Shown: in pieces, positions 1-8,885 of the stretch | How the letters are laid out: every line of letters starts with the position of its first letter | How positions within the stretch are numbered: the first letter of the stretch is position 1 | Origin: a virus | Taxonomy: Duplodnaviria > Heunggongvirae > Uroviricota > Caudoviricetes | Virus record (IMG/VR): IMGVR_UViG_2609460067_000009 | DNA length: 8,885 bases | Strand: one strand, 5' to 3' | Program-made: the position numbers and the translations under genes | The notes under the pieces: generated by a model | What the model was told of the DNA's origin: nothing | The model's input: the letters and a program-made list of their open reading frames with translations, nothing else | The model's database searches: none

Positions 1-48
1 TCCATGCGGTGATTTCCCTGAGTATGTCAGCCATTGAATGCCTCCCGG

Positions 49-345
49 TTACTCGTTCGTGTAAATCACGCCCAGTCGTGCAGCCAGACGTTCCAGTTTT
101 TTCTGTTTGTGGAAGTCAATCAGCCGGTCCATCCCCTGAAGGCGCAGTTGCTCTGTCATGATTTCCACGTCTGCCAGCTCTGCCGCGAGGTCACTTTCGC
201 TGCCCTGTCCGTTCAGGTTGCGGGCGGCACTGGCCGCCAGTTCAGCGGCCTCTTCTGCCAGTTTCAGGGCCTGTGCGTCCGGCCCGAAACGCTGCAGGGC
301 CAGACGGTAGAGGGCGGTGCGGGTGAGTTCGGTGTTTCGTGTCAT
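49..345 (-). CDS. MazG-like all-alpha nucleotide pyrophosphohydrolase domain protein
   Basis: 98-aa ORF. EExxE motif (LAEEAAELAAS) followed by ExxD (LAAELADVEIM), the signature pair of MazG/HisE-type NTP pyrophosphatases. Last gene of the co-directional minus-strand cluster. Assignment is from motif recall, not a search. Confidence 0.5.
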   Translation of the reverse strand: MTRNTELTRTALYRLALQRFGPDAQALKLAEEAAELAASAARNLNGQGSESDLAAELADVEIMTEQLRLQGMDRLIDFHKQKKLERLAARLGVIYTNE

Positions 346-354
346 GCCGCGCCC

Positions 355-627
355 TCAGTGCTTCCGGCTGACGGTGATGTGCAGGCCGCCTTCTGCAGTG
401 GTTTCCATCCGGTACGGCACCTCATGCTCTGCCGTGTGGGTGAGTGTGTTCATCAGTACCTGCAGGGCAGCCTCCTTTCCGTTGGTCGCCACAATGGCCT
501 GTGTGGCCATGCTGATTAGCGCCGTCAGGACGTGCTTCACATCGGTGAGGTCGCGGCATTCACACTCGTTGACATAGTGTTCAACAAGGGTTCGGGTGCG
601 CTGTCGTGCTTCCTGTGGGGTAATCAT
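355..627 (-). CDS. hypothetical phage protein
   Basis: 90-aa ORF. Its start overlaps the stop of the upstream zinc-ribbon gene by 4 bp (ATGA, 624-627), consistent with translational coupling. It ends 10 bp before the next gene. Confidence 0.5.
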   Translation of the reverse strand: MITPQEARQRTRTLVEHYVNECECRDLTDVKHVLTALISMATQAIVATNGKEAALQVLMNTLTHTAEHEVPYRMETTAEGGLHITVSRKH

Positions 628-818
628 TGCGAGTCCTCCCTGTCAGGGCGGGAGAATTCCATGACGGGCACGTCTGCCGAAAAATGCTGGCTGCAGTACG
701 GGCAGACCAGGGTGACGCGTACCGCAGGGATGTGGTATTTACCGGACATCACGGCGATGGCGCTGTGAAAACGCAGGGCTGTTATATCCCTCTCGCACTG
801 AATACATTTAAATATCAT
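624..818 (-). CDS. small zinc-ribbon protein (CxxC...CxxC)
   Basis: 64-aa ORF with two CxxC pairs (CIQC and CPYC, about 30 residues apart). Strong GAGGAG Shine-Dalgarno 9 nt upstream of the ATG (minus strand, 833-828). Confidence 0.55.
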   Translation of the reverse strand: MIFKCIQCERDITALRFHSAIAVMSGKYHIPAVRVTLVCPYCSQHFSADVPVMEFSRPDREDSQ

Positions 819-915
819 GATTTAATTCTCCTCTGTTTCCGGCGTGCAGAAGCCCGCGGCGCTGACGTCGGAATAAAAAAGAAAATGTTTTTATTAAATA
901 ATTAACGTGGTGTGT

Positions 916-1446
916 TTACTGCACATCCTGCTCAAAAGGAATTATTGAAAAATCCTCAATGTCGCTTTTAATGGAAATACCGGGAATATTTTTCACGGCC
1001 TCTTTTTCATTCAGGATAGCGTCTTTATTTATTTCCTCTTTTACACGAATAAAGCGCTCAAGCCCCAGACGTCTCAGTAATTCAATAACATTATCCGCCC
1101 CACGGATACTGACTGATGGCGGACGGTTTCGCCACTGCACCTCGCCGGTGGTGAGGTTAGCGAACTTCACCTTCCCGTTGCCGGTCAGTTCATCACGGTG
1201 TGCCTCACACCATGTCTGAATACCGGACTGCAGTTCGGCCATGCGTTTTTTCAGGCTCTCGGTGAGCGGGGCATAACGTGCGGTGATATCGCCAATGGCG
1301 TCATTCATTTCTGTTTCAGCCCTGACCAGTTCACGTTGTGCGTCACCGAGTAGTCTGATTCCCTCAATGACCTCTTCACGTGTCCCCGGCACCCAGAGTG
1401 CTGCTGCGGCCTTGATACGTTTTGCACCTTTTGTACTTTTTGCCAT
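916..1446 (-). CDS. gam: host-nuclease inhibitor protein Gam (Mu Gam family)
   Basis: 176-aa ORF with blocks I recognise from Mu Gam: N-terminal MAK..KRIK.AAA, ETEMNDAI, WCEA.RDELT, PPSVSIRG, GL.RFIR.K.EINK.AIL and C-terminal EDFSIIPFEQ. GGAG ribosome-binding site upstream. Confidence 0.9.
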   Translation of the reverse strand: MAKSTKGAKRIKAAAALWVPGTREEVIEGIRLLGDAQRELVRAETEMNDAIGDITARYAPLTESLKKRMAELQSGIQTWCEAHRDELTGNGKVKFANLTTGEVQWRNRPPSVSIRGADNVIELLRRLGLERFIRVKEEINKDAILNEKEAVKNIPGISIKSDIEDFSIIPFEQDVQ

Positions 1447-1473
1447 TTTTTATGATTTCTCCAGTTGTGCTGA

Positions 1474-1743
1474 TTACCACAAAGATTCCGGCCACACGAC
1501 GCGACAGCCGTGCAGTTCGAAAACGCCCTGACGGAAATATCCCCTGTGGTCATGTCCGGTATACAGATAACAGGCCTTTCCCTGCTCAAGCATGCGCATG
1601 CAATGCGCACTCCGGGAAACGCGGATGACAGGTTTGTTACCCCTGATGGTGATGCTCTGTACATCCGTGTTCGTCGCCTTAAGCGCCATAATGGCTGACT
1701 GCACTTTGCTGATTTGCTGGTTGATACCTGTGGTGGATTTCAT
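1474..1743 (-). CDS. hypothetical small protein (Kil-equivalent position between B and gam)
   Basis: 89-aa ORF starting 2 nt after the B stop, with an AAAGGGG ribosome-binding site. Contains a Cys/His cluster (C..H..C...H.H...H.C). Function is not recognisable from sequence. Confidence 0.5.
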   Translation of the reverse strand: MKSTTGINQQISKVQSAIMALKATNTDVQSITIRGNKPVIRVSRSAHCMRMLEQGKACYLYTGHDHRGYFRQGVFELHGCRVVWPESLW

Positions 1744-1745
1744 TA

Positions 1746-2912
1746 TTAAACCCCTTTGACAACGTCAGCGTTGACCTGTGGAACCCCGATTTCAGCGGCC
1801 AGATTCATGGCGGCTATTACCAGGTTACTGACGGCCAGCGGATACAGCAGGCTGACCATATTTTTACGGTGACTTCCCGGATTGCTCAGGCGGGCACGTA
1901 TGGCATCCACTGCACCGGCGTCCATAATGTCCGTCAGCTGTTTACCGGCCCGTTGCAGTTTGAACGTCAGAAATTCTTCAAGGTTATTGTCCAGAGGCAG
2001 AAGTTCGACCACCTCACAGCGCTGAACGACTTCACGGACTTCCATATTGCGTTCAGACAGTTTTGTCGCCAGTTCCGGCTGGCCAATCAGCACGATGGAC
2101 AGCAGTTTTTTGAAACCGGACTCCAGCTCAAAAAAGCGTTTGAGGTGTTTCAGTGTCGGAATGGGCAGACTGTGGGCCTCCTCAATCACCAGAACGTGGC
2201 TGAACCCCGCCTGGCTGCTGTCTTTCAGGACGCGATGCAACTGGCGAAAACGGGCGTCCTGACTGCGTCTGATGCTTTCCAGTGGTGCGATGGTACTGAT
2301 AATGGCTTCGGCAATAGCTGCTGCCTTCAGGGTTTTCCCTTTCACATCGTTGTCTTCCATAGCGATGATGTATGGCTCGATAACAATTACCGGCGCATTC
2401 TCGCGGTTGATACGTTCAGTCAGGTCGCGGCGCAGCGTGGATTTACCCGCACCGGACTCACCGATGACGGCCATAAACCCACCATGACGGGCTGTCTGGT
2501 ACAGCGCCTCACGCACGTAGCGAATGTCCGGGGTGGTGAACACATCATCAGAACCCTGCATGGCTTCGTCGGCGAACGGGTCACGGAAAAGACCAAACGC
2601 TTTTTTGGTTGCTGGAAATAACACCTGTTTTTTGAGTAACATATTCTCTTCCTCACTGAGGCTCGTTTTATCTGTGGTACCCGCTGTACGGGGCGTGGCC
2701 GCGCCCTGTACAGCATCAAAACTCTTCGTTGTATCAATCCCCTGACTTTCCAGCCAGGACGCAAGACGCCGGCGCACTTCTCCGGGGCTGGTGCGGGGCC
2801 ACGCGTTATGATTCACAATCTGGGCCAGCGTGGCCTCAGAAACATCGACAGCTCTCGCCACCACCGCCTGTGGAATACGGGCCTCTTTCAGTTGCTGCTT
2901 CAGTACCAGCAT
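1746..2912 (-). CDS. transposition ATPase B (AAA+ / ExeA-TniB-like), N-terminal HTH
   Basis: Walker A GESGAGKST and Walker B VLVIEEAH. N-terminal HTH-like segment (IPQAVVARAVDVSEATLAQIV). Start placed at the ATG at 2912, which is preceded by GAGGAGG overlapping the transposase TGA stop. The ORF-track start at 2951 would overlap the transposase by 29 nt. Confidence 0.85.
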   Translation of the reverse strand: MLVLKQQLKEARIPQAVVARAVDVSEATLAQIVNHNAWPRTSPGEVRRRLASWLESQGIDTTKSFDAVQGAATPRTAGTTDKTSLSEEENMLLKKQVLFPATKKAFGLFRDPFADEAMQGSDDVFTTPDIRYVREALYQTARHGGFMAVIGESGAGKSTLRRDLTERINRENAPVIVIEPYIIAMEDNDVKGKTLKAAAIAEAIISTIAPLESIRRSQDARFRQLHRVLKDSSQAGFSHVLVIEEAHSLPIPTLKHLKRFFELESGFKKLLSIVLIGQPELATKLSERNMEVREVVQRCEVVELLPLDNNLEEFLTFKLQRAGKQLTDIMDAGAVDAIRARLSNPGSHRKNMVSLLYPLAVSNLVIAAMNLAAEIGVPQVNADVVKGV

Positions 2913-2922
2913 GTTTCCCTCC

Positions 2923-4542
2923 TCAGTTGCCGTTAACAATGCTGATAACACTGCTGCGGGCCGGTGTGGTCAGCGTGGCCATGACTTCATCCAGTGCGGC
3001 TTCCGGTACGCCGTCCGGGTACTGTGCCGTTAACTGGCGGTAATGTTCCGGCGTCCAGGTAAGGCCGTCGGCGCTGAACTTATCGCGCAGGGCTTTCGCG
3101 GCCTCCACATGAGTCATGGGACGTTGTTCAGTGCGCGGCCCGCGTACGTCAGAGGCCTGACCACGCTTCGGCATATAGGCCGGAAGTGTGGTGTCGTCGA
3201 TATGTTTATACGGGTCAAGCCGCCCGCCGAACGGCAGCGCCTTCGCCTTGCGTGCGGCGGCTGCATCTGCGGCGTTGTCTGTACCGGTAACCAGCGCTTC
3301 GGTTTCTTTTGCCGCCATCTGTGCCGGGGTTTCCGGCAGGGCTTTGTAACTTTCGCCAAATACCGCCGCGCCTTCAGCAAAGCCAAACTCGTTCTTTCTG
3401 ACCTCTTCGACCAGGAAGAACGTCTCGTGGCCGTCCTCACCGGTCAGAACCACCTGTGCCACATCGCTGCGCCATGGGTTACGGGTAATCATCAGTTTTT
3501 CACCAACCAGTACGCCCGGTACCGTTGATACGTCAAATTCAGTGCCCCGGAACGAGACACGAAGTTTTGGCGTGACTTTGCGGAGTTCTGGTGCCGCCAC
3601 AGCCAGTTCACGACATACCTCAACGGAAGGCGCTTTTTTCAGCTGCTCAGCAGTAATCTTCAGCCAGATATCCGTGCGGGTTTTACCGTGGCGGCTGTGA
3701 ACAGCCGTGGCGTTAAAGTGGCTGCGCCATTTCGCGGCCAGCGCGTTGAGTTCTTCCAGACTGTGAACCGGCCGGAACTTCAGACCCGGCTCCAGCTTGC
3801 GTTCGATAATGTCACGCGCCTTTTCCACCTGTCCGGTGGCGCGGGCGTTATGCGGCTTGTGCGCTATCAGGTCGATGCCCAGTGAGCGGCACATGTTTTT
3901 CGTCATACCCGCGGTGTTTGCCGAGCCGGGGTCGAGATAGAGTATTTTCGGCACGCCGTGCAGCACGTCTGCGCCGCCACGCTCCTGCATGGCGTTGATA
4001 AGCACAGAACACAGGTTCTCACCTGATTCCGCGCCCGTCACATACTCAACGTAAATCCAGCCGCTGGCATGGTCGGTAATCTCGTAACTCCACACGCGGT
4101 CACTGGCGATACGGGCAAGGTTAGCGGGCTTGTTCTTGTAGAACTTCGCGCTGTCCATCACCTGCAGCCCTTTATGTCCATTGCTCAGGTAGTAAAGCGT
4201 GCAGAGTGAGGCGTCAATCTGCCAGACATGATTGGGATGCAGACTGGCCACTTCGGTATGTGGTGCAGGGGCATCCAGTTGTTCCGGGTGCAGGCCATAG
4301 TTACGCAGAGCACGGCTGATGGCATCTTCAGACAACGGGAAAAACTCACTGGTGGTTTCATCTGTTCTGCCTGCGGTGATAAAGCCGTTAGCCCGCAGGG
4401 TTTCCACTGCATCTGCGATGGAATAGAGACGCTTACCGTTCTTGCGGGTGGCCTCACGCAGTGTGGCAGATATCAGCGCGGCTTCGTCGCGGGTCAGGGC
4501 GCTGCGCCCGGCATCGGCGCGTTTTTTGCGTTTATCAGTCAC
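2923..4542 (-). CDS. DDE transposase (transposable-phage A protein, retroviral-integrase-like DD35E core)
   Basis: Large ORF immediately upstream of the AAA+ ATPase. Candidate catalytic residues in VWQIDAS or ITDHASGW, LYLDPGSANT and GQVEKA, with the last two about 36 residues apart. Start is ambiguous: GTG at 4542 overlaps the upstream stop as GTGACTGA and is favoured; the ORF-track start at 4647 is a TTG that would overlap the upstream gene by about 110 nt. Confidence 0.85.
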   Translation of the reverse strand: MTDKRKKRADAGRSALTRDEAALISATLREATRKNGKRLYSIADAVETLRANGFITAGRTDETTSEFFPLSEDAISRALRNYGLHPEQLDAPAPHTEVASLHPNHVWQIDASLCTLYYLSNGHKGLQVMDSAKFYKNKPANLARIASDRVWSYEITDHASGWIYVEYVTGAESGENLCSVLINAMQERGGADVLHGVPKILYLDPGSANTAGMTKNMCRSLGIDLIAHKPHNARATGQVEKARDIIERKLEPGLKFRPVHSLEELNALAAKWRSHFNATAVHSRHGKTRTDIWLKITAEQLKKAPSVEVCRELAVAAPELRKVTPKLRVSFRGTEFDVSTVPGVLVGEKLMITRNPWRSDVAQVVLTGEDGHETFFLVEEVRKNEFGFAEGAAVFGESYKALPETPAQMAAKETEALVTGTDNAADAAAARKAKALPFGGRLDPYKHIDDTTLPAYMPKRGQASDVRGPRTEQRPMTHVEAAKALRDKFSADGLTWTPEHYRQLTAQYPDGVPEAALDEVMATLTTPARSSVISIVNGN

Positions 4543-5401
4543 AGATGCCTGTTGGCTCGTCCGGCAGGTCAAATGTGGAGCGCAGGCTACGCGCTGTGCT
4601 TTCCAGTTGACAGACCAGGCCTGCCATGAAGTCTCTGGGGGTATCAATCATGTTTTCAGCACAATATGCGCACAGCGTCTCAAAAGCGCTGGACAGTCGG
4701 ACGGCGATAGCAGATTCCGCCTCAACCGCTAATGCTGTTACTTCCGCCCGCAGCTTCTTAACCTCCTCATCAGGCTCAGGCGGCTGAATACGGGATTTCT
4801 TCTCCAGTCTGGTGGAGAGTGAATCTATTTTTTCATTTTTGTCGGCGAGTACGCGCTGTTGTGCTGCGTTGGTTTCGCGCGCTTCGCGCAGGGCCTGACG
4901 CAATTCACGTACTGACATGCGATCAACGTCGTCAAGCGTCAGGCCGGCAACTGTGCCGCCGTCGGCCAATTCATCAAGTTCTTCATTATCCAGAACCATC
5001 AGGTCGTACAGTTTGGCTTTCCCCAAAACGCTCAACGTTGAGCGTTTTGTTGGCTCATCACCTTCTCCCAAAAACTTCATACTGGCTTGCATCATGCGGC
5101 GAGCAACTTGTGGTGCAAGTCCGAGTTCATTTTCTAAAATGTTTGTAAAATCACCGTGTGGCTCATTTTCTTTTAAGATGATCAGCCGCTTACCCGCTTC
5201 CAGCATAGATTCAGCACTCTGCGCCATATAAAAACGTGCTTCGTGAACAATGCGATCACGTTCATAAGGCAGTCCATCACCAAACTGCTGCATAATTTCC
5301 ATGCGATGCTGTGTCATAGCGTTCAAATTGACATTGATGTTATCTGACAGCGGAACCTCAACATTCAGTTCAGTGTTAACGGGTGATTTGGTGCGTCCCA
5401 T
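4535..5401 (-). CDS. hypothetical coiled-coil protein (early operon, between the regulators and the transposase)
   Basis: 288-aa ORF with an AAGGAG ribosome-binding site that overlaps the stop of the upstream gene. The central region is rich in charged heptad-like sequence (RELRQALREARETNAAQQRVLADKNEKIDSLSTRLEKK). No catalytic motif recognised. Confidence 0.6.
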   Translation of the reverse strand: MGRTKSPVNTELNVEVPLSDNINVNLNAMTQHRMEIMQQFGDGLPYERDRIVHEARFYMAQSAESMLEAGKRLIILKENEPHGDFTNILENELGLAPQVARRMMQASMKFLGEGDEPTKRSTLSVLGKAKLYDLMVLDNEELDELADGGTVAGLTLDDVDRMSVRELRQALREARETNAAQQRVLADKNEKIDSLSTRLEKKSRIQPPEPDEEVKKLRAEVTALAVEAESAIAVRLSSAFETLCAYCAENMIDTPRDFMAGLVCQLESTARSLRSTFDLPDEPTGICD

Positions 5402-5411
5402 TGATTACTCC

Positions 5412-5720
5412 TTACAAACGACTACCTGAAATAACTCGTTGGTTGATTTCGTTAATACGATCCTGTGCACGCGCCATCTCGTGACTGTGAGCCATGGCGA
5501 TCTGTAGTAACTGGATTCCCGGTGCGAAACGTCCGTTCTCTAATTTCATGGCCAGTCCCTCTTCAATAAGGGTATTAAGTGCTCGATTGATATTCGCCGG
5601 GGACTCCCCCAGGGCTGATGCCAGTTCACCGTTAGAAACACCGTTCAGAGCATGACCGCGTAGAGCTTTGAGTACACGTAGGATGCGGGTCCCAGAACTG
5701 GAAATATTTACTTTACTCAT
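5412..5720 (-). CDS. winged-helix/HTH DNA-binding protein
   Basis: About 102 aa from the ATG at 5720. HTH-like segment (VSNGELASALGESPANINRALNTLIEEGL). The longer ORF-track start at 5783 would overlap the upstream gene and is rejected. Confidence 0.6.
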   Translation of the reverse strand: MSKVNISSSGTRILRVLKALRGHALNGVSNGELASALGESPANINRALNTLIEEGLAMKLENGRFAPGIQLLQIAMAHSHEMARAQDRINEINQRVISGSRL

Positions 5721-5772
5721 GTCACATTTCCATTTTTGCAATATGTGATAACCTGTTGCATATGTGGAAAAT
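5721..5772. promoter_or_regulatory. intergenic region with direct repeats TTGCA(A)TATGTG (putative regulator-binding sites)
   Basis: TTGCAATATGTG at 5736-5747 and TTGCATATGTG at 5757-5767. The 10-mer ATATGTGATA at 5741-5750 recurs exactly at 5998-6007 in the divergent control region. Confidence 0.35.
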
Positions 5773-5961
5773 TTATGCCGCATTTGACGTGGGTTTTAAT
5801 CCCAGTTTTACGGCAATTTCATGGGCTTTGCCGTAACGAGCTTTGGTCTGTCCATTGAGAACACGATAGACCTCATTGCGGCTGTAGCCGTGTTCTTCGG
5901 CCCAGCGGGTAAACGTGATACCACGCTGACGGAAGAGATTTTTAACTTGTTCGGAAGTCAT
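5773..5961 (-). CDS. small HTH DNA-binding protein at the Ner/Cro-equivalent position (Ner-like)
   Basis: 62-aa ORF, first gene of the minus-strand early operon, divergent from the repressor-like gene. Excellent AAGGAGA ribosome-binding site 5 nt upstream. Pattern RG-x-T-F-x-x-W-A-x-E-x-G...IA-x-x-LG resembles the Ner/Nlp family as I recall it. Confidence 0.55.
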   Translation of the reverse strand: MTSEQVKNLFRQRGITFTRWAEEHGYSRNEVYRVLNGQTKARYGKAHEIAVKLGLKPTSNAA

Positions 5962-6047
5962 TGTTGTCTCCTTTGTTGATGCAATGATGTTTGTTTTATA
6001 TGTGATAGATTATGAGAACTATTGTTCTCATTGTCAATGAGGTTTAT
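5962..6047. promoter_or_regulatory. divergent early/repressor control region (overlapping promoters and operator)
   Basis: AT-rich spacer between divergently oriented genes. Contains candidate -35/-10 elements (TTGATG ... TATATG), the ATATGTGATA motif and a perfect 8-4-8 inverted repeat. Confidence 0.45.
6012..6031. repeat. perfect inverted repeat ATGAGAAC-TATT-GTTCTCAT (candidate operator)
   Basis: 8-bp arms are exact reverse complements with a 4-bp spacer. It sits between the divergent promoters and the likely repressor start. Confidence 0.6.
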
Positions 6048-6473
6048 GTGAATTTTGATTCTCTTTGCGCGTCGCGGTTCAAAGCTGAGCGTTCGCGGTT
6101 ATCACTCAAGCAGGCTGAAGTAGCAGCCCTTTGTGGCGTTTCAAGAGAAATGTGGGGGAAATATGAACGAGGGGTTGCTGTTCCCGGAGGTGAGTTACTT
6201 GCAGCCTTTGCAAGAATTGGGGCCAATGTACAGTTCATTCTTACCGGGGAGTCATCAGGTATAACTTTATCACGTGATGAAATGGAGTTACTGCAGCACT
6301 ACCGGCAGGCACCATTACAGGTCAAAGGTTCAGTTTTGTCGGCCTTGACTACTGGCTCCTCCAGAGAACGGGCGGAACAGGTTATTCATGGAGATGTTCT
6401 GGGGAATGTTATCAAAGGTAACGTAACCATAGGAACAGGTGGAATAATGAACAAAAATACCAAGAGAAGATGA
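6048..6473 (+). CDS. XRE-family HTH transcriptional repressor (c-like lysogeny repressor candidate)
   Basis: HTH_XRE-like segment (LSLKQAEVAALCGVSREMWGKYERG). Divergent from the early operon. Start placed at GTG 6048, which has a GAGG ribosome-binding site 5 nt upstream. The in-frame ATG at 6012 lacks a ribosome-binding site and lies inside the palindrome. No S24 peptidase domain is evident. Confidence 0.65.
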   Translation: MNFDSLCASRFKAERSRLSLKQAEVAALCGVSREMWGKYERGVAVPGGELLAAFARIGANVQFILTGESSGITLSRDEMELLQHYRQAPLQVKGSVLSALTTGSSRERAEQVIHGDVLGNVIKGNVTIGTGGIMNKNTKRR

Positions 6474-7456
6474 GTAAAGAGAAGCAAACAGTTAACGGGG
6501 ATGTGGGTAACGTTGTCAGCGGTGATGTTACCATTCATAACTATTCTGCTGACATACTTCCTTCGGCCCAGCAACCAATTTCGTTGCTGCAAAAACGCGA
6601 TTTACACAGATTGATGGATGAATTGGTTGATCTGGGGGAAAGTAAGCGCGAGCTATGGATGACGATCCACACGAAACTTAATACCAAAACAGTTAATGAA
6701 ATGACTGCGGCTGATTATCATGGTGCGGTTGAGATCCTTCAGAGATATGCACAACAGATCCAGAATATGAAGGACTGTAATCTTCTGGTCAGCAAAATAA
6801 TGGCGCTTACTGACCCTGGGTATCGTCTTGACCGTGACAGATACTGTCTGAAGCATTTCGGTACAACCCATCTTAAAGGCCTAGACAAAGAGCAGTTGCA
6901 GGCTGTGTTTGGTTATTTTGATGATCTGCTGAATATTCGTGATGAGAGTAAAACTCTATCACCTCCATCGGAAAGCGGTGCAAAATCAGTCGCAACTGTA
7001 CCAACCAGAAGCCGGAAGCCTCATGTAGTAGTGTTGGGGGGAGTGTTAGTTCTTGTAGCAATATTTTTCGTGGGAATGATTGTGTTCGCTGGTAAATGGG
7101 GAAATGCCAAAGCAGTAGCTTCTACTGAAACCAGCGTTTTTAACATTAAAACCAACGATAAAATAATAGAAGATTCCATCCCCGCACTGCGCAGCATGTT
7201 TCCAGGGTTAAATAAGTACTCAGATGATTTCCATTCGGTTTCAAGCTACAAGCAAAAAACGGGCTGGCATACCCTTAAATTTACTGTATCAGCAAAGGCA
7301 TCCGTCCCCGAAAATTATAGTGTTAAGGGCAAGGTTTGTTACATTAACATAAGCCCTGATGGTAGTTATGCTCGGGTTTTGACTGCTCCATGTCGTTCAC
7401 TGCTACTTGATCAGCAAAGCACTCCTGACAGTAAATACCGTTTTATTCTTAAATAG
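6470..7456 (+). CDS. single-pass membrane protein, unknown function (cargo gene 1 of repressor operon)
   Basis: 328-aa ORF whose ATG overlaps the repressor stop (ATGA at 6470-6473). One strongly hydrophobic segment (VVVLGGVLVLVAIFFVGMIVFAG) is preceded by basic residues (TRSRKPH). About 185 aa lie before it and about 120 aa after it, with two Cys in the latter. AT-rich codon usage unlike the transposition genes. Confidence 0.65.
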   Translation: MSKEKQTVNGDVGNVVSGDVTIHNYSADILPSAQQPISLLQKRDLHRLMDELVDLGESKRELWMTIHTKLNTKTVNEMTAADYHGAVEILQRYAQQIQNMKDCNLLVSKIMALTDPGYRLDRDRYCLKHFGTTHLKGLDKEQLQAVFGYFDDLLNIRDESKTLSPPSESGAKSVATVPTRSRKPHVVVLGGVLVLVAIFFVGMIVFAGKWGNAKAVASTETSVFNIKTNDKIIEDSIPALRSMFPGLNKYSDDFHSVSSYKQKTGWHTLKFTVSAKASVPENYSVKGKVCYINISPDGSYARVLTAPCRSLLLDQQSTPDSKYRFILK

Positions 7457-7546
7457 AAAATAACAGCTGAATTACCATGGGATCAGAAAAAAGACAAAGG
7501 CGGCATCATGCTGCGTTCTGAAATTTTAATGTAAAAGGTGATGAAC

Positions 7547-8128
7547 ATGGCAGGGATTCAGGTTATCGCAGGAAGTTTTCCTAAAGGGTGGGCAAGCATG
7601 GGGTTCGGTACCATCGTGTTTGCCAAAAAACCAAAACAAGGCTTTCCTGAAAATATTGTATTAAATCTGAAAGAAGAGCTTTTATCGATTGAACTTGCGG
7701 ATAGTGAAGAGGAAAGCCGTATAGGTAAGGCGGCAGGCGCAGGTTTGCTTGGTGGATTAATCTTTGGTGGTGCAGGGTTGGTCATTGGAGGTTTGCTTGG
7801 TGCGGCGGACAAGACGAAAAAAACTATCACTTTTAAGGCAATGTTTACGGGAAATAGGTTACTTCTGGCTAAAACAGATTCAAAAACTTTTGTAAAACTT
7901 CAGTCAATTGCTGCTGATAATGCCCATAACGCATCTGTAATCAACATGAAGCAAACTAACAGGGGCGATGTTTCTTCTCGTAAACAACTAACAGAAAATC
8001 CACAGCAGCAAGACTTACCTGCGCCCGCTACAACAGTAAAAATGACTGCCAAAGATAAGTTAGAATCGGCTCTTGGGCTGGGAATCATCGTTATAGCTGT
8101 TTGGGCAATAATACACTTCTTTTTTTAG
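7547..8128 (+). CDS. glycine-zipper membrane protein, unknown function (cargo gene 2)
   Basis: About 193 aa from the ATG at 7547 (AGGTG ribosome-binding site 6 nt upstream; the ORF-track start at 7538 is a GTG). Glycine-zipper hydrophobic segment GAGLLGGLIFGGAGLVIGGLLG with GxxxG repeats, plus a C-terminal hydrophobic helix (LGLGIIVIAVWAIIHFFF). Confidence 0.6.
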   Translation: MAGIQVIAGSFPKGWASMGFGTIVFAKKPKQGFPENIVLNLKEELLSIELADSEEESRIGKAAGAGLLGGLIFGGAGLVIGGLLGAADKTKKTITFKAMFTGNRLLLAKTDSKTFVKLQSIAADNAHNASVINMKQTNRGDVSSRKQLTENPQQQDLPAPATTVKMTAKDKLESALGLGIIVIAVWAIIHFFF

Positions 8129-8130
8129 TG

Positions 8131-8154
8131 CAGCCCTTCAGGGCTGTTTCTGTT
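8131..8154 (+). terminator. rho-independent terminator (hairpin plus T-tract)
   Basis: CAGCCC-TTCA-GGGCTG stem-loop immediately followed by TTTCTGTT, 3 nt after the stop of the glycine-zipper gene. Confidence 0.5.
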
Positions 8155-8165
8155 CAGGAGGTATC

Positions 8166-8642
8166 TTAAGGATTATCCGGGGCGTTTTCCTGTTTGCCGT
8201 ACTTCGGAGACGAACAACATTCTGTTGGCTGACCGGTGAGTTTACGTAACTCCTTCATGAGCAGCTCCTGATCGTAAACTGTCATCAGTGCCGCAATGGT
8301 GGCATGCAGTGCATCGGGCAGTATCCAGGGTTGCCGGCCCGTGGGGCATATAACATCCAGCAGCTCATTCGTCCGACAGATACGCTCCTCGCCGTATGAC
8401 AACAGGCCCTGTCCCGTGTATTCCTCCAGCCTGATCACTGTGCCACCCCGTGGCTTCTGCCAGGTCGTCAGATCTTCGCCATTCATACGGCGCTCATTCT
8501 CCACGTCAGCAGCATCGACAATGACGCTGTTTCCGAGTTCCTGTTTCACCATCTCTTCTATCCGCGCCAGTACGTAACTTTTACCGCTGCCCACAGGACC
8601 GGACACAGTGACAGTGATGACCGGATTCAGTGTGTGCGTCAT
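8166..8642 (-). CDS. small P-loop NTPase (Walker A), unknown function
   Basis: 158-aa ORF with a GAGGAG ribosome-binding site 8 nt upstream. Walker A GPVGSGKS near the N-terminus and a possible Walker B VIVDAAD. Convergent with the cargo operon; GC-richer than the cargo genes. Confidence 0.6.
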   Translation of the reverse strand: MTHTLNPVITVTVSGPVGSGKSYVLARIEEMVKQELGNSVIVDAADVENERRMNGEDLTTWQKPRGGTVIRLEEYTGQGLLSYGEERICRTNELLDVICPTGRQPWILPDALHATIAALMTVYDQELLMKELRKLTGQPTECCSSPKYGKQENAPDNP

Positions 8643-8772
8643 ATCGTATTCTCCTCTGTGAATAATTCATCGTTTATCCTGCACATCCCGTATCCCCGGC
8701 TCTCTTAACGCGCTTTAAAATCCTTCGCGCCCTGTATTTGTGATGCTGTCTCCACCAGATAAGGAGACACAC

Positions 8773-8885
8773 ATGAAAAACCTGAAAAAATTCATTCCCC
8801 CTGTTAAAAAACCTCGCCTCAGCGGCTGGCTGCTGACCTCAGTGCTGTTGCTGGGCACCATCGCTCTGGTCTCACCACAGCAGCT
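8773..8885 (+). CDS. partial CDS (5' end only): protein with N-terminal signal-anchor or signal peptide
   Basis: AAGGAGA ribosome-binding site 6 nt upstream of the ATG. Basic N-terminus (MKNLKKFIPPVKKPR) followed by a hydrophobic stretch (LSGWLLTSVLLLGTIALV). Runs off the window edge. Confidence 0.4.
   Translation, partial: MKNLKKFIPPVKKPRLSGWLLTSVLLLGTIALVSPQQ

Follow-up and report, generated by a model that had tools for sequence, protein, structure and literature searches.

Downstream of gam in the early region of a BcepMu-like prophage lie three small genes which, on balance, we regard as separate: the last probably encodes a minimal MazG-type enzyme of 98 aa, and the other two, encoding a 64-aa zinc-ribbon protein (Zn64) and a 90-aa protein (p90), are probably independent accessory cassettes. 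The features discussed below are numbered in the window, i.e., the whole stretch of 8,885 nucleotides that was analysed.

1746-2951, minus strand: MuB/ExeA-type ATPase
1474-1743, minus strand: 89-aa protein (p89), phrog_2041
916-1446, minus strand: gam, Mu Gam-like DNA-end protection, the upstream neighbour of the three genes; Pfam Phage_Mu_Gam PF07352 (E 9.9e-41), phrog_491
819-915, minus strand: gam-Zn64 spacer of 97 nt, an AT-rich tract and then a hairpin
624-818, minus strand: 64-aa zinc-ribbon protein (Zn64), phrog_3401; C5-x2-C8 ... C39-P-Y-C42
355-627, minus strand: 90-aa protein (p90), phrog_3691; optional cassette between the Zn64 and MazG-like genes
49-345, minus strand: 98-aa protein, predicted minimal MazG type, phrog_2245; putative Mg-binding residues E31, E32, E35, E56 and D59
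1-34, minus strand: start of the gene for a 71-aa predicted membrane protein (TM71), the next early gene, which runs past the window

The prophage and its early gene order

Positions 1-1500 of the window are 100% identical to Escherichia phage PhiKM (PQ738613, genus Bcepmuvirus), and the source element is a BcepMu-like transposable prophage of E. coli. The prophage was found in 621 of 5426 complete E. coli genomes, or about 11%; the region was covered to at least 80% in 619 of the 5426 and was chromosomal in every case. In some E. coli genomes (NZ_CP076697.1 and NZ_CP196276.1), IS1 insertions split the homologue of window 1-1500 in two. In the annotated GenBank and RefSeq records, the region corresponds to the early operon, read leftward, of a Mu-like transposable prophage, in which the genes on the minus strand follow the order DDE transposase (MuA), MuB, p89, gam, Zn64, p90, MazG-like, TM71, DUF2786/DUF7168, two small ORFs, gemA and mor, after which comes the host gene ycaL; the gemA and mor products match PF06252 and PF08765, respectively. 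The three genes thus sit within a same-strand block between the transposase genes A/B (with gam) and gemA-mor, as in a Mu-type early region, and we take them to occupy the counterpart of what is known in Mu as the "semi-essential" early region.

The three ORFs predicted to follow gam (64, 90, and 98 aa) are all present on the minus strand. They had been described as overlapping or tightly spaced, which is right for the three genes among themselves, with a 4-nt ATGA overlap between Zn64 and p90 and a 9-nt spacer between p90 and the 98-aa gene, but not for the junction with gam, where the gap of 97 nt is not a tight one. The 98-aa gene is separated from the next gene (ATG at 34) by 14 nt, and a GGAG-type Shine-Dalgarno site lies ahead of every start of the three genes. 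Each product has an end-to-end PHROG match (Zn64 to phrog_3401, E 1.6e-40; p90 to phrog_3691, E 4.2e-56; the 98-aa protein to phrog_2245, E 5.5e-34). When the 26-39 distinct alleles available per gene from related loci were compared, substitutions piled up at the third codon positions of the minus-strand frame, with differences at positions 1/2/3 of 634/505/1391 for the 98-aa gene, 516/488/903 for Zn64, and 329/244/448 for p90. For well-diverged allele pairs (dS about 0.1 or more), dN/dS was 0.11-0.19 for the 98-aa gene, 0.04-0.34 for Zn64, and 0.15-0.47 for p90, most values thus falling within 0.04-0.47, and all three genes are under purifying selection. The fastest-evolving of the three is p90. 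When E. coli alleles of p90 that are very close to each other were compared, dN/dS was about 0.65-1.3, with at most 10 substitutions per pair; together with the mosaicism of some p90 alleles described below, these values could be a sign of selection that is relaxed or diversifying, but they are based on numbers too small to tell.

Two long plus-strand ORFs, at 34-519 and 627-905, were considered as genes and rejected as by-products of a G+C-rich coding strand, since both the third-codon-position excess and the dN/dS values favour the minus-strand frame. The GenBank record of PhiKM carries a plus-strand "hypothetical protein" (window 684-905; 9684-9905 in locus L001) instead of Zn64, where RefSeq PGAP has the zinc ribbon. 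Conservation and codon-position evidence favour the zinc ribbon over the GenBank plus-strand ORF.

The three genes had also been placed in one operon with gam. They share its strand, which is compatible with one early transcript, and no terminator-like or promoter-like (sigma-70-like) consensus was found in the gam-Zn64 gap (819-915). Most likely, transcription of the three genes would start, together with that of gam, at the early promoter, and their translation would be coupled. The RNA of the spacer can be folded so that the Zn64 Shine-Dalgarno sequence (AGAGGAGAA) is paired, in a hairpin, with a U-rich run, with an MFE of -22.3 kcal/mol and a z of -2.2; 4 of 200 shuffles fold equally well. 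This hairpin could serve translational control of the accessory genes or be due to chance. An Rfam search returned no matches.

The 98-aa protein as a MazG-type pyrophosphohydrolase

The original prediction called the 98-aa protein MazG-like by motif alone, and that call is now backed by its PHROG family, a conserved metal motif, and a predicted fold. The family that it matches, phrog_2245, is named "nucleoside triphosphate pyrophosphohydrolase". None of the curated family models used for the class (Pfam MazG PF03819, MazG-like PF12643, and PRA-PH PF01503) was matched at its gathering score: PRA-PH reached 15.5 bits against a cut-off of 21.3 and PF03819 gave nothing, and the search of NCBIfam likewise stayed below threshold (hisI, 14.6 against 42.7). 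Single-sequence and shallow-profile searches of PDB sequences yielded noise or marginal MazG matches.

All close homologues of the 98-aa protein come from Enterobacterales prophages. When 1.84 billion representatives were searched with a profile, 10443 proteins were retrieved at E 1e-3 or better, 1913 of them at 1e-10 or better, and, judged by sequence similarity, the Enterobacterales prophage proteins are one branch of a large family. In an alignment of 70 sequences with 31-68% identity to the query (A2), E31, D59, and Q66 are invariant and E32, E35, E56, K83, and R86 are at least 90% conserved. The carboxylates are arranged as E32-x2-E35, 20 residues, and E56-x2-D59, with E31 in addition; this is the metal-binding pattern of the MazG class (E-x2-E-x(12-28)-E-x2-D), and it is kept down to about 30% identity. 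Pfam MazG PF03819 was matched at E 0.01 or better by 20 of the 70 relatives. When the family profile was compared to B. cereus MazG (5ie9), EExxE and ExxD fell in register, the match itself being marginal (E 0.011), and weaker PDB-sequence matches were obtained to iMazG, YpjD, and 1vmg. E35 is replaced by K in one natural allele, P0015. Distant MazG-like proteins from Mu-like prophages (loci L103-L110, e.g., L104 3986-4483; also P0012 and P0031) are 163-169 aa long and carry a C-terminal extension of about 70 residues which is conserved among themselves, absent from the 98-aa protein, and without a Pfam match.

The MazG assignment had been made to hinge on a fold prediction, and AlphaFold modelling followed by structure comparison gave a positive one. 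In a first round, with 21 close sequences, the five AlphaFold models did not agree, and a Foldseek search of the PDB with the shallow-alignment model found nothing significant. With the 70-sequence alignment the five models agree (AF2; pLDDT 95.0-96.1, pTM 0.81) and consist of two long, nearly continuous helices at residues 9-44 and 50-90. The solved structures matched by this model include HisIE (7.0), a T. maritima MazG-related protein (6.2), integron iMazG (6.2), AF1178 pyrophosphatase (6.1), plant HISN2 (6.0), mouse RS21-C6 (5.7), YpjD (5.5), and E. coli MazG (5.1), with a few ferritin-like and designed helical bundles interspersed among the MazG/HisE matches. The best matches in the viral structure library BFVD are proteins named nucleoside triphosphate pyrophosphohydrolase (TM 0.74-0.81, probability 1.00). 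The predicted all-helical fold is thus superposable on solved MazG/HisE structures. Taken together, the alignments and the model point to the 98-aa protein as a genuine, divergent member of the MazG all-alpha NTP pyrophosphohydrolase superfamily (MazG/HisE/dimeric dUTPase).

Proposed role of the enzyme

Enzymes of the MazG superfamily attack a nucleoside triphosphate, in a Mg-dependent manner, at its alpha-beta phosphoanhydride. By this chemistry, the conserved EExxE...ExxD carboxylates of the all-alpha 98-aa protein would bind Mg2+, and a nucleoside triphosphate would be cut between its alpha and beta phosphates to yield the monophosphate and pyrophosphate. The role that we tentatively prefer for such an enzyme, giving it a little less than even weight, is that it would clean or tune the dNTP pool (dUTP, dCTP, or non-canonical dNTPs) during replicative transposition with the host polymerase. 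This role is favoured by analogy, because the nearest solved relatives are dNTPases, because a cyanophage MazG prefers dGTP and dCTP, and because distant relatives of the 98-aa protein lie in phage replication/recombination modules, together with RusA, DnaB, Sak/RecT, SSB, and RNR. Among the small solved relatives, iMazG is a house-cleaning dNTP pyrophosphohydrolase (PMC3856429).

The original prediction favoured another role, host takeover or anti-defence. In one version of such a role, the MazG-like protein would, soon after induction, remove (p)ppGpp or some other nucleotide signal and so blunt abortive infection. There is a precedent in Atd1 of a Pectobacterium phage, a ppGpp hydrolase that gives protection from TIR-STING and retron-TIR toxicity (10.1101/2022.06.09.495361), and the position of the gene, in a non-essential mosaic early region that is the home of host-interaction genes (gam, kil-like), would suit such a role, as would its turnover as a cassette, which is usual for accessory genes. 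Against it, the one cyanophage MazG tested neither bound nor hydrolysed (p)ppGpp (PMC6850273), the nearest solved relatives are the house-cleaning dNTPases mentioned above, and the distant relatives are found in replication modules and not in known anti-defence islands. A search of the PADLOC defence models, which do not cover anti-defence genes, found no relative. We therefore consider a counter-defence enzyme unlikely, and dNTP-pool cleaning or tuning remains the role that we prefer.

The zinc-ribbon protein and p90

The prediction that Zn64 is a zinc ribbon is borne out by its homologues, in which C5, C8, C39, and C42 are invariant. The four cysteines are unchanged in 36 unique variants from related loci, some of them no more than 24-29% identical, and in an alignment that reaches down to 24% identity, and they form two conserved CxxC knuckles about 30 residues apart, as expected of a zinc ribbon. 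Matches of Zn64 in Pfam and NCBIfam were sub-threshold only (Sgf11, 19.2 bits against 26.4; YnfU), and a profile search of the PDB gave nothing better than E 0.1. Nearly all known members of the p90 family come from E. coli and a few relatives. The core LISMA..A.VATNG is invariant, as are C22, C24, and H90; no relatives of p90 were found in Pfam, NCBIfam, PADLOC, or, by profile search, the PDB. Some p90 alleles (loci L055 and L056) are mosaics of two N-terminal types.

Two natural deletions run through these genes. In P0102, Zn64 residues 1-26 are in frame with the C-terminal part of Mor and the whole accessory region is gone, and in P0087, a "VP" present in both proteins (Zn64 ...ADVPVMEF, p90 ...HEVPYRMET) marks the junction of Zn64 residues 1-51 with the final 19 residues of p90. 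The accessory region is therefore dispensable for prophage carriage.

Independent cassettes in a fixed gene order

The original prediction joined the three genes and Gam into one functional block. This did not hold up when the region was compared across loci, for Gam is swapped for another protein, the zinc ribbon and the MazG-like gene occur independently of each other, and p90 is present in about half of the unique regions. Our first sample comprised 93 Mu-like loci recovered via the MazG-like protein, with 56 distinct MazG-like alleles, and was by its making biased towards MazG-like genes. The upstream neighbour is Gam for 21 of the 56 alleles and a DUF3164 protein for 34; a zinc ribbon accompanies 40 of them and p90 accompanies 20. 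The DUF3164 protein (203 aa; PF11363, E 3e-80) occupies the exact slot of Gam in L004 (3104-3715) and 47 other loci, so that Gam and the DUF3164 protein seem to be alternative cassettes and may well have analogous roles.

Because of the bias of the first sample, a second was drawn via MuB, and 76 of its loci reach gemA or mor. Both the zinc ribbon and the MazG-like gene are present in 59 of these loci, the MazG-like gene only in 8, the zinc ribbon only in 9, and neither in 0. With marginals of 68 and 67, independence would put both genes in 59.9 loci, against the 59 observed. In the nine loci with the zinc ribbon only, the MazG-like slot holds unrelated small genes. Since the co-occurrence matches independence and the slot is refilled, we take the zinc ribbon and the MazG-like gene to be cassettes that assort independently within a gene order that is fixed. 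We had taken the two for a conserved pair on the basis of the MazG-like-selected loci, and withdrew this once the MuB sample showed independence. As for p90, it is found in 35 of 70 unique regions, in 35/35 of these between the zinc ribbon and the MazG-like gene with both neighbours present, and its insertion keeps the start/stop coupling in both lineages. There was neither the excess co-occurrence nor the absence of single genes that would mark an obligate three-gene module.

Apparent fusions of the zinc ribbon and the MazG-like protein into one chain (P0026 and P0036) were considered as Rosetta-stone evidence and rejected, because the zinc-ribbon and MazG-like ORFs of L004 and the other loci examined overlap by ATGA and lie in different frames, so that a frameshift is needed to join them. 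P0036 is also frameshifted at its C-terminus, and both fusions most likely arose from indels or sequencing errors.

It could nevertheless be argued that the three products act as one unit, with the zinc ribbon, and p90 where present, serving the MazG-like enzyme as a subunit for regulation or targeting. In most relatives the zinc-ribbon stop and the MazG-like start share an ATGA overlap, which is exactly where p90 is inserted with the coupling kept, and p90 is confined to regions with both neighbours. Weak hints in the same direction come from 5 of 24 N-terminally extended distant relatives, which have at least two CxxC motifs in the extension, and from several loci without an upstream ribbon, where the MazG-like gene has a different CxxC...CxxC protein overlapping its 3' end. 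This alternative protein is 57-172 aa long, has no Pfam match, and starts inside or just after the MazG-like 3' end, at the following positions:

L011, 4263-4721: alternative CxxC...CxxC protein
L074, 4209-4727: alternative CxxC...CxxC protein
L097, 4284-4751: alternative CxxC...CxxC protein
L106, 4491-4664: alternative CxxC...CxxC protein

The CxxC extensions of the distant relatives, however, are not demonstrably homologous to Zn64, and the link to p90 is confounded by shared ancestry, which can explain its confinement between both neighbours, p90 being mostly found in one E. coli lineage. The co-occurrence of zinc ribbon and MazG-like gene is just what independence predicts, either gene is found without the other, and the fusions require a frameshift. 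Some functional link among the neighbours may still exist, since p90 always lies between both of them and some relatives have CxxC-rich extensions, but a single three-part unit seems to us improbable. We give still less credence to a combination of the two preceding alternatives, a regulated nucleotide-hydrolysing counter-defence module of transposable phages in which the enzyme would deplete an alarmone or immune signal, the ribbon would target or activate it, and p90 would be a lineage-specific modulator. The reading that we prefer for Zn64 and p90 is that they would share a position with the enzyme and not be its required partners.

Last, it is highly improbable that the 98-aa protein keeps the MazG fold mainly for a non-catalytic binding or regulatory role, as the moonlighting of phage dUTPases of the same all-alpha superfamily as derepressors of pathogenicity islands (PMC5608427), the very small size of the protein, and the K at E35 in P0015 might suggest, since the five carboxylates together with K83 and R86 are conserved, to about 30% identity, in a family of more than 10000 representatives, which is the pattern of a catalytic site.

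Comparison with known systems

The analysis supplies a function-class annotation for a protein called "hypothetical" in RefSeq and GenBank, whose carrier prophage is present in roughly a tenth of complete E. coli genomes, as counted above. Among enterobacterial BcepMu-like phages, the small predicted MazG-type enzyme is a frequent but dispensable early-region cassette (67/76 loci). It offers a small, tractable system for the substrates of phage MazG proteins, on which published experiments disagree (ppGpp versus dGTP and dCTP). The system is of a known kind, a divergent MazG member in a mosaic accessory region, and no new system type.

The closest solved systems are the minimal single-domain MazG proteins of S. 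solfataricus (1vmg), the Vibrio integron (iMazG, 2q5z/2q73), B. subtilis (YpjD, 2gta), B. cereus (5ie9), and mouse (RS21-C6, 2a3q). As far as the conserved residues and the model can tell, the 98-aa protein works like these minimal MazG proteins, from which it differs in falling below the curated Pfam thresholds, in the two long, nearly continuous helices of its model, and in being encoded on a prophage, in a Mu-type early operon.

Compared by its description, Atd1 (phage PcCB7V of Pectobacterium) is, like the 98-aa protein, a phage-encoded single MazG domain from a phage of Enterobacterales. The settings differ: Atd1 was picked from genes near phage nucleotidyltransferases, whereas the 98-aa gene lies in a Mu-type early region. 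A tblastn search of 50697 phage records with the 98-aa protein matched only four Mu-like phages. With no detectable close relationship between the two, the 98-aa protein cannot be filed as Atd1-like. The cyanophage MazG is likewise a phage pyrophosphohydrolase, long presumed to act on alarmones and then found to prefer dGTP and dCTP (PMC6850273). It is larger, is of bacterial origin, and belongs to lytic cyanomyoviruses, in contrast to a protein of 98 aa from a transposable prophage.

The semi-essential region of Mu itself (kil, gam ... gemA, mor) has the same position and orientation, after A/B and gam and before gemA-mor, and also consists of small, dispensable accessory genes. Here too the early accessory region can be lost, since the deletion in P0102 fuses Zn64 to mor. 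No MazG-like protein is known from the semi-essential region of Mu, and none was found there in the searches of the phage collection (50697 records). Compared to Mu, the gene content of the early region described here is lineage-specific and mosaic, and the MazG-like gene is one of its cassettes.

Follow-up and report, generated by a model that had tools for sequence, protein, structure and literature searches.

Two genes lie between the Ner-position regulator and the transposase in the stretch of viral DNA analysed here (the window, 8,885 nucleotides). They encode a winged-HTH (wHTH) protein and a DUF3102 protein, and judging by sequence comparison they are conserved core genes of the early operon and not an insertion. 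The best explanation of the whole, to which we give a probability of about 55%, is that they form a core early-operon pair whose products are DNA-binding accessories of early control or of transposition, and that the copy in the window carries a deletion.

Identity of the element

By its gene content, the window is the early arm of an Escherichia coli transposable prophage of the BcepMu/B3 type, not of the Mu type. The element shares 96-99.96% DNA identity with phage PhiKM, the closest phage, which is classified as Bcepmuvirus, and ~100% with prophages in E. coli complete genomes; the region is present in 634 of 5426 E. coli genomes. The operon order is pE, ner-like gene, wHTH, DUF3102, TnpA, TnpB, a small ORF and Gam. 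A sigma-70-like early-promoter-like site (6009-6037, minus strand, TTGACA-17-CATAAT, 11/12) is the candidate driver of the ner-like-wHTH-DUF3102-tnpA-tnpB operon and overlaps the start (6012) of the divergent repressor gene. In relatives, an immunity-specific palindrome is located between the -35 and -10 elements of the early promoter. No terminator-like sites were found in a scan of the minus strand from 5961 to 4535.

The gene at the ner position (5773-5961, minus strand) encodes a 62-aa HTH protein of the TIGR04111 BcepMu_gp16 family (94.4 bits against a cut-off of 34; PHROG 925, E 1.3e-32), without a Pfam Ner/HTH_35 match. At the TnpB position there is an intact 388-aa ATPase of the ExeA/AAA_22 type (1746-2912, minus strand; AAA_22, E 3.8e-20), annotated in RefSeq as 'ExeA family protein'. 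An ExeA/AAA_22 ATPase after tnpA and a BcepMu gp16-family protein as first early gene are, at the level of sequence, the marks of a BcepMu/B3-type operon. The transposase reads as a Tn552/IS481-like rve protein, with an rve match of 36.1 bits, an IS481 model aligned to residues 26-333 of intact TnpA (below the cut-off of that model) and a PHROG 310 match at E 1.2e-137. The Pfam domains of a Mu-type (Muvirus) ner-A-B arrangement, namely HTH_35 in Ner and PF02316 and PF09299 in A, gave no match in the window proteins, and the latter two gave none in intact TnpA; both matched D3112 A, the positive control. The first-pass annotation had measured the gene order against Mu, a choice that does not fit an rve transposase free of Mu domains, a BcepMu gp16-family protein, an ExeA-type B and PhiKM as the closest phage.

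The two genes between regulator and transposase are both present as ORFs and co-oriented within the early operon, as had been proposed. The wHTH gene (5412-5720, minus strand) encodes 102 aa, and its description as a winged-HTH protein is supported by an HTH_IclR match of 28.9 bits (cut-off 22) over residues 12-57, together with a match to PHROG 1368 'transcriptional regulator' (E 1.7e-44). The HTH is the only Pfam match, so that the protein is an IclR-type winged HTH only: the N-terminal HTH_IclR of the IclR family is there, and the C-terminal effector-binding domain of that family (proteins of ~250 aa) is absent. A phmmer search of the PDB with the wHTH protein returned no match at E up to 0.1. 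A Shine-Dalgarno sequence, AAGGAG (5408-5413, minus strand; TAAGGAGtaatcaATG), overlaps the wHTH stop codon TAA (5412-5414) and lies 6 nt from the DUF3102 ATG (5401).

The second gene was presented earlier as an unrecognised protein of 288 aa. This ORF (4535-5401, minus strand) matches Pfam DUF3102 (PF11300) over residues 65-173 with 28.7 bits, above the gathering cut-off of 24.4, and PHROG 1748 at E 7.3e-134, with residues 1-285 on profile positions 1-283 of 302. The homology is therefore confident and the family has a name, but no assigned function. PF11300 is matched in 46 of 50 diverse relatives, and PHROG 1748/DUF3102 comprises 1652 clusters at 50% identity (E up to 1e-3). We found no functional study in the full-text literature on 'DUF3102', and no assigned function for the wHTH or DUF3102 gene in the literature on BcepMu, B3 and beetrevirus early genes. 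The proteins have been detected by proteomics in an E. coli strain (PMC9927464). In an RNA-seq study of Fc02 most ORFs of the pE operon are unassigned apart from A, B, gemA and mor (PMC9936078).

A deletion between the DUF3102 and transposase genes

Compared with E. coli AR_0015, the window is missing 209 bp at a blunt join between positions 4545 and 4546. To the right of the join, identity to this reference is 100% over 4340 bp; to the left it is 99.6% over 4545 bp, and the 17 mismatches there begin almost 2.9 kb away from the junction. The missing segment contains DUF3102 codons 286-304 with the stop codon, the 3-nt spacer and tnpA codons 1-49, so that the DUF3102 protein lacks its last 19 residues, with their conserved P-x-W tail, and TnpA lacks its N-terminal HTH. 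Read from the sequence, codon 285 of DUF3102 is thereby joined to the interior of tnpA, which gives rise to both the 288-aa ORF and the apparent GTGACTGA overlap. Residues 1-285 of the ORF are native and are followed by Ile-Cys-Asp-stop, encoded by transposase sequence in another frame. The intact protein has 304 aa and ends in DEPTGNAAPSWLTEPTPQINGLEA, whereas the window ORF ends in DEPTG-ICD, short of the full-length form of ~300 aa with an acidic P-x-W tail at the C-terminus. The length of 288 aa, taken earlier as native, is thus a result of the deletion. Coupling had been proposed at two junctions: between wHTH and the 288-aa ORF a ribosome-binding site, AAGGAG, does overlap the stop codon, whereas the GTGACTGA junction is the deletion scar. 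Because of this scar, the window copy would be a poor template for experiments.

The rve transposase is 5'-truncated (2923-4542, minus strand; 539 aa from the GTG) and has lost its own Shine-Dalgarno sequence, ATG and N-terminal HTH (GAIYDAACAELGMSRATLLRRLKEV). Its GTG is an internal codon, Val51, of the intact 589-aa transposase. The gene caller placed the start at a TTG at 4572 (549 aa). With codons 1-49 and the RBS deleted, the window encodes no intact transposase with an N-terminal HTH, and, provided that the deletion is not an assembly error, the window copy is most likely a grounded prophage, defective in transposition.

Such an error, in a short draft contig whose real genes are intact (304 aa and 589 aa) and whose prophage may work, is possible, though we doubt it. 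The junction and the exact 288-aa product are on record on a single 8885-bp contig, the window itself (JFFM01000124.1 of GCA_000599785.2), and one 304-aa DUF3102 form occurs on at least 1000 contigs. The best 40 E. coli complete-genome matches to window positions 4300-5800 all span 1710 bp against the 1501-bp query, and the best 15 matches to a 120-bp junction probe all span 329 bp in two pieces. Both ends of the contig lie within the prophage, and E. coli genomes can have as many as 3 related copies, circumstances in which assembly easily goes wrong. Against an artefact, no microhomology or repeat was found at the breakpoints in the comparison with AR_0015, and graph-based mis-joins normally need such shared sequence; the flanks are also otherwise clean. 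Inactivating deletions are common in prophage mobility genes.

We also considered programmed frameshifting that would join the DUF3102 protein and the transposase into a fusion protein, as in IS3 or IS1 elements, since the transposase frame of the window is open for 35 codons upstream of the GTG and overlaps the 288-aa ORF. This overlap is a consequence of the deletion alone. Intact relatives have a stop codon, a short spacer and an ATG between the two genes; in the E. coli reference the spacer is 3 nt, with a GGAGG inside the DUF3102 3' end just upstream, and some relatives have other ORFs there or gaps that exceed 100 nt. Frameshifting was rejected on these grounds as extremely improbable. 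Since the intact DUF3102 gene ends 3 nt before the tnpA ATG and holds the tnpA Shine-Dalgarno sequence in its 3' end, the two proteins are likely made together.

Conservation of the gene pair

The order wHTH, DUF3102, TnpA, TnpB recurs as ORF14-13-12-11 in B3 and as gp12-gp10-gp09-gp08 in BcepMu, and a DUF3102 homologue is found directly before tnpA in B3, BcepMu, phiE255, Fc02 and KS10. The wHTH orthologues are B3 ORF14, BcepMu gp12, phiE255 gp42 and Fc02_14, the first two with an HTH_IclR match like that of the window protein. B3 ORF13 and phiE255 gp41 are 52% identical to the window DUF3102 protein, BcepMu gp10 is 42% identical, and KS10 gp15 aligns with it at an hhalign probability of 97%. 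In Fc02 the pair is Fc02_14/Fc02_13, in the same order and orientation before tnpA-tnpB, and KS10 gp15-16-17 shows the same module order, although a separate wHTH gene is absent in KS10 and some relatives. In BcepMu and PhiKM the module holds an additional small ORF.

A related-locus search, run on an alignment of 11 closer DUF3102 sequences, extended this picture. Among 80 loci from GTDB species representatives, tnpA lies directly downstream of DUF3102 in 78, tnpB also lies downstream in 74, and wHTH is directly upstream in 73. The gap from the DUF3102 stop to the tnpA start is at most 30 nt in 57 of 82 loci, and the synteny holds down to 29-32% TnpA identity. The loci that carry DUF3102 span Gamma- and Betaproteobacteria and one Spirochaetia MAG. 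The pair is thus the rule at this position in the BcepMu/B3-type lineage, and the inserted module that the first-pass annotation had considered is rejected. It had also allowed for conservation in well-studied relatives with an assigned function; the position is indeed conserved there, but no function is assigned.

These counts also bear on the idea that the pair is an accessory 'moron' module, expressed early by virtue of its location and serving in host takeover, anti-defence or superinfection exclusion. Genes of this sort do occur in the early regions of transposable phages, such as those for exclusion in Fc02 (PMC9936078), and PhiKM has a 105-aa ORF inserted between DUF3102 and tnpA. Accessory genes are patchy, however, whereas this pair keeps its position in 73-78 of the 80 loci and in all BcepMu/B3-type phages inspected, and the predicted fold points to DNA binding. 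We consider the moron reading very unlikely.

A repeated motif in the early region

The motif TATCACATAT occurs twice on the minus strand. Copy 1 (5998-6007) directly follows the -10 hexamer on its 3' side and precedes the ner-like ATG by 46 nt, and a near-copy at the fixed -46/-47 position is found in 13 of 24 distinct relatives, compared with 8% of shuffles. Copy 2 (5741-5750) is within a conserved block of ~45 nt just upstream of the wHTH start (GTAACAGrTTATCACATATyGCAAAAAGGGGAATGTGACATG). Among 35 loci, which range from Escherichia to Photorhabdus, Xenorhabdus and Dickeya, 31 have this copy unchanged, and the sequence on its 5' side is variable. The block may be an operator or a leader element. 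The wHTH leader was also considered for an RNA hairpin (TCACAT...ATGTGA), which is not supported: RNAalifold gave no consensus structure and the 3' half is not kept in PhiKM or Dickeya.

Predicted structure of the DUF3102 protein

The intact DUF3102 protein was modelled with a pLDDT of 89. Long coiled-coil helices at residues 164-205 and 210-249 agree with the earlier description as a coiled-coil protein. A fold search with the full-length model was swamped by long-helix proteins (BAR domains, Raf1, dynein), and the core domain was therefore re-modelled alone. In this confident model an HTH core, at most weakly ParB/KorB-like, is combined with a SAP-like motif, a hairpin of coiled-coil helices and an acidic tail that bears a Trp. 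Searches of PDB chains with the DUF3102 profile returned nothing beyond coiled-coil and SAP noise (dynein, GABA-B coiled coil, ERI1 SAP), and none of 50 DUF3102 members had a ParB-family Pfam match at E up to 1. Of 83 loci, 63 have a P-x-W in the final 40 residues; among the other tails listed, some have a Trp in a different context and some have no Trp.

Two further forms of the family were found. In an IncFIB phage-plasmid, a short DUF3102-only protein adjoins a Mor-family gene with no transposase nearby. The domain is thus not confined to transposition systems, and it may be no more than a transcription factor. DUF3102 forms of ~530 aa were considered as a 'Rosetta-stone' fusion, which was discarded: the N-terminal extension has no Pfam or PHROG match and no similarity to wHTH.

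Discussion

We propose that the intact DUF3102 protein would be a DNA-binding and probably dimeric protein, in which a helical HTH core resembling ParB/KorB DNA-binding domains and a SAP-like helix-extended-helix motif would be combined with a hairpin of long antiparallel coiled-coil helices and an acidic tail that is disordered. The Trp motif of the tail may dock onto a partner, most plausibly TnpA or TnpB, although the choice of partner is a guess. The wHTH and DUF3102 proteins would most likely supply in trans a DNA-recognition or architectural function in early-operon control and/or transpososome assembly. In Mu-type transposases, a function of this kind resides in cis, in the N-terminal Mu DNA-binding domain. 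PF02316 was not found in TnpA of the window, B3, BcepMu or KS10, and the N-terminal domain of D3112 A had 0 matches by tblastn against 89 other loci; D3112 A itself matches PF02316 at E 7.6e-44, in a phage without a DUF3102 gene. These observations, from a handful of phage types, suggest that PF02316 and DUF3102 may be complementary. A bolder version, which we put forward tentatively, is that the pair would be a near-universal, unrecognised transposition accessory of BcepMu/B3/KS10-type phages, a trans-acting module for DNA recognition and bridging, composed of a winged helix, a ParB-like HTH, a coiled coil and a Trp docking tail, that would replace the N-terminal domain with which Mu-type transposases bind enhancer/operator sites and would couple early-operon control to transpososome assembly.

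It is also conceivable, if on balance doubtful, that the two proteins act on transcription alone, in the early operon or at the lysis-lysogeny switch, and take no direct part in transposition chemistry or target choice. wHTH would then regulate its own expression and DUF3102 would repress in the manner of KorB, as a second level of Cro/Ner-like control. This is consistent with predicted HTH folds in both proteins, with TATCACATAT being common to the pE start region and the wHTH leader and conserved across genera and different immunity types, with the DUF3102-only protein beside a Mor activator in a non-transposing phage-plasmid, and with a 'transcriptional regulator' between ner and A in D3112 as well. 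A plain repressor, however, leaves unexplained why the gene sits so close to tnpA in nearly every case, even where TnpA is very divergent or, as in KS10, of a different type; nor does it account for the long coiled coil and the conserved docking-type tail.

Apart from the deletion, hundreds of E. coli genomes have an identical pair among their annotated genes, and the arrangement is already tabulated in the genome records of B3, BcepMu and KS10. The finding in the window itself is therefore of little weight. PHROG 1748/DUF3102, on the other hand, is a well-defined known-unknown that sits directly before the transposase in a lineage without the Mu-type DNA-binding domain. If DUF3102 is a transposition cofactor, this would change the view of transpososome assembly and regulation in non-Mu transposable phages, and perhaps in the related Tn552/TniA-TniB systems.

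Several known systems are comparable. With the DUF3102 genes of B3, BcepMu, phiE255, Fc02 and KS10 as reference, the window copy differs in being truncated at residue 285 and fused to out-of-frame transposase sequence. Tn5 Inh is an N-terminally truncated transposase, and the transposase encoded in the window likewise lacks only the N-terminal DNA-binding segment; unlike the Inh type, its truncation comes from a unique deletion that also takes the native RBS and start codon. ParB/KorB/SopB-type HTH domains may resemble the DUF3102 core, but this would be resemblance and not membership: the DUF3102 protein lacks the ParB/Srx CTPase N-domain, has no profile match to ParB families and occurs in another genomic context. 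D3112, with a Mu-type A protein, has three genes between its ner-like gene and A, one of them the 'transcriptional regulator' and none a DUF3102 gene. Phage Mu shares with the window a divergent repressor and early promoter, a small HTH protein encoded first, a DDE transposase followed by an AAA+ partner, and Gam downstream. It differs in that the Ner-position protein of the window belongs to the BcepMu gp16 family, TnpA is without PF02316 and PF09299, TnpB is ExeA/AAA_22-like, and two additional conserved genes precede tnpA.

Gene order of the early operon

The early genes of the window form a minus-strand string behind a single strong promoter-like site (pE, TTGACA-17-CATAAT, 6037-6009), and no terminator-like site was found on that strand from 5961 to 4535. 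The string contains a 62-aa HTH gene in the Ner position (ner-like gene, 5773-5961; TIGR04111 'BcepMu gp16 family', 94.4 bits versus a cut-off of 34), a 102-aa winged-HTH gene (wHTH, 5412-5720; HTH_IclR, 28.9 bits; PHROG 1368 'transcriptional regulator', E 1.7e-44), ORF288 (4535-5401), an rve transposase gene (tnpA, 2923-4542 counting from GTG; PHROG 310, E 1e-137) and an AAA_22/ExeA-like ATPase gene (tnpB, 1746-2912), with an 89-aa ORF and Gam as further members. ORF listing and profile searches agree with the first-pass annotation that two genes lie between the Ner-position gene and the transposase and that the first encodes a winged-HTH protein. The ribosome-binding site proposed at the wHTH/ORF288 junction (TAAGGAGtaatcaATG) is also real. 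The ORF288 product, previously unrecognised, matches Pfam DUF3102 (28.7 versus 24.4 bits) and PHROG 1748 (E 7e-134).

A cI-type repressor gene (6012-6473) and a 328-aa gene (6470-7456, plus strand) are divergent from this string. The latter overlaps the repressor stop codon via ATGA and is therefore probably co-expressed with the repressor in the lysogen. Its product has a Flk-like N-terminal region (NF007987, E 2.9e-12), a weak match to PF27202, a hydrophobic stretch (VVVLGGVLVLVAIFFVGMIVFAG) and a match to PHROG 10002, a family without known function. The protein possibly sits in the membrane of the lysogen, for example for exclusion or signalling. The interval from the immunity region to the lysis genes holds a 158-aa P-loop protein gene (8166-8642, minus strand; GPVGSGKS; 'ABC transporter ATPase' in RefSeq) and a gene (7538-8128, plus strand) for a 196-aa protein that has one stretch rich in glycine and another, at its C-terminus, that is hydrophobic.

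A 209-bp deletion at the ORF288-transposase junction

The exact 288-aa product (EYB43581.1/WP_050428431.1) is recorded on one contig only, JFFM01000124.1 (8885 bp, draft E. coli assembly GCA_000599785.2), which is the window itself. When window 4300-5800 (1501 bp) was used as query, all of the best 40 complete-genome matches (40/40) spanned 1710 bp, and a 120-bp probe over the junction gave a two-piece match spanning 329 bp in the best 15 genomes. Compared with E. coli AR_0015, the window is 99.6% identical up to 4545 and 100% identical from 4546, with exactly 209 bp absent in between. The product of the intact DUF3102 gene has 304 aa, those of close relatives having 303-306 aa, and not the 288 aa first reported; the gene ends with ...GGAGGCATAA, after which come CCA and the start codon (ATG) of tnpA, here encoding a 589-aa transposase. 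Lost in the deletion are DUF3102 residues 286-304 (NAAPSWLTEPTPQINGLEA) together with the stop codon, the spacer and tnpA codons 1-49, and past the deletion point the DUF3102 frame reads Ile-Cys-Asp-stop from transposase sequence. The N-terminal helix-turn-helix of TnpA (GAIYDAACAELGMSRATLLRRLKEV) falls in the missing segment, which has a weak HTH_8 match and is also where the IS481-model alignment begins. The window's tnpA copy lacks its native ribosome-binding site, start codon and helix-turn-helix, and the deletion most likely disables the transposase.

The GTG within 'GTGACTGA' is Val51 of TnpA. We note that the transposase frame is open for 35 codons upstream of this GTG, into ORF288 (4543-4647, minus strand), and that the NCBI gene call starts at TTG 4572 (549 aa). 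Judged from these alignments, this overlap is a by-product of the deletion and not native, and the junction is a deletion scar specific to one contig. The overlapping GTGACTGA junction had been read as coupling ORF288 to the transposase; it is instead a product of the deletion, and in the intact phage tnpA is probably translationally coupled to the upstream gene via a different, ordinary junction. On the sequence evidence, the deletion may be either biological or a product of misassembly. Caution is called for by an allele seen just once, on one short draft contig, when the prophage family is sometimes multicopy; however, the alignment to AR_0015 reveals no microhomology at the breakpoints, which speaks against a graph mis-join.

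Family and predicted structure of the DUF3102 protein

The DUF3102 family comprises 1652 clusters at 50% identity (E up to 1e-3), with a typical length of ~300 aa. The AlphaFold2 model, built from a 50-sequence alignment, is all-helical and confident (pLDDT 89.1). Its N-terminus is disordered and is followed by a helix (18-40), a compact core of helices (48-146), a short beta-bridge with a helix-extended-helix (153-175) and an antiparallel coiled-coil hairpin of long helices (164-205 and 210-249), consistent with the coiled coil in the first-pass annotation; a further helix (256-277) leads into a disordered tail. Residues 153-175 (LTLDDVDRMSVRELRQALREAR) weakly match the SAP domain and ERI1-SAP. 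Fold searches with the whole model mostly retrieved long-helix proteins, and ParB sequence profiles gave no match to DUF3102 proteins. With modest similarity scores, the predicted fold may be described as ParB/KorB-like, not as that of a family member. A conserved [VA]P-x-W in an acidic context, sometimes duplicated, is found in the tail in 63/83 loci, while of the remaining tails some have a Trp in a different context and some have none. Such a motif is typical of docking peptides, and the deletion takes away precisely this part of the protein.

Long DUF3102 forms of about 530 aa also occur (P0204, P0230, P0239 and P0246), and their additional N-terminal region (about 250 aa) has no Pfam or PHROG match. 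At one locus (L089), a long DUF3102 gene lies downstream of an HTH_35 (true Ner-family) gene and upstream of a PHROG 310 transposase, and a separate wHTH gene is absent.

A 10-mer shared by the promoter and the wHTH leader

The 10-mer TATCACATAT occurs just twice in the window on the operon strand, at 6007-5998, just 3' of the pE -10 hexamer, and at 5750-5741, in the 52-nt gap ahead of wHTH; two matches were reached by 6 of 200 shuffles. Related loci from several enterobacterial genera (L001, L010-L036, L050, L077 and L085) were compared. The gap copy is exact in 31/35 loci, from Escherichia to Photorhabdus, Xenorhabdus and Dickeya, and is embedded in a conserved block of about 45 nt, with variable sequence immediately 5'. 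In 13/24 distinct pE regions, versus 8% of shuffles, a near-copy occurs at a constant distance (-46/-47) from the ner-like ATG, and its position is kept while the -35/-10 operator palindromes differ by immunity type. No conserved RNA structure was predicted around the leader copy. The 10-mer looks like a candidate operator, serving either as a common binding site or as a leader element on which a conserved early protein, the ner-like or the wHTH protein, would act. The latter is an IclR-type winged helix without effector domain, and its proposed role as a second regulator gains some support from this putative site.

Possible function of the gene pair

The literature on DUF3102 and on BcepMu and B3 early genes assigns a function nowhere; in proteomics of an E. 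coli strain, the DUF3102 protein was detected along with Gam and the neighbouring HTH protein (PMC9927464). According to Pfam, the transposases of the window, B3, BcepMu and KS10 all lack the Mu DNA-binding domain, and tblastn with the D3112 A N-terminal domain matched none of 89 other loci. D3112, in contrast, has this domain and lacks a DUF3102 gene. Every DUF3102-bearing element examined thus has a TnpA without the Mu DNA-binding domain. This suggestive complementarity supports our inference that the DUF3102 protein acts as a DNA-binding adaptor, dimeric and co-produced with TnpA. With wHTH, it would recognise or shape DNA for early control, for assembly of the transpososome, or for both.

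A 243-aa DUF3102-only protein adjoins a Mor-family activator gene and tail genes on the Enterobacter hormaechei IncFIB plasmid pFJMB80062_2 (L090, 5899-6630), apparently a phage-plasmid; a transposase is absent from the vicinity. This counts against a role tied strictly to transposition: the DUF3102 core domain also occurs outside transposable phages, and is itself probably a general phage DNA-binding module. That the pair is solely a transcriptional regulator seems less likely to us, though not remote. We tentatively favour, at roughly 45%, an accessory of transposition or early control that acts on DNA. Our confidence in the descriptive part as a whole (gene identities, conservation, position, deletion, confidently predicted fold, conserved tail and cis motif) is high. 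The first-pass observations are thus confirmed in part and their interpretation is supported in part, and the remaining interest is a very widespread, transposase-linked DUF of putative DNA-binding role.

Related prophages and comparison with Mu and BcepMu/B3-type phages

The region was found in 634/5426 E. coli complete genomes, 94 of them at >=99% identity, including prophages essentially identical to the window, and the window is 96-99.96% identical to PhiKM, a classified Bcepmuvirus. A sharp mosaic boundary separates window 4597-6013 from 91-4550: identity to PhiKM is 99.96% on the tnpA-to-Gam side but just 82% in the ner-like/wHTH/DUF3102 segment. Beyond the repressor (about 6013-8178) there is no PhiKM counterpart, and PhiKM has a Dam methylase there. 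This pattern indicates exchange of an immunity and early-control module. PhiKM also has an additional 105-aa ORF between DUF3102 and tnpA. In Apirhabdus apintestini (L061), a Symbiopectobacterium MAG (L077), L055, L084 and L085, mostly insect-associated or symbiont genomes, the DUF3102 or tnpA match is broken, with incomplete coverage and large gaps, which suggests that independent decay of the DUF3102/tnpA module is common.

Among 80 loci from GTDB species representatives, recovered with DUF3102 peptide patterns, tnpA is directly downstream of DUF3102 in 78, tnpB follows in 74, and wHTH is directly upstream in 73; the DUF3102-tnpA spacer is <=30 nt in 57/82 loci. These loci come from Enterobacterales, Burkholderiales, Pseudomonadales, Cellvibrionales, Lysobacter and one spirochaete MAG, with TnpA identity down to 29-32%. 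wHTH and DUF3102 likewise lie directly ahead of tnpA-tnpB in the annotated B3 (ORF14-13-12-11), BcepMu (gp12-gp11-gp10-gp09-gp08), phiE255 (gp42-41-40-39), Fc02 (14-13-12-11) and PhiKM genomes. By this synteny the pair is a core feature of the BcepMu/B3-type lineage, and the suggestion of an inserted module riding on early expression is rejected. The KS10 transposase is of the other (Mu-transpos_C) type, yet a PHROG 1748 member, gp15, 'similar to BcepMu gp10' according to the KS10 authors, immediately precedes it.

The Mu order, ner then A, was the wrong yardstick. Unlike Mu, the window has an ExeA/AAA_22-like B protein and a first early gene of the BcepMu gp16 family. Pfam profiles detected neither the Mu DNA-binding domain (PF02316) nor Mu-transpos_C (PF09299) in its transposase, while D3112 A, the positive control, matched both. 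In D3112, too, three genes separate the ner-like gene from A, so the direct succession is peculiar to Mu. The gene pair here is unremarkable for BcepMu/B3-type prophages, in which it had already been catalogued.

Follow-up and report, generated by a model that had tools for sequence, protein, structure and literature searches.

An AT-rich island in a BcepMu-like prophage of Escherichia coli is probably an exchangeable lysogeny and immunity module

The imm region of phage lambda (cI-rexA-rexB) is arranged around divergent promoters and operators, is swapped as a cassette between otherwise similar phages, and carries two genes after the repressor on the same transcript that act in the lysogen, one of them encoding a membrane protein. 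It is also more AT-rich than the structural arm of the same phage. Among transposable phages, BcepMu (gp16 / gp17-gp18-gp19) and KS10 (gp14 / gp13-gp12-gp11) have in one genome slot a ner-like gene divergent from the repressor, followed by a gene for a membrane or hypothetical protein, another gene and a holin. The gp17 stop of BcepMu overlaps the gp18 start, and related G-x-V-G motifs occur in the repressor tails and partner N-termini of both phages. KS10 genes 11 and 12, the two that come after the repressor gene, have been reported to have significantly lower GC (PMC2628397). Variable regions have been linked to GC valleys in Mu-like phages generally, and are termed “regions of genomic plasticity” in those of Pseudomonas (PMC4378225), while morons, as defined by Juhala and Hendrix, have been reviewed elsewhere (PMC3594210).

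The locus described here resembles each of these systems in part. The window, by which we mean the whole analysed stretch of 8,885 nucleotides (IMG/VR record IMGVR_UViG_2609460067_000009), belongs to a BcepMu-like transposable prophage of E. coli. The prophage encodes the DDE (rve) transposase, AAA/ExeA-like B protein, Gam and Mor of the BcepMu type; its early operon has the opposite orientation to that of Mu, and the repressor slot is followed by lysis and head genes, the same gene order as in BcepMu itself. This assignment is based on the RefSeq/GenBank annotation of the best-matching complete prophage (L001) and of PhiKM, whose record is that of a Bcepmuvirus. With lambda imm the locus has in common the divergent control region, the exchange as a cassette and the two genes behind the repressor (here ORF328 and ORF193, both encoding membrane proteins); it differs in that the phage is a transposable Mu-like myovirus, in that neither gene has sequence or profile similarity to RexA, RexB or any PADLOC defence family, and in that the first of them is conserved together with the repressor in different genera and has a motif in common with it. 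A search of the defence systems catalogued in PADLOC, including those of RexAB type, gave no assignment for the three proteins of the operon: the repressor matched generic HTH models only, ORF328 had a sub-threshold match (E=0.014) and ORF193 had none.

The slot, the gene order and the G-x-V-G motif of BcepMu and KS10 recur here, as does the stop-start overlap of BcepMu, but neither of those phages has the fused periplasmic domain of ORF328, and BcepMu has no GC dip to speak of. In profile comparisons with ORF328, BcepMu gp18, BcepMu gp19 and KS10 gp11 were not significant and KS10 gp12 was weakly collinear (E=0.0026, 129 columns), so that homology to these Burkholderia prototypes rests on position, architecture and a short motif and not on statistics. 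As in morons and regions of genomic plasticity, variable genes occupy a fixed slot flanked by conserved genes, where GC falls into a valley, and their expression from the prophage is presumed. By its distribution ORF193 answers to the moron description; the locus departs from it in that no autonomous promoter was detected by an insensitive consensus scan, and in that ORF328 and the repressor are conserved components of a module, not additions to one.

An earlier note on this DNA had described, by eye, an AT-rich stretch at 5700-8130 and read it as horizontally acquired morons. The compositional observation is sound: GC is 0.429 in this interval against 0.554 to the left (1-4900) and 0.528 to the right (8131-8885), a highly significant departure from the rest of the window (chi-square 89.6, p=2.9e-21), and the AT runs that had been cited lie at 7443-7462 and 7521-7541, in the spacer between ORF328 and ORF193. 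A maximum-likelihood two-changepoint fit, 53 log-likelihood units above a single composition, places the GC steps at 4970 and 8130. The right edge was therefore exact, and the left edge has to be moved about 730 bp further left, into the DUF3102 gene (GC of 4901-8130, 0.441; 4971-8130 against the rest of the window, chi-square 104, p=2e-24). The island is two-tiered, with a shallow part at 4970-6013 (GC ~0.47) and a deep part at 6014-8130 (~0.43), and is the sole sustained stretch below 0.47 GC in the 23 kb of L001. No RNA family was found within the window by Rfam at gathering thresholds.

Over 6470-8128, where a comparison of GC and codon usage with the flanking phage genes had been suggested, the difference is clear. 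GC of this interval is 0.423, with 0.42-0.43 for ORF328 and ORF193 against 0.54-0.58 for the neighbouring A, B and P-loop genes; GC3 is 0.40, 0.40 and 0.35 for the repressor, ORF328 and ORF193, respectively, and 0.64, 0.59 and 0.61 for transposase A, B/ExeA and the P-loop gene outside the island. At 4-fold degenerate sites GC drops to 0.41 in the island from 0.68 in the backbone (22 genes), with 0.64 in the host (14 genes); the effect is thus one of synonymous sites, and amino-acid make-up is not its cause. Island and backbone genes also differ by Mann-Whitney test in GC3 (p=1e-5) and in host-referenced codon adaptation (p=0.017), the lowest values of the latter (0.52-0.59) belonging to the repressor, ORF328 and ORF193; the reference, 14 flanking and K-12 genes with leave-one-out for host genes, gauges typicality and not adaptation to highly expressed genes. 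Rare codons are frequent in the island (AGA 10.5 and ATA 12.2 per 1000, against 1.0 and 4.5 in host genes), and AAA and AAT are enriched.

In the shallow tier (4970-6013, minus strand) the leftward early operon begins, with genes identified by Pfam and PHROG matches: a DUF3102 gene (ORF 4535-5401, minus), of which the 5' half lies in the tier, an HTH_IclR-type regulator (5412-5720 in RefSeq, longest ORF to 5783, minus) and a ner-like small HTH gene of 62 aa (5773-5961, minus). An 86-bp divergent control region of 30% GC lies at 5962-6047. By promoter and repeat scans it contains a predicted leftward early promoter matching the consensus at 11 of 12 positions (-35 TTGACA at 6037-6032, 17-nt spacer, -10 CATAAT at 6014-6009), overlapped by a candidate operator, the inverted repeat 6005-6019 / 6024-6038. 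On the other side stands the XRE-family repressor (6012-6473, plus strand; HTH_3/HTH_31 by Pfam and PHROG matches; GC 0.46). RefSeq starts it at the ATG at 6012 (153 aa), which leaves the early promoter inside the repressor ORF. A likelier start is the GTG at 6048, which has GAGG in front of it; it would give 140-141 aa, and orthologs of that length begin at the equivalent position. The HTH_3/HTH_31 repressor and the oppositely oriented 62-aa HTH protein, with a predicted promoter and operator between them, have the layout of an immunity region.

Rightward, the repressor is followed by ORF328 (6470-7456, plus), whose start overlaps the repressor stop (ATGA), then by an AT-rich spacer (7457-7546; 36% GC over 7457-7537) and ORF193 (7547-8128, plus; 196 aa if read from an upstream GTG at 7538). 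An intrinsic terminator at 8130-8147 (plus; GCAGCCC-TTCA-GGGCTGT, then a T-rich tail) closes this operon and coincides with the right GC step at 8130. An insensitive consensus scan found no promoter at the consensus threshold for the rightward operon as a whole, and predicted no sigma-70-like promoter in 7457-7546 or upstream of ORF328. Neither of the two “cargo” genes thus has a predicted promoter of its own, and the one terminator-like site in 5600-8885 serves the whole operon. Beyond it lies a P-loop ATPase gene of normal composition (8166-8642, minus; GC 0.545), the 3' end of which is truncated at the right cassette junction. It encodes 158 aa against 242 aa in relatives, matches positions 1-157 of the 242-position profile phrog_3787, and has a homolog of 729 bp in JJ1887.

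ORF328, which has PHROG matches, consists of an N-terminal motif (GDVGNVVSGDVTI), a predicted Flk_N-like helical cytoplasmic domain (~31-158), one predicted TM helix (186-204, N-in) and a predicted periplasmic alpha/beta domain (221-328; ~108-120 aa) with two invariant Cys; both domains are confident in the AF2 model, mostly at pLDDT 80-96. Residues 28-152 align with 18-146 of E. coli Flk (BLASTP 25% identity, E=1e-5, 133 columns), and the precomputed Pfam label of the family is PF27202 Flk_N, marked weak for some members. A Pfam search with a library that did not contain the PF27202 model returned nothing above threshold for ORF328 or ORF193, and a structural search gave no significant match. 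Short relatives (P0039, P0048 and others) resemble Flk in being cytoplasmic proteins with a C-terminal anchor and no periplasmic domain. ORF328 itself differs from Flk in running on past the TM helix into the periplasmic domain instead of ending in an anchor, in having an N-terminal G-D-V-G motif, and in being phage-encoded and linked to a repressor. Its two domains also occur separately, L020 and L021 having a Flk_N-like gene and a lipoprotein gene, and ORF328 fuses two genes that in relatives stand side by side as distinct genes.

The tie between ORF328 and the repressor is close. A scan of species-representative genomes for relatives gave one locus, and contexts were for this reason collected by exact look-ups. 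In each of the other eight annotated loci examined, which include E. coli, Yersinia, Serratia and one with the homolog named in Salmonella, an XRE repressor is followed by a full-length homolog. More distant Flk_N-like relatives come after a repressor in another four Mu-like loci and in a P2-like prophage. ORF328 or a shorter Flk_N-like relative therefore stands after a repressor in 14 of 14 contexts, and the 4-nt overlap recurs in Yersinia, in two Serratia loci and in three others. The repressor C-terminal tail, which carries the motif QVIHGDVLGNVIKGNVTIG before a KNTKRR end, resembles the N-terminus of its partner in nine pairs (z 3.7-8.0), and cognate pairs outscore non-cognate ones (permutation p ~2e-4).

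ORF193 is a different case. It has a PH-like beta domain, split by a hydrophobic segment of glycine-zipper type (66-84), and, by hydropathy, a C-terminal TM helix (175-193), with the labels PF27000 PH_gly_zipper and phrog_12025; the mean pLDDT of its predicted structure is 36, so only the secondary-structure pattern was used. The spacer upstream of it is a breakpoint at which relatives swap the third gene: homology to WS3294A stops at 7467, and other genes replace ORF193 after this point in WS3294A and after 7633 in CUVET. In Morganella the ORF193 homolog is 97% identical and the ORF328 homolog ~75%, and in Citrobacter an ORF193 homolog follows a CI-type repressor without ORF328. ORF193 is the sole truly moron-like, independently mobile gene of the island.

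The deep tier as a whole coincides with recombination breakpoints. Among 5,426 complete E. coli genomes, 640 have the A/B backbone and just 97 the repressor-cargo block in full (coverage of 5962-8165 at or above 80%), and in about 465 genomes the match to 5962-8165 is confined to ~5963-6013. The backbone is near-identical (99.95%) to JJ1887 over 507-4550 and to PhiKM over 1-4550; identity to this type then falls to 81.7% in 4597-6013, homology is absent over 6014-8177, and 96% identity returns in 8178-8885. Against WS3294A identity is 99.3% over 2168-4550 and 92% over 4547-7467. The breakpoint with heteroimmune relatives, at 6013, lies inside the divergent control region, and alignment of the right junction shows homology to other prophages resuming at ~8177. 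JJ1887 and PhiKM carry in this slot a different repressor, a Dam methylase and small ORFs, and at least three repressor types occupy it (a 140/153-aa XRE type, a 118-aa HTH type and a 121-aa CI type), so that otherwise near-identical phages differ by nonhomologous or strongly diverged alleles, as immunity regions do. The alternative gene sets likewise have GC below that of the backbone. On the left, the GC changepoint (4970) and the mosaic junction (~4550-4597) do not coincide, and compositional and recombinational units therefore match only approximately there. Host DNA, or insertion of an IS or transposon, was also considered as the source and rejected: phage genes lie on both sides, there is no mobility gene, and the slot is filled in all relatives.

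We consider it likely that the AT-rich island, with its divergent control region and repressor operon, is the exchangeable lysogeny and immunity module of this prophage. The predicted strong promoter in the 30%-GC region would drive the early operon leftward, through ner-like, HTH_IclR, DUF3102, transposase A, ATPase B and gam. The rightward operon that ends at the terminator would comprise the XRE repressor, ORF328 as a membrane partner coupled to it in translation, and the variable membrane protein ORF193, and their sharing of the repressor transcript suggests that it is this operon which the lysogen expresses. Through the inverted repeat the repressor may shut the early promoter, and both membrane proteins may have a function in the lysogen, superinfection exclusion or an envelope-linked control of the repressor being the likeliest. 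Low GC would then reflect the separate evolutionary history of a module circulating by recombination among enterobacterial BcepMu-like phages, its selective regime, or both, and not a recent one-off gain of cargo by this phage.

All nine tabulated loci with full-length ORF328 have a strong GC dip, including Serratia phages with 60%-GC backbones; in the nine, the repressor, ORF328 and the third gene have a GC3 of 0.29-0.51, while that of A, B, holin and SLT is 0.57-0.79, and in the Serratia phages the module stays at ~0.40-0.45 despite a backbone GC3 of 0.71-0.80. Since homologs of only 51-53% identity share it too, low GC is a long-standing property of the module and not a recent gain. Selection on the lysogeny operon could be what maintains it, through binding of an H-NS-type silencer, intrinsic bending for promoter control, or rare codons that limit potentially toxic membrane proteins. 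This explanation, compatible with an exchangeable module and able to cause the persistence, is possible, although we think it less likely than not. It is in keeping with the retention of low GC3 just described, with the smaller offset in KS10 and L021, with the low codon adaptation of the repressor and both membrane proteins, and with the AT-rich control region; the targeting of AT-rich prophage DNA by H-NS is established (for example, PMC13502914). The same pattern would, however, arise without selection if phages of different hosts often exchanged the module, and BcepMu gp17/gp18 show almost no dip (0.59-0.60 against 0.60-0.66). With BcepMu near-flat and the dips in KS10 and L021 modest, strong AT-richness belongs to the enterobacterial version of the module and not to the whole family.

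That the entire island is recent foreign cargo from a low-GC donor, its GC step not yet drifted to the local value, is the textbook interpretation (PMC3594210, PMC4378225), and the step itself, the atypical codon usage and the rare AGA and ATA codons would agree with it. So would the rarity of the cassette, which is missing from most prophages sharing the backbone and had no match in sensitive-mode searches of 50,697 phage and 72,556 plasmid records. We nevertheless regard this as unlikely. About a third of the island is core control genes (the repressor, the operator region, the ner-like and HTH_IclR genes and half of DUF3102), and cargo is the wrong description for these. ORF328 fails as an independent moron, as it overlaps the repressor stop, is tied to a repressor wherever it or a relative was examined, and has no predicted promoter-terminator unit of its own; the same layout is seen in BcepMu and KS10. 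The homologs, whose low GC3 extends down to 51-53% identity, all occupy this one phage slot, and no donor of low GC came to light. What survives of the moron reading is the mobility of ORF193 and the deep tier as a recombination cassette: both membrane-protein genes differ from their neighbours in composition (GC 0.42-0.43, GC3 0.35-0.40), but only ORF193 is absent or replaced at the same position in close relatives, ORF328 being always found with the XRE repressor.

That the low GC merely follows from the amino acids encoded (membrane or Lys/Asn/Ile-rich proteins), or from chance fluctuation, is very improbable, for although two genes encode membrane proteins and AAA and AAT are enriched, the fall from 0.68 to 0.41 at 4-fold sites is independent of amino-acid content and rules out such an artefact, the cytoplasmic repressor and intergenic regions are equally AT-rich, and the chi-square p is 3e-21.

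A more speculative possibility, to which we give little weight, is that the repressor and the Flk_N-like membrane protein constitute a previously undescribed two-part lysogeny switch of BcepMu-like phages and at least one P2-like phage, with AT-richness kept by selection. The membrane protein, as a fusion here or with a partner lipoprotein elsewhere, would span the inner membrane, and its N-terminal segment would mimic the repressor C-terminal tail so as to bind, sequester, stabilise or compete with the repressor, thereby coupling envelope or periplasmic signals to prophage maintenance or induction. The 14/14 linkage, the gene-fusion (Rosetta-stone) evidence and the similarity of tails to N-termini are circumstantial support for such a switch.

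Taken as the exchangeable immunity module that we favour, the island is a swappable repressor module plus one add-on gene, a case of ordinary phage mosaicism. The compositional feature in itself matters little, as low-GC recombining immunity and accessory slots are well known in temperate phages, and GC deviation alone over-calls “cargo”, because here it also marks a repressor and its conserved partner. The prophage family is nonetheless often met in clinical E. coli, with ~12% of complete genomes carrying it, ST131-type strains among them, and its variable slot holds putatively lysogen-expressed membrane proteins, which are therefore candidates for superinfection exclusion or for effects on host phenotype. 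Of all its elements only ORF328, which combines a Flk_N-like domain, a periplasmic fusion and a motif also present in the repressor tail, might reward experimental work.

The AT-rich island that an earlier note placed at 5700-8130 marks a strong and real step in composition, evident in sliding-window GC, in regional counts and at four-fold degenerate sites. Regional GC is 0.554 at 1-4900, 0.441 at 4901-8130 (0.429 within 5700-8130 and 0.423 within 6470-8128) and 0.528 at 8131-8885, and comparison of 5700-8130 with the rest of the window gives a chi-square of 89.6 (p=3e-21). The right edge proposed in that note was exact, while the left edge lay some 730 bp too far to the right, as a two-changepoint likelihood fit of GC sets the steps at 4970 and 8130. 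Two GC tiers can be distinguished inside the island, of ~0.47 at 4970-6013 and ~0.43 at 6014-8130, and no other sustained stretch below 0.47 exists in the 23 kb of the best-matching complete prophage. The effect sits at synonymous sites, because four-fold degenerate positions have a GC of 0.41 in the six island genes, whereas 22 backbone genes in the same prophage reach 0.68 and 14 host genes 0.64. Codon usage was also found to be atypical in the repressor, in its membrane partner ORF328 (6470-7456, +) and in ORF193 (7547-8128, +), which rank lowest in host-referenced codon adaptation (0.52-0.59 versus a backbone mean of 0.67) and have an over-representation of AGA and ATA codons. A second, short dip, with a GC of 0.38 in 801-1100, takes in the gam 3' end and the 819-915 spacer (GC 0.41); in the annotation of phage PhiKM, a small opposite-strand ORF lies at the equivalent of this 800-1100 dip.

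Among 5,426 complete E. coli genomes, 645 contain prophages that match the window, and PhiKM, the record of which is classed as Bcepmuvirus, is a 95.8% match to it. The early operon is oriented leftwards, as it is in BcepMu, occupies the minus strand of the window and includes a ner-like gene (5773-5961, -), an HTH_IclR gene (5412-5720, -), a DUF3102 gene, DDE transposase A, ExeA-like ATPase B and gam. The 102-aa form of the HTH_IclR product starting at 5720 is backed by RefSeq and a PHROG profile; the longest ORF at this site (5412-5783, 123 aa) is probably over-extended. The repressor slot is located between the early operon and, to its right, the holin, lysis and head genes; the island thus lies within the phage, at neither of its ends and not in host DNA.

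At 4545/4546 the window is 209 bp shorter than the best-matching E. coli prophages (16546-16754 in L001, the best-matching complete one): in all of the best 25 full-window matches and the eight listed junction matches, the match is split by 209 extra record bases. The transposase start codon, ~49 N-terminal codons and the DUF3102 3' end are lost with these bases. The left flank is 99.95% identical to PhiKM/JJ1887 and the right flank 100% identical to the prophage of strain AR_0015, which adjoins grxA; the prophage is a defective recombinant, or else the gap is an artefact of assembly.

The spacer at 5962-6047 has a GC content of 30% and carries a sigma-70-like early promoter, predicted to be strong (6037-6009, -; TTGACA, 17 nt, CATAAT; 11/12), together with an inverted repeat (6005-6038) that overlaps this leftward promoter. 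RefSeq starts the XRE repressor (+) at ATG 6012, which puts the early promoter within the repressor ORF and the start codon, devoid of a Shine-Dalgarno sequence, under the -10 box. A start at GTG 6048 seems more likely because of its GAGG Shine-Dalgarno sequence and the fit to 140-141-aa orthologs. Further along, the ORF328 ATG overlaps the repressor TGA, a 90-nt AT-rich spacer separates ORF328 from ORF193, and the GC step coincides exactly with the only terminator-like hairpin in 5600-8885 (8130-8147). No Rfam RNA family matched the window.

The A/B backbone (1746-4500) is present in 640 E. coli genomes, 474 of which carry it at an identity of at least 99%. Only 97 genomes have the full 5962-8165 block, and most of the others share just ~5963-6013. 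Identity to JJ1887/PhiKM-type prophages is 99.95% up to 4550, 81.7% at 4597-6013, nil at 6014-8177 and 96% from 8178; their slot holds a 118-aa HTH repressor, a Dam methylase and small ORFs. The right junction (8166-8177) cuts a P-loop ATPase gene, annotated as 'ABC transporter ATPase', leaving 158 of 242 aa. In the related WS3294A the backbone is 99.3% identical, 4547-7467 only 92%, and a different gene pair follows past 7467. By these identity breakpoints, the island divides into about three exchange units, namely the alleles for early control, the repressor together with ORF328, and the third gene. Alternative gene sets in the slot likewise have a lower GC than the backbone (0.45-0.48 versus 0.55-0.57). 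The cassette at 6014-8177 had zero matches among 50,697 phage records and 72,556 plasmids.

The earlier interpretation of the island as horizontally acquired morons holds insofar as this is a recombining, compositionally distinct module; mainly, though, it is the phage's own immunity/lysogeny module, and ORF193 is the only gene in it that seems to behave as a moron. ORF193, labelled PH_gly_zipper (PF27000) and possessing a glycine-zipper segment and a C-terminal TM helix, is swapped for other genes in close relatives. Homologs in Morganella are 97% identical to ORF193 and ~75% identical to ORF328, and a Citrobacter homolog of ORF193 sits after a CI-type repressor, without ORF328. In the CUVET21-PYO5 prophage, the initial ~87 nt of ORF193 persist (5583-5669 in its locus, L005; 7547-7633 in the window) before the sequence diverges, a remnant that shows loss or replacement of ORF193 in that lineage.

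ORF328, by its linkage, does not behave as a moron: each full-length homolog, even at 51% identity, occupies the same slot and overlaps the stop codon of a preceding XRE repressor (loci from Yersinia and Serratia, one with a homolog named in Salmonella, and further assemblies). Only 114 relatives were found by profile search of 1.84 billion representatives. The two domains that make up ORF328 also occur singly, the N-terminal Flk_N-like module in tail-anchored proteins of ~190-270 aa and the C-terminal domain in small lipoproteins. Two distant prophages (L020 4001-5544 and L021 4001-5165) have an operon of a repressor, a Flk_N-like protein and a lipoprotein with the ORF328 C-terminal domain, in that order. 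Because these operons hold both parts as neighbouring genes, ORF328 is a fusion of adjacent genes for a tail-anchored Flk_N-like protein and a lipoprotein, an argument for a joint role of its two halves across the inner membrane. Both domains were modelled confidently by AF2, and the chain is predicted to run N-in/C-out, with two invariant cysteines in the periplasm. The N-domain shares 25% identity (E=1e-5) with E. coli Flk, the membrane-anchored protein that inhibits the flagellar secretion switch (PMC13344023); ORF328 had no significant match to solved or viral predicted structures. A P2-like prophage (L026 2182-3810; GPA, Ogr/Delta, GpD and GpU nearby) encodes a Flk_N-like membrane protein 3' of an HTH repressor, and the pairing is thus not confined to Mu-like phages.

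The ~40 C-terminal residues of the repressor are similar to the initial ~45 of its partner (QVIHGDVLGNVIKGNVTI and QTVNGDVGNVVSGDVTI; window sites 6380-6440 and 6485-6540, with further pairs in L007 and L020-L026). Nine pairs, including BcepMu gp17/gp18, KS10 gp13/gp12 and the P2-like prophage, gave z of 3.7-8.0 versus shuffled tails, the window and Serratia pairs not being independent of each other. Cognate pairs outscored permuted pairings (408 versus 293 +/- 27, p about 2e-4), and the clearest lineage-specific versions occur in L020 and KS10. Owing to this non-independence, and to a general common motif that gives much of the signal, we regard the likeness as a lead and no more.

Low GC in the two post-repressor genes of KS10 was taken by its authors as recent acquisition (PMC2628397). 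Across nine loci, GC3 is 0.29-0.51 in the repressor, ORF328 and third gene versus 0.57-0.79 in A, B, holin and SLT. Two Serratia marcescens prophages, with ORF328 only 51-53% identical to that of the window, have a GC3 of 0.71-0.79 in the backbone and 0.40-0.45 in the repressor and ORF328. L020 follows the same pattern, L021 and KS10 have a smaller offset, and BcepMu has almost none. From these loci, strong AT-richness emerges as a stable feature of the enterobacterial version of the repressor module, kept either by selection (H-NS binding, expression limitation) or by ongoing exchange of the module between phages that infect different hosts.

The architecture, breakpoints, linkage and composition of the module are established. 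From these, the rightward operon would be the unit expressed in the lysogen, where the repressor is predicted to act on the inverted repeat covering the early promoter, and ORF328 and ORF193 may work in the envelope of the lysogen. The most plausible roles for these two proteins would be superinfection exclusion or a control of the repressor that is tied to the envelope. Lambda cI-rexA-rexB is the nearest functional analogy, although lambda Rex has no homology to the island proteins, and PADLOC contained no family homologous to them. The island itself is a phenomenon of a well-known kind (PMC3594210, PMC4378225); the pair of repressor and Flk_N-like partner is the only part that might be new.

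Follow-up and report, generated by a model that had tools for sequence, protein, structure and literature searches.

Organization of the locus

The window, by which we mean the whole stretch of 8,885 nt that was analysed (IMG/VR record IMGVR_UViG_2609460067_000009), represents the early/immunity region of an E. coli prophage, a transposable one of BcepMu-like type (Bcepmuvirus, PhiKM-related), of which a near-identical copy is inserted in csiE. The early operon occupies the - strand and encodes, in this order, a small helix-turn-helix (HTH) protein of the gp16 type, an IclR-type winged-HTH protein, a DUF3102 protein, an rve transposase, an ExeA/AAA_22 protein and Gam. The gene for an XRE-type repressor is read in the opposite direction from a short divergent region (Table 1). 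Prophages of this family are common in E. coli, with matches in 620 of 5,426 complete genomes, and are also found in many other Enterobacterales; their lysis-lysogeny switch has not yet been dissected. For the present analysis the locus was compared with about 90 related loci, drawn from E. coli genomes, annotated phages, a set of one genome per species (queried with the IclR-like protein) and IMG/VR (queried with the gp16 protein).

Two structural peculiarities of these prophages stand apart from the switch. Relative to the prophage of E. coli 504838, the window lacks 209 bp at 4545/4546 (L001 4938-5146), a loss that removes the DUF3102 gene's 3' end together with roughly 49 codons from the beginning of the rve transposase gene; the prophage in the window is probably transposition-defective. 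In the L033 prophage, GCGATAAATG occurs twice at the right end, at an interval of 22 bp, these repeats probably being sites for the transposase (places noted, L033 1460-1510 and 41120-41340), and the other end is broken by an IS66-family element, a second copy of which lies in the tail-fibre region.

The first early protein had been labelled Ner-like in the initial sequence-only reading. The label suits its position in the operon and not its family: the protein is a member of TIGR04111 (NCBIfam), gives no match to the Pfam Ner family (HTH_35), and in Pfam reaches only a sub-threshold match to HTH_31. Its structure, modelled from the single sequence (pLDDT 81), shows a weak resemblance to the fold of 434 Cro/repressor (E about 0.2, TM about 0.5), and sequence searches of the PDB returned no relatives of either this protein or the IclR-like protein. 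The repressor is more likely to be translated from GTG 6048, which is preceded by GAGG 5 nt upstream and lies downstream of the predicted start of the proximal repressor promoter, than from the annotated ATG 6012, which falls inside the candidate operator palindrome and is devoid of a Shine-Dalgarno sequence.

Table 1. Genes and sequence features of the early/immunity region (window coordinates)
Feature	Coordinates	Strand	Remarks
IclR-type winged-HTH gene (102 aa)	5412..5720	-	Homolog of BcepMu gp12
Inverted repeat TCACAT (5722-5727) / ATGTGA (5743-5748)	5722..5748		UCACAU of copy B can pair with AUGUGA
Copy B of ATATGTGATA	5741..5750		In the 52-nt spacer from the gp16 stop (5773) to the IclR-like ATG (5720)
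TGATAACCT, TG-extended -10-like element (pC1-like candidate)	5746..5754	+	Points through the Ner-like gene to the repressor gene
Near copy TTGCATATGTG	5756..5766		In place of the GTGTAACAG box of relatives; unconserved
gp16-family small HTH gene ("Ner-like", 62 aa)	5773..5961	-	TIGR04111 BcepMu_gp16, E 2.8e-27; phrog_925
Conserved leader block	5962..6013	-	Pe -10, copy A, CAAACATCATTGCATCAAC, Shine-Dalgarno AAGGAG
Copy A of ATATGTGATA (TATCACATAT on the early strand, 6007..5998)	5998..6007		1 nt past the Pe -10
TGATAGATT, TG-extended -10-like element (pC2-like)	6003..6011	+	Towards the repressor gene; overlaps the Pe -10 of the other strand
Early promoter Pe	6009..6037	-	TTGACA (6037..6032), 17-nt spacer, CATAAT (6014..6009)
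Perfect 20-bp palindrome ATGAGAAC-TATT-GTTCTCAT	6012..6031		Fills the Pe spacer
XRE-type repressor gene	6048..6473	+	GTG 6048 likelier start; annotated start ATG 6012

A 10-mer repeated in two regulatory spacers

The exact 10-mer ATATGTGATA, which had been reported to recur in two control regions, was confirmed on the + strand at 5741-5750 (copy B) and 5998-6007 (copy A), as was the word TTGCAATATGTG at 5736-5747. Copy A is situated in the divergent region, where it is flanked by the Ner-like ATG (5961) and the repressor gene, and copy B in the spacer that follows the gp16 gene; both are genuine regulatory spacers, as had been supposed, and both copies are inside non-coding blocks that many relatives conserve. 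The near copy TTGCATATGTG is also present, although shifted by one base from the interval 5757-5767 given for it. It is already changed, to CCATATATGCAA, in a 98%-identical relative and is missing from relatives of 79-83% identity, and is treated here as chance.

How far the repeat departs from chance was estimated in two ways. At least two matches to the 10-mer, with at most one mismatch, appeared in 6 of 200 dinucleotide shuffles of the window, and an exact shared word of ten or more bases in 3.1% of 20,000 shuffled versions of the spacer pair (52 and 86 nt). The repeat taken alone is therefore only marginally non-random (P about 0.03), and as far as the window by itself goes it may be due to chance. 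Enrichment across the complete prophage, proposed as a check in the sequence-only reading, was not found, the 48-kb region of the near-identical E. coli prophage holding two copies only at no more than one mismatch, so that the motif is not enriched elsewhere. A loose cluster of two-mismatch matches near the IS66-interrupted prophage end was unconvincing as enrichment.

Several simple identities for the motif were considered and set aside. The GCGATAAATG repeats of the prophage end share only G.GATAA with it, and its interpretation as a transposase end-binding site was dropped for this reason. Among the sites of CRP, IHF, LexA, Fur and DnaA, none fits both copies in an informal by-eye comparison with consensus sequences. 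The idea that the post-gp16 spacer is a duplicate of the Pe leader was examined by local alignment against shuffles, and the resulting P values of 0.03-0.25 leave a duplication origin unsupported. A literature search on the motif strings yielded nothing relevant.

Early promoter, candidate operator palindrome and conserved leader

Pe agrees with the consensus at 11 of 12 positions, is the sole promoter called by the scan in 5600-6200, and has a -35/-10 layout that is common to all immunity types. The palindrome that fills its spacer is the candidate operator of the window's own repressor; at least ten immunity types were distinguished, each with a different palindrome at this place. Since the palindrome in the Pe spacer is a different one in every immunity type, the repressor operators are not the repeated motif. 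Nor does the motif belong to the set of immunity operators of the lambda OR/OL type: it fails to change with the repressor and is kept across at least ten types, with one notable exception in the L074/L025 type described below.

Homology of the window to the other immunity types (relatives of 79-83% identity) stops exactly at 6013. Comparison at homologous positions in L002-L113 revealed a sharp mosaic boundary at 6013/6014, inside the Pe -10, where at least ten immunity modules, each consisting of a repressor and its palindrome, meet one common leader at an identical base. On the early strand, the leader of these at least ten types reads [C/A/T]ATAAT-C-TA[T/A/C]CAC[A/G]NAT-NNNN-CAAACATCATTGCATCAAC-N-AAGGAG-ACAAC-ATG. 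Copy A is the TA[T/A/C]CAC[A/G]NAT portion, in which 38 unique leaders leave positions 3, 7 and 8 free; its beginning 1 nt past the Pe -10 means that it includes the expected start of early transcription. The leader block persists also in loci that have a gene other than gp16 in first position after Pe (Serratia loci; L025, L026), and copy A is thus tied to the promoter.

Three further observations concern the surroundings of copy A. The leader segment CAAACATCATTGCATCAAC (window 5962-5997), compared across the leaders of L034-L113, is more conserved than the 10-mer and is partly kept in Pseudomonas relatives (..CATCTTTGCATYAC..); it is a better candidate than the 10-mer for a gp16 site or a 5' UTR element. 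In the immunity type represented by L074 and L025, the operator is ATGTGAT-N6-ATCACAT (L074 1131-1165; L025 about 800-833), its half-site coincides with the motif core, copy A follows the operator at 12 bp and copy B repeats the motif core; the repressor itself might use the motif in this type. The half-sites GAGAAC and GTTCT of the window's own palindrome recur inside the gp16 gene (5857-5862 and 5891-5896), one of them in VLNG codons, and could be either auxiliary operators or a by-product of coding.

The spacer downstream of gp16

On the early strand copy B starts 30 nt before the IclR-like ATG, with 20 nt left between the motif and the ATG. The spacers that follow gp16 fall into families, one of which always carries TATCACATAT (early strand); its 25 unique contexts differ at 33 of the 44 flanking columns. 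Variants of copy B with one mismatch were absent among 88 loci, and a Fisher test on this invariance is circular, because the sequences were chosen by the exact motif. The other families have at least two mismatches at the place of copy B, where they read TTTC[A/G]TATAT, TTTCATATAT, TTTCGTATAT, TTTCACATAC, TTTCAAATAC, TTTCACCTGT or TTTCATTTAA, and the upstream GTGTAACAG box is common to all spacer families.

The copy B spacer remains directly after gp16 despite a gene of 79 aa inserted before the IclR-like gene. This optional gene (MKPSTLK...), found between the two in L079, L093, L096 and L111 (about 1440-1685), has a stop/start overlap. In L011, L014, L017 and L027 (about 1280-1500) a different small HTH gene (MNKQQVRARLVERGSSLRQF...) stands in place of gp16, preceded by a different leader, and its 3' end touches or runs into the start of the IclR-like gene, leaving no intergenic spacer. 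Loci in which gp16 is replaced in this manner contain neither spacer nor motif, and their IclR-like protein is still 91-94% identical, which argues against the winged-HTH protein, one of the regulators first suggested, requiring the motif. Copy B is also missing in Serratia loci whose gp16 is 80-85% identical.

Internal control of the early operon by a promoter at copy B, another early suggestion, finds no counterpart on the early strand. There is no conserved -10 there, the scan found no promoter, the pattern TGnTAnnnT discussed below occurs on this strand in 0 of 40 spacers, and no hexamer combines a conserved A-11 with a conserved T-7. Copy B is enclosed, furthermore, by an imperfect inverted repeat, TTTCCA...TGGAAA (5727-5770; 20-nt arms, 75% complementary), which dominates the predicted RNA fold of the window and is lineage-specific, being not found in relatives.

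Candidate promoters in the repressor direction

On the + strand, both copies present TGATA followed by three variable bases and a T. In the divergent region, TG[A/T/G]TA[G/T/A/C]ATT occupies the same position in 39 of 39 unique canonical leaders, against about 11 expected from shuffles. After gp16, exactly one TGnTAnnnT is found on the repressor strand in each of the 40 unique spacers (5.1 expected), and none in any of them on the early strand. The spacers reach this pattern through two solutions: the motif family has TGATAAYCT, and all others have TGTTACACT about 10 bp away, at a place that is degenerate in the motif family. The pattern was framed after inspection of the sequences, and relatedness among the loci makes the counts look more independent than they are; 40 of 40 is roughly equivalent to two independent solutions plus conservation.

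The variation of copy A follows the same pattern, position 3 being its free "n", positions 7 and 8 lying upstream of the TG, and the TG and TA remaining invariant. Examined as sigma-70 TG-extended -10 elements, both sequences possess the TG at -15/-14, T-12, A-11 and T-7. The hexamers themselves are weak (TAGATT, 4/6; TAACCT, 3/6), no -35 was found for either element, and neither was called by the consensus scan. The divergent region is too short for another sensible repressor promoter. The position and strand of the TGATAACCT element fit the layout of a distal pC1, and the stretch from it to the repressor gene contains no predicted terminator. Two further points count against a promoter role: the invariant bases of copy A are partly constrained by the Pe -10 on the opposite strand, and the fixed ATATG half of copy B is unexplained by the needs of RNA polymerase. 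Positions, conservation, the lack of co-variation between the copies and the consensus match of Pe are observations; that the + strand elements fire is what we infer.

The reading that we tentatively prefer, though it is still short of an even chance of being right, is that the two 10-mers are parts of a proximal and a distal promoter in the repressor direction, with no dedicated shared operator. At copy A, Pe and the proximal, pC2-like repressor promoter would overlap back to back. On the - strand, the copy would lie between the Pe -10 (CATAAT) and the Pe start; on the + strand, its TGATA would provide the TG and the first two bases of the extended -10 TGATAGATT driving the repressor gene. 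RNA polymerase bound in one direction would exclude binding in the other, and the repressor seated on the palindrome would block Pe while sitting just downstream of the start of its own promoter. Copy B would likewise supply the TGATA of TGATAACCT, the other and weaker extended -10-like element, a putative distal repressor promoter convergent with Pe and antisense to the gp16/Ner-like gene. The identity of the copies at 10 of 10 bases would then be lineage-specific, the remaining bases not being selected as such.

Alternative explanations

That the two copies form a common site for one regulator, the central proposal of the sequence-only reading, is unsupported by the comparison. Copies A and B evolve independently and without co-variation: their variants, paired with gp16 sequences, occur in every combination, and the recognition helices of gp16 (YSRNEVYRVLNGQ) and of the IclR-like protein (SPANINRALNTL) are unchanged across spacer families. 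Exact identity of A and B is confined to a few lineages, and in the second-largest spacer family the copies share 6 of 10 bases only. A shared operator is nevertheless still attractive as a rival, since gp16 must act in conserved DNA and copy B is fixed at all ten positions within its family, beyond what a promoter needs. It would consist of TATCACATAT bound by a protein conserved across immunity types, most plausibly gp16, and we regard it as doubtful while taking it seriously. The gp16 protein is conserved across at least ten immunity types whose repressor operators are all different, so any site of its own must be sought in leader or spacer DNA that is conserved; even the Pseudomonas and Burkholderia relatives have a ..TCACAC.. 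word after the Pe -10. The start of Pe and the likely -10 of the repressor promoter, where Ner acts in Mu, both overlap copy A, and gp16 bound there would shut the repressor promoter and damp Pe, as Mu Ner does; bound at copy B, it would block the distal repressor promoter or act as a roadblock. Against such an operator, 3 of the 10 positions vary in copy A, and variants of copy B depart from it by 2-3 mismatches, whereas the helix-turn-helix of gp16 stays constant. In B2-family loci the match between the copies is 6/10 only, and Serratia loci with 80-85% identical gp16 lack copy B. The 10-mer has no dyad or tandem symmetry, though this would be expected for a 434-Cro-like dimer, and there are two copies only in 48 kb. 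Loci in which another small HTH gene replaces gp16 have neither copy, in line with an operator, but linkage explains this absence equally well.

Copy B may, alternatively, function in RNA and be unrelated to copy A. In the early mRNA, its UCACAU would pair with the AUGUGA beside the IclR-like start codon, placing the ribosome-binding site in the loop and tuning translation of the genes after gp16. Pairing is possible in three registers across the spacer types (UCACAU/AUGUGA, CAUAUC+UUAUC/GGUAUG+GAUGA and UCAUAUAU/GUAUGUGA), substitutions (C to U and A to G, with A to G in the 3' arm of L074) keep it through G-U pairs, and 6 of 16 spacer variants fold better than 97% of shuffles. We consider this hairpin improbable all the same: its stems are weak (-2 to -10 kcal/mol, z-scores -2.9 to +0.8), AUAU words, being AU-rich, readily pair by chance, double compensatory changes were not observed in it, and the pairing is lost in L098/L105 (2-nt deletion), L112, L093 and L101. 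The minimum-energy fold of the window over the 80-nt spacer context uses a different helix, and no Rfam family was matched at its gathering score, the sole match being a chance-level one to mir-450 (22 bits against the 60 needed, E 0.39). Plain coincidence, in which both blocks are conserved for unrelated reasons and the identity of the 10-mers is meaningless, is unlikely too, if somewhat easier to entertain than the hairpin. It accords with the in-window P of about 0.03, with the loss of the A = B identity in most relatives and with the lack of significant alignment between leader and spacer (P 0.03-0.25). Opposed to it are the shared strand, orientation and TGATA core of the copies at conserved positions, and the fact that TGnTAnnnT on the repressor strand is universal and strand-specific. 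These readings need not exclude one another.

Comparison with known switches

Phage lambda offers an analogy for the candidate distal promoter. Its PRE, which points in the repressor direction and converges on the early promoter, is situated immediately past the first early gene, where the next regulator gene has its 5' end; this PRE/PR topology matches that of the candidate in the window, as an analogy only. Unlike lambda, the window contains no CII-type activator site (TTGC-N6-TTGC), and nothing links the IclR-like protein to activation. A more elaborate proposal, which we put forward as a speculation with little chance of being correct, is that the post-gp16 spacer holds a PRE-like establishment promoter, convergent with Pe and antisense to the gene of the Cro/Ner analog, whose -35 region overlaps the start of the IclR-type gene. 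The sequence TCACAT-N15-ATGTGA, with arms at about -39 to -34 and on the TG, would then be the site at which the IclR-type protein, in a CII-like role, or gp16 sets repressor synthesis. If true, this would be a switch design undescribed for enterobacterial BcepMu-like transposable phages.

The Ner site of Mu is a 12-bp tandem repeat, its units spaced about one helical turn, and the 10-mer differs from it in having no tandem or dyad partner in either spacer. The placement typical of Mu Ner, an overlap with the early start and the repressor promoter, is seen at copy A and not at copy B. The window also departs from Mu in that its gp16 is no detectable member of the Ner family and its candidate repressor operator is a single palindrome in the Pe spacer. 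In overall plan the two are alike, Mu being a transposable phage with divergent repressor and early promoters and a small DNA-binding first early protein followed by transposition genes (PMC3820752). Besides the divergent PcM and Pe of Mu, its gene A contains another promoter, Pe*, that is read in the early direction (PMC3820752); one more in the repressor direction is credited to Mu by way of citation in PMC9936078.

In the B3-like Pseudomonas phage Fc02, strand-specific RNA-seq has shown that pE and pC2 overlap in a divergent region of 106 bp, and that repressor transcription in the lysogen comes from a distal promoter, pC1, located beyond ner and gene 10 and antisense to both (PMC9936078). 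Fc02 resembles the window in its homologous gp16-type ner (60% identity), its divergent repressor gene and its short intergenic region. It differs in that one more gene (gene 10) precedes pC1, a promoter that also drives overlapping exclusion genes, whereas the candidate element of the window is 19 nt from the gp16 stop. The pC1 and pC2/pE regions of Fc02 have no motif in common, and no sequence similarity was seen between the TGATAACCT region and that of Fc02 pC1; Fc02 is therefore a precedent for the architecture only. If the distal element is active, a repressor transcript running antisense through the first early gene would be a trait that these prophages have in common with B3-like Pseudomonas phages. 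What the comparison of loci provides is a map of the switch, consisting of a near-consensus Pe with an immunity-specific palindrome, a swap boundary at 6013, an invariant leader and two candidate promoters in the repressor direction, within which the repeated 10-mer appears to be a small and ordinary part of a known kind of lysis-lysogeny switch.

What the first reader, a model, noticed from the sequence alone, without database searches (positions are those of the whole stretch)
6012..6031. Perfect 8-4-8 palindrome at the repressor gene start: candidate operator
ATGAGAAC-TATT-GTTCTCAT has exactly complementary 8-bp arms. It lies between the divergent early and repressor genes, immediately upstream of the favoured GTG start of the repressor-like gene. 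That is the expected position for a dimeric HTH repressor to block early transcription and autoregulate. It matches no operator consensus I recognise, including the LexA box.
Basis: seen in the sequence. Interest (0 to 1): 0.45.

Follow-up and report, generated by a model that had tools for sequence, protein, structure and literature searches.

The report
Phage repressor operator inside early promoter
The 20-bp palindrome is very probably the single DNA site where this E. coli transposable prophage's repressor sits to shut off the early (lytic) promoter: a textbook kind of switch, but one not previously mapped for this phage group in the literature I could search.

Summary
The palindrome ATGAGAAC-TATT-GTTCTCAT at 6012-6031 is real and unique in the roughly 37-kb prophage. 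The window is a BcepMu/B3-like transposable prophage of E. coli.

The palindrome fills the 17-bp spacer, plus 3 bp of the -10, of the best sigma-70 promoter in the window. That promoter is TTGACA-17-CATAAT on the minus strand and reads into the Ner-like first early gene.

Comparative evidence is strong:
- Heteroimmune E. coli relatives share DNA up to position ~6011-6013, then each carries its own palindrome at the same place.
- 70 of 80 loci encoding relatives of the repressor, from gamma- and beta-proteobacteria, have the same layout of -10, dyad, -35 and repressor start.
- Dyad sequence follows the repressor's recognition helix, not Ner.
- A held-out prediction (SRETW helix gives GATC arms) was met.

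The repressor's DNA-binding domain matches the P22 C2 repressor (rmsd 1.5 Å).

The operator reading is supported. Repression of the early promoter is well supported. Autoregulation rests only on geometry, and binding was not tested.

The kind is known and the member is new, so interest is modest. The repressor gene most likely starts at GTG 6048, not at the ATG inside the palindrome.

One side observation may be more novel: the repressor's C-terminal tail mimics the N-terminus of the downstream protein.

The parts
6012..6031 (.). Operator: the 8-4-8 palindrome ATGAGAAC-TATT-GTTCTCAT. The family consensus is ATG-n-GAAC-N4-GTTCTC-nn.
   Evidence: sequence and uniqueness. (conservation footprint). 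(replaced in heteroimmune relatives, covaries with the recognition helix). (19 of 34 exact occurrences in viral contigs lie 16-28 nt from a repressor homologue).
6032..6037 (-). -35 hexamer TTGACA of the predicted early promoter Pe, directly abutting the right arm of the operator.
   Evidence: 11 of 12 match, 17-nt spacer. (best promoter match in the whole window). (same arrangement in 70 of 80 related loci).
6009..6014 (-). -10 hexamer CATAAT of Pe. Its first three bases are the outer ATG of the left operator arm. The predicted transcription start is near 6001-6003 on the minus strand.
   Evidence: The start position is inferred from the usual spacing between the -10 and +1.
5773..5961 (-). 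Ner-like 62-aa HTH protein, the first gene of the early (transposition) operon driven by Pe.
   Evidence: PHROG 925. (70% DNA identity to the phage B3 ORF17 region; 'Ner-like antirepressor' in phage Bise). (synteny).
6048..6473 (+). XRE (P22 C2-like) immunity repressor of 141 aa, starting at GTG 6048. The predicted recognition helix is residues 33-41, REMWGKYER.
   Evidence: HTH_31 and HTH_3. (P22 C2, E = 9e-5). (model; Foldseek to 3jxb, rmsd 1.5 Å). (start codon).
6039..6042 (+). GAGG Shine-Dalgarno for the GTG 6048 start.
   Evidence: An equivalent GG-rich element sits before the start in the homologous loci.
5998..6007 (.). ATATGTGATA, a motif conserved across heteroimmune relatives. It lies just downstream of the Pe -10, over the predicted start site, and is repeated at 5741-5750. 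It is a candidate site for a backbone-encoded regulator (Ner-like or IclR-like) and is not part of the repressor operator.
   Evidence: direct repeat D4. (conservation in relatives with different repressors).

Best explanation
The palindrome is the single operator of the prophage's immunity repressor, a small P22 C2/434-type HTH protein encoded from GTG 6048.

**Proposed mechanism**
- A repressor dimer binds the two GAGAAC half-sites.
- The site fills the 17-bp spacer of the strong early promoter Pe (-35 at 6037-6032, -10 at 6014-6009, minus strand) and overlaps 3 bp of its -10.
- A bound repressor therefore excludes RNA polymerase. This keeps the Ner-like gene, the transposase genes and the rest of the early operon silent in the lysogen.
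- The sequence of the site, together with the repressor's recognition helix, defines the immunity type.

**Shown here**
- The sequence, its position in a predicted promoter, and its uniqueness.
- Family-wide conservation of the architecture.
- Covariation with the recognition helix.
- The structural class of the protein.

**Inferred**
- Actual binding, the dimeric state, the Pe start site, and negative autoregulation.
- Autoregulation follows from geometry. Only 16 bp separate the operator from the start codon, so any repressor promoter must overlap the operator or lie upstream of it.
For: **Position**
- Pe is an 11 of 12 match and the best promoter match in the window, with the dyad in its spacer.

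**Mosaic boundary**
- About 450 E. coli prophages share the Ner-like gene and the intergenic DNA only up to roughly 6013.
- Each immunity type then carries its own dyad at the same position: EC958 and PhiKM TGCTCATAATTATGAGCA, VTB96929 TATCCCA-AAAA-TGGGATA, AR0349 TATGCACA-AA-TGTGTATA.

**Family-wide layout**
- 70 of 80 loci have a minus-strand promoter matching at least 9 of 12 next to the repressor start.
- 57 of those 70 have a dyad of at least 6 of 7 in the spacer, against 10% in shuffles.
- 31 of 70 have a perfect dyad, against 0.5% in shuffles.
- The dyad centre is fixed to within 1 bp relative to the promoter hexamers in 45 of 51 distinct operators.

**Specificity**
- Recognition helices reading VSRE[M/I]WG[K/R]YERG go with ATGAGAAC..GTTCTC in Escherichia, Pectobacterium, Brenneria, Serratia, Lonsdalea, Pseudomonas, Azonexus and Methylocaldum. 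The spacer and flanks vary freely.
- Symmetric double changes occur in L012 (GCGAAC/GTTCGC) and L010 (GAGATC/GATCTC).
- Mantel correlation of operator with helix is r = 0.50 (p = 2e-4). For control DNA it is 0.18.

**Held-out prediction**
- Five further SRETW loci (three distinct repressor proteins), on a different phage backbone, all carry ATGAGATC-TATA-G[A/G]TCTC.
- An SREMW repressor carries GAAC.

**Occurrence in viral contigs**
- 19 of 34 exact occurrences of the palindrome lie 16-28 nt from a repressor homologue of 47-100% identity.
- One more of the 34 sits at a contig edge with the same promoter flanks.

**Not the Ner-like protein**
- EC958 and CD306 have an identical Ner but different dyads.

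**Protein class**
- The domain matches the P22 C2 N-terminal domain bound to its operator, with rmsd 1.5 Å over 64 residues.
- Phage B3 ORF18, annotated as P22 c2-like and 36% identical, has the same layout.

**Published support**
- In the B3-family phage Fc02, RNA-seq places pE in the short gap between ner and the repressor gene, switched on when the repressor is inactivated (PMC9936078).
Against: - There are no binding or transcription data for this phage. Pe and its start site are consensus predictions.
- There is only one site, unlike the cooperative tripartite operators of lambda, P22 and 434. How tight, bistable repression is achieved is therefore unexplained.
- No credible rightward repressor promoter was found, so autoregulation is unproven.
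- The outer ATG of the left arm is also constrained by the -10 hexamer. The outer AT of the right arm is less conserved. The contacted site may therefore be 16 bp rather than 20.
- The Mantel signal is partly phylogenetic. Among pairs whose proteins are otherwise very divergent, the linear correlation vanishes (r = -0.02).
Confidence: 0.85

Rival explanations
1. The palindrome is the binding site of the Ner-like protein, or of the IclR-type HTH protein encoded next to it, rather than of the XRE repressor.
For: - Both are small HTH proteins encoded next to the site.
- In phage Mu, Ner binds between the divergent promoters (general knowledge).
Against: - Ner and the IclR-like protein are conserved across heteroimmune prophages, at about 90% DNA identity up to 6013. 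The palindrome is completely replaced in those prophages.
- EC958 and CD306 share an identical Ner but have different dyads.
- The same dyad occurs with repressor homologues on a backbone that lacks Ner.
- A separate backbone-conserved motif, ATATGTGATA, is the better candidate for those proteins.
Confidence: 0.03
2. The palindrome acts mainly as an RNA hairpin in the leader of the repressor mRNA, affecting stability or translation, and not as a protein-binding DNA site.
For: - If transcribed rightward it folds into an 8-bp stem. The 59-nt leader folds at -14.1 kcal/mol with z = -2.8.
- In the related phage Fc02, the repressor is transcribed in lysogens from a distal promoter, pC1. Its transcript would read through the equivalent site (PMC9936078).
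Against: - The arm sequence, not merely the pairing, is conserved among repressors with the same recognition helix, and it changes when the helix changes.
- Mismatches in the dyads are not enriched for G·U-compatible pairs: 9 of 36 against a null of 17%.
- The dyad is locked in register with the promoter hexamers of the opposite strand.
- There is no Rfam match.
- A hairpin could still form as a by-product.
Confidence: 0.05
3. The palindrome is a chance dyad, or its conservation reflects coding sequence because ATG 6012 is the true start (MRTIVLIV..., as annotated by PGAP in IAI39).
For: - PGAP calls a 153-aa protein from ATG 6012 in IAI39.
- Some database homologues carry the MRT.VLIV extension.
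- About 1.5 such palindromes are expected per window by chance.
Against: - The distance from the dyad to the downstream start is 35, 36 or 37 nt in different relatives, so the reading frame from the ATG is not kept.
- Most homologues begin at MNFDS, which corresponds to GTG 6048.
- There is no Shine-Dalgarno before 6012, but there is a GAGG before 6048.
- PGAP itself uses the 6048 start in strain 510016, where A6012G removes the ATG.
- The chance of such a dyad inside the gap is about 1%, and it is conserved across genera.
Confidence: 0.02

Closest known systems
Phage P22 C2 repressor and its 18-bp operators (and the related 434 cI/Cro with 14-bp operators)
   Same: - The five-helix HTH_3 DNA-binding domain is the best match by sequence and by fold.
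- The operator is dyad-symmetric, with two conserved half-sites around a variable, AT-rich central 4 bp.
- The operator overlaps the core of the lytic promoter.
- Immunity type is set by the pairing of recognition helix and half-site.
   Different: - There is a single operator instead of three adjacent, cooperatively bound sites.
- The site is 20 bp rather than 18 or 14 bp.
- There is no S24 peptidase or RecA-cleavable C-terminal domain. Instead there are two short helices and a low-confidence tail.
- The host element is a transposable phage.
Phage Mu c repressor, Ner and the O1-O3 operators with Pe and Pc
   Same: - The gene layout and logic match: the repressor gene is divergent from ner, and ner is followed by transposase A, the B-like ATPase, Gam and Mor.
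- The repressor blocks the early promoter.
   Different: - Mu c is not an XRE protein, and it binds many repeats spread over three operators (general knowledge).
- Here the repressor is a P22 C2-like protein with one palindromic site.
- The transposase matches only the rve core domain in Pfam.
Immunity region of Pseudomonas phages B3 and Fc02 (Beetrevirus), and of BcepMu-like phages
   Same: - The repressor is homologous: B3 ORF18 is 36% identical.
- The Ner-like gene is homologous.
- The intergenic gap is short, and the equivalent dyad GGTGCCA-AATA-TTGCACC abuts TGTCAA.
- Published RNA-seq places pE in that gap and describes pE and pC2 as overlapping (PMC9936078).
   Different: - No operator has been defined for these phages in the papers I could search.
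- The half-site sequence and the recognition helix differ, so the phages are heteroimmune.
- A distal pC1 promoter, as described for Fc02, was not identified in this window.
Controller (C) proteins of restriction-modification systems (for example C.BclI, C.Csp231I) and their C-boxes
   Same: They are small XRE dimers that bind palindromic boxes overlapping their target promoter. They appear among the fold matches.
   Different: - C proteins usually bind two adjacent boxes and both activate and repress their own operon.
- The biological context is different.
- Sequence similarity is weak (4yba, E = 0.043).

Membership tests
P22 C2 / 434-type (XRE, HTH_3) phage repressor with its operator | Five-helix HTH_3-type DNA-binding domain | tested here: met
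   - Pfam HTH_31 scores 30.7 bits (cut-off 27) and HTH_3 scores 23.2 (cut-off 23).
- phmmer to the P22 C2 N-terminal domain gives E = 9e-5.
- In the AlphaFold model, residues 3-66 have pLDDT of about 90.
- Foldseek to 3jxb gives rmsd 1.5 Å and TM 0.82.
P22 C2 / 434-type (XRE, HTH_3) phage repressor with its operator | Dyad-symmetric operator with conserved half-sites around a few central bases that are not sequence-conserved | tested here: met
   - The dyad is a perfect 8-4-8.
- The arms carry 1.5-1.7 bits per position, against 1.07 in the spacer and 0.7 in the flanks, across 15 loci.
P22 C2 / 434-type (XRE, HTH_3) phage repressor with its operator | Operator overlaps the core of the lytic or early promoter | tested here: met
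   - The dyad fills the spacer of an 11 of 12 promoter.
- The same holds in 57 of the 70 related loci that have such a promoter.
- The promoter is predicted, not mapped.
P22 C2 / 434-type (XRE, HTH_3) phage repressor with its operator | Three adjacent operators with cooperative binding (OR1-OR3) | tested here: not met
   - Only one site with up to 3 mismatches exists in the window and in the 46 kb of IAI39 examined.
- Weak core matches in ner and in the transposase gene are also present in heteroimmune relatives.
P22 C2 / 434-type (XRE, HTH_3) phage repressor with its operator | C-terminal S24 (LexA-like) self-cleavage domain for RecA-dependent induction | tested here: not met
   - The protein is 141 aa with no Peptidase_S24 hit.
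- The C-terminal part is two helices plus a low-confidence tail.
P22 C2 / 434-type (XRE, HTH_3) phage repressor with its operator | Specific binding of the repressor dimer to the operator | not testable with these tools
   This needs EMSA or footprinting. It is supported only indirectly, by covariation of recognition helix and half-site.
Phage Mu-type immunity (c repressor with O1-O3) | Repressor of the Mu c type, binding multiple repeats in three operators | tested here: not met
   - The repressor is an XRE/P22 C2-like protein.
- There is a single palindromic site.
Phage Mu-type immunity (c repressor with O1-O3) | Repressor gene divergent from ner, followed by the transposition genes | tested here: met
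   The order is Ner-like, IclR-HTH, DUF3102, rve transposase, AAA ATPase, Gam, then Mor further on.
BcepMu / B3-like transposable phage immunity region | Homology of the repressor and the Ner-like gene, and shared synteny, with B3 and BcepMu-like phages | tested here: met
   - B3 ORF18 is 36% identical, E = 1e-15.
- The ner region of B3 matches at 70% DNA identity.
- PhiKM, classified as Bcepmuvirus, is 83% identical over ner and the IclR-like gene.
LexA (SOS) box | CTGT-N8-ACAG consensus | tested here: not met
   Read directly from the sequence at 6012-6031.

The most novel reading that the evidence does not exclude
The operator may be one piece of a portable three-part immunity cassette. The parts would be a dyad locked in the spacer of the early promoter, a small P22 C2-like repressor, and a co-oriented downstream membrane protein.

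The N-terminus of that downstream protein copies the repressor's C-terminal tail. This holds in 31 of 52 loci, the motif differs between lineages, and it matches within each locus.

If that mimicry is functional, this widespread family of one-operator switches would be controlled by a partner-protein or decoy mechanism that has not been described. Candidate roles are tail-to-tail association, competition for a protease or partner, or membrane sequestration. This would replace RecA-mediated cleavage or cooperative multi-operator binding.
Probability: 0.2. Interest if true: 0.65.

Novelty: new member of a known kind. Interest (0 to 1): 0.3.

Why it matters
- **Where immunity is exerted.** It pins down the repression site in BcepMu/B3-like transposable prophages. 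These are common in pathogenic E. coli: about 600 of 5,426 complete genomes carry the backbone and 127 carry this immunity type.
- **Annotation.** It corrects the repressor start codon used in many RefSeq annotations.
- **A usable rule.** The operator is the dyad in the 17-bp spacer of the promoter that abuts the repressor start. Its sequence can be read off from the recognition helix, for example Met/Ile35 with GAAC and Thr35 with GATC.
- **Applications.** The rule can sort prophages into immunity groups, predict superinfection immunity, and supply orthogonal repressor-operator pairs for synthetic promoters.

The mechanism itself is textbook, so the conceptual gain is modest.

Tried and rejected
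**Secondary operators**
- TTGAGAAC at 5855-5862 and GTTCT at 5892-5896 lie inside ner. The first is also present in heteroimmune EC958 and absent from the K. oxytoca and Pectobacterium relatives that have the same operator type. It is therefore a coding coincidence.
- CAGAAC-ACAG-GTTCTC at 4005-4020, in the transposase gene, has one mismatch to the 12-nt core. It is also present in heteroimmune PhiKM, so it was rejected.

**Repressor promoter**
- No rightward match of at least 9 of 12 exists between 5400 and 6047.
- The TG-n-TAGATT extended -10 at 6003-6011 is not conserved across the family.
- The promoter remains unresolved.

**Other tests**
- Known RNA family: none.
- RNA-hairpin selection: no excess of G·U-compatible mismatches.
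- LexA box: no match.

**Literature**
- I searched for a defined operator in BcepMu-like and B3-like phages and found none.
- The B3 genome paper could not be opened.

**Mantel test at large divergence**
- It is uninformative there because Hamming distances saturate.

**Downstream gene**
- Pfam gives no family for it. Only PHROGs of unknown function match.

Full report
**1. What the window is**

The window is part of a transposable prophage of E. coli. Positions 5400-6500 are 100% identical to IAI39, CE10 and about 100 other complete genomes.

Gene content:
- Minus strand: Gam (916-1446), an AAA/ExeA-like ATPase (1746-2951), an rve-core transposase (2923-4647), DUF3102 (4535-5401), a small IclR-type HTH protein (5412-5720) and a 62-aa Ner-like HTH protein (5773-5961).
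- Plus strand: an XRE repressor (ending at 6473), followed by proteins of unknown function.

The nearest named phage is Escherichia phage PhiKM, classified as Bcepmuvirus. Pseudomonas phage B3 shares the Ner-like gene. In IAI39 the roughly 37-kb element is inserted in the lom gene of a lambdoid prophage.

**2. The observation**

The palindrome ATGAGAAC-TATT-GTTCTCAT is at 6012-6031, exactly as reported.

Perfect dyads with 8-nt arms are not rare over a whole window. Three independent ones are present, against 1.5 expected. One inside the 86-bp gap between the two start codons arises in only about 1% of shuffles.

The site is unique, allowing up to 3 mismatches, in the window and in the 46 kb of IAI39 that spans the prophage.

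**3. Position relative to signals**

The only strong sigma-70-like promoter in the window lies on the minus strand. It has TTGACA at 6037-6032, a 17-nt spacer and CATAAT at 6014-6009, an 11 of 12 match. It reads into the Ner-like gene and the transposition genes, so it is the early promoter Pe.

The palindrome occupies the whole spacer plus the first three bases of the -10. A protein bound there would exclude RNA polymerase.

On the other side, the palindrome ends 7 nt before a GAGG Shine-Dalgarno and 16 nt before GTG 6048.

**4. Start of the repressor gene**

PGAP calls the repressor from ATG 6012, inside the palindrome, in IAI39. Several lines point to GTG 6048 instead:
- Homologues begin at MNFDS, which corresponds to GTG 6048.
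- The distance from palindrome to start is 35, 36 or 37 nt in different relatives, so the upstream frame is not kept.
- Heteroimmune repressors start at the equivalent position.
- PGAP itself uses 6048 in strain 510016, where A6012G removes the ATG.

**5. Heteroimmune relatives**

About 450 E. coli genomes carry a prophage whose Ner-like gene and intergenic DNA are roughly 90% identical to the window only up to about 6013. Similarity then stops.

Aligned, each immunity type has its own dyad at exactly the same place, between a conserved TAGATTAT and a (T)GTCAA-like hexamer:

| Relative | Dyad |
|---|---|
| EC958, PhiKM | TGCTCATAATTATGAGCA |
| VTB96929 | TATCCCA-AAAA-TGGGATA |
| AR0349 | TATGCACA-AA-TGTGTATA |
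| CD306 | imperfect dyad |

Their repressors are only 26-29% identical to the window's.

EC958 and CD306 encode the identical Ner protein but have different repressors and different dyads. The dyad therefore belongs to the repressor, not to Ner or the IclR-like protein.

**6. The wider family**

A scan of one genome per species with a profile of the repressor returned 80 loci from gamma- and beta-proteobacteria. Results:
- 70 of 80 loci have a minus-strand promoter matching at least 9 of 12, almost always with a 17-nt spacer, right next to the repressor start.
- 57 of those 70 have a dyad of at least 6 of 7 in the spacer, against 10% of shuffles.
- 31 of 70 have a perfect dyad, against 0.5% of shuffles.

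The dyad centre falls within 1 bp of a fixed position relative to the hexamers in 45 of 51 distinct operators.

Phage B3 shows the same layout: GGTGCCA-AATA-TTGCACC followed by TGTCAA, upstream of ORF18. ORF18 is annotated as similar to P22 c2 and is 36% identical to the window's repressor.

**7. Specificity**

Dyad sequence follows the recognition helix.

| Recognition helix | Dyad |
|---|---|
| VSRE[M/I]WG[K/R]YERG | ATGAGAAC-N4-GTTCTC |
| [VI][KQ]RETWSRYE | TGTGATC..GATCACA |
| VKK.AQL.YEK | GGTA(C/T)TC..GA(G/A)TACC |
| TTKKSQIDYEK | GGTAACTA-AA-TAGTTACC |

The first group is found in Escherichia, Pectobacterium, Brenneria, Serratia, Lonsdalea, Pseudomonas, Azonexus and Methylocaldum. Within it:
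- The arms carry 1.66 and 1.54 bits per position, against 1.07 for the spacer and about 0.7 for the flanks.
- Position 4 of the left arm and the outer two bases of the right arm are the least conserved.
- The invariant outer ATG of the left arm is also part of the -10.
- Symmetric double changes occur in L012 (GCGAAC/GTTCGC) and L010 (GAGATC/GATCTC).

A Mantel test gives r = 0.50 (p = 2e-4) for operator against helix. It gives 0.35 against the rest of the protein and 0.18 for neighbouring control DNA. Shared ancestry contributes to this signal, and it vanishes among the most divergent pairs.

As a held-out test, I predicted that further repressors with SRETW would have GATC arms. Five further loci from Klebsiella, E. 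coli and Citrobacter (three distinct repressor proteins) sit on a different phage backbone, with DUF4761 and Flk_N neighbours. All carry ATGAGATC-TATA-G[A/G]TCTC. A K. oxytoca SREMW repressor carries ATGTGAAC-TATA-GTTATCAT.

In the viral-contig collection, 19 of 34 exact occurrences of the palindrome lie 16-28 nt from a repressor homologue of 47-100% identity. One more sits at a contig edge with the same promoter flanks. The remaining 14 lack the promoter flanks and look like background.

**8. The protein**

- The N-terminal 66 residues are a confident five-helix HTH (pLDDT about 90).
- Helix 33-41 (REMWGKYER) is the predicted recognition helix.
- Residues 76-101 form two further helices.
- The last 30 or so residues are of low confidence.
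- The best matches by sequence and by fold are the P22 C2 N-terminal domain, including its operator complexes (E = 9e-5; rmsd 1.5 Å over 64 residues), followed by 434 repressor.
- There is no S24 peptidase domain.
- Residue 35, which is Met or Ile with GAAC and Thr with GATC, is the third residue of the recognition helix. That it contacts the base is an inference.

**9. Mechanism**

Best supported: a repressor dimer on 6012-6031 occludes Pe and silences the early, transposition operon. The dyad together with the recognition helix defines the immunity type.

Published RNA-seq on the B3-family phage Fc02 shows the following (PMC9936078):
- pE lies in the short gap between ner and the repressor gene.
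- pE fires when a temperature-sensitive repressor is inactivated.
- The repressor is made in lysogens from a distal promoter, pC1, that runs antisense through ner.
- The authors describe pE and pC2 as overlapping.

No operator is defined there or in the other papers I could search.

Autoregulation is plausible on geometry alone. With only 16 bp between the operator and the start codon, every repressor promoter must overlap the operator or lie upstream of it. I could not find a credible rightward promoter, however.

**10. Rivals**

- A site for the Ner-like or IclR-like protein is contradicted by the mosaic pattern (section 5).
- An RNA hairpin would form if the site is transcribed. Three things argue for a DNA-level protein site: sequence-specific arm conservation, no excess of G·U-compatible mismatches (9 of 36), and register with the promoter on the opposite strand. 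Rfam has nothing here.
- Chance, or coding constraint from ATG 6012, is excluded by sections 2 and 4.
- Candidate secondary sites in ner and in the transposase gene are also present in heteroimmune relatives, so they were dropped.

**11. Comparison and novelty**

It works like a P22 C2/434-type repressor-operator pair and meets that family's tests for DNA-binding fold, dyad operator and promoter overlap. It fails two others: there is a single operator rather than three, and there is no RecA-cleavable domain.

It has the gene layout of Mu immunity but not Mu's type of repressor or operators.

It is best filed as a new member of a known kind. It is the apparently unmapped operator of BcepMu/B3-like transposable phages and of a wider family of immunity modules with the same layout.

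Interest is modest for the mechanism. It is somewhat higher for the family-wide, predictive pairing of recognition helix and operator.

**12. Seen in passing**

The repressor's C-terminal tail resembles the N-terminus of the protein encoded immediately downstream. This is true in the window, in phage B3 and in 31 of 52 testable loci. The motif differs between lineages but matches within each locus.

Homologues with an unrelated HTH carry the window's tail, so the tail is a separately exchangeable module. This is unexplained and may bear on how the single-operator switch is flipped.

Other items are listed under Noticed in passing.

Noticed in passing
window 6360-6473 (repressor C-terminal tail) and 6470-6550 (N-terminus of the 328-aa downstream ORF, 6470-7456); also L087 (phage B3 ORF18 and ORF20), L088, L089, L091, L093 and many of L007-L086: The repressor's C-terminal tail (EQVIHGDVLGNVIKGNVTIG) resembles the N-terminus of the next gene's product (KQTVNGDVGNVVSGDVTIHNYS). 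The same holds in 31 of 52 related loci, with scores above the 99th percentile of shuffles. The motif differs by lineage (for example GNRVAGRD[YF]NE in B3, Klebsiella and Citrobacter) but matches within each locus. Homologues with a different HTH carry the same tail. The downstream proteins are membrane-anchored or of unknown function (PHROG 10002 and 5825; Flk_N in some loci). This may be a partner, decoy or degron motif controlling the repressor.
   Followed up: partly
window 5741-5751 and 5998-6008: ATATGTGATA(A/G) occurs twice. One copy is in the gap between ner and the IclR-like gene. The other is immediately downstream of the Pe -10, over the predicted start site. Both copies are conserved in relatives that have different repressors and operators. 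This makes the motif a candidate site for a backbone regulator, either the Ner-like or the IclR-like protein.
   Followed up: partly
window 6012 versus 6048: RefSeq annotation of the repressor start is inconsistent. IAI39 uses ATG 6012 (153 aa). Strain 510016, where A6012G also weakens the Pe -10 to CACAAT, uses GTG 6048 (141 aa). Homology supports 6048.
   Followed up: yes
window 5024-5049: A perfect 26-bp palindrome, CAAAACGCTCAACGTTGAGCGTTTTG, lies inside the DUF3102 gene. Among the loci fetched, it is found only in the IAI39-type prophage. Its function is unknown.
   Followed up: partly
window 872-895: An AT-rich perfect dyad, AATAAAAA-GAAAATGT-TTTTTATT, lies just downstream of the Gam gene on the minus strand. 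It may be a terminator-like or regulatory element.
   Followed up: no
L001 and L097 (E. coli IAI39, about 2,002,012-2,038,894): The transposable prophage is inserted within the lom (Ail/Lom) gene of a resident lambdoid prophage, splitting it into two annotated fragments.
   Followed up: partly
window about 4487-4700, compared with L001: The window is not collinear with IAI39 around the junction of DUF3102 and the transposase gene. The coordinate offset changes by about 209 bp, and the DUF3102 ORF is 288 aa here against 304 aa in IAI39. The window therefore comes from a slightly different variant of the prophage.
   Followed up: no
L003-L006 (EC958-type prophages), just beyond the repressor gene: The heteroimmune E. 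coli relatives carry a DNA adenine methylase next to their shorter (about 118-aa) repressor. The window instead has the 328-aa and 196-aa proteins of unknown function. The whole block to the right of the operator is therefore exchanged with the immunity type.
   Followed up: no

Follow-up and report, generated by a model that had tools for sequence, protein, structure and literature searches.

Which function is served by the two genes that follow the immunity repressor of a Mu-like prophage, and do these genes belong together? The window analysed here (the whole stretch of DNA, 8,885 nucleotides) contains such a locus. The original prediction proposed for it a two-gene membrane module, acquired as cargo, expressed in lysogens and acting in exclusion or abortive infection in the manner of lambda rexA-rexB.

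The repressor operon and its host element

The locus is carried by a transposable, BcepMu-like E. coli prophage. Its early operon diverges from a central repressor gene, which is followed by lysis genes and Mu-type head genes as in BcepMu-type (Bcepmuvirus-type) elements, and the same gene order was also found in BcepMu and phiE255. In the annotation of NZ_CP024862.1, the early operon encodes Ner-like, IclR-like and DUF3102 proteins, the transposase, an ExeA-type B protein, Gam and Mor. The repressor gene is located mid-genome, flanked by the Ner-like gene and by the lysis cassette, and the early operon is inverted (compare gp16/gp17 and gp21 of BcepMu, assigned in the KS10 paper). Since the repressor is central in this BcepMu-like prophage, the 1.6 kb that follow it are not additional DNA beyond a Mu end, and this premise of the cargo proposal falls.

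The features of the locus are collected in Table 1. The two genes, named here ORF1 and ORF2, are co-directional with the XRE repressor gene and directly follow it, as had been predicted. The repressor stop codon (TGA, 6471-6473) overlaps the ATG of ORF1 (6470-6472), and an identical 4-bp overlap is present in the Yersinia, Serratia and Salmonella loci; among 71 related loci, the spacing between repressor and partner is of -4 in 15 and of +2 or +3 in 25. The predicted hairpin terminator is the sole terminator-like site in the region 5400-8885, where it begins 2 nt past the stop codon of ORF2, between this gene and the convergent gene of a P-loop protein. On the opposite side of the repressor gene, the minus-strand promoter-like site is strong (TTGACA-17-CATAAT, 11/12 matches). 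Both genes belong to the lysogenic transcription unit of the repressor, which makes their expression in lysogens plausible. A search of the window against Rfam gave no match. The repressor probably starts at the GTG in position 6048, which gives a protein of 141 amino acids (153 in the annotation).

Table 1. Features of the repressor operon and of its surroundings, with positions in the window
Feature	Position	Strand	Evidence or description
Ner-like early gene	5773-5961	-	phrog_925 HTH DNA-binding protein, 1.3e-32
Divergent control region, Ner-like gene/repressor	5962..6047	.	minus-strand promoter-like site 6037->6009
XRE-family immunity repressor	6012..6473	+	Pfam HTH_31 4.7e-7; phrog_8; NCBIfam RstR/DicA-like
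Repressor C-terminal tail motif HGDVLGNVIKGNVTIGTGG (aa 126-144)	6387..6443	+	kept in Yersinia/Serratia repressors with differing HTH regions
ATGA stop/start overlap, repressor/ORF1 (translational coupling)	6470..6473	+	sequence
ORF1, 328 aa, membrane partner of repressor	6470..7456	+	phrog_10002
ORF1 N-terminal head motif NGDVGNVVSGDVTIHNY (aa 9-25)	6494..6544	+	alignment to repressor tail
ORF1 cytoplasmic helical domain (aa 31-158)	6560..6943	+	homology to Flk N-terminal domain; AF2 pLDDT about 90
ORF1 single transmembrane helix (aa ~185-207)	7022..7090	+	KD19 up to 3.05; AF2 helix 188-207
ORF1 periplasmic alpha/beta domain (aa 221-328)	7130..7453	+	AF2 pLDDT above 90; C290 and C308 invariant
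ORF2, 193 aa, independent cargo gene	7547..8128	+	phrog_12025; Pfam PF27000 PH_gly_zipper (weak matches on homologues)
ORF2 glycine-zipper hydrophobic stretch GAGLLGGLIFGGAGLVIGGLLGA (aa 62-88)	7730..7810	+	hydropathy
ORF2 C-terminal transmembrane helix, tail anchor (aa 172-193)	8060..8125	+	hydropathy, AF2
Hairpin terminator closing the repressor operon	8130..8156 (site called 8130-8147)	+	7-bp stem, 5 G-C pairs, T-rich tail
Convergent P-loop protein, 158 aa	8166..8642	-	phrog_3787; RefSeq name 'ABC transporter ATPase'

Distribution of ORF1 and ORF2

In all the loci examined, ORF1 is a fixed companion of the repressor and not variable cargo. Of the 5426 complete E. coli genomes, 127 contain both repressor and ORF1, the probiotic strain M-17 among them, and ORF1 follows this type of repressor in all the 127 genomes that bear it. 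The association also exists in Morganella and, as in E. coli whatever gene comes next, in Salmonella, Yersinia and Serratia.

The distribution of ORF2 is different. This gene is present in only about 97-101 of the 127 E. coli genomes with repressor and ORF1, and absent from about 27. In Citrobacter it is located behind an unrelated Phage_CI_repr repressor, with no ORF1, whereas Yersinia, Serratia and Salmonella possess ORF1 without ORF2. Other cargo genes are found behind repressor and ORF1 in other genera and in part of the E. coli genomes. The two genes, although both placed in the repressor operon as predicted, are thus not co-inherited and do not constitute one module: ORF2 is horizontally exchanged cargo, unrelated to the repressor/ORF1 pair. 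The P-loop gene is part of the same variable slot, and other genera have a Dam methylase gene in its place. The notion of acquired cargo is consequently retained for the variable DNA that separates ORF1 from the holin gene, but not for ORF1, which remains constant with the repressor.

The start codon of ORF2 is most likely the ATG in position 7547 and not the one in 7538, as indicated by the motif AAGGTG 6 nt upstream, the RefSeq call and the full length of phrog_12025. Its product would consist of a tail anchor and of a PH-like domain that faces the cytoplasm and is split by the insertion of a glycine-zipper hairpin. The matches of PF27000 (PH_gly_zipper) on ORF2 homologues are precomputed and all qualified as 'weak', and the AF2 model of ORF2 is unusable (pLDDT 34).

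A motif shared by the repressor tail and the ORF1 head

The repressor is composed of an HTH body, dimerisation helices, a Gly/Ser linker, a tail motif and a basic end (NKNTKRR). Its C-terminal tail HGDVLGNVIKGNVTI matches the N-terminal head of ORF1 NGDVGNVVSGDVTI, with 10 identical residues out of 14 and a local alignment score of z = 8.6 against shuffled heads. The motif is short, rich in Gly, Asn, Asp and Val, beta-strand-like and included in the first ~25 residues of ORF1. From the alignment of 18 ORF1 homologues (44-82% identical overall), we observe that the residues G10, G13, N14, V15, V16, S17, G18, V20 and I22 are invariant, and conservation within the protein is highest in the head; AF2 predicts the head to be disordered (pLDDT ~41).

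Recent duplication or gene conversion was considered as the origin of the motif and rejected, since the nucleotide identity is of 69% (29/42 nt) and six of the ten identical residues are encoded by different codons. No third copy was detected elsewhere in the 43 kb of the prophage. A -1 frameshift that would join the repressor and ORF1 in one protein was also discarded: the ORF1 frame is open only from position 6422, and visual inspection revealed no canonical slippery heptamer.

The generality of this match was evaluated on repressor/partner pairs drawn from IMG/VR and from genomes (59 distinct pairs), the match of tail and head being scored relative to shuffled heads. The median z-score of all these pairs is 8.5, and a z-score above 4 was obtained for 52 of them. 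Five of the seven pairs below this value have no recognisable tail (L073, L078, L079, L089 and L115). The motif families differ between loci and match within pairs: the mean scores of tail class against head class are 54 for A-A, 49 for B-B, 45 for C-C and 51 for D-D, while A-D and D-A give 19-20, which corresponds to the background. Classes B and C cross-match (34-49), so that only two clearly distinct motif types are distinguished, A/B/C on one hand and D on the other hand.

Two swaps show that this co-variation is not explained by co-phylogeny. The repressor of an Erwinia P2/186-like prophage (starting with MNFDSL) is 66% identical to the body of the window repressor and has a tail of class D, and its partner has a head of class D. 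In L085, the partner shares 50% identity with a class-C partner, yet displays a class-D head beside a repressor with a class-D tail. On the evidence of these sequences, the motif type switches jointly in both proteins, independently of either protein body.

A second and independent sample was picked by the repressor body. Tail and matching head on the next membrane protein were detected in BcepMu (gp17/gp18), phiE255 (gp46/gp47), AP3 (gp39/gp38), RsoM1USA (gp35/gp34) and Ps59 (gp17/gp18), all with the repressor-then-'membrane protein' order of the window, as well as in phiE094 and YO037_1. The genes of repressor and partner overlap by 4 bp in BcepMu and phiE255, as in the window. These BcepMu-type partners are annotated only as membrane or hypothetical proteins. 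With hhalign, no homology is detectable between the body of BcepMu gp18 and ORF1 (probability 0.4%), which leaves a positional equivalence only; nevertheless, unrelated partner bodies such as those of BcepMu gp18 and Ps59 gp18 still keep the head and the membrane anchoring. Three repressors of this sample lack the tail and have no head-bearing partner, and Komp_PAO1_1 has a tail with no adjacent partner. The z-scores are modest here (1.5-4.2), with two negative values that we provisionally attribute to over-extended start calls. A scan of genome contigs returned one locus, and one scan of viral sequences returned none. A matched tail-head pair of this kind in many temperate phages has apparently not been described so far.

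Such co-variation would fit a shared third-party binder as well as a direct contact of the two proteins. The motif could then be read by a host protease, adaptor or chaperone, and the ORF1 head could be a membrane decoy or co-substrate that tunes the stability of the repressor. Mu-type repressors are controlled by ClpXP through their C-terminal ends, and the motifs are located here at the extreme termini beside flexible linkers, with a basic end (KKK/KRR) after the tail; co-variation is equally expected if both proteins must fit one binder. We nevertheless consider a host reader distinctly unlikely, because phages of a single host order, Enterobacterales, display at least two highly dissimilar motif types (GDVxGNV and NRxAGRDY), a diversity that a single conserved host reader would hardly accommodate, and no candidate reader was identified.

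Architecture of the ORF1 product

ORF1 would be a single-pass inner-membrane protein, with the N-terminus and a Flk_N-like domain in the cytoplasm and a small disulfide-bonded domain in the periplasm. The cytoplasmic position of the N-terminus is deduced from the sequence RSRKPH, N-terminal of the helix. Both products had been regarded as membrane-embedded, and membrane segments are indeed found in both, but ORF1 has one hydrophobic stretch and is not polytopic.

The cytoplasmic domain is homologous to the N-terminal domain of E. coli Flk (BLASTP 1e-5; hhalign 2.5e-5). Precomputed matches of Pfam PF27202 (Flk_N) exist on family members and are flagged weak on ORF1 relatives, and the NCBIfam equivalog NF007987 matches amino acids 19-147 of ORF1 only (E 2.9e-12, 46.6 bits), far under its cut-off of 353 bits. 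Flk (Fluke/RflH) is tail-anchored and inhibits the switch in flagellar secretion specificity (PMC13344023), and shares with ORF1 the cytoplasm-facing helical Flk_N domain followed by a transmembrane helix. By this domain-level homology, ORF1 could be a phage copy of Flk acting on the flagellar type III export gate, altering motility or blocking flagellotropic phages. We judge this very improbable given the low equivalog score. In contrast to Flk, ORF1 has a single Flk_N unit, a position in a phage immunity operon and a head motif, which is missing from E. coli Flk as judged on its aligned N-terminal residues; ORF1 also possesses a periplasmic domain, and the partner bodies in other phages are unrelated.

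The periplasmic domain gave no match in a fold search of the PDB and BFVD. A lipoprotein made of this domain only is encoded in Serratia (L013, 7135-7662) and in the Klebsiella phage KP12. Most members of the partner family have no periplasmic domain, yet retain the head motif and the linkage to the repressor; most partners are merely a tail anchor with a protein-binding helical domain, and no killing domain is recognisable in them.

Phage lipoproteins such as Cor and Llp are receptor blockers, and with this precedent ORF1 could be a lysogenic conversion or superinfection-exclusion protein acting through its periplasmic domain, its link with the repressor being mere co-expression and the motif incidental. 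The domain is very confidently folded, has a conserved pair of cysteines and is found alone as a lipoprotein in the same slot (KP12, Serratia), as well as in numerous further small lipoproteins. This explanation remains quite improbable in our opinion, as the head, and not this domain, is the most conserved stretch of ORF1 and persists with the repressor in the numerous family members devoid of the domain. In KP12, the stand-alone lipoprotein is located behind a tail-less repressor, which hints at an envelope function, independent of the repressor, for part of ORF1.

Comparison with defence systems and amyloid-signalling pairs

Exclusion or abortive infection expressed in the lysogen could take three forms: a RexA/RexB-like action of ORF1 and ORF2, a sensor/effector couple of repressor and ORF1 operating by tail-head templating, or a separate pore-forming activity of ORF2. 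Both genes belong to the repressor operon and both products face the membrane, the slot behind ORF1 is variable like defence hotspots, and ORF2 contains a glycine zipper, a motif of membrane-channel formers. Moreover, Bab/Agp, the sole experimentally characterised bacterial pair with a shared C-/N-terminal motif that we found, is an abortive infection system located in E. coli prophage hotspots.

As originally noted, neither protein can be assigned to a described defence family: there was no significant match in PADLOC-DB v2, where the best one for ORF1 is PDC-M19B (E 0.014) and where ORF2 and the alternative cargo genes have none. The profile searches of Pfam-A and NCBIfam gave for neither protein a match above the curated cut-offs (in Pfam-A, sub-threshold ones only, e.g. 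DUF6480, Cut8 and C19orf12; in NCBIfam, the sub-threshold match of ORF1 to Flk). The sequence searches of the PDB were empty, and no functional study was found in the literature on Flk in prophages, on glycine zippers with PH domains, on BcepMu gp17/gp18 or on Mu-like repressors with membrane proteins.

The parallel with lambda cI-rexA-rexB holds for the position, that is co-transcription with the immunity repressor (hence expression in lysogens) and at least one membrane product. It fails for the proteins, as ORF1 and ORF2 have no sequence or profile similarity to RexA or RexB and are not two genes inherited together downstream of the repressor. RexA and RexB are not known to have a motif in common with cI. 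The terminal motif that ties ORF1 to the repressor indicates regulation of or by the repressor and not a Rex-like pair. Furthermore, ORF1-type partners are fixed beside one repressor type across Mu-like and P2-like phages, unlike swappable defence cargo, and a killing domain cannot be recognised in most of them. An exclusion system is thus unlikely on balance, despite the lysogenic transcription unit and the membrane products on which it was proposed; such a role may exist, with most room for ORF2.

By layout and motif composition, the closest known arrangement to the repressor/ORF1 pair would be that of the amyloid-signalling pairs such as Bab/Agp (BASS11), Bell/NLR BASS and the fungal HET-S/NWD2. 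In all of them, as here, adjacent genes share a motif of ~15-25 residues, rich in Gly/Asn/Gln and hydrophobic residues, between the C-terminus of the upstream protein and the N-terminus of the downstream one (amino acids 126-144 of the repressor and 9-25 of ORF1). The motif families also vary between loci and match within a pair, and one of the two proteins is directed to the membrane. Like the repressor/ORF1 pair, Bab/Agp resides in E. coli prophages. The protein bodies differ: the upstream protein of the amyloid pairs is a pore-forming Bell/HeLo-type effector and the downstream one an NLR or TPR sensor, whereas here they are a DNA-binding HTH_31 repressor and a small, Flk_N-like, tail-anchored membrane protein. 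The amyloid-signalling papers covered by a term search do not mention repressors or HTH proteins.

Proposed role of the repressor/ORF1 pair

We tentatively prefer to read the repressor and ORF1 as a conserved immunity-region pair, in which ORF1 would be a membrane-anchored partner that engages the repressor tail and controls the availability of the repressor; this seems a reasonable possibility, if somewhat short of probable. Head and tail may associate by strand pairing or may co-assemble in an amyloid-like manner; another possibility is that the head takes the place of the tail, by mimicry, in a site of the Flk_N-like domain of ORF1. The repressor would thereby be coupled to ORF1 as a membrane-anchored sensor or anti-repressor. 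Upon an envelope or membrane signal, possibly phage attack, ORF1 would cluster or change its state and capture repressor tails, so that less free repressor would be available and the lysogeny switch would shift. The physical contact of head and tail, the direction of the signalling and the effect on induction are inferences.

The logic proposed here, a partner that binds the repressor or aggregates it off DNA, is also that of Mlc/PtsG and of the antirepressors Ant, Tum and Qtip. Mlc is captured at the membrane by PtsG. One class-D partner displays a weak match to the PHROG Ant family (6e-6). However, known antirepressors are soluble and belong to separately controlled units, usually induced by SOS or another signal, while ORF1 is membrane-bound, is translated together with the repressor and has a peptide in common with it. 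An anti-repressor co-transcribed with its own repressor needs an additional trigger.

A bolder version of the preferred reading, by analogy with the amyloid pairs, is that of a membrane sensor whose N-terminal peptide templates, or zips onto, the identical peptide at the repressor end in a prion-like manner. It would constitute an unrecognised component of the lysis-lysogeny switch in Mu-like and P2-like phages of Proteobacteria, by which envelope events lead to inactivation of the repressor and to induction or, in the reversed direction, an abortive-infection trigger. We consider this version rather doubtful.

Significance

Little is understood about how those Mu-like and P2-like prophages whose repressor is not of the cleavable LexA type recognise the moment to leave their host. 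If the proposed role is true, a repressor wired to a membrane protein by a shared terminal peptide would be a testable route from the envelope to the switch, and matched-motif (amyloid-type) signalling would be extended from cell-death effectors to transcription factors. The presence of the pair in the cultured and tractable phages BcepMu, AP3, RsoM1USA and Ps59, in addition to the E. coli genomes listed above, makes experiments straightforward. The result amends the annotation of an entire family of 'hypothetical membrane proteins' and sets this family apart from the cargo that does vary (ORF2, the P-loop gene, Dam and others); the variable slot is the place in which to seek defence genes.

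Layout of the prophage and its control region

Many E. coli chromosomes carry a prophage containing a segment 100% identical to the 8.9-kb window, and the layout of the whole element was taken from the 43 kb around the match in E. coli strain AR_0015. From grxA inward, on the minus strand, this prophage encodes Mor, gp16/GemA, Gam, an ExeA-type B protein, a DDE transposase, DUF3102, an IclR-like HTH protein and a Ner-like HTH protein. The genes of the immunity region follow (see table) and, beyond the P-loop gene, a holin, an SLT lysin, a lipoprotein, Mu gp27, the terminase, the Mu portal, Mu F and a P2-like tail. The arrangement is that of BcepMu: the early arm is inverted and the immunity region central, and in BcepMu the DNA-binding gp16, the repressor gp17 and the holin gp21 come in the same order. 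The premise that the repressor lies at the element end is thus inapplicable here. In AR_0015 (locus L001, 36953-40165), the annotation gives the tape-measure gene and the next tail gene as truncated pseudogenes, and this copy may be defective.

Features of the immunity region and predicted parts of ORF1
Feature	Position	Strand	Remarks
XRE repressor, annotated	6012-6473	+	most likely start GTG 6048
Promoter-like site	6037->6009	minus	strong
Repressor/ORF1 overlap	6470-6473		ATGA
ORF1 (membrane partner)	6470-7456	+
ORF2	7547-8128	+	most likely start ATG 7547
Terminator-like site	8130-8147		hairpin
P-loop gene (158 aa)	8166-8642	minus	convergent with ORF2
ORF1 head	aa 1-30		disordered (AlphaFold)
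ORF1 helical domain	aa 31-158		confident (AlphaFold)
ORF1 linker	between helical domain and transmembrane helix		disordered (AlphaFold)
ORF1 transmembrane helix	aa 188-207		AlphaFold
ORF1 alpha/beta domain	aa 221-328		confident (AlphaFold)

The overlap of repressor and ORF1, the common orientation of repressor, ORF1 and ORF2, and the hairpin, a single terminator-like site, were all confirmed as originally described. With one terminator and genes overlapping or closely spaced, the repressor and ORF1 are likely co-transcribed. No Shine-Dalgarno sequence precedes the annotated repressor start, ATG 6012, whose region overlaps the promoter-like site. The GTG start, preceded by GAGG, fits the homologues (the Salmonella protein is 141 aa long and the Erwinia protein begins MNFDSL) and places the promoter-like site inside a divergent control region.

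Repressor and partner share a matched motif

The repressor ends with the sequence ...QVIHGDVLGNVIKGNVTIGTGGIMNKNTKRR (hereafter the tail) and ORF1 begins with MSKEKQTVNGDVGNVVSGDVTIHNY (the head). The two agree at ten of 14 aligned residues but at only 29 of 42 nucleotides, and different codons encode six of the ten shared residues; selection therefore acts on the peptide. No part of ORF1 is more conserved than the head, and the tail is kept in repressors with differing HTH regions. Partners were collected from IMG/VR with three sub-family alignments and the upstream same-strand ORF was extracted, giving 71 loci and 59 distinct pairs; the gap between the two genes is -4 in 15 loci and +2/+3 in 25. 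The last 40 repressor residues were locally aligned with the first 60 partner residues and scored against shuffled heads: the median z is 8.5 and z exceeds 4 in 52 of the 59 pairs. Four motif classes were found: A (GDVxGNVxxGxVTI), B (FHGxVGQxxAGxxxN...), C (QQFNGxVxxVxxGDxxN) and D (GxxNRxAGRD[YF]xE). Since B and C cross-match, there are two clearly distinct types, A/B/C and D, between which the class matrix is diagonal (A-A 54 and D-D 51, against a background of 19-20 for A-D and D-A).

Co-descent was considered as the sole source of this co-variation and rejected, because of two swaps. Over 104 residues, ending at ALTTGSS, the body of the window repressor shares 66% identity with that of an Erwinia P2/186-like prophage whose tail (INVSGSGQRVAGRDYHEGEK) and partner head are both of class D, and this partner is only 25% identical to ORF1. 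In locus L085, the partner is 50% identical over its full length to a class-C partner, yet its head is of class D, as is the repressor tail. The two motifs therefore move together, and do so independently of either protein body. In one Erwinia P2/186-like prophage (L118, 5035-5991), a partner is preceded by two tandem repressor paralogues, both with the same class-D tail (INVSGSGQRVAGRDYHEG.K); in a sister strain (L119), a YebY-like secreted protein lies between repressor and partner instead.

For an independent sample, homology to the repressor body was the sole criterion (163 records of phages in GenBank, mainly from Ralstonia, Burkholderia and Pseudomonas); 14 of these were examined. A tail, with a matching head on the membrane protein encoded next, was found in BcepMu (gp17/gp18, 4-bp overlap), phiE255 (gp46/gp47), AP3 (gp39/gp38), phiE094 (gp34/gp33), Ps59 (gp17/gp18), YO037_1, and RsoM1USA and its relatives. 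These matches are visible by eye with modest z values (1.5-4.2); two RsoM1USA relatives have negative z, their start calls being apparently over-extended. Among the 14 phages, the tail-less repressors of YO356_1, Rashabar and Ps60 have no partner with a matching head. Some partner bodies are unrelated to one another: BcepMu gp18 has no homology to ORF1, and Ps59 gp18 lacks an Flk_N domain and contains two membrane helices. What is constant across the phages is the XRE repressor tail and a predicted cytoplasmic N-terminal head on the membrane protein encoded next. The AP3 and RsoM1USA partners are possibly more distant relatives of the partner family. In P2-like prophages the gene order is repressor, partner, integrase.

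Pseudomonas phage Komp_PAO1_1 (L134, 1860-2393), also in this sample, has a repressor homologue with a clear class-B/C tail (QSFHGPVGQAAQGDIKNGPGFVLNV) that is an orphan, the next gene encoding a signal-peptide protein without a matching head. In Ralstonia phage RsoM1USA (L121, 1196-2430), an IS2-type insertion sequence lies directly upstream of the repressor, which is annotated as misc_feature only and may be disrupted at its 5' end.

Domains and relatives of ORF1

ORF1 and ORF2 fall below the curated cut-offs of a local Pfam-A copy, and PADLOC gave no significant match for either. Both have predicted membrane segments: a single strong hydrophobic helix in ORF1 (aa ~185-207), and in ORF2 a glycine zipper (aa 62-88) followed by a helix at the C-terminus (aa 172-193). 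The AlphaFold model of ORF1 was built from an alignment of 18 sequences. Basic residues ahead of the transmembrane helix place the N-terminal part in the cytoplasm, and two cysteines are invariant in the C-terminal domain, which fits a periplasmic location.

By sequence, the helical domain is a homologue of the Flk N-terminal domain; Flk is a tail-anchored, cytoplasm-facing inhibitor of the flagellar secretion-specificity switch (PMC13344023). Flk_N (Pfam PF27202) is precomputed for this domain in the ORF1 family, and E. coli Flk matches it with BLASTP (1e-5) and hhalign (2.5e-5); the NCBIfam Flk model hits ORF1 at E 2.9e-12, far under the family cut-off. A flagellar role of ORF1, which this homology might suggest, is unlikely. 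Solved and viral predicted structures gave no convincing match to either domain. The first half of the Flk_N-like domain of a class-D partner (P0051, aa 50-104) weakly matches the PHROG anti-repressor Ant (phrog_245, E 6e-6) and also phrog_2812; ORF1 itself lacks the Ant match.

An exhaustive profile search divides ORF1 into two families. The first (~190-270 aa, phrog_5825) comprises a head, an Flk_N-like domain and a C-terminal anchor; the second consists of small lipoproteins with the periplasmic domain only. The lipoprotein form is found in the same slot behind a tail-less repressor in Klebsiella phage KP12 (L042, 4486-5019) and behind ORF1 in Serratia (L013, 7135-7662), both with the lipobox LSGC; many relatives (P0041, P0053, P0055, P0085) add the C-terminal motif ILPxTPDNKPPRxGC...W.CP. 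From the two families and the shared slot, ORF1 appears to have arisen by fusion between a tail-anchored protein linked to the repressor and the domain of an adjacent lipoprotein expressed in lysogeny, and this periplasmic domain may have an exclusion function of its own. A tblastn search of 50,697 GenBank phage records with ORF1, P0051 and P0048 recovered a single partner-family match, in Escherichia phage 520873 (L043, NC_049344), where the partner behind repressor gp04 (3284-3896) is frameshift-split into ORFs of 55 and 115 aa and carries no annotation in the record.

ORF2 belongs to a variable slot

Reference proteins were mapped onto 40 related loci. The XRE repressor is directly followed by ORF1 without exception (E. 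coli, Salmonella, Yersinia, Serratia), and the content between ORF1 and the holin varies: ORF2 and the P-loop gene in E. coli, a 249-aa membrane protein and Dam in Yersinia, Dam alone in Serratia, a lipoprotein in Serratia sp. Ag1, three small ORFs in Salmonella, and a 203-aa protein without family plus a 191-aa DUF2441 protein in a second E. coli type (L021, 7008-8604), whose ORF1 is 95% identical. A near-identical DUF2441 gene is also present in KP12 (L042, 6081-6647). Mosaic joints detected by DNA comparison lie just past ORF1 (~7461-7467) and just ahead of ORF2 (~7533). In Morganella, ORF1 is 74% and ORF2 97% identical to the window, which indicates separate histories. Citrobacter prophages lack ORF1 and carry ORF2 homologues (71% identity) downstream of another repressor (Phage_CI_repr, 121 aa). 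The XRE repressor and ORF1 occur in 127 of 5426 complete E. coli genomes, never apart, and ORF2 in 101 (97 full length). ORF1 and ORF2 are therefore separable and do not form the single, Rex-like two-gene module that had been proposed; what stands of that proposal is that both products are probably membrane proteins expressed in lysogeny, with genes inside a variable slot or beside it.

The ORF2 family is narrow (12 clusters, Enterobacterales only) and its homologues are named PH_gly_zipper in precomputed Pfam. The glycine zipper is probably a re-entrant hairpin and the last helix an anchor; the zipper flanks, both basic in conserved blocks, probably face the cytoplasm. Structure, defence-family and literature searches gave no lead for ORF2. 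The P-loop protein (GPVGSGKS; phrog_3787; RefSeq name 'ABC transporter ATPase') shares its terminator region with ORF2. Its gene accompanies ORF2 in E. coli, and in other genera a Dam methylase is found there, with or without a 91-aa ORF. In a Yersinia P2-like prophage (L120, 8231-10079), an AAA_15/AAA_21 ATPase (446 aa) and a 172-aa ORF beyond the integrase, at the end of the prophage, resemble a defence-type gene pair.

Possible role of the repressor-ORF1 couple

Head and tail share one compartment, and their motifs match and co-vary across the pairs compared. The best reading is that the two make contact, possibly as a short intermolecular beta structure; in an alternative mode, a site on the cytoplasmic domain would accept the head in place of the tail. 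Both modes would couple the repressor to a membrane protein and, the output of the repressor being repression, the simplest consequence would be a control of free repressor, ORF1 acting as a membrane-anchored sensor or anti-repressor on the lysogeny switch. The same matching motifs could instead be tags for a common third party.

Amyloid-signalling pairs have the same layout. In Bab/Agp, from E. coli prophage hotspots, the BASS11 motif is common to both products, C-terminal in one and N-terminal in that of the following gene, and phage infection leads the sensor to template the effector; Bell/NLR pairs are laid out alike. The domains of repressor and ORF1 differ from those of both systems, and the likeness is one of layout, known here from sequence. 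A defence role, of ORF2 alone or of the repressor and ORF1 as sensor and effector, is possible. The amyloid-signalling papers searched by term make no mention of repressors, and no study of any partner protein was found in the literature. The object of interest in this region is the repressor-ORF1 couple, which belongs to a matched-motif system that is widespread in the immunity regions of temperate phages and apparently undescribed.

Follow-up and report, generated by a model that had tools for sequence, protein, structure and literature searches.

Why does the C-terminal tail of a phage immunity repressor carry a Gly/Asn/Val-rich peptide that resembles the N-terminus of the membrane protein encoded directly downstream? 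The question is raised by a window of 8,885 nucleotides (the whole stretch of DNA that was analysed), which covers the immunity and early genes of a Mu-like transposable E. coli prophage of 37 kb, inserted between grxA and ybjC. The prophage is of the BcepMu type, in which the early operon is inverted with respect to the late genes. Besides the Ner-like and transposase genes (Table 1), the minus-strand early genes encode a winged-HTH protein, a DUF3102 protein, an ExeA/AAA MuB analogue, and Gam, and the repressor is transcribed divergently from all of them. The operon of the repressor, the membrane protein (the partner), and a second membrane protein has a single terminator-like site, 3' of its third gene, after which lies a P-loop gene in convergent orientation, followed by the lysis and structural genes. 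The partner ATG overlaps the repressor stop (ATGA, a 4-nt overlap) in the window, and in most loci the junction between the repressor and the downstream gene is a stop/start overlap or a gap of ≤36 nt. The module is common: about a hundred complete genomes of E. coli have it, and 97 of these contain at least 80% of the 5950–8700 stretch.

Table 1. Features of the window, in order of position.
Feature	Position	Strand	Basis or remark
rve transposase	2923–4647	minus	early operon
Ner-like HTH gene	5773–5961	minus	early operon
Promoter-like site of divergent early operon	6009–6037	minus	TTGACA-17-CATAAT, 11/12
XRE-type HTH immunity repressor, annotated 153 aa	6012–6473	plus	Pfam HTH_31/HTH_3
Repressor-tail motif Q123–G141, QVIHGDVLGNVIKGNVTIG	6378–6434	plus	homologue alignment and local alignment with partner
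Basic C-terminal end of repressor, IMNKNTKRR	6444–6470	plus	
Membrane protein (partner), 328 aa, phrog_10002	6470–7456	plus	start overlaps repressor stop
N-terminal motif of partner T7–I22, TVNGDVGNVVSGDVTI	6488–6535	plus	homologue alignment
Cytoplasmic helical Flk_N domain, about residues 30–160	6557–6949	plus	NF007987, PF27202, pLDDT >90
Single TM segment, about residues 194–217	7049–7120	plus	sequence, hydropathy, model helix 191–205
C-terminal alpha/beta domain, two conserved Cys	7142–7453	plus	confident in model
Second membrane protein, third gene of plus-strand operon	7538–8128	plus	
Terminator-like hairpin	8130–8147	plus	would end the operon of repressor, partner, and second membrane protein

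The true start of the repressor is probably the GTG at 6048. The protein matches PF13560 with 30.5 bits (cut-off 27), PF01381 with 23.0 bits (cut-off 23), and the families phrog_8 and phrog_2328. In the AF2 model, the HTH occupies residues 17–78 and is followed by a helical hairpin, residues 88–115, and a low-confidence tail, residues 117–153. The HTH domain, together with the divergent position of the gene, identifies it from sequence as an XRE-family temperate-phage immunity repressor, for which operator binding and immunity are predicted.

The partner has the helical domain followed by a membrane anchor that is found in Flk_N proteins (PF27202, assigned from precomputed annotation, the entry being absent from the local Pfam copy). 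Its match to the NCBIfam Flk model NF007987 has E = 2.9e-12 and covers only model positions 14–143 of 339; since it scores 46.6 bits against an equivalog cut-off of 353 and is of partial length, the partner was rejected as Flk itself. Nothing links it to flagella. The sequence RSRKPH ahead of the TM segment suggests an N-in topology, and the C-terminal alpha/beta domain is presumably periplasmic. This domain is missing from most family members; the window protein and that of locus L041 have it after the TM segment.

The original prediction had noted similar peptides at 6387–6434 and 6494–6538, and these are indeed residues H126–G141 of the repressor, HGDVLGNVIKGNVTIG, then TGGIMNKNTKRR, and residues N9–H23 of the partner, NGDVGNVVSGDVTIH. 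It had also taken the motif for the very end of the repressor. The motif does lie in the tail, but its GTGG is not the end of the protein, as IMNKNTKRR comes after it; in most tail classes the motif is likewise followed by a Lys/Arg-rich end. When the two proteins are aligned locally over their full lengths, the best match pairs residues 123–141 of the tail with residues 7–22 of the N-terminus at a BLOSUM62 score of 55. None of 20,000 composition-preserving shuffles reached this score, whichever of the two proteins was shuffled (maxima 44 and 51), and thus the claim of a shared motif above chance holds. A six-frame scan of the whole 37-kb prophage gave no third copy of the motif, the next best score being 38. 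A fusion of the two genes by frameshift or readthrough was rejected, because the spacing and frame relation vary among loci (−3 to +36 nt).

When the DNA of 6370–6473 was aligned with that of 6470–6570, an identity of 60% over 60 nt was found; this score was reached by 8 of 2000 shuffles, and other parts of the window score similarly. The same codon is used at 4 of the 11 identical residues of the window pair, and 3.8 would be expected from codon usage, showing that the DNA likeness is no more than the protein likeness entails.

The motifs were also found to be conserved among homologues. In 20 homologues of the partner, down to 44% identity, G10, G13-N14-V15-V16-S17-G18, and V20-T21-I22 are nearly invariant, and the linker that follows the motif varies. 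G127, G131, and G136 are nearly invariant across the repressor family. Repressors with the tail of the window are 83–91% identical in the tail and down to 40–45% identical in the HTH part. The ratio of synonymous to nonsynonymous codon changes at class-A loci is 39:7 for the tail motif and 24:2 for the N-terminal motif. Thus, both motifs are translated and under purifying selection.

To see how general the pairing is, about 120 loci were taken from genomes, viral contigs, and assemblies, and the repressor tail was compared with the N-terminus of the next gene's product. The 107 repressor relatives have in common the HTH domain and the helical hairpin DExxLLxxYRxAPxxVKxAxLAAL. Many have a Gly-rich tail after the hairpin that ends in Lys/Arg, and the tail classes are very different in sequence. 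Wherever the repressor tail changes, the downstream N-terminus changes too (Table 2), giving at least 14 motif classes, each matched inside its own locus, in about 40 loci. For 53 non-redundant pairs of repressor and downstream protein, the cognate alignment scores sum to 2082; permuting the pairs gave 1320 ± 67 (z = 11.4), and none of 10,000 permutations reached the cognate sum. Where the repressor has no Gly-rich tail, no match is seen in the downstream gene (cognate scores ≤30). The pairing is much more general than can be seen in the window alone, and current annotation does not explain it.

Table 2. Matched repressor tails and downstream N-termini.
Locus	Repressor tail	Downstream N-terminus	Shared
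Window	GDVLGNVIKGNVTI	GDVGNVVSGDVTI	
L002	FNGDISGQFAGNQIIN	FNGTAQGQFSSRDIIN	
L011	SGKGNRVAGRDFNENKK	TGGQNRVAGRDFNENK	
L071	DGQVSAENIYNI	VGQVAANNIYNI	GQV.A.NIYNI
L086	GAQAAGRNIVN	GGQAAGRDINN	
L094	GHRFALGDYHE	EHRIALGDYYE	HR(F/I)ALGDY
L101	KTVNVTSQTAGRNIKN	KTVTRQSAGRDIRN	
L102	QHNTGSGVVQIGSVGGN	QHNGGERSIQIGNVTGN	QHN.G..IQIG.V.GN
L108	QQFNAPIHQMAGRDI	QQFNAPVQQVANRDV	QQFNAP..Q.A.RD
L110 (Mannheimia)	HGGQFSTGTINNY	HGGQFGQVINNY	HGGQF...INNY
L113	FHGEVGQV	FGDVGQV	
L115	PVHGAVAGGNI	PVHGHVIGGNL	PVHG.V.GGN
L116	VVQIGGNNTG	VVQIAGNNSG	VVQI.GNN.G
L117	GDGNVQIGS	GNANVQIGS	

Two loci are only apparent exceptions: L062 has two tandem tailed repressors and then the motif-bearing gene, and at L075 the matched partner lies 650 nt further downstream. 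Only for the tailed repressors of L017, L019, and L021 was no partner found within 5 kb. At L005–L009 and L015–L020, some downstream proteins are Gly-rich at the motif and the repressor C-terminus is different; in Lonsdalea, P. putida, and Tepidicella, a search within 5 kb gave no partner for the Gly-rich motif of the downstream protein. Each motif can thus exist alone. Within the large NRVAGRDY class, no fine specificity was seen, the cognate partner ranking 2–15 by score.

What keeps the two copies alike? In 28 pairs, the same codon is used at 125 of 287 identical residues, where 103.5 would be expected from codon usage. Because the synonymous sites are near random, it is selection, rather than recent duplication or gene conversion, that keeps the copies alike, and the match, judged from the codons, is old and maintained at the protein level. 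The original prediction had taken the DNA similarity as a sign of a diverged local duplication. The weak likeness is there, and a remote origin by duplication may hold, but recent local duplication or gene conversion was rejected, as the DNA match is marginal and the codon agreement is at chance in the window and slightly above it overall. Since the motifs are about 100 nt apart, recombination carries both together, and in class A the HTH part has been exchanged next to a tail and downstream gene that travel as a unit. Such co-transfer of adjacent DNA accounts for the pairs staying together, but not for the lack of drift within at least 14 classes.

These results bear on two simpler explanations. 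One is that two low-complexity segments resemble each other by chance, or that a duplication left a neutral scar. The segments are indeed short and compositionally biased, and their DNA similarity is weak; however, the shuffling result, the near invariance of the motif, the codon ratios of both copies, and the permutation of pairs leave this explanation a negligible probability. The purifying selection on both copies and the class-wise co-variation also led us to reject the earlier suggestion that the motif is simply a scar of module acquisition. The label 'cargo' given to the downstream gene is likewise doubtful, as this gene is constantly found beside the repressor in the immunity operon. 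The other explanation is that the motif serves only the self-association of each protein, the likeness coming from common origin and co-inheritance, with no functional cross-talk. The occurrence of each motif without the other, the absence of fine specificity inside class C, and the movement of the class-A tail and downstream gene as a block would agree with this. However, with the synonymous sites randomised, the copies should then drift apart, yet at least 14 classes stay matched, and like motifs that self-associate, made in one cell from one operon, should co-assemble in any case. We therefore consider self-association alone to be unlikely.

The proteins that carry the downstream motif are of several kinds, mostly anchored in the membrane. 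In 22 of the 36 motif-bearing downstream proteins, the Flk_N helical domain comes before a C-terminal membrane anchor (PF27202; partial matches to NF007987 with E = 1e-12 to 1e-14), and 3 of the 36 are zinc-ribbon proteins with two TM segments. Others are unrelated small membrane proteins, and in a few of the 36 no TM segment is detectable. The NRVAGRDY class heads both Flk_N proteins and the unrelated zinc-ribbon membrane proteins, showing that the motif is a portable adaptor rather than a piece of any single domain. The phage family with Flk_N is itself small: among 1.84 billion proteins, it has 112 representatives at E ≤ 1e-3. Of the Flk_N-type representatives listed, nearly all have a Gly-rich motif at their start, whereas the genuine Flk-like ones begin MQP(I/V)..PG without it.

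Flk (Fluke/RflH) is an inhibitor of the flagellar type III secretion switch, a membrane-anchored holder of a cytoplasmic state (PMC13344023). The phage proteins have the homologous N-terminal helical domain, and most of them likewise consist of a cytoplasmic domain and a C-terminal membrane anchor. They differ from Flk in the Gly-rich motif, and the window partner differs also in its added, presumably periplasmic, domain.

The shared cores are 12–27 residues long (mean 18.6). Gly (2.2x), Asn (2.8x), and Val (1.4x) are enriched in them, as are His and Asp; Ile (1.1x) and Gln (0.97x) are near the expected frequency, Lys is at 0.7x, and Pro (0.04x) and Leu (0.07x) are almost missing. Some class-C partners have a second, degenerate copy 15 residues after the first, (A/I)(G/A)RD(F/I/M)xNI, and the repressor tail has one copy. 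The AF2 monomer models give pLDDT <50 for residues 117–153 of the repressor and 1–28 of the partner, and the neighbouring domains are confident. It had been suggested that the G-x-V repeat resembles a turn of a beta-helix. The composition is compatible with this, but the confidence of the model is low for both segments, and neither protein matches a Pfam beta-helix (hexapeptide) or bactofilin family at E ≤ 0.01. Furthermore, only about two short sub-repeats are found in the motif, whereas a left-handed beta-helix or bactofilin has several consecutive repeats.

A similar bias in composition has been reported in the amyloid-signalling motifs of bacteria and fungi, and in beta-solenoids. The amyloid-signalling motifs have about 20–25 residues, are rich in Gly, Asn, Gln, Val, and Ile and poor in Lys, Pro, and Leu, and have beta propensity. 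Those of bacteria include BASS1–10, with Bell/NLR partners (bioRxiv 10.1101/2020.01.06.895854), and BASS11, the Bab/Agp pair of an E. coli prophage defence island (bioRxiv 10.1101/2024.11.07.622273); HET-S/NWD2 is a fungal pair. By analogy, the closest known system to the one described here is such a gene pair (BASS; Bab/Agp), with other partner domains. As in those pairs, the C-terminal motif of one protein matches the N-terminus of the adjacent gene's product, the two ends agree within a pair although the sequences fall into many classes, the motif is found attached to different domains, its bias towards Gly, Asn, and Val and away from Pro, Leu, and Lys is broadly similar, and AF2 confidence is low outside the assembly. 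The second pseudo-repeat 15 residues on, in some downstream proteins, also recalls the HET-s-type effectors. However, a DNA-binding repressor and an Flk_N or other membrane protein stand here in place of an NLR/STAND or TPR sensor and a cell-death effector. The cores also have fewer residues (mean 18.6, compared with about 25), and Gln is not enriched. Because of its partner domains, an HTH_31/HTH_3 repressor and an Flk_N protein, the pair was not filed as a BASS/FASS pair. By its genomic signature, it works like, or at least looks like, an amyloid-signalling pair, and the amyloid state is putative. A PADLOC search for defence systems gave nothing relevant, and HTH or repressor partners are not mentioned in the amyloid-signalling-motif papers searched. 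Nor did the literature searches find a description of motif pairing between a repressor and a membrane protein.

The comparison of loci thus shows a conserved pairing in which tail and N-terminus vary together from class to class, purifying selection on each copy, and a motif that can sit on different downstream proteins; it gives good support for the existence of a co-varying pair. We suggest, with slightly better than even confidence, that the two peptides make up a matched and co-evolving Gly/Asn/Val-rich beta-strand pair, for docking or co-assembly, that links the repressor to its membrane-anchored partner. We infer an interaction of the repressor with the partner and an effect on lysogeny. 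Among the roles that the original prediction had offered, interaction or a shared oligomerisation signal fits the co-variation, the selection, and the portability best.

How might such a pair work? One half would be on the flexible C-terminal tail of the repressor and the other on the flexible cytoplasmic N-terminus of the partner from the same operon, and like motifs would pair or stack as a beta-zipper or in cross-beta co-assembly. Part of the repressor pool would then be held at, or assembled on, the partner at the inner membrane. The most likely consequence would be control over the amount of free, operator-competent repressor, the partner acting from the membrane as a tethered antirepressor or buffer that could change state with what it senses; the partner of the window is the variant with the extra, presumably periplasmic, domain. 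The control could run in either direction, with the partner acting on the repressor or the repressor tail acting on, or silencing, the partner.

A bolder form of this mechanism, which we hold to be doubtful, is that BcepMu-like transposable and P2-like phages couple the repressor to the membrane protein through a self-templating beta motif of the amyloid-signalling type. Clustering or a conformational change of the partner, for instance upon envelope stress or superinfection, would nucleate co-polymerisation of the tails and so switch the prophage. If this self-templating reading is true, it would be a non-proteolytic, SOS-independent, and possibly bistable mechanism of induction or immunity, and the first amyloid-like signalling in the transcriptional control of a virus.

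RstC of Vibrio RS1 is an antirepressor that inactivates a phage repressor by sequestration or aggregation. Non-proteolytic sequestration or aggregation of a phage repressor is also known for Qtip of vibriophage VP882 (bioRxiv 10.1101/2019.12.16.877910). The mechanism that we propose resembles these in that a small phage protein would take the repressor off the DNA by binding or aggregation instead of cleavage. In contrast to the membrane partner, RstC and Qtip are soluble, are made on induction and not from the repressor's own transcript, and have no motif in common with the repressor.

In phage Mu, the flexible C-terminal tail of the repressor governs its activity or fate, through ClpXP, and a vir repressor with an altered tail can act on the wild-type in trans. 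Control of the repressor through its tail, in a transposable phage, would be common to both systems. The repressor of the window differs in being an XRE HTH protein, not of the Mu c type, and the proposed trans-acting partner is a separate membrane protein.

The control of the Mu repressor by ClpXP raises another explanation, namely, that a common third factor reads both motifs. This could be a protease or adaptor, with the motif as a degron, a chaperone, or a phage antirepressor that clears both lysogeny proteins at induction. Both motifs are terminal and of low AF2 confidence, and the basic cluster at the end of the repressor resembles, we presume, the MuA-type ends recognised by ClpX. Against a fixed host receptor, phages of the same host carry different classes (A and C both occur in Escherichia and in Serratia), and a degron recognised by the host would not account for phage-specific matching. 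A phage-encoded factor, for its part, would have to co-vary as a third party, and the prophage holds no third copy of the motif. A third factor thus appears distinctly unlikely.

It is also conceivable that the membrane protein is harmful, or an exclusion effector, and is silenced by the repressor tail until the repressor is lost, much as in a toxin–antitoxin pair. The gene order and the 4-nt overlap are as in type II operons with HTH-XRE antitoxins, the downstream proteins are small membrane proteins, and there are weak matches to antitoxin families. However, these matches are confined to the HTH and lie far below the cut-offs (HipB-like, 19.9 against 71.65; MqsA, 19.3 against 61.8). The partner has no PADLOC or toxin family match, its Flk_N domain is related to a non-toxic regulator, and a shared motif is not normal between toxin–antitoxin partners. 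Assignment as a type II pair with an HTH-XRE antitoxin was rejected, since the two proteins do not both match known families of this kind, and we regard the toxin–antitoxin-like explanation more broadly as very improbable.

To our knowledge, the induction decision of Mu-like and many non-SOS prophages is poorly understood. If the docking or co-assembly reading is true, a class-matched link between repressor and membrane would provide a path by which the cell envelope could act on the genetic switch, and the principle of a shared terminal motif in adjacent genes would extend from immune cell-death systems to transcriptional regulation. A repressor C-terminus that matches the N-terminus of the next gene's product may serve as a search rule for further pairs. 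The module is also present in the P2-like Escherichia phage 520873, in which an Flk_N gene, unannotated and frameshifted and beginning MAVNSNGSNNRVAGRDFHE, lies after the gene of the tailed repressor gp04.

The early-operon genes that accompany the module, the pairing of a repressor C-terminal tail motif with a matching N-terminal motif in the downstream partner, encode a small HTH protein, a winged HTH protein, a DUF3102 protein, an rve transposase, and an ExeA-like ATPase. The layout seen in the window (1746-2951, 4535-5401) recurs in three related loci (L109, L110, and L116), and module and layout are found together in distant hosts, in Pasteurellaceae and metagenomic contigs. Since the layout accompanies the module in such distant hosts, the repressor-partner pair is a stable component of a transposable-phage lineage with that early-operon layout. 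The module is also present in the P2-like Escherichia phage 520873 (NC_049344; L118) at 1819-2896, where the Gly-rich tail of the repressor gp04 is ...NISGGNNRIAGRDYNETKGR, and the next gene, encoding the helical Flk_N domain, is unannotated and split by a frameshift (2284-2451 and 2549-2896). Another locus, L062 (4000-5500), has two tandem tailed repressors, followed by a motif-bearing Flk_N gene.

A variant arrangement is seen in L005-L009 (Lonsdalea), L015/L016/L018/L020/L087 (Pseudomonas), and L024/L026. The C-terminal domain of the repressor differs in these loci and is helical (...VLKLV(I/V)N(H/R)). In the downstream protein, the Gly-rich motif is internal (ITISVGGDNPGSIHVGSVVNIN; IKIKGDHGNINLG) and comes after an N-terminal helix. 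Within 5 kb there is no match to this motif, so any coupling there would be of a different kind. The repressor tail of L021/L022 (Burkholderiaceae MAGs; ~5415-5498) is GSIRIDGTVHGHVVQGDVVQHGPV, which is similar to actinobacterial NLR-associated amyloid motifs; a matching partner was not found within 5 kb. The apparent match of tail and N-terminus in L025 (~5300-5450; NGCKL...NGCKLTGASS) stems from a tandem DNA repeat that is read in overlapping ORFs. This locus was left out of the codon analysis, the composition analysis, and the class count; the 53 pairs used for the permutation test do include it, and it contributes 75 to the total cognate score of 2082.

A minus-strand promoter-like site falls within the repressor ORF as annotated (from ATG 6012), at its 5′ end. 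In many repressor homologues, the protein begins at the position that corresponds to GTG 6048 (MNFDSL...); GAGG precedes this GTG. These features suggest that the true repressor probably starts at GTG 6048, with a length of 141 aa, and that 5962-6047 is probably the operator/promoter region.

Features flanking the repressor-partner pair in the window
Feature	Position	Strand	Remark
Promoter-like site	6037-6009	minus	TTGACA-17-CATAAT, 11/12, near-consensus
Third operon gene, 193-196-aa protein (phrog_12025)	7538-8128	+	
Terminator-like hairpin	8130-8147		follows third operon gene
Convergent 158-aa P-loop protein (phrog_3787)	8166-8642	minus	

The phrog_12025 protein, which is without a known family, combines a Gly-zipper-like hydrophobic stretch, GAGLLGGLIFGGAGLVIGGLLG, with a TM segment at the C-terminus. 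The hairpin that follows its gene is the sole terminator-like one in the region. The phrog_3787 protein is named 'ABC transporter ATPase' in RefSeq, a name backed by weak AAA matches only. Within 5950-8700, the 8166-8642 stretch alone has a counterpart in a deposited phage, Escherichia phage PhiKM, with 94.8% identity.

Follow-up and report, generated by a model that had tools for sequence, protein, structure and literature searches.

The window analyzed here, a stretch of 8,885 nucleotides, belongs to a transposable prophage of the Mu type that is arranged like BcepMu. Genes for Gam, a MuB-like AAA ATPase, an rve transposase, a DUF3102 protein and two HTH proteins lie on the minus strand, and the plus strand carries the gene under study, referred to below as the target, together with two upstream neighbors (Table 1). 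Downstream of the target, a convergent open reading frame for a 158-residue P-loop protein (8166-8642, minus strand) is followed by a holin/SLT lysis cassette, with the holin start at about 8773, and by Mu-like structural genes.

The target is an intact open reading frame of 193 codons plus a stop, and it lies exactly where the first-pass annotation had placed it. The RefSeq entry with identical coordinates, in E. coli AR_0015, is annotated as a hypothetical protein. The GTG at 7538, which the ORF finder took as the start, was rejected because the homologs begin with MAGIQV. The target is co-oriented with the repressor gene, with no terminator in between and one directly after the target, a gene order that fits expression from the prophage. 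The terminator-like hairpin that follows its stop codon is the sole such site within positions 5700-8885.

Table 1. Features of the target gene, its product and the surrounding module (positions in the window).
Feature	Position	Strand	Remarks
Low-GC (41-47%) mosaic immunity module	6012-8178		PhiKM and ~530 other E. coli prophages similar again from about 8178
HTH (HTH_31/HTH_3) repressor-like gene	6012-6473	+	heads the same-strand unit containing the target
328-residue membrane protein (phrog_10002)	6470-7456	+	between repressor and target; start overlaps repressor stop by ATGA
Shine-Dalgarno-like AAGGTGA	7535-7541	+	read from sequence; ATG 5 nt downstream
PH_gly_zipper protein ORF (WP_000907412.1)	7547-8128	+	phrog_12025, E 2.3e-128; PF27000 on 97%-identical proteins
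N-terminal half of predicted PH-like beta-sandwich, residues 1-53	7547-7705	+	strands 2-9, 14-19, 22-25, 37-40, 45-53
Predicted glycine-zipper helical hairpin, residues 55-87	7709-7807	+	helices 55-73 and 75-87, turn G74-G75; pLDDT 62-75
C-terminal half of predicted PH-like domain, residues 93-139	7823-7963	+	strands 93-100, 104-111, capping helix 112-139; VTF, DGR and D111 motifs conserved
Flexible linker, residues 140-167	7964-8047	+	pLDDT 51-61; poorly conserved, variable even in close relatives
C-terminal helix, residues 168-193, ending in predicted transmembrane tail anchor (about 170-193)	8048-8125	+	conserved W186, HFFF end
Intrinsic-terminator-like hairpin GCAGCCC-TTCA-GGGCTGT with T-rich tail	8130-8157 (stem-loop 8130-8147)	+	between convergent genes

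Gene content and variability of the immunity module

Most of the module has a GC content of 41-43%, compared with 55-61% in the transposase-region and core genes. Of 5426 complete E. coli genomes, 101 contain the target, each on the chromosome and in a single copy, with at least 99% identity in 99 of them. Related prophages are present in 636 E. coli genomes, whereas the module made up of the repressor, the 328-residue protein and the target occurs in only about 100. In the remaining related prophages, and in the related phage PhiKM, which is classified as Bcepmuvirus and from which the target is missing, similarity to the window starts at about 8178, just past the terminator of the target. 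In a prophage of E. coli strain 504211 that matches in other respects, the repressor and the gene for the 328-residue protein are kept, and the slot of the target is filled by an unrelated 203-residue reading frame and a DUF2441 gene. Because the slot is variable, the GC content is low and about 100 of the 636 genomes carry the gene, we conclude that the target is exchangeable cargo (a moron) of the immunity module and not a core phage gene.

Homology between the target and the 203-residue reading frame of strain 504211 was considered and rejected (BLASTP E value of 2.1). This reading frame has no Pfam match, and its occurrence together with the DUF2441 gene (L097, 3578-5174) points to a hot spot for cargo genes after the repressor and its 328-residue neighbor.

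The tail of the repressor (residues 120-140, 6369-6434) and the N-terminus of the 328-residue protein (residues 3-22, 6476-6535) share the pattern GDV-GNV-xG-VTI, with 11 of 21 positions identical and an E value of 3e-4. The ATGA overlap of the two reading frames at 6470-6473 suggests translational coupling, and the common pattern is perhaps a shared interaction motif. The 328-residue protein has one predicted transmembrane segment near residues 194-217, and its residues 19-147 weakly resemble the flagellar regulator Flk (NF007987, E 2.9e-12), at a level far below the family cutoff. Its gene stays with the repressor where the target has been replaced, as in strain 504211, and is missing from the Citrobacter prophages that carry an ortholog of the target. 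A RexAB-like two-gene system composed of the target and this neighbor was rejected, since the neighbor is not conserved with the target and PADLOC gave no match. Instead of a polytopic RexB-like channel with a conserved RexA-like partner, the target is predicted to have one tail transmembrane segment and the hairpin only.

The 158-residue P-loop protein aligns with positions 1-157 alone of phrog_3787, which has 242 positions; the PhiKM version is about 242 residues long. Since this match is incomplete and the joint of similarity lies at about 8178, the P-loop gene appears to have been cut short where the immunity module was joined by recombination. At the other end of the module, a near-consensus sigma-70-like site (TTGACA-17-CATAAT, 11 of 12 positions; 6009-6037, minus strand) faces the ner-like gene and coincides in part with the 5' end assigned to the repressor gene. 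As read from its letters, this site is probably the early promoter/operator region, and the annotation may misplace the start of the repressor or its promoter. In E. coli AR_0015 (L001, 1592-2538) the end of the prophage by a Mor-like gene abuts grxA, and the early region of this prophage has the opposite orientation to that of phage Mu, which is also the case in BcepMu-type phages.

Predicted fold, family membership and the conserved zipper

We modeled the target as a monomer with AF2, using an MSA of 90 family sequences. The mean pLDDT was 82 and reached 94-97 across the sandwich; the prediction from the single sequence was uninformative (pLDDT 39). According to this model, the protein consists of one PH-like domain with an inserted zipper hairpin, a linker and a tail anchor, a description that we hold to be very probably correct. 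The predicted N-terminus is a confident beta-strand and not a signal peptide. The first-pass annotation had described about 60 soluble residues before the zipper and a polar linker after it. This is literally true of the sequence, but it misdescribes the domain structure, in that both segments are modeled as halves of a single PH-like domain. The same annotation's second hydrophobic helix was borne out, at about residues 170-193 at the extreme C-terminus.

The consecutive GxxxG repeats that had first drawn attention to the gene were likewise found. The segment GAGLLGGLIFGGAGLVIGGLLG corresponds to residues 64-85 (window 7736-7801), and overlapping GxxxG motifs start at G60, G66, G70, G77 and G81. 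The (G/A/S)xxxGxxxG motif is present as G77-x3-G81-x3-G85, in addition to G60/G64 and G66/G70/G74. In the model, residues 55-87 are inserted between strands 45-53 and 93-100. Because these flanking strands pair in one sheet, both ends of the zipper would be found on one side of the membrane, and the zipper would therefore not be the single-pass transmembrane helix that had been implied earlier. The model instead shows two short helices whose ends are tied to adjacent strands, although the hairpin, with its pLDDT of only 62-75, is the least confident of the ordered parts. Each arm contains only about 12-13 hydrophobic residues, and the two short arms with a turn at G74-G75 lean against a bilayer-spanning zipper helix in the predicted structure.

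Foldseek against the PDB gave no significant E value for the target model, and all top matches were PH domains; the BFVD viral fold search gave one weak match, to an uncharacterized Pantoea phage protein, and a profile search of PDB sequences gave only a spurious match to Fis1.

The target matched phrog_12025 end to end, and the PHROGs function entry for this group, for the related phrog_20920 and for every other PHROG match of the target is "unknown". Membership in the Pfam family PF27000 (PH_gly_zipper) was established indirectly, through the precomputed annotation of relatives. This annotation is carried by P0002 and P0003 (97% identical to the target), P0008 (71%), P0009 (66%), P0033 and P0114, and it reaches homologs down to about 35% identity. 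A profile built from the clade of the target recovered the whole PF27000 family. Two features of PF27000 proteins are present in the target, namely a PH-like beta-sandwich capped by a C-terminal helix (in the model) and a glycine-rich hydrophobic zipper inside the PH fold (in the model and the alignment). On these matches, the target is a member of PF27000 and PHROG 12025, families that are catalogued without an assigned function. The new elements here are a tail-anchored subclade in enterobacterial BcepMu-like prophages and a hypothesis of defence.

Direct scans with the target itself gave little. Pfam yielded no family at E<=0.01 and, at E<=10, just C19orf12 as a weak match (E 0.024), with no match to bPH_1 to bPH_6 at E<=10; NCBIfam gave no usable match, and PADLOC gave none at E<=1. 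A tblastn search of 50,697 phage records found no match for the target or for the core-only homolog P0028, a search in which the low-complexity filter may mask the zipper. An exhaustive profile search recovered 221 representative clusters at E<=1e-3, with residues 1-125 of the target as the common core. A word-indexed search did not reach beyond close relatives (E. coli, Morganella and Citrobacter), and with the family profile it returned 19 matches only, being swamped by glycine-rich words. A literature search found no paper on the PH_gly_zipper family.

Conservation was counted in an alignment of 90 diverse homologs. G69 and G74 are invariant, and G64, G66, G77, G81 and G85 are 86-99% conserved. 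Charged residues account for at most 4% in columns 59-86, which leaves a charge-free stretch of about 28 residues, and basic residues, K57/R58 before and K90-K92 after, bracket the hairpin at its base. Because these glycines are invariant or nearly so and the columns 59-86 are nearly free of charge, the zipper pattern, as judged from the alignment, is not due to chance. No column of the family is better conserved than the zipper glycines, which surpass every residue of the PH core. We therefore argue that the zipper is the functional center of the protein and not a generic anchor. Position 75 is Pro in 82% of the homologs and Gly in the clade of the target, and the target differs further from the usual PF27000 protein by three extra residues (87-89) at the exit of the hairpin.

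The anatomy of the family was counted in 121 representatives with the N-terminal core. Soluble extensions are present in 49, a C-terminal tail transmembrane segment like that of the target in 20, and other transmembrane segments in 12, and the remaining 40 are core-only proteins of at most 135 residues. Many PH_gly_zipper members are only about 118 residues long and have no other domain. The 40 representatives without another membrane segment could be peripheral proteins or even soluble oligomers. Relative to the rest of PF27000, with which it shares the PH-like core and the conserved glycine pattern, the clade of the target is extended by a linker of about 30 residues and by the C-terminal tail anchor. 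A SHOCT domain is found in 10 of the 90 aligned members, and a domain scan of the longest fusion proteins provided no functional clue, with only DUF6030 and tRNA_anti-like domains detected.

These features bear on the possibility that the target is a triggered pore-forming or abortive-infection effector. Copies would be assembled through the zipper, for example in a ring of the bacterial PH type, and a phage signal would open the hairpins into spanning helices and depolarize the cell. GxxxGxxxG-type motifs reportedly occur in homo-oligomeric channels, a finding attributed to Kim et al. (PNAS, 2005), and the G77/G81/G85 motif is extremely conserved. The uncharged stretch of the hairpin would be long enough for the bilayer if straightened, but it is broken at the middle by Pro or Gly, and the folded PH domain puts both ends of the short-armed hairpin on one side. 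The SHOCT fusions suggest oligomerization. Counting against a pore, the target has no conserved sensor partner, its 328-residue neighbor being absent in Citrobacter, and constitutive lysogenic expression would need a tight trigger, for which no evidence was seen. The position in the immunity region parallels lambda rexB, and S. aureus Pdp sets a precedent for a single-gene, membrane-anchored abortive-infection protein of a prophage (PMC10127798), but the target has no similarity to the pore or abortive-infection families of PADLOC or Pfam. Taken together, we regard a triggered pore as unlikely.

Distribution and genomic contexts of relatives

Members of the family were found in Alpha-, Beta-, Gamma- and Deltaproteobacteria, Campylobacterota, Acidobacteria, Bacteroidetes, Planctomycetes, Chloroflexi, Gemmatimonadetes and others, with a sparse distribution within each bacterial group. 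In Citrobacter, an ortholog with 71% identity is present in 364 contig-index blocks. At four loci among the matches listed, it directly follows a different, CI-type repressor in BcepMu-like prophages; at the same four, the gene for the 328-residue protein is absent and a Dam-type methylase replaces the P-loop reading frame. In another BcepMu-like phage, a core-only homolog with 37% identity has an HTH repressor on one side and the lysis genes on the other, and one family member follows the primase of an integrase-primase, satellite-like element.

At least 157 relatives were found in IMG/VR with a 13-sequence alignment as the query. We analyzed the immediate neighbors at 67 non-redundant IMG/VR loci. 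The commonest neighboring Pfam families, based on crude ORF calls, were tape measure (11), Peptidase_S24 (8), HTH_3 (8) and tail assembly chaperone (7). By the same crude calls, a long tape-measure-like reading frame adjoins the family member at about 15 loci, on the opposite strand in 5 of them, and at about 10 loci the family member directly precedes the tape-measure gene on the same strand. At the P0162 locus it is antisense to the tail operon. Both recurrent positions, beside the repressor and at the chaperone/tape-measure junction, are classic sites of prophage-expressed exclusion genes.

Core-only members were also observed at the chaperone/tape-measure junction of many uncultivated siphoviruses, on either strand (L005, 8001-8357; L019, L021, L034, L047, L064 and L070, around 6001-6360).

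The proximity to lysis and tail genes could instead reflect a role in the lytic cycle of the phage itself, in which the protein would act as an antiholin-like regulator of lysis timing or as an accessory of tail assembly or DNA injection. The target lies about 600 bp from the holin/SLT cassette, but its own terminator and a convergent gene lie in between. In another BcepMu-like phage a homolog is co-oriented with the downstream lysis genes, and the roughly 10 IMG/VR loci with a co-oriented tape-measure gene downstream point in the same direction, although at several loci the gene is antisense to the tail operon. Moreover, the target is absent from PhiKM and from most related E. coli prophages that share the lysis and structural genes, and it is therefore dispensable for lytic growth. 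We consider a lytic role very unlikely, and the holin/antiholin reading in particular was rejected on three grounds: the terminator, the convergent gene and the absence of the target from most prophages with the same lysis cassette.

The breadth of the distribution raises another alternative, namely that the target is a factor of lysogenic conversion or membrane physiology outside phage defence, serving in membrane stress, in protection against bacteriocins or as a scaffold, with a design like that of YdbS/YdbT of B. subtilis. The ydbST genes reportedly contribute to resistance against antimicrobial compounds of other Bacilli, a finding attributed to Butcher and Helmann (2006). The predicted PH-like fold with a membrane hairpin would suit such a factor, but the target has no Pfam bPH match. 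The broad phylogenetic spread, which includes chromosomal contigs of many phyla, and the many members of about 118 residues with no other domain are consistent with it as well; on the other hand, the distribution is patchy in the way typical of mobile cargo, and the link to phage immunity and tail-moron slots is strong and repeated. A general physiological role thus appears improbable to us.

Proposed exclusion role and comparison with known systems

In the reading that we prefer, the target would be expressed in the lysogen, sit at the cytoplasmic side of the inner membrane and serve in phage exclusion or defence. We give this reading a probability of about 0.4; it is tentative. The exclusion function is inferred from the genomic context, and expression in lysogeny, the topology and oligomerization are predictions as well. 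The target would be transcribed with the repressor or just downstream of it, as the gene order suggests, and would therefore be made in the lysogen. An inner-membrane location is suggested by the predicted C-terminal transmembrane segment and the charge-free hairpin. The tail anchor would hold the PH domain at the cytoplasmic face of the inner membrane, with essentially nothing reaching the periplasm. The hairpin, with Lys and Arg at its base, may dip into the inner leaflet, zip copies together, or both, and the protein would hinder the DNA-delivery conduit of an incoming phage, as HK97 gp15, P22 SieA and T4 Imm do. Counting against exclusion, only 0-3 residues are predicted to be periplasmic, and in characterized exclusion proteins more of the chain is usually exposed to the membrane or the periplasm. 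No homology to a characterized exclusion protein was found in Pfam (E<=0.01), PADLOC (E<=1) or PHROGs.

A bolder version of the exclusion reading extends it to the whole family. PH_gly_zipper proteins might be a widespread and unrecognized single-gene anti-phage family of prophages and satellites, in which a ring of PH domains at the cytoplasmic side of the membrane presents a bundle of zipper hairpins that plugs or destabilizes the channel formed by the tape-measure or ejection proteins of an invading phage, or that turns into a pore on a trigger. We regard this extension as doubtful. If true, it would represent a new structural solution for membrane-level immunity. Small membrane proteins encoded next to prophage repressors or in tail operons are a main source of superinfection exclusion, and few of their families have been characterized. 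The present family is compact (with a core of about 118 residues) and broad, it occupies two classic exclusion slots, and its seven near-invariant hairpin glycines are easily mutable. About 100 complete E. coli genomes, many of them clinical, carry the exact gene, which makes tests in the native context simple. A positive result would give a function to PF27000 and PHROG 12025 and a tractable model of a mostly cytoplasmic protein that guards the inner membrane.

Among known systems, HK97 gp15 offers a parallel in genomic position. It is the original moron, located in the chaperone/tape-measure slot, and is an inner-membrane superinfection exclusion protein (PMC3594210). Like members of the present family, it is a small accessory membrane protein of a prophage, it occupies the identical slot, and it is independent of the surrounding operon. 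However, gp15 is YebO-like with one N-terminal transmembrane helix, whereas the target is predicted to have a PH-like domain, a hairpin and a C-terminal anchor, and there is no relationship in sequence or fold; an exclusion activity of the target is putative. A precedent for the position beside the repressor comes from the Mu-like Pseudomonas phage Fc02, which carries exclusion genes there (PMC9936078).

As is predicted for the target, P22 SieA and T4 Imm are small inner-membrane proteins of phages or prophages without a signal peptide; their expression shields the cell from the DNA of incoming phages. SieA has three predicted transmembrane helices and Imm is small and polytopic; neither has a PH-like domain or homology to the target. 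Lambda RexB shares the position beside the repressor but has four transmembrane helices and needs RexA. Among the bacterial PH domains (the class of Xu et al. 2010, for example PDB 3b77, and the membrane-flanked bPH_2 proteins YdbS/YdbT), the bPH_2 proteins have their transmembrane helices ahead of the domain, whereas the predicted hairpin of the target is inserted inside the fold. Glycine-zipper channel proteins (VacA and packing of the MscL/KcsA type) also contain GxxxGxxxG in a hydrophobic helix; the zipper of the target differs in being a short two-armed hairpin with both ends predicted on one side of the membrane. Overall, as far as sequence comparison tells, what the target shares with gp15, SieA, Imm and RexB is not homology but position and general logic.

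Follow-up and report, generated by a model that had tools for sequence, protein, structure and literature searches.

Positions 8131-8885 of the window (by which we mean the whole stretch of 8,885 nucleotides analysed here) are very probably backbone sequence from inside a BcepMu-like (Bcepmuvirus) transposable prophage carried by E. coli, at the junction where its lysogeny-control and accessory genes give way to its late genes. They contain a small uncharacterised phage gene encoding a P-loop protein, a control region for the late (lysis) genes and the first part of a putative holin gene (Table 1). The family to which the P-loop protein belongs is rare, phage-restricted, under selection and unusually modular; apart from this, the region is unremarkable, in a prophage that is common and has been sequenced before.

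Table 1. Coordinates of the features discussed in the text, in window positions
Feature	Position	Strand	Evidence
Intrinsic-terminator-like hairpin	8130..8157 (stem 8130-8147, T-rich tail)	+	sole terminator-like site in 5700-8885
158-aa soluble P-loop protein, short phrog_3787 allele	8166..8642	-	ORF, profile match, dN/dS
Allele/mosaic junction	8166..8187	-	blastn boundaries
Conserved domain (candidate mini P-loop), codons 1-76	8415..8642	-	distant matches, alignments, AF2
Walker A GPVGSGKS, codons 15-22	8577..8600	-	sequence reading and conservation
Divergent control region between P-loop gene and holin gene, 130 bp	8643..8772	.	promoter scan, conservation
Conserved late-promoter-like block	8705..8768	+	conservation across four genera
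First 37 codons of 116-aa putative holin	8773..8885	+	phrog_1528, gp21 identity

Element type and prophage ends

A domain scan of the window recovers an rve (Tn552-type) transposase, its AAA_22/ExeA-type partner ATPase, Phage_Mu_Gam and a DUF3102 protein, together with an IclR-type HTH, a small Ner-like HTH and a plus-strand HTH repressor; an Rfam scan of the window detected no RNA family. The Bcepmuvirus PhiKM covers 75% of the window at 95.8% identity, and matches to the window are present in 645 of 5,426 complete E. coli genomes. A prophage in E. coli strain AR_0015 is identical to the window over 4546-8885 and 99.6% identical over 1-4545, and it carries genes for Mor and gp16/GemA at its left end. 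The gene order is that of a bottom-strand early cluster followed by lysogeny control, a holin-endolysin-Rz cassette and P2-like morphogenesis genes.

The original prediction had asked whether the two genes past the hairpin belong to the element or to flanking host DNA, and had proposed that the ends be located by their terminal repeats and target-site duplication against an uninterrupted locus. We mapped them in the identical prophage of AR_0015, a strain other than that of the window's contig, by aligning both junctions to the uninterrupted K-12 locus. The element measures 37,566 bp, lies between grxA and ybjC and has TG...CA termini (TGATTAG...GCGCATCA, ending GCATCA), its left end reading TGATTAGACTTGAGATAAATG... 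and its right end ...CATTTATCGCGCGGCGCATCA at the junctions with K-12 sequence. At position 14 from both termini is found GATAAATG, of which the right end has a second copy. The insertion is flanked by a 6-bp target-site duplication, TGAAGG, which is single in the empty K-12 grxA/ybjC site; insertion sites differ between strains. Base 1 of the window is located 2,260 bp inside the left end, the right end is about 26 kb beyond base 8885, and 8131-8885 maps 10.6-11.35 kb into the element. Thus, no transposable-phage end is visible within the window, as had been noted, and the location of both ends elsewhere settles the question of host versus element: both genes lie well inside the prophage.

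The local signs on which that earlier reading drew are real. The hairpin is present, GC content rises past it from 0.40-0.45 (6450-8100) to 0.51-0.57 (8100-8700), and gene orientation flips, such that the P-loop gene and the plus-strand genes upstream of it converge. However, the original prediction assumed an end layout like that of phage Mu, with the repressor beside an end, and was misled by the difference in layout between Mu and BcepMu. In BcepMu-type prophages lysogeny control is interior and the lysis cassette comes next (PMC2771037 and the BcepMu record); as the repressor and cargo are not near an end, shifts of GC and orientation there mark the boundaries of modules and not of the element. 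The GC content after 8100 is an ordinary value for the phage backbone (0.52-0.63 over 1-4800) and no host signature. The hairpin itself (GCAGCCC-TTCA-GGGCTGT, then TTCTGTT) would close the rightward unit of the repressor and the 328-aa and 196-aa proteins; situated between convergent genes, it could stop leftward transcripts too.

The P-loop gene and its product

The 158-aa ORF with its Walker A motif is real, and a homology search of the kind proposed for it identifies the product as a member of phrog_3787 (E 2.1e-107), with the match limited to positions 1-157 of the 242 in the profile. The corresponding 242-aa protein of PhiKM is 92% identical to it over 157 aa. The gene is carried by 570 of the 5,426 E. 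coli genomes, in about 134 cases as the short allele (108 genomes at >=99% identity) and in about 435 as a 247-aa allele, and further length forms of 141 and 182 aa, as well as partial ORFs, occur at the locus. Homology of the 247-aa allele (PhiKM, CU568-3) to the window stops at 8177-8187, the blastn boundaries being 8178 for PhiKM, 8177 for CU568-3 and 8147 for DEF2. The last of these has a 158-aa allele, 95% identical, which has its last codons (..PDNP) and stop in common with the window and is followed by a Dam methylase. In the window, an immunity/cargo module of its own starts just left of the stop of the P-loop gene. We considered the possibility that insertion of this cargo had made the 158-aa form, and dropped it on finding the same 3' end in DEF2 beside other neighbours.

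Substitution ratios indicate that the gene is under purifying selection. Its dN/dS against three other alleles is 0.19-0.33, which argues for a real coding gene, and a pair of short alleles with 24 differing sites gives a dN/dS of 0.20, even over both halves of the gene. These values bear directly on a reading of the 158-aa ORF as a non-functional, decaying remnant of the 247-aa gene that was cut by module exchange. The ORF does span only the first 157 of the 242 profile positions, and the locus is rich in length variants and fragments (141, 158, 182 and 247 aa, and the partial ORFs), both of which speak for decay. Yet the two short alleles are independent and equally constrained in both halves, over 100 genomes carry the ORF intact, and the apparent functional unit, the N-terminal 75 residues, naturally stands alone elsewhere, while the C-terminal modules appear interchangeable across the family (see below). 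We therefore regard decay as improbable.

The distribution of the gene is independent of that of the immunity/cargo module of the window (6014 to about 8165), as the latter is present in only 127 genomes against 570 for the gene. In E. coli the P-loop gene is always divergent from the holin gene, and prophages of Citrobacter braakii and Salmonella diarizonae have the same divergent arrangement followed by Dam; a related-locus search with a narrower P-loop alignment returned two loci only. A tblastn search of 50,697 phage records recovered the phrog_3787-type family in PhiKM only, with no homologue in BcepMu, and Klebsiella phage KP12 likewise is without the gene, which is thus a non-universal accessory gene. 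The original prediction had suggested that the NTPase might be part of the same accessory island as the upstream membrane cargo. Such a moron island, in which the P-loop protein would work together with the 328-aa and 196-aa membrane proteins, draws on the adjacency of the genes and the hairpin common to both sides, and on the similar counts of genomes that carry a short allele of >=99% identity (108) and of genomes that carry the membrane-protein module (97-127). We consider it quite improbable: the 570 genomes with the P-loop gene far exceed those with the module, the 158-aa allele of DEF2 lies beside a Dam methylase without the membrane genes, and the Citrobacter, Salmonella, PhiKM and CU568-3 loci have the gene in its place next to the holin gene, among other genes that differ widely. 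Moreover, the genes of the supposed island are on opposite strands and convergent.

The conserved part of the protein is small. An exhaustive HMMER scan of 1.84 billion clustered-protein representatives returned 54 at E <=0.001, nearly all of which match query residues 1-75 only; some of these homologues have 200-364 aa and C-terminal parts that are unrelated, and the rest are free-standing proteins of 70-90 aa. Across an alignment of 33 sequences, reaching down to about 26% identity, G20, K21, S22 and E50 are invariant and G15, G18, I28 and E74 are retained in at least 90%. The invariance of G20, K21 and S22 over such distances means that the Walker A is no chance match; it has the form GxxxxGK[ST] after a strand, as in the P-loop superfamily, and is conserved in the homologues. 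E74 closes a hydrophobic strand (hhhxE), and by its position this strand may be equivalent to Walker B. A sub-clade (P0035, P0056, P0059) has GKN in place of GKS, which argues against obligatory hydrolysis in all members of the family.

An AF2 model of the 158-aa protein, built with 33 sequences, has a pLDDT of 64 (about 70 in the N-terminal part) and a pTM of 0.46. It predicts strand 8-14, the Walker A, helix 21-39, a second strand (40-42 in the model, 40-46 in the layout proposed for the conserved module), strand 68-75 and then three helices, with an ER..W motif in the loop between the second and third strands and E74 at the end of the last strand. A complete alpha/beta core of at least five strands with a significant fold match was not found for this protein; the 247-aa allele, for which the alignment was shallow, gave a model of pLDDT 43 that could not be used. 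With Foldseek the sole match in BFVD at E <=0.001 is a 72-aa member of the family, and the weaker ones include a handful of other P-loop-like phage proteins, likewise small. Two profiles searched against PDB sequences gave matches confined to the Walker A and about 25 residues, and profile matches to ABC domains, kinases and designed 'phosphate-loop' proteins cover only the Walker A and the next helix/strand. Pfam, NCBIfam and PADLOC scans of the 158-aa protein yielded sub-threshold Walker A matches only, the best of the anti-phage defence models in PADLOC scoring E 0.007 on the Walker A alone. A literature search with the RefSeq accessions of the protein and with phrog_3787 found nothing. A small nucleotide kinase was considered and dropped, as the protein lacks both a substrate-binding region and a lid, and its conserved unit has only 75 aa.

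The protein had resisted placement in any kinase or ATPase family when it was first read, and it still does so: comparisons with the ABC and KAP families fail and only the uncharacterised phrog_3787 fits. RefSeq labels it 'ABC transporter ATPase' or 'KAP family NTPase' in hundreds of E. coli genomes, and both names are wrong. That it is a conventional member of either family, as these product names and the weak alignment of residues 2-58 with profiles of ABC nucleotide-binding domains would have it, is very improbable, because the alignments are limited to the Walker A and the following helix/strand, and 158 aa is far too short for both. The ABC matches score 12-20 bits, where Pfam ABC_tran has a cut-off of 25 and the NCBIfam models have cut-offs of 260-870, and the Q-loop, the LSGGQ signature and the H-loop are absent from the 158 residues. 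KAP NTPases have a large P-loop domain into which transmembrane helices are inserted, whereas the 158 aa contain no hydrophobic segment and give no Pfam KAP match.

Comparison of the homologues indicates that only the N-terminal 75 or so residues are conserved and that the C-terminal modules are interchangeable across the family. These C-terminal parts match other small uncharacterised phage families, and the same slot in KP12 holds an unannotated ORF that consists of one such module by itself, 41% identical (E 2e-11) to the corresponding part of family members. Stand-alone members of the N-terminal kind are encoded upstream of ERF/YqaJ in a Pseudomonas prophage, beside SSB, between HNH and terminase genes and on a TubZ-encoding phage contig; the ERF/YqaJ, SSB and HNH/terminase surroundings are of the early or DNA-metabolism type.

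Holin gene and late control region

The ORF that begins at 8773, and not at 8774 or later, leaves the window after 37 codons. Complete, its product has 116 aa and hydrophobic segments at 16-36, 37-58 and 89-116. It had been described as a signal-anchored protein; instead, it matches the phrog_1528 holins (E 5.5e-55), is 52% identical to BcepMu gp21 and lies directly 5' of the endolysin gene, the SLT gene beginning 3 nt past its stop. It can thus be considered a putative holin and the first gene of a lysis cassette (holin, SLT transglycosylase, lipoprotein, membrane protein), with the qualification that the holin role of gp21 in BcepMu is itself a prediction (PMC2628397). Of the suggestion that both genes were further cargo, the part on the P-loop gene is half right, as the gene is accessory and missing from BcepMu and KP12 but lies outside the island of the upstream membrane proteins; the membrane ORF is instead a core gene, that of the putative holin.

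Beyond the window, the AR_0015 prophage continues with the SLT transglycosylase, the lipoprotein, the membrane protein, DUF3486, terminase/portal-type and P2-like head and tail genes. The same genes are found at another chromosomal site, near metG beside IS1, in strain 510016, and some E. coli have up to three copies per genome. It is hardly credible, then, that the P-loop and holin genes are flanking host chromosome with the prophage ending at the terminator near 8130, for although GC rises and orientation flips there and the window has no phage end, the ends map elsewhere with a 6-bp duplication against the empty site, an SLT lysin, terminase, head and tail genes come next, the pair recurs in PhiKM, at differing chromosomal sites and in multiple copies, and the raised GC equals that of the phage backbone.

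The P-loop and holin genes are separated by a control region in which a scan of 8643-8772 on both strands found no sigma-70 consensus promoter. Within it is a block made up of TTAACGCGCTTTAAAATCC (8705-8723), 13 nt, TTTGTGATGCTGTCTCC (8737-8753), 7 nt and AAGGAGAC. An inverted repeat, GTCTCC/GGAGAC (8748-8753 and 8763-8768), extends over the ribosome-binding site of the holin gene, the Shine-Dalgarno sequence of which is AAGGAG at 8761-8766. The block is retained in E. coli, Klebsiella KP12, Citrobacter braakii and Salmonella diarizonae, with flanks that show no blastn similarity. By analogy with Mu biology, it may be a late promoter dependent on an activator of the Mor/C type, served by the Mor-family protein encoded at the left end.

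Proposed mechanism and comparison with known systems

These observations suggest the following scheme. The terminator would close the rightward repressor operon, and the leftward accessory gene would give rise to a soluble 158-aa protein, with a minimal Walker A nucleotide-binding module in its N-terminal 75 or so residues and a helical C-terminal part that would be one of many exchangeable modules. The 130-bp divergent control region would carry the conserved activator-dependent late promoter; a phage activator of the Mor/C type would turn on the block and thereby late expression of the holin, whose gene would open the lysis and morphogenesis operon.

The motif conservation suggests that the P-loop module binds, and perhaps hydrolyses, ATP/GTP or a phosphate ligand. 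It probably acts as an oligomer, because three strands cannot complete a P-loop core, and the variable C-terminal modules could be adaptors that steer it to different partners. The gene is presumably dispensable for lytic growth, since BcepMu and KP12 are without it. Its product would be an accessory factor that acts early or in the lysogen, and on account of neighbours such as Dam, SSB and recombinases its role would most likely be in DNA metabolism or in conflict between phage and host. Nucleotide binding and such a role in conflict or DNA metabolism, taken jointly, we put forward as a tentative possibility, with the odds against it. More doubtful, though conceivable, is that the module of about 75 residues is a natural, autonomous, phage-specific 'mini P-loop' which, as an oligomer, alone or fused to shuffled modules, would act as an effector in phage-host or phage-phage conflict. 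In favor of this proposal, the Walker A, E50 and E74 are conserved to about 25% identity and stand-alone members occur in unrelated phages; in addition, the C-terminal modules also occur alone, and known families, folds and defence models provide no match. To our knowledge the smallest P-loop NTPases have about 150-170 residues, and a mini P-loop would be under half that.

Among known systems, BcepMu itself has the same overall plan. Its lysogeny-control genes 16 and 17 lie where the two strand clusters meet, ahead of the lysis cassette (PMC2771037); gp17 is given as the repressor, gp21 as the holin and gp22 as the endolysin, and TG...CA termini are noted for BcepMu-related elements (PMC2628397); the gp16-gp22 region (NC_005882) is that of Summer et al. 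2004 as cited in both papers (PMC2771037, PMC2628397). The BcepMu record runs from Mor (gp01) and GemA through gp08 (ExeA-like), transposase gp09 and gp10 to HTH gp16 and repressor gp17, and onward through membrane protein gp18, gp19, gp20, holin gp21 and SLT endolysin gp22 to Rz/Rz1 and terminase. Like the phage of the window, it thus has a leftward cluster from Mor to transposase, a repressor followed by a membrane protein, holin, SLT and Rz genes, and TG...CA termini; the repressor of the window is 39% identical to gp17. Unlike the window, it has gp18-gp20 all on the plus strand before the holin gene and no phrog_3787 homologue. What marks the enterobacterial lineage is its leftward P-loop gene. 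PhiKM (PQ738613) is nearer still in sequence, matching 1-4550 at 99.96% and 8178-8885 at 96%, with the same arrangement of P-loop and holin genes, which is also that of prophages such as CU568-3. It differs in its 242-aa allele and in having a Dam methylase and small genes between the Ner-like and P-loop genes, where the window, at 6014-8177, has the repressor and two membrane proteins.

Phage Mu, with c, ner, A and B at its left end, shares with the phage of the window a repressor, a Ner-like protein, a transposase with its partner ATPase, Gam, GemA and Mor. The Mu repressor adjoins attL, whereas here the repressor is about 8.5 kb inside and the early cluster is inverted. The BcepMu-type transposase, moreover, is of the Tn552/rve type, unlike that of Mu (PMC2771037).

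For the P-loop protein, the closest known systems include kinase-type P-loop NTPases such as 1odf and the thymidylate, APS and uridine kinases. Minimal P-loop proteins made by design (the 'phosphate-loop protein' 6c2u/6c2v and the de novo ATPase 9jix) have in common with it a short beta-(P-loop)-alpha unit, with weak matches (E 0.001-0.006); short designed units of this kind bind phosphate ligands and ssDNA (bioRxiv 10.1101/2020.07.30.228619; PMC10119929). Such a likeness is expected of any idealised Walker A segment, and so is no evidence of a function in common; the designed proteins are consensus-built laboratory constructs, unlike the natural phage module. Nevertheless, if it is true that a 75-residue Walker A module alone binds nucleotide, the phage family would be a natural counterpart of these designed minimal proteins, with a bearing on the origins of NTPases.

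The low-GC immunity and cargo module

The low-GC module carrying the repressor is a replaceable cassette. It was found in 127 of 5,426 E. coli genomes, and its place is occupied by a Dam methylase and other genes in Escherichia phage PhiKM, in the related prophages of E. coli strains CU568-3 and DEF2, and in Citrobacter and Salmonella relatives. The first of its two membrane-protein genes, encoding a 328-aa product, overlaps the stop codon of the repressor, with which it is probably co-transcribed. Residues 19-147 of this protein are similar to Flk, a flagellar regulator (NF007987, E 2.9e-12; the score of 46.6 bits is below the cut-off of 353), and a single strong TM segment spans residues 182-211; we consider it a candidate lysogenic-conversion gene. 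The 196-aa protein, whose gene is the last one and immediately precedes the terminator, combines a glycine-rich hydrophobic segment (residues 66-90) with a C-terminal tail anchor (174-196).

Features discussed in this section, with positions in the window unless another sequence is named
Feature	Position	Strand	Remarks
Immunity/cargo module	6014-8165		Low GC; repressor and two membrane proteins
328-aa ORF	6470-7456	+	phrog_10002 match
196-aa ORF	7538-8128	+	phrog_12025
Unannotated KP12 ORF	L013 (Klebsiella phage KP12) about 8591-8913	-	Adjoins holin
Inverted tail-fibre and assembly genes	L004 4794-6564		Just inside right end of AR_0015 prophage

The surroundings of the holin gene

In Klebsiella phage KP12 the slot that the P-loop gene takes in E. 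coli is held by an unannotated ORF devoid of the P-loop domain. This ORF matches the C-terminal module of P0044 and P0059, two members of the P-loop protein family (41% identity, E 2e-11). The Shine-Dalgarno sequence of the holin gene is flanked by a GTCTCC / GGAGAC inverted repeat (window 8748-8768), which is kept across four genera and may exert translational control over the holin.

The 4545/4546 junction and the right end

At 4545/4546 the window lacks 209 bp present in the prophage of E. coli AR_0015 (locus L003, 24546-24754), a gap that costs the rve transposase gene its start and initial ~49 codons and the DUF3102 gene its final ~20 codons. Window sequence to the left of this point matches PhiKM at 99.96% identity, and that to the right matches AR_0015 at 100%. 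Of the complete E. coli genomes listed, the eight that match best all lack an intact version of the junction. Either it arose naturally, as a mosaic or a deletion, in which case the prophage would be transposition-defective, or it is a product of chimeric assembly.

The inverted tail-fibre and assembly genes of the AR_0015 prophage adjoin a gene for a 'recombinase family protein', and together they look like an invertible tail-fibre segment of the Gin/Hin type. Such a segment is missing from BcepMu itself, according to PMC2771037.
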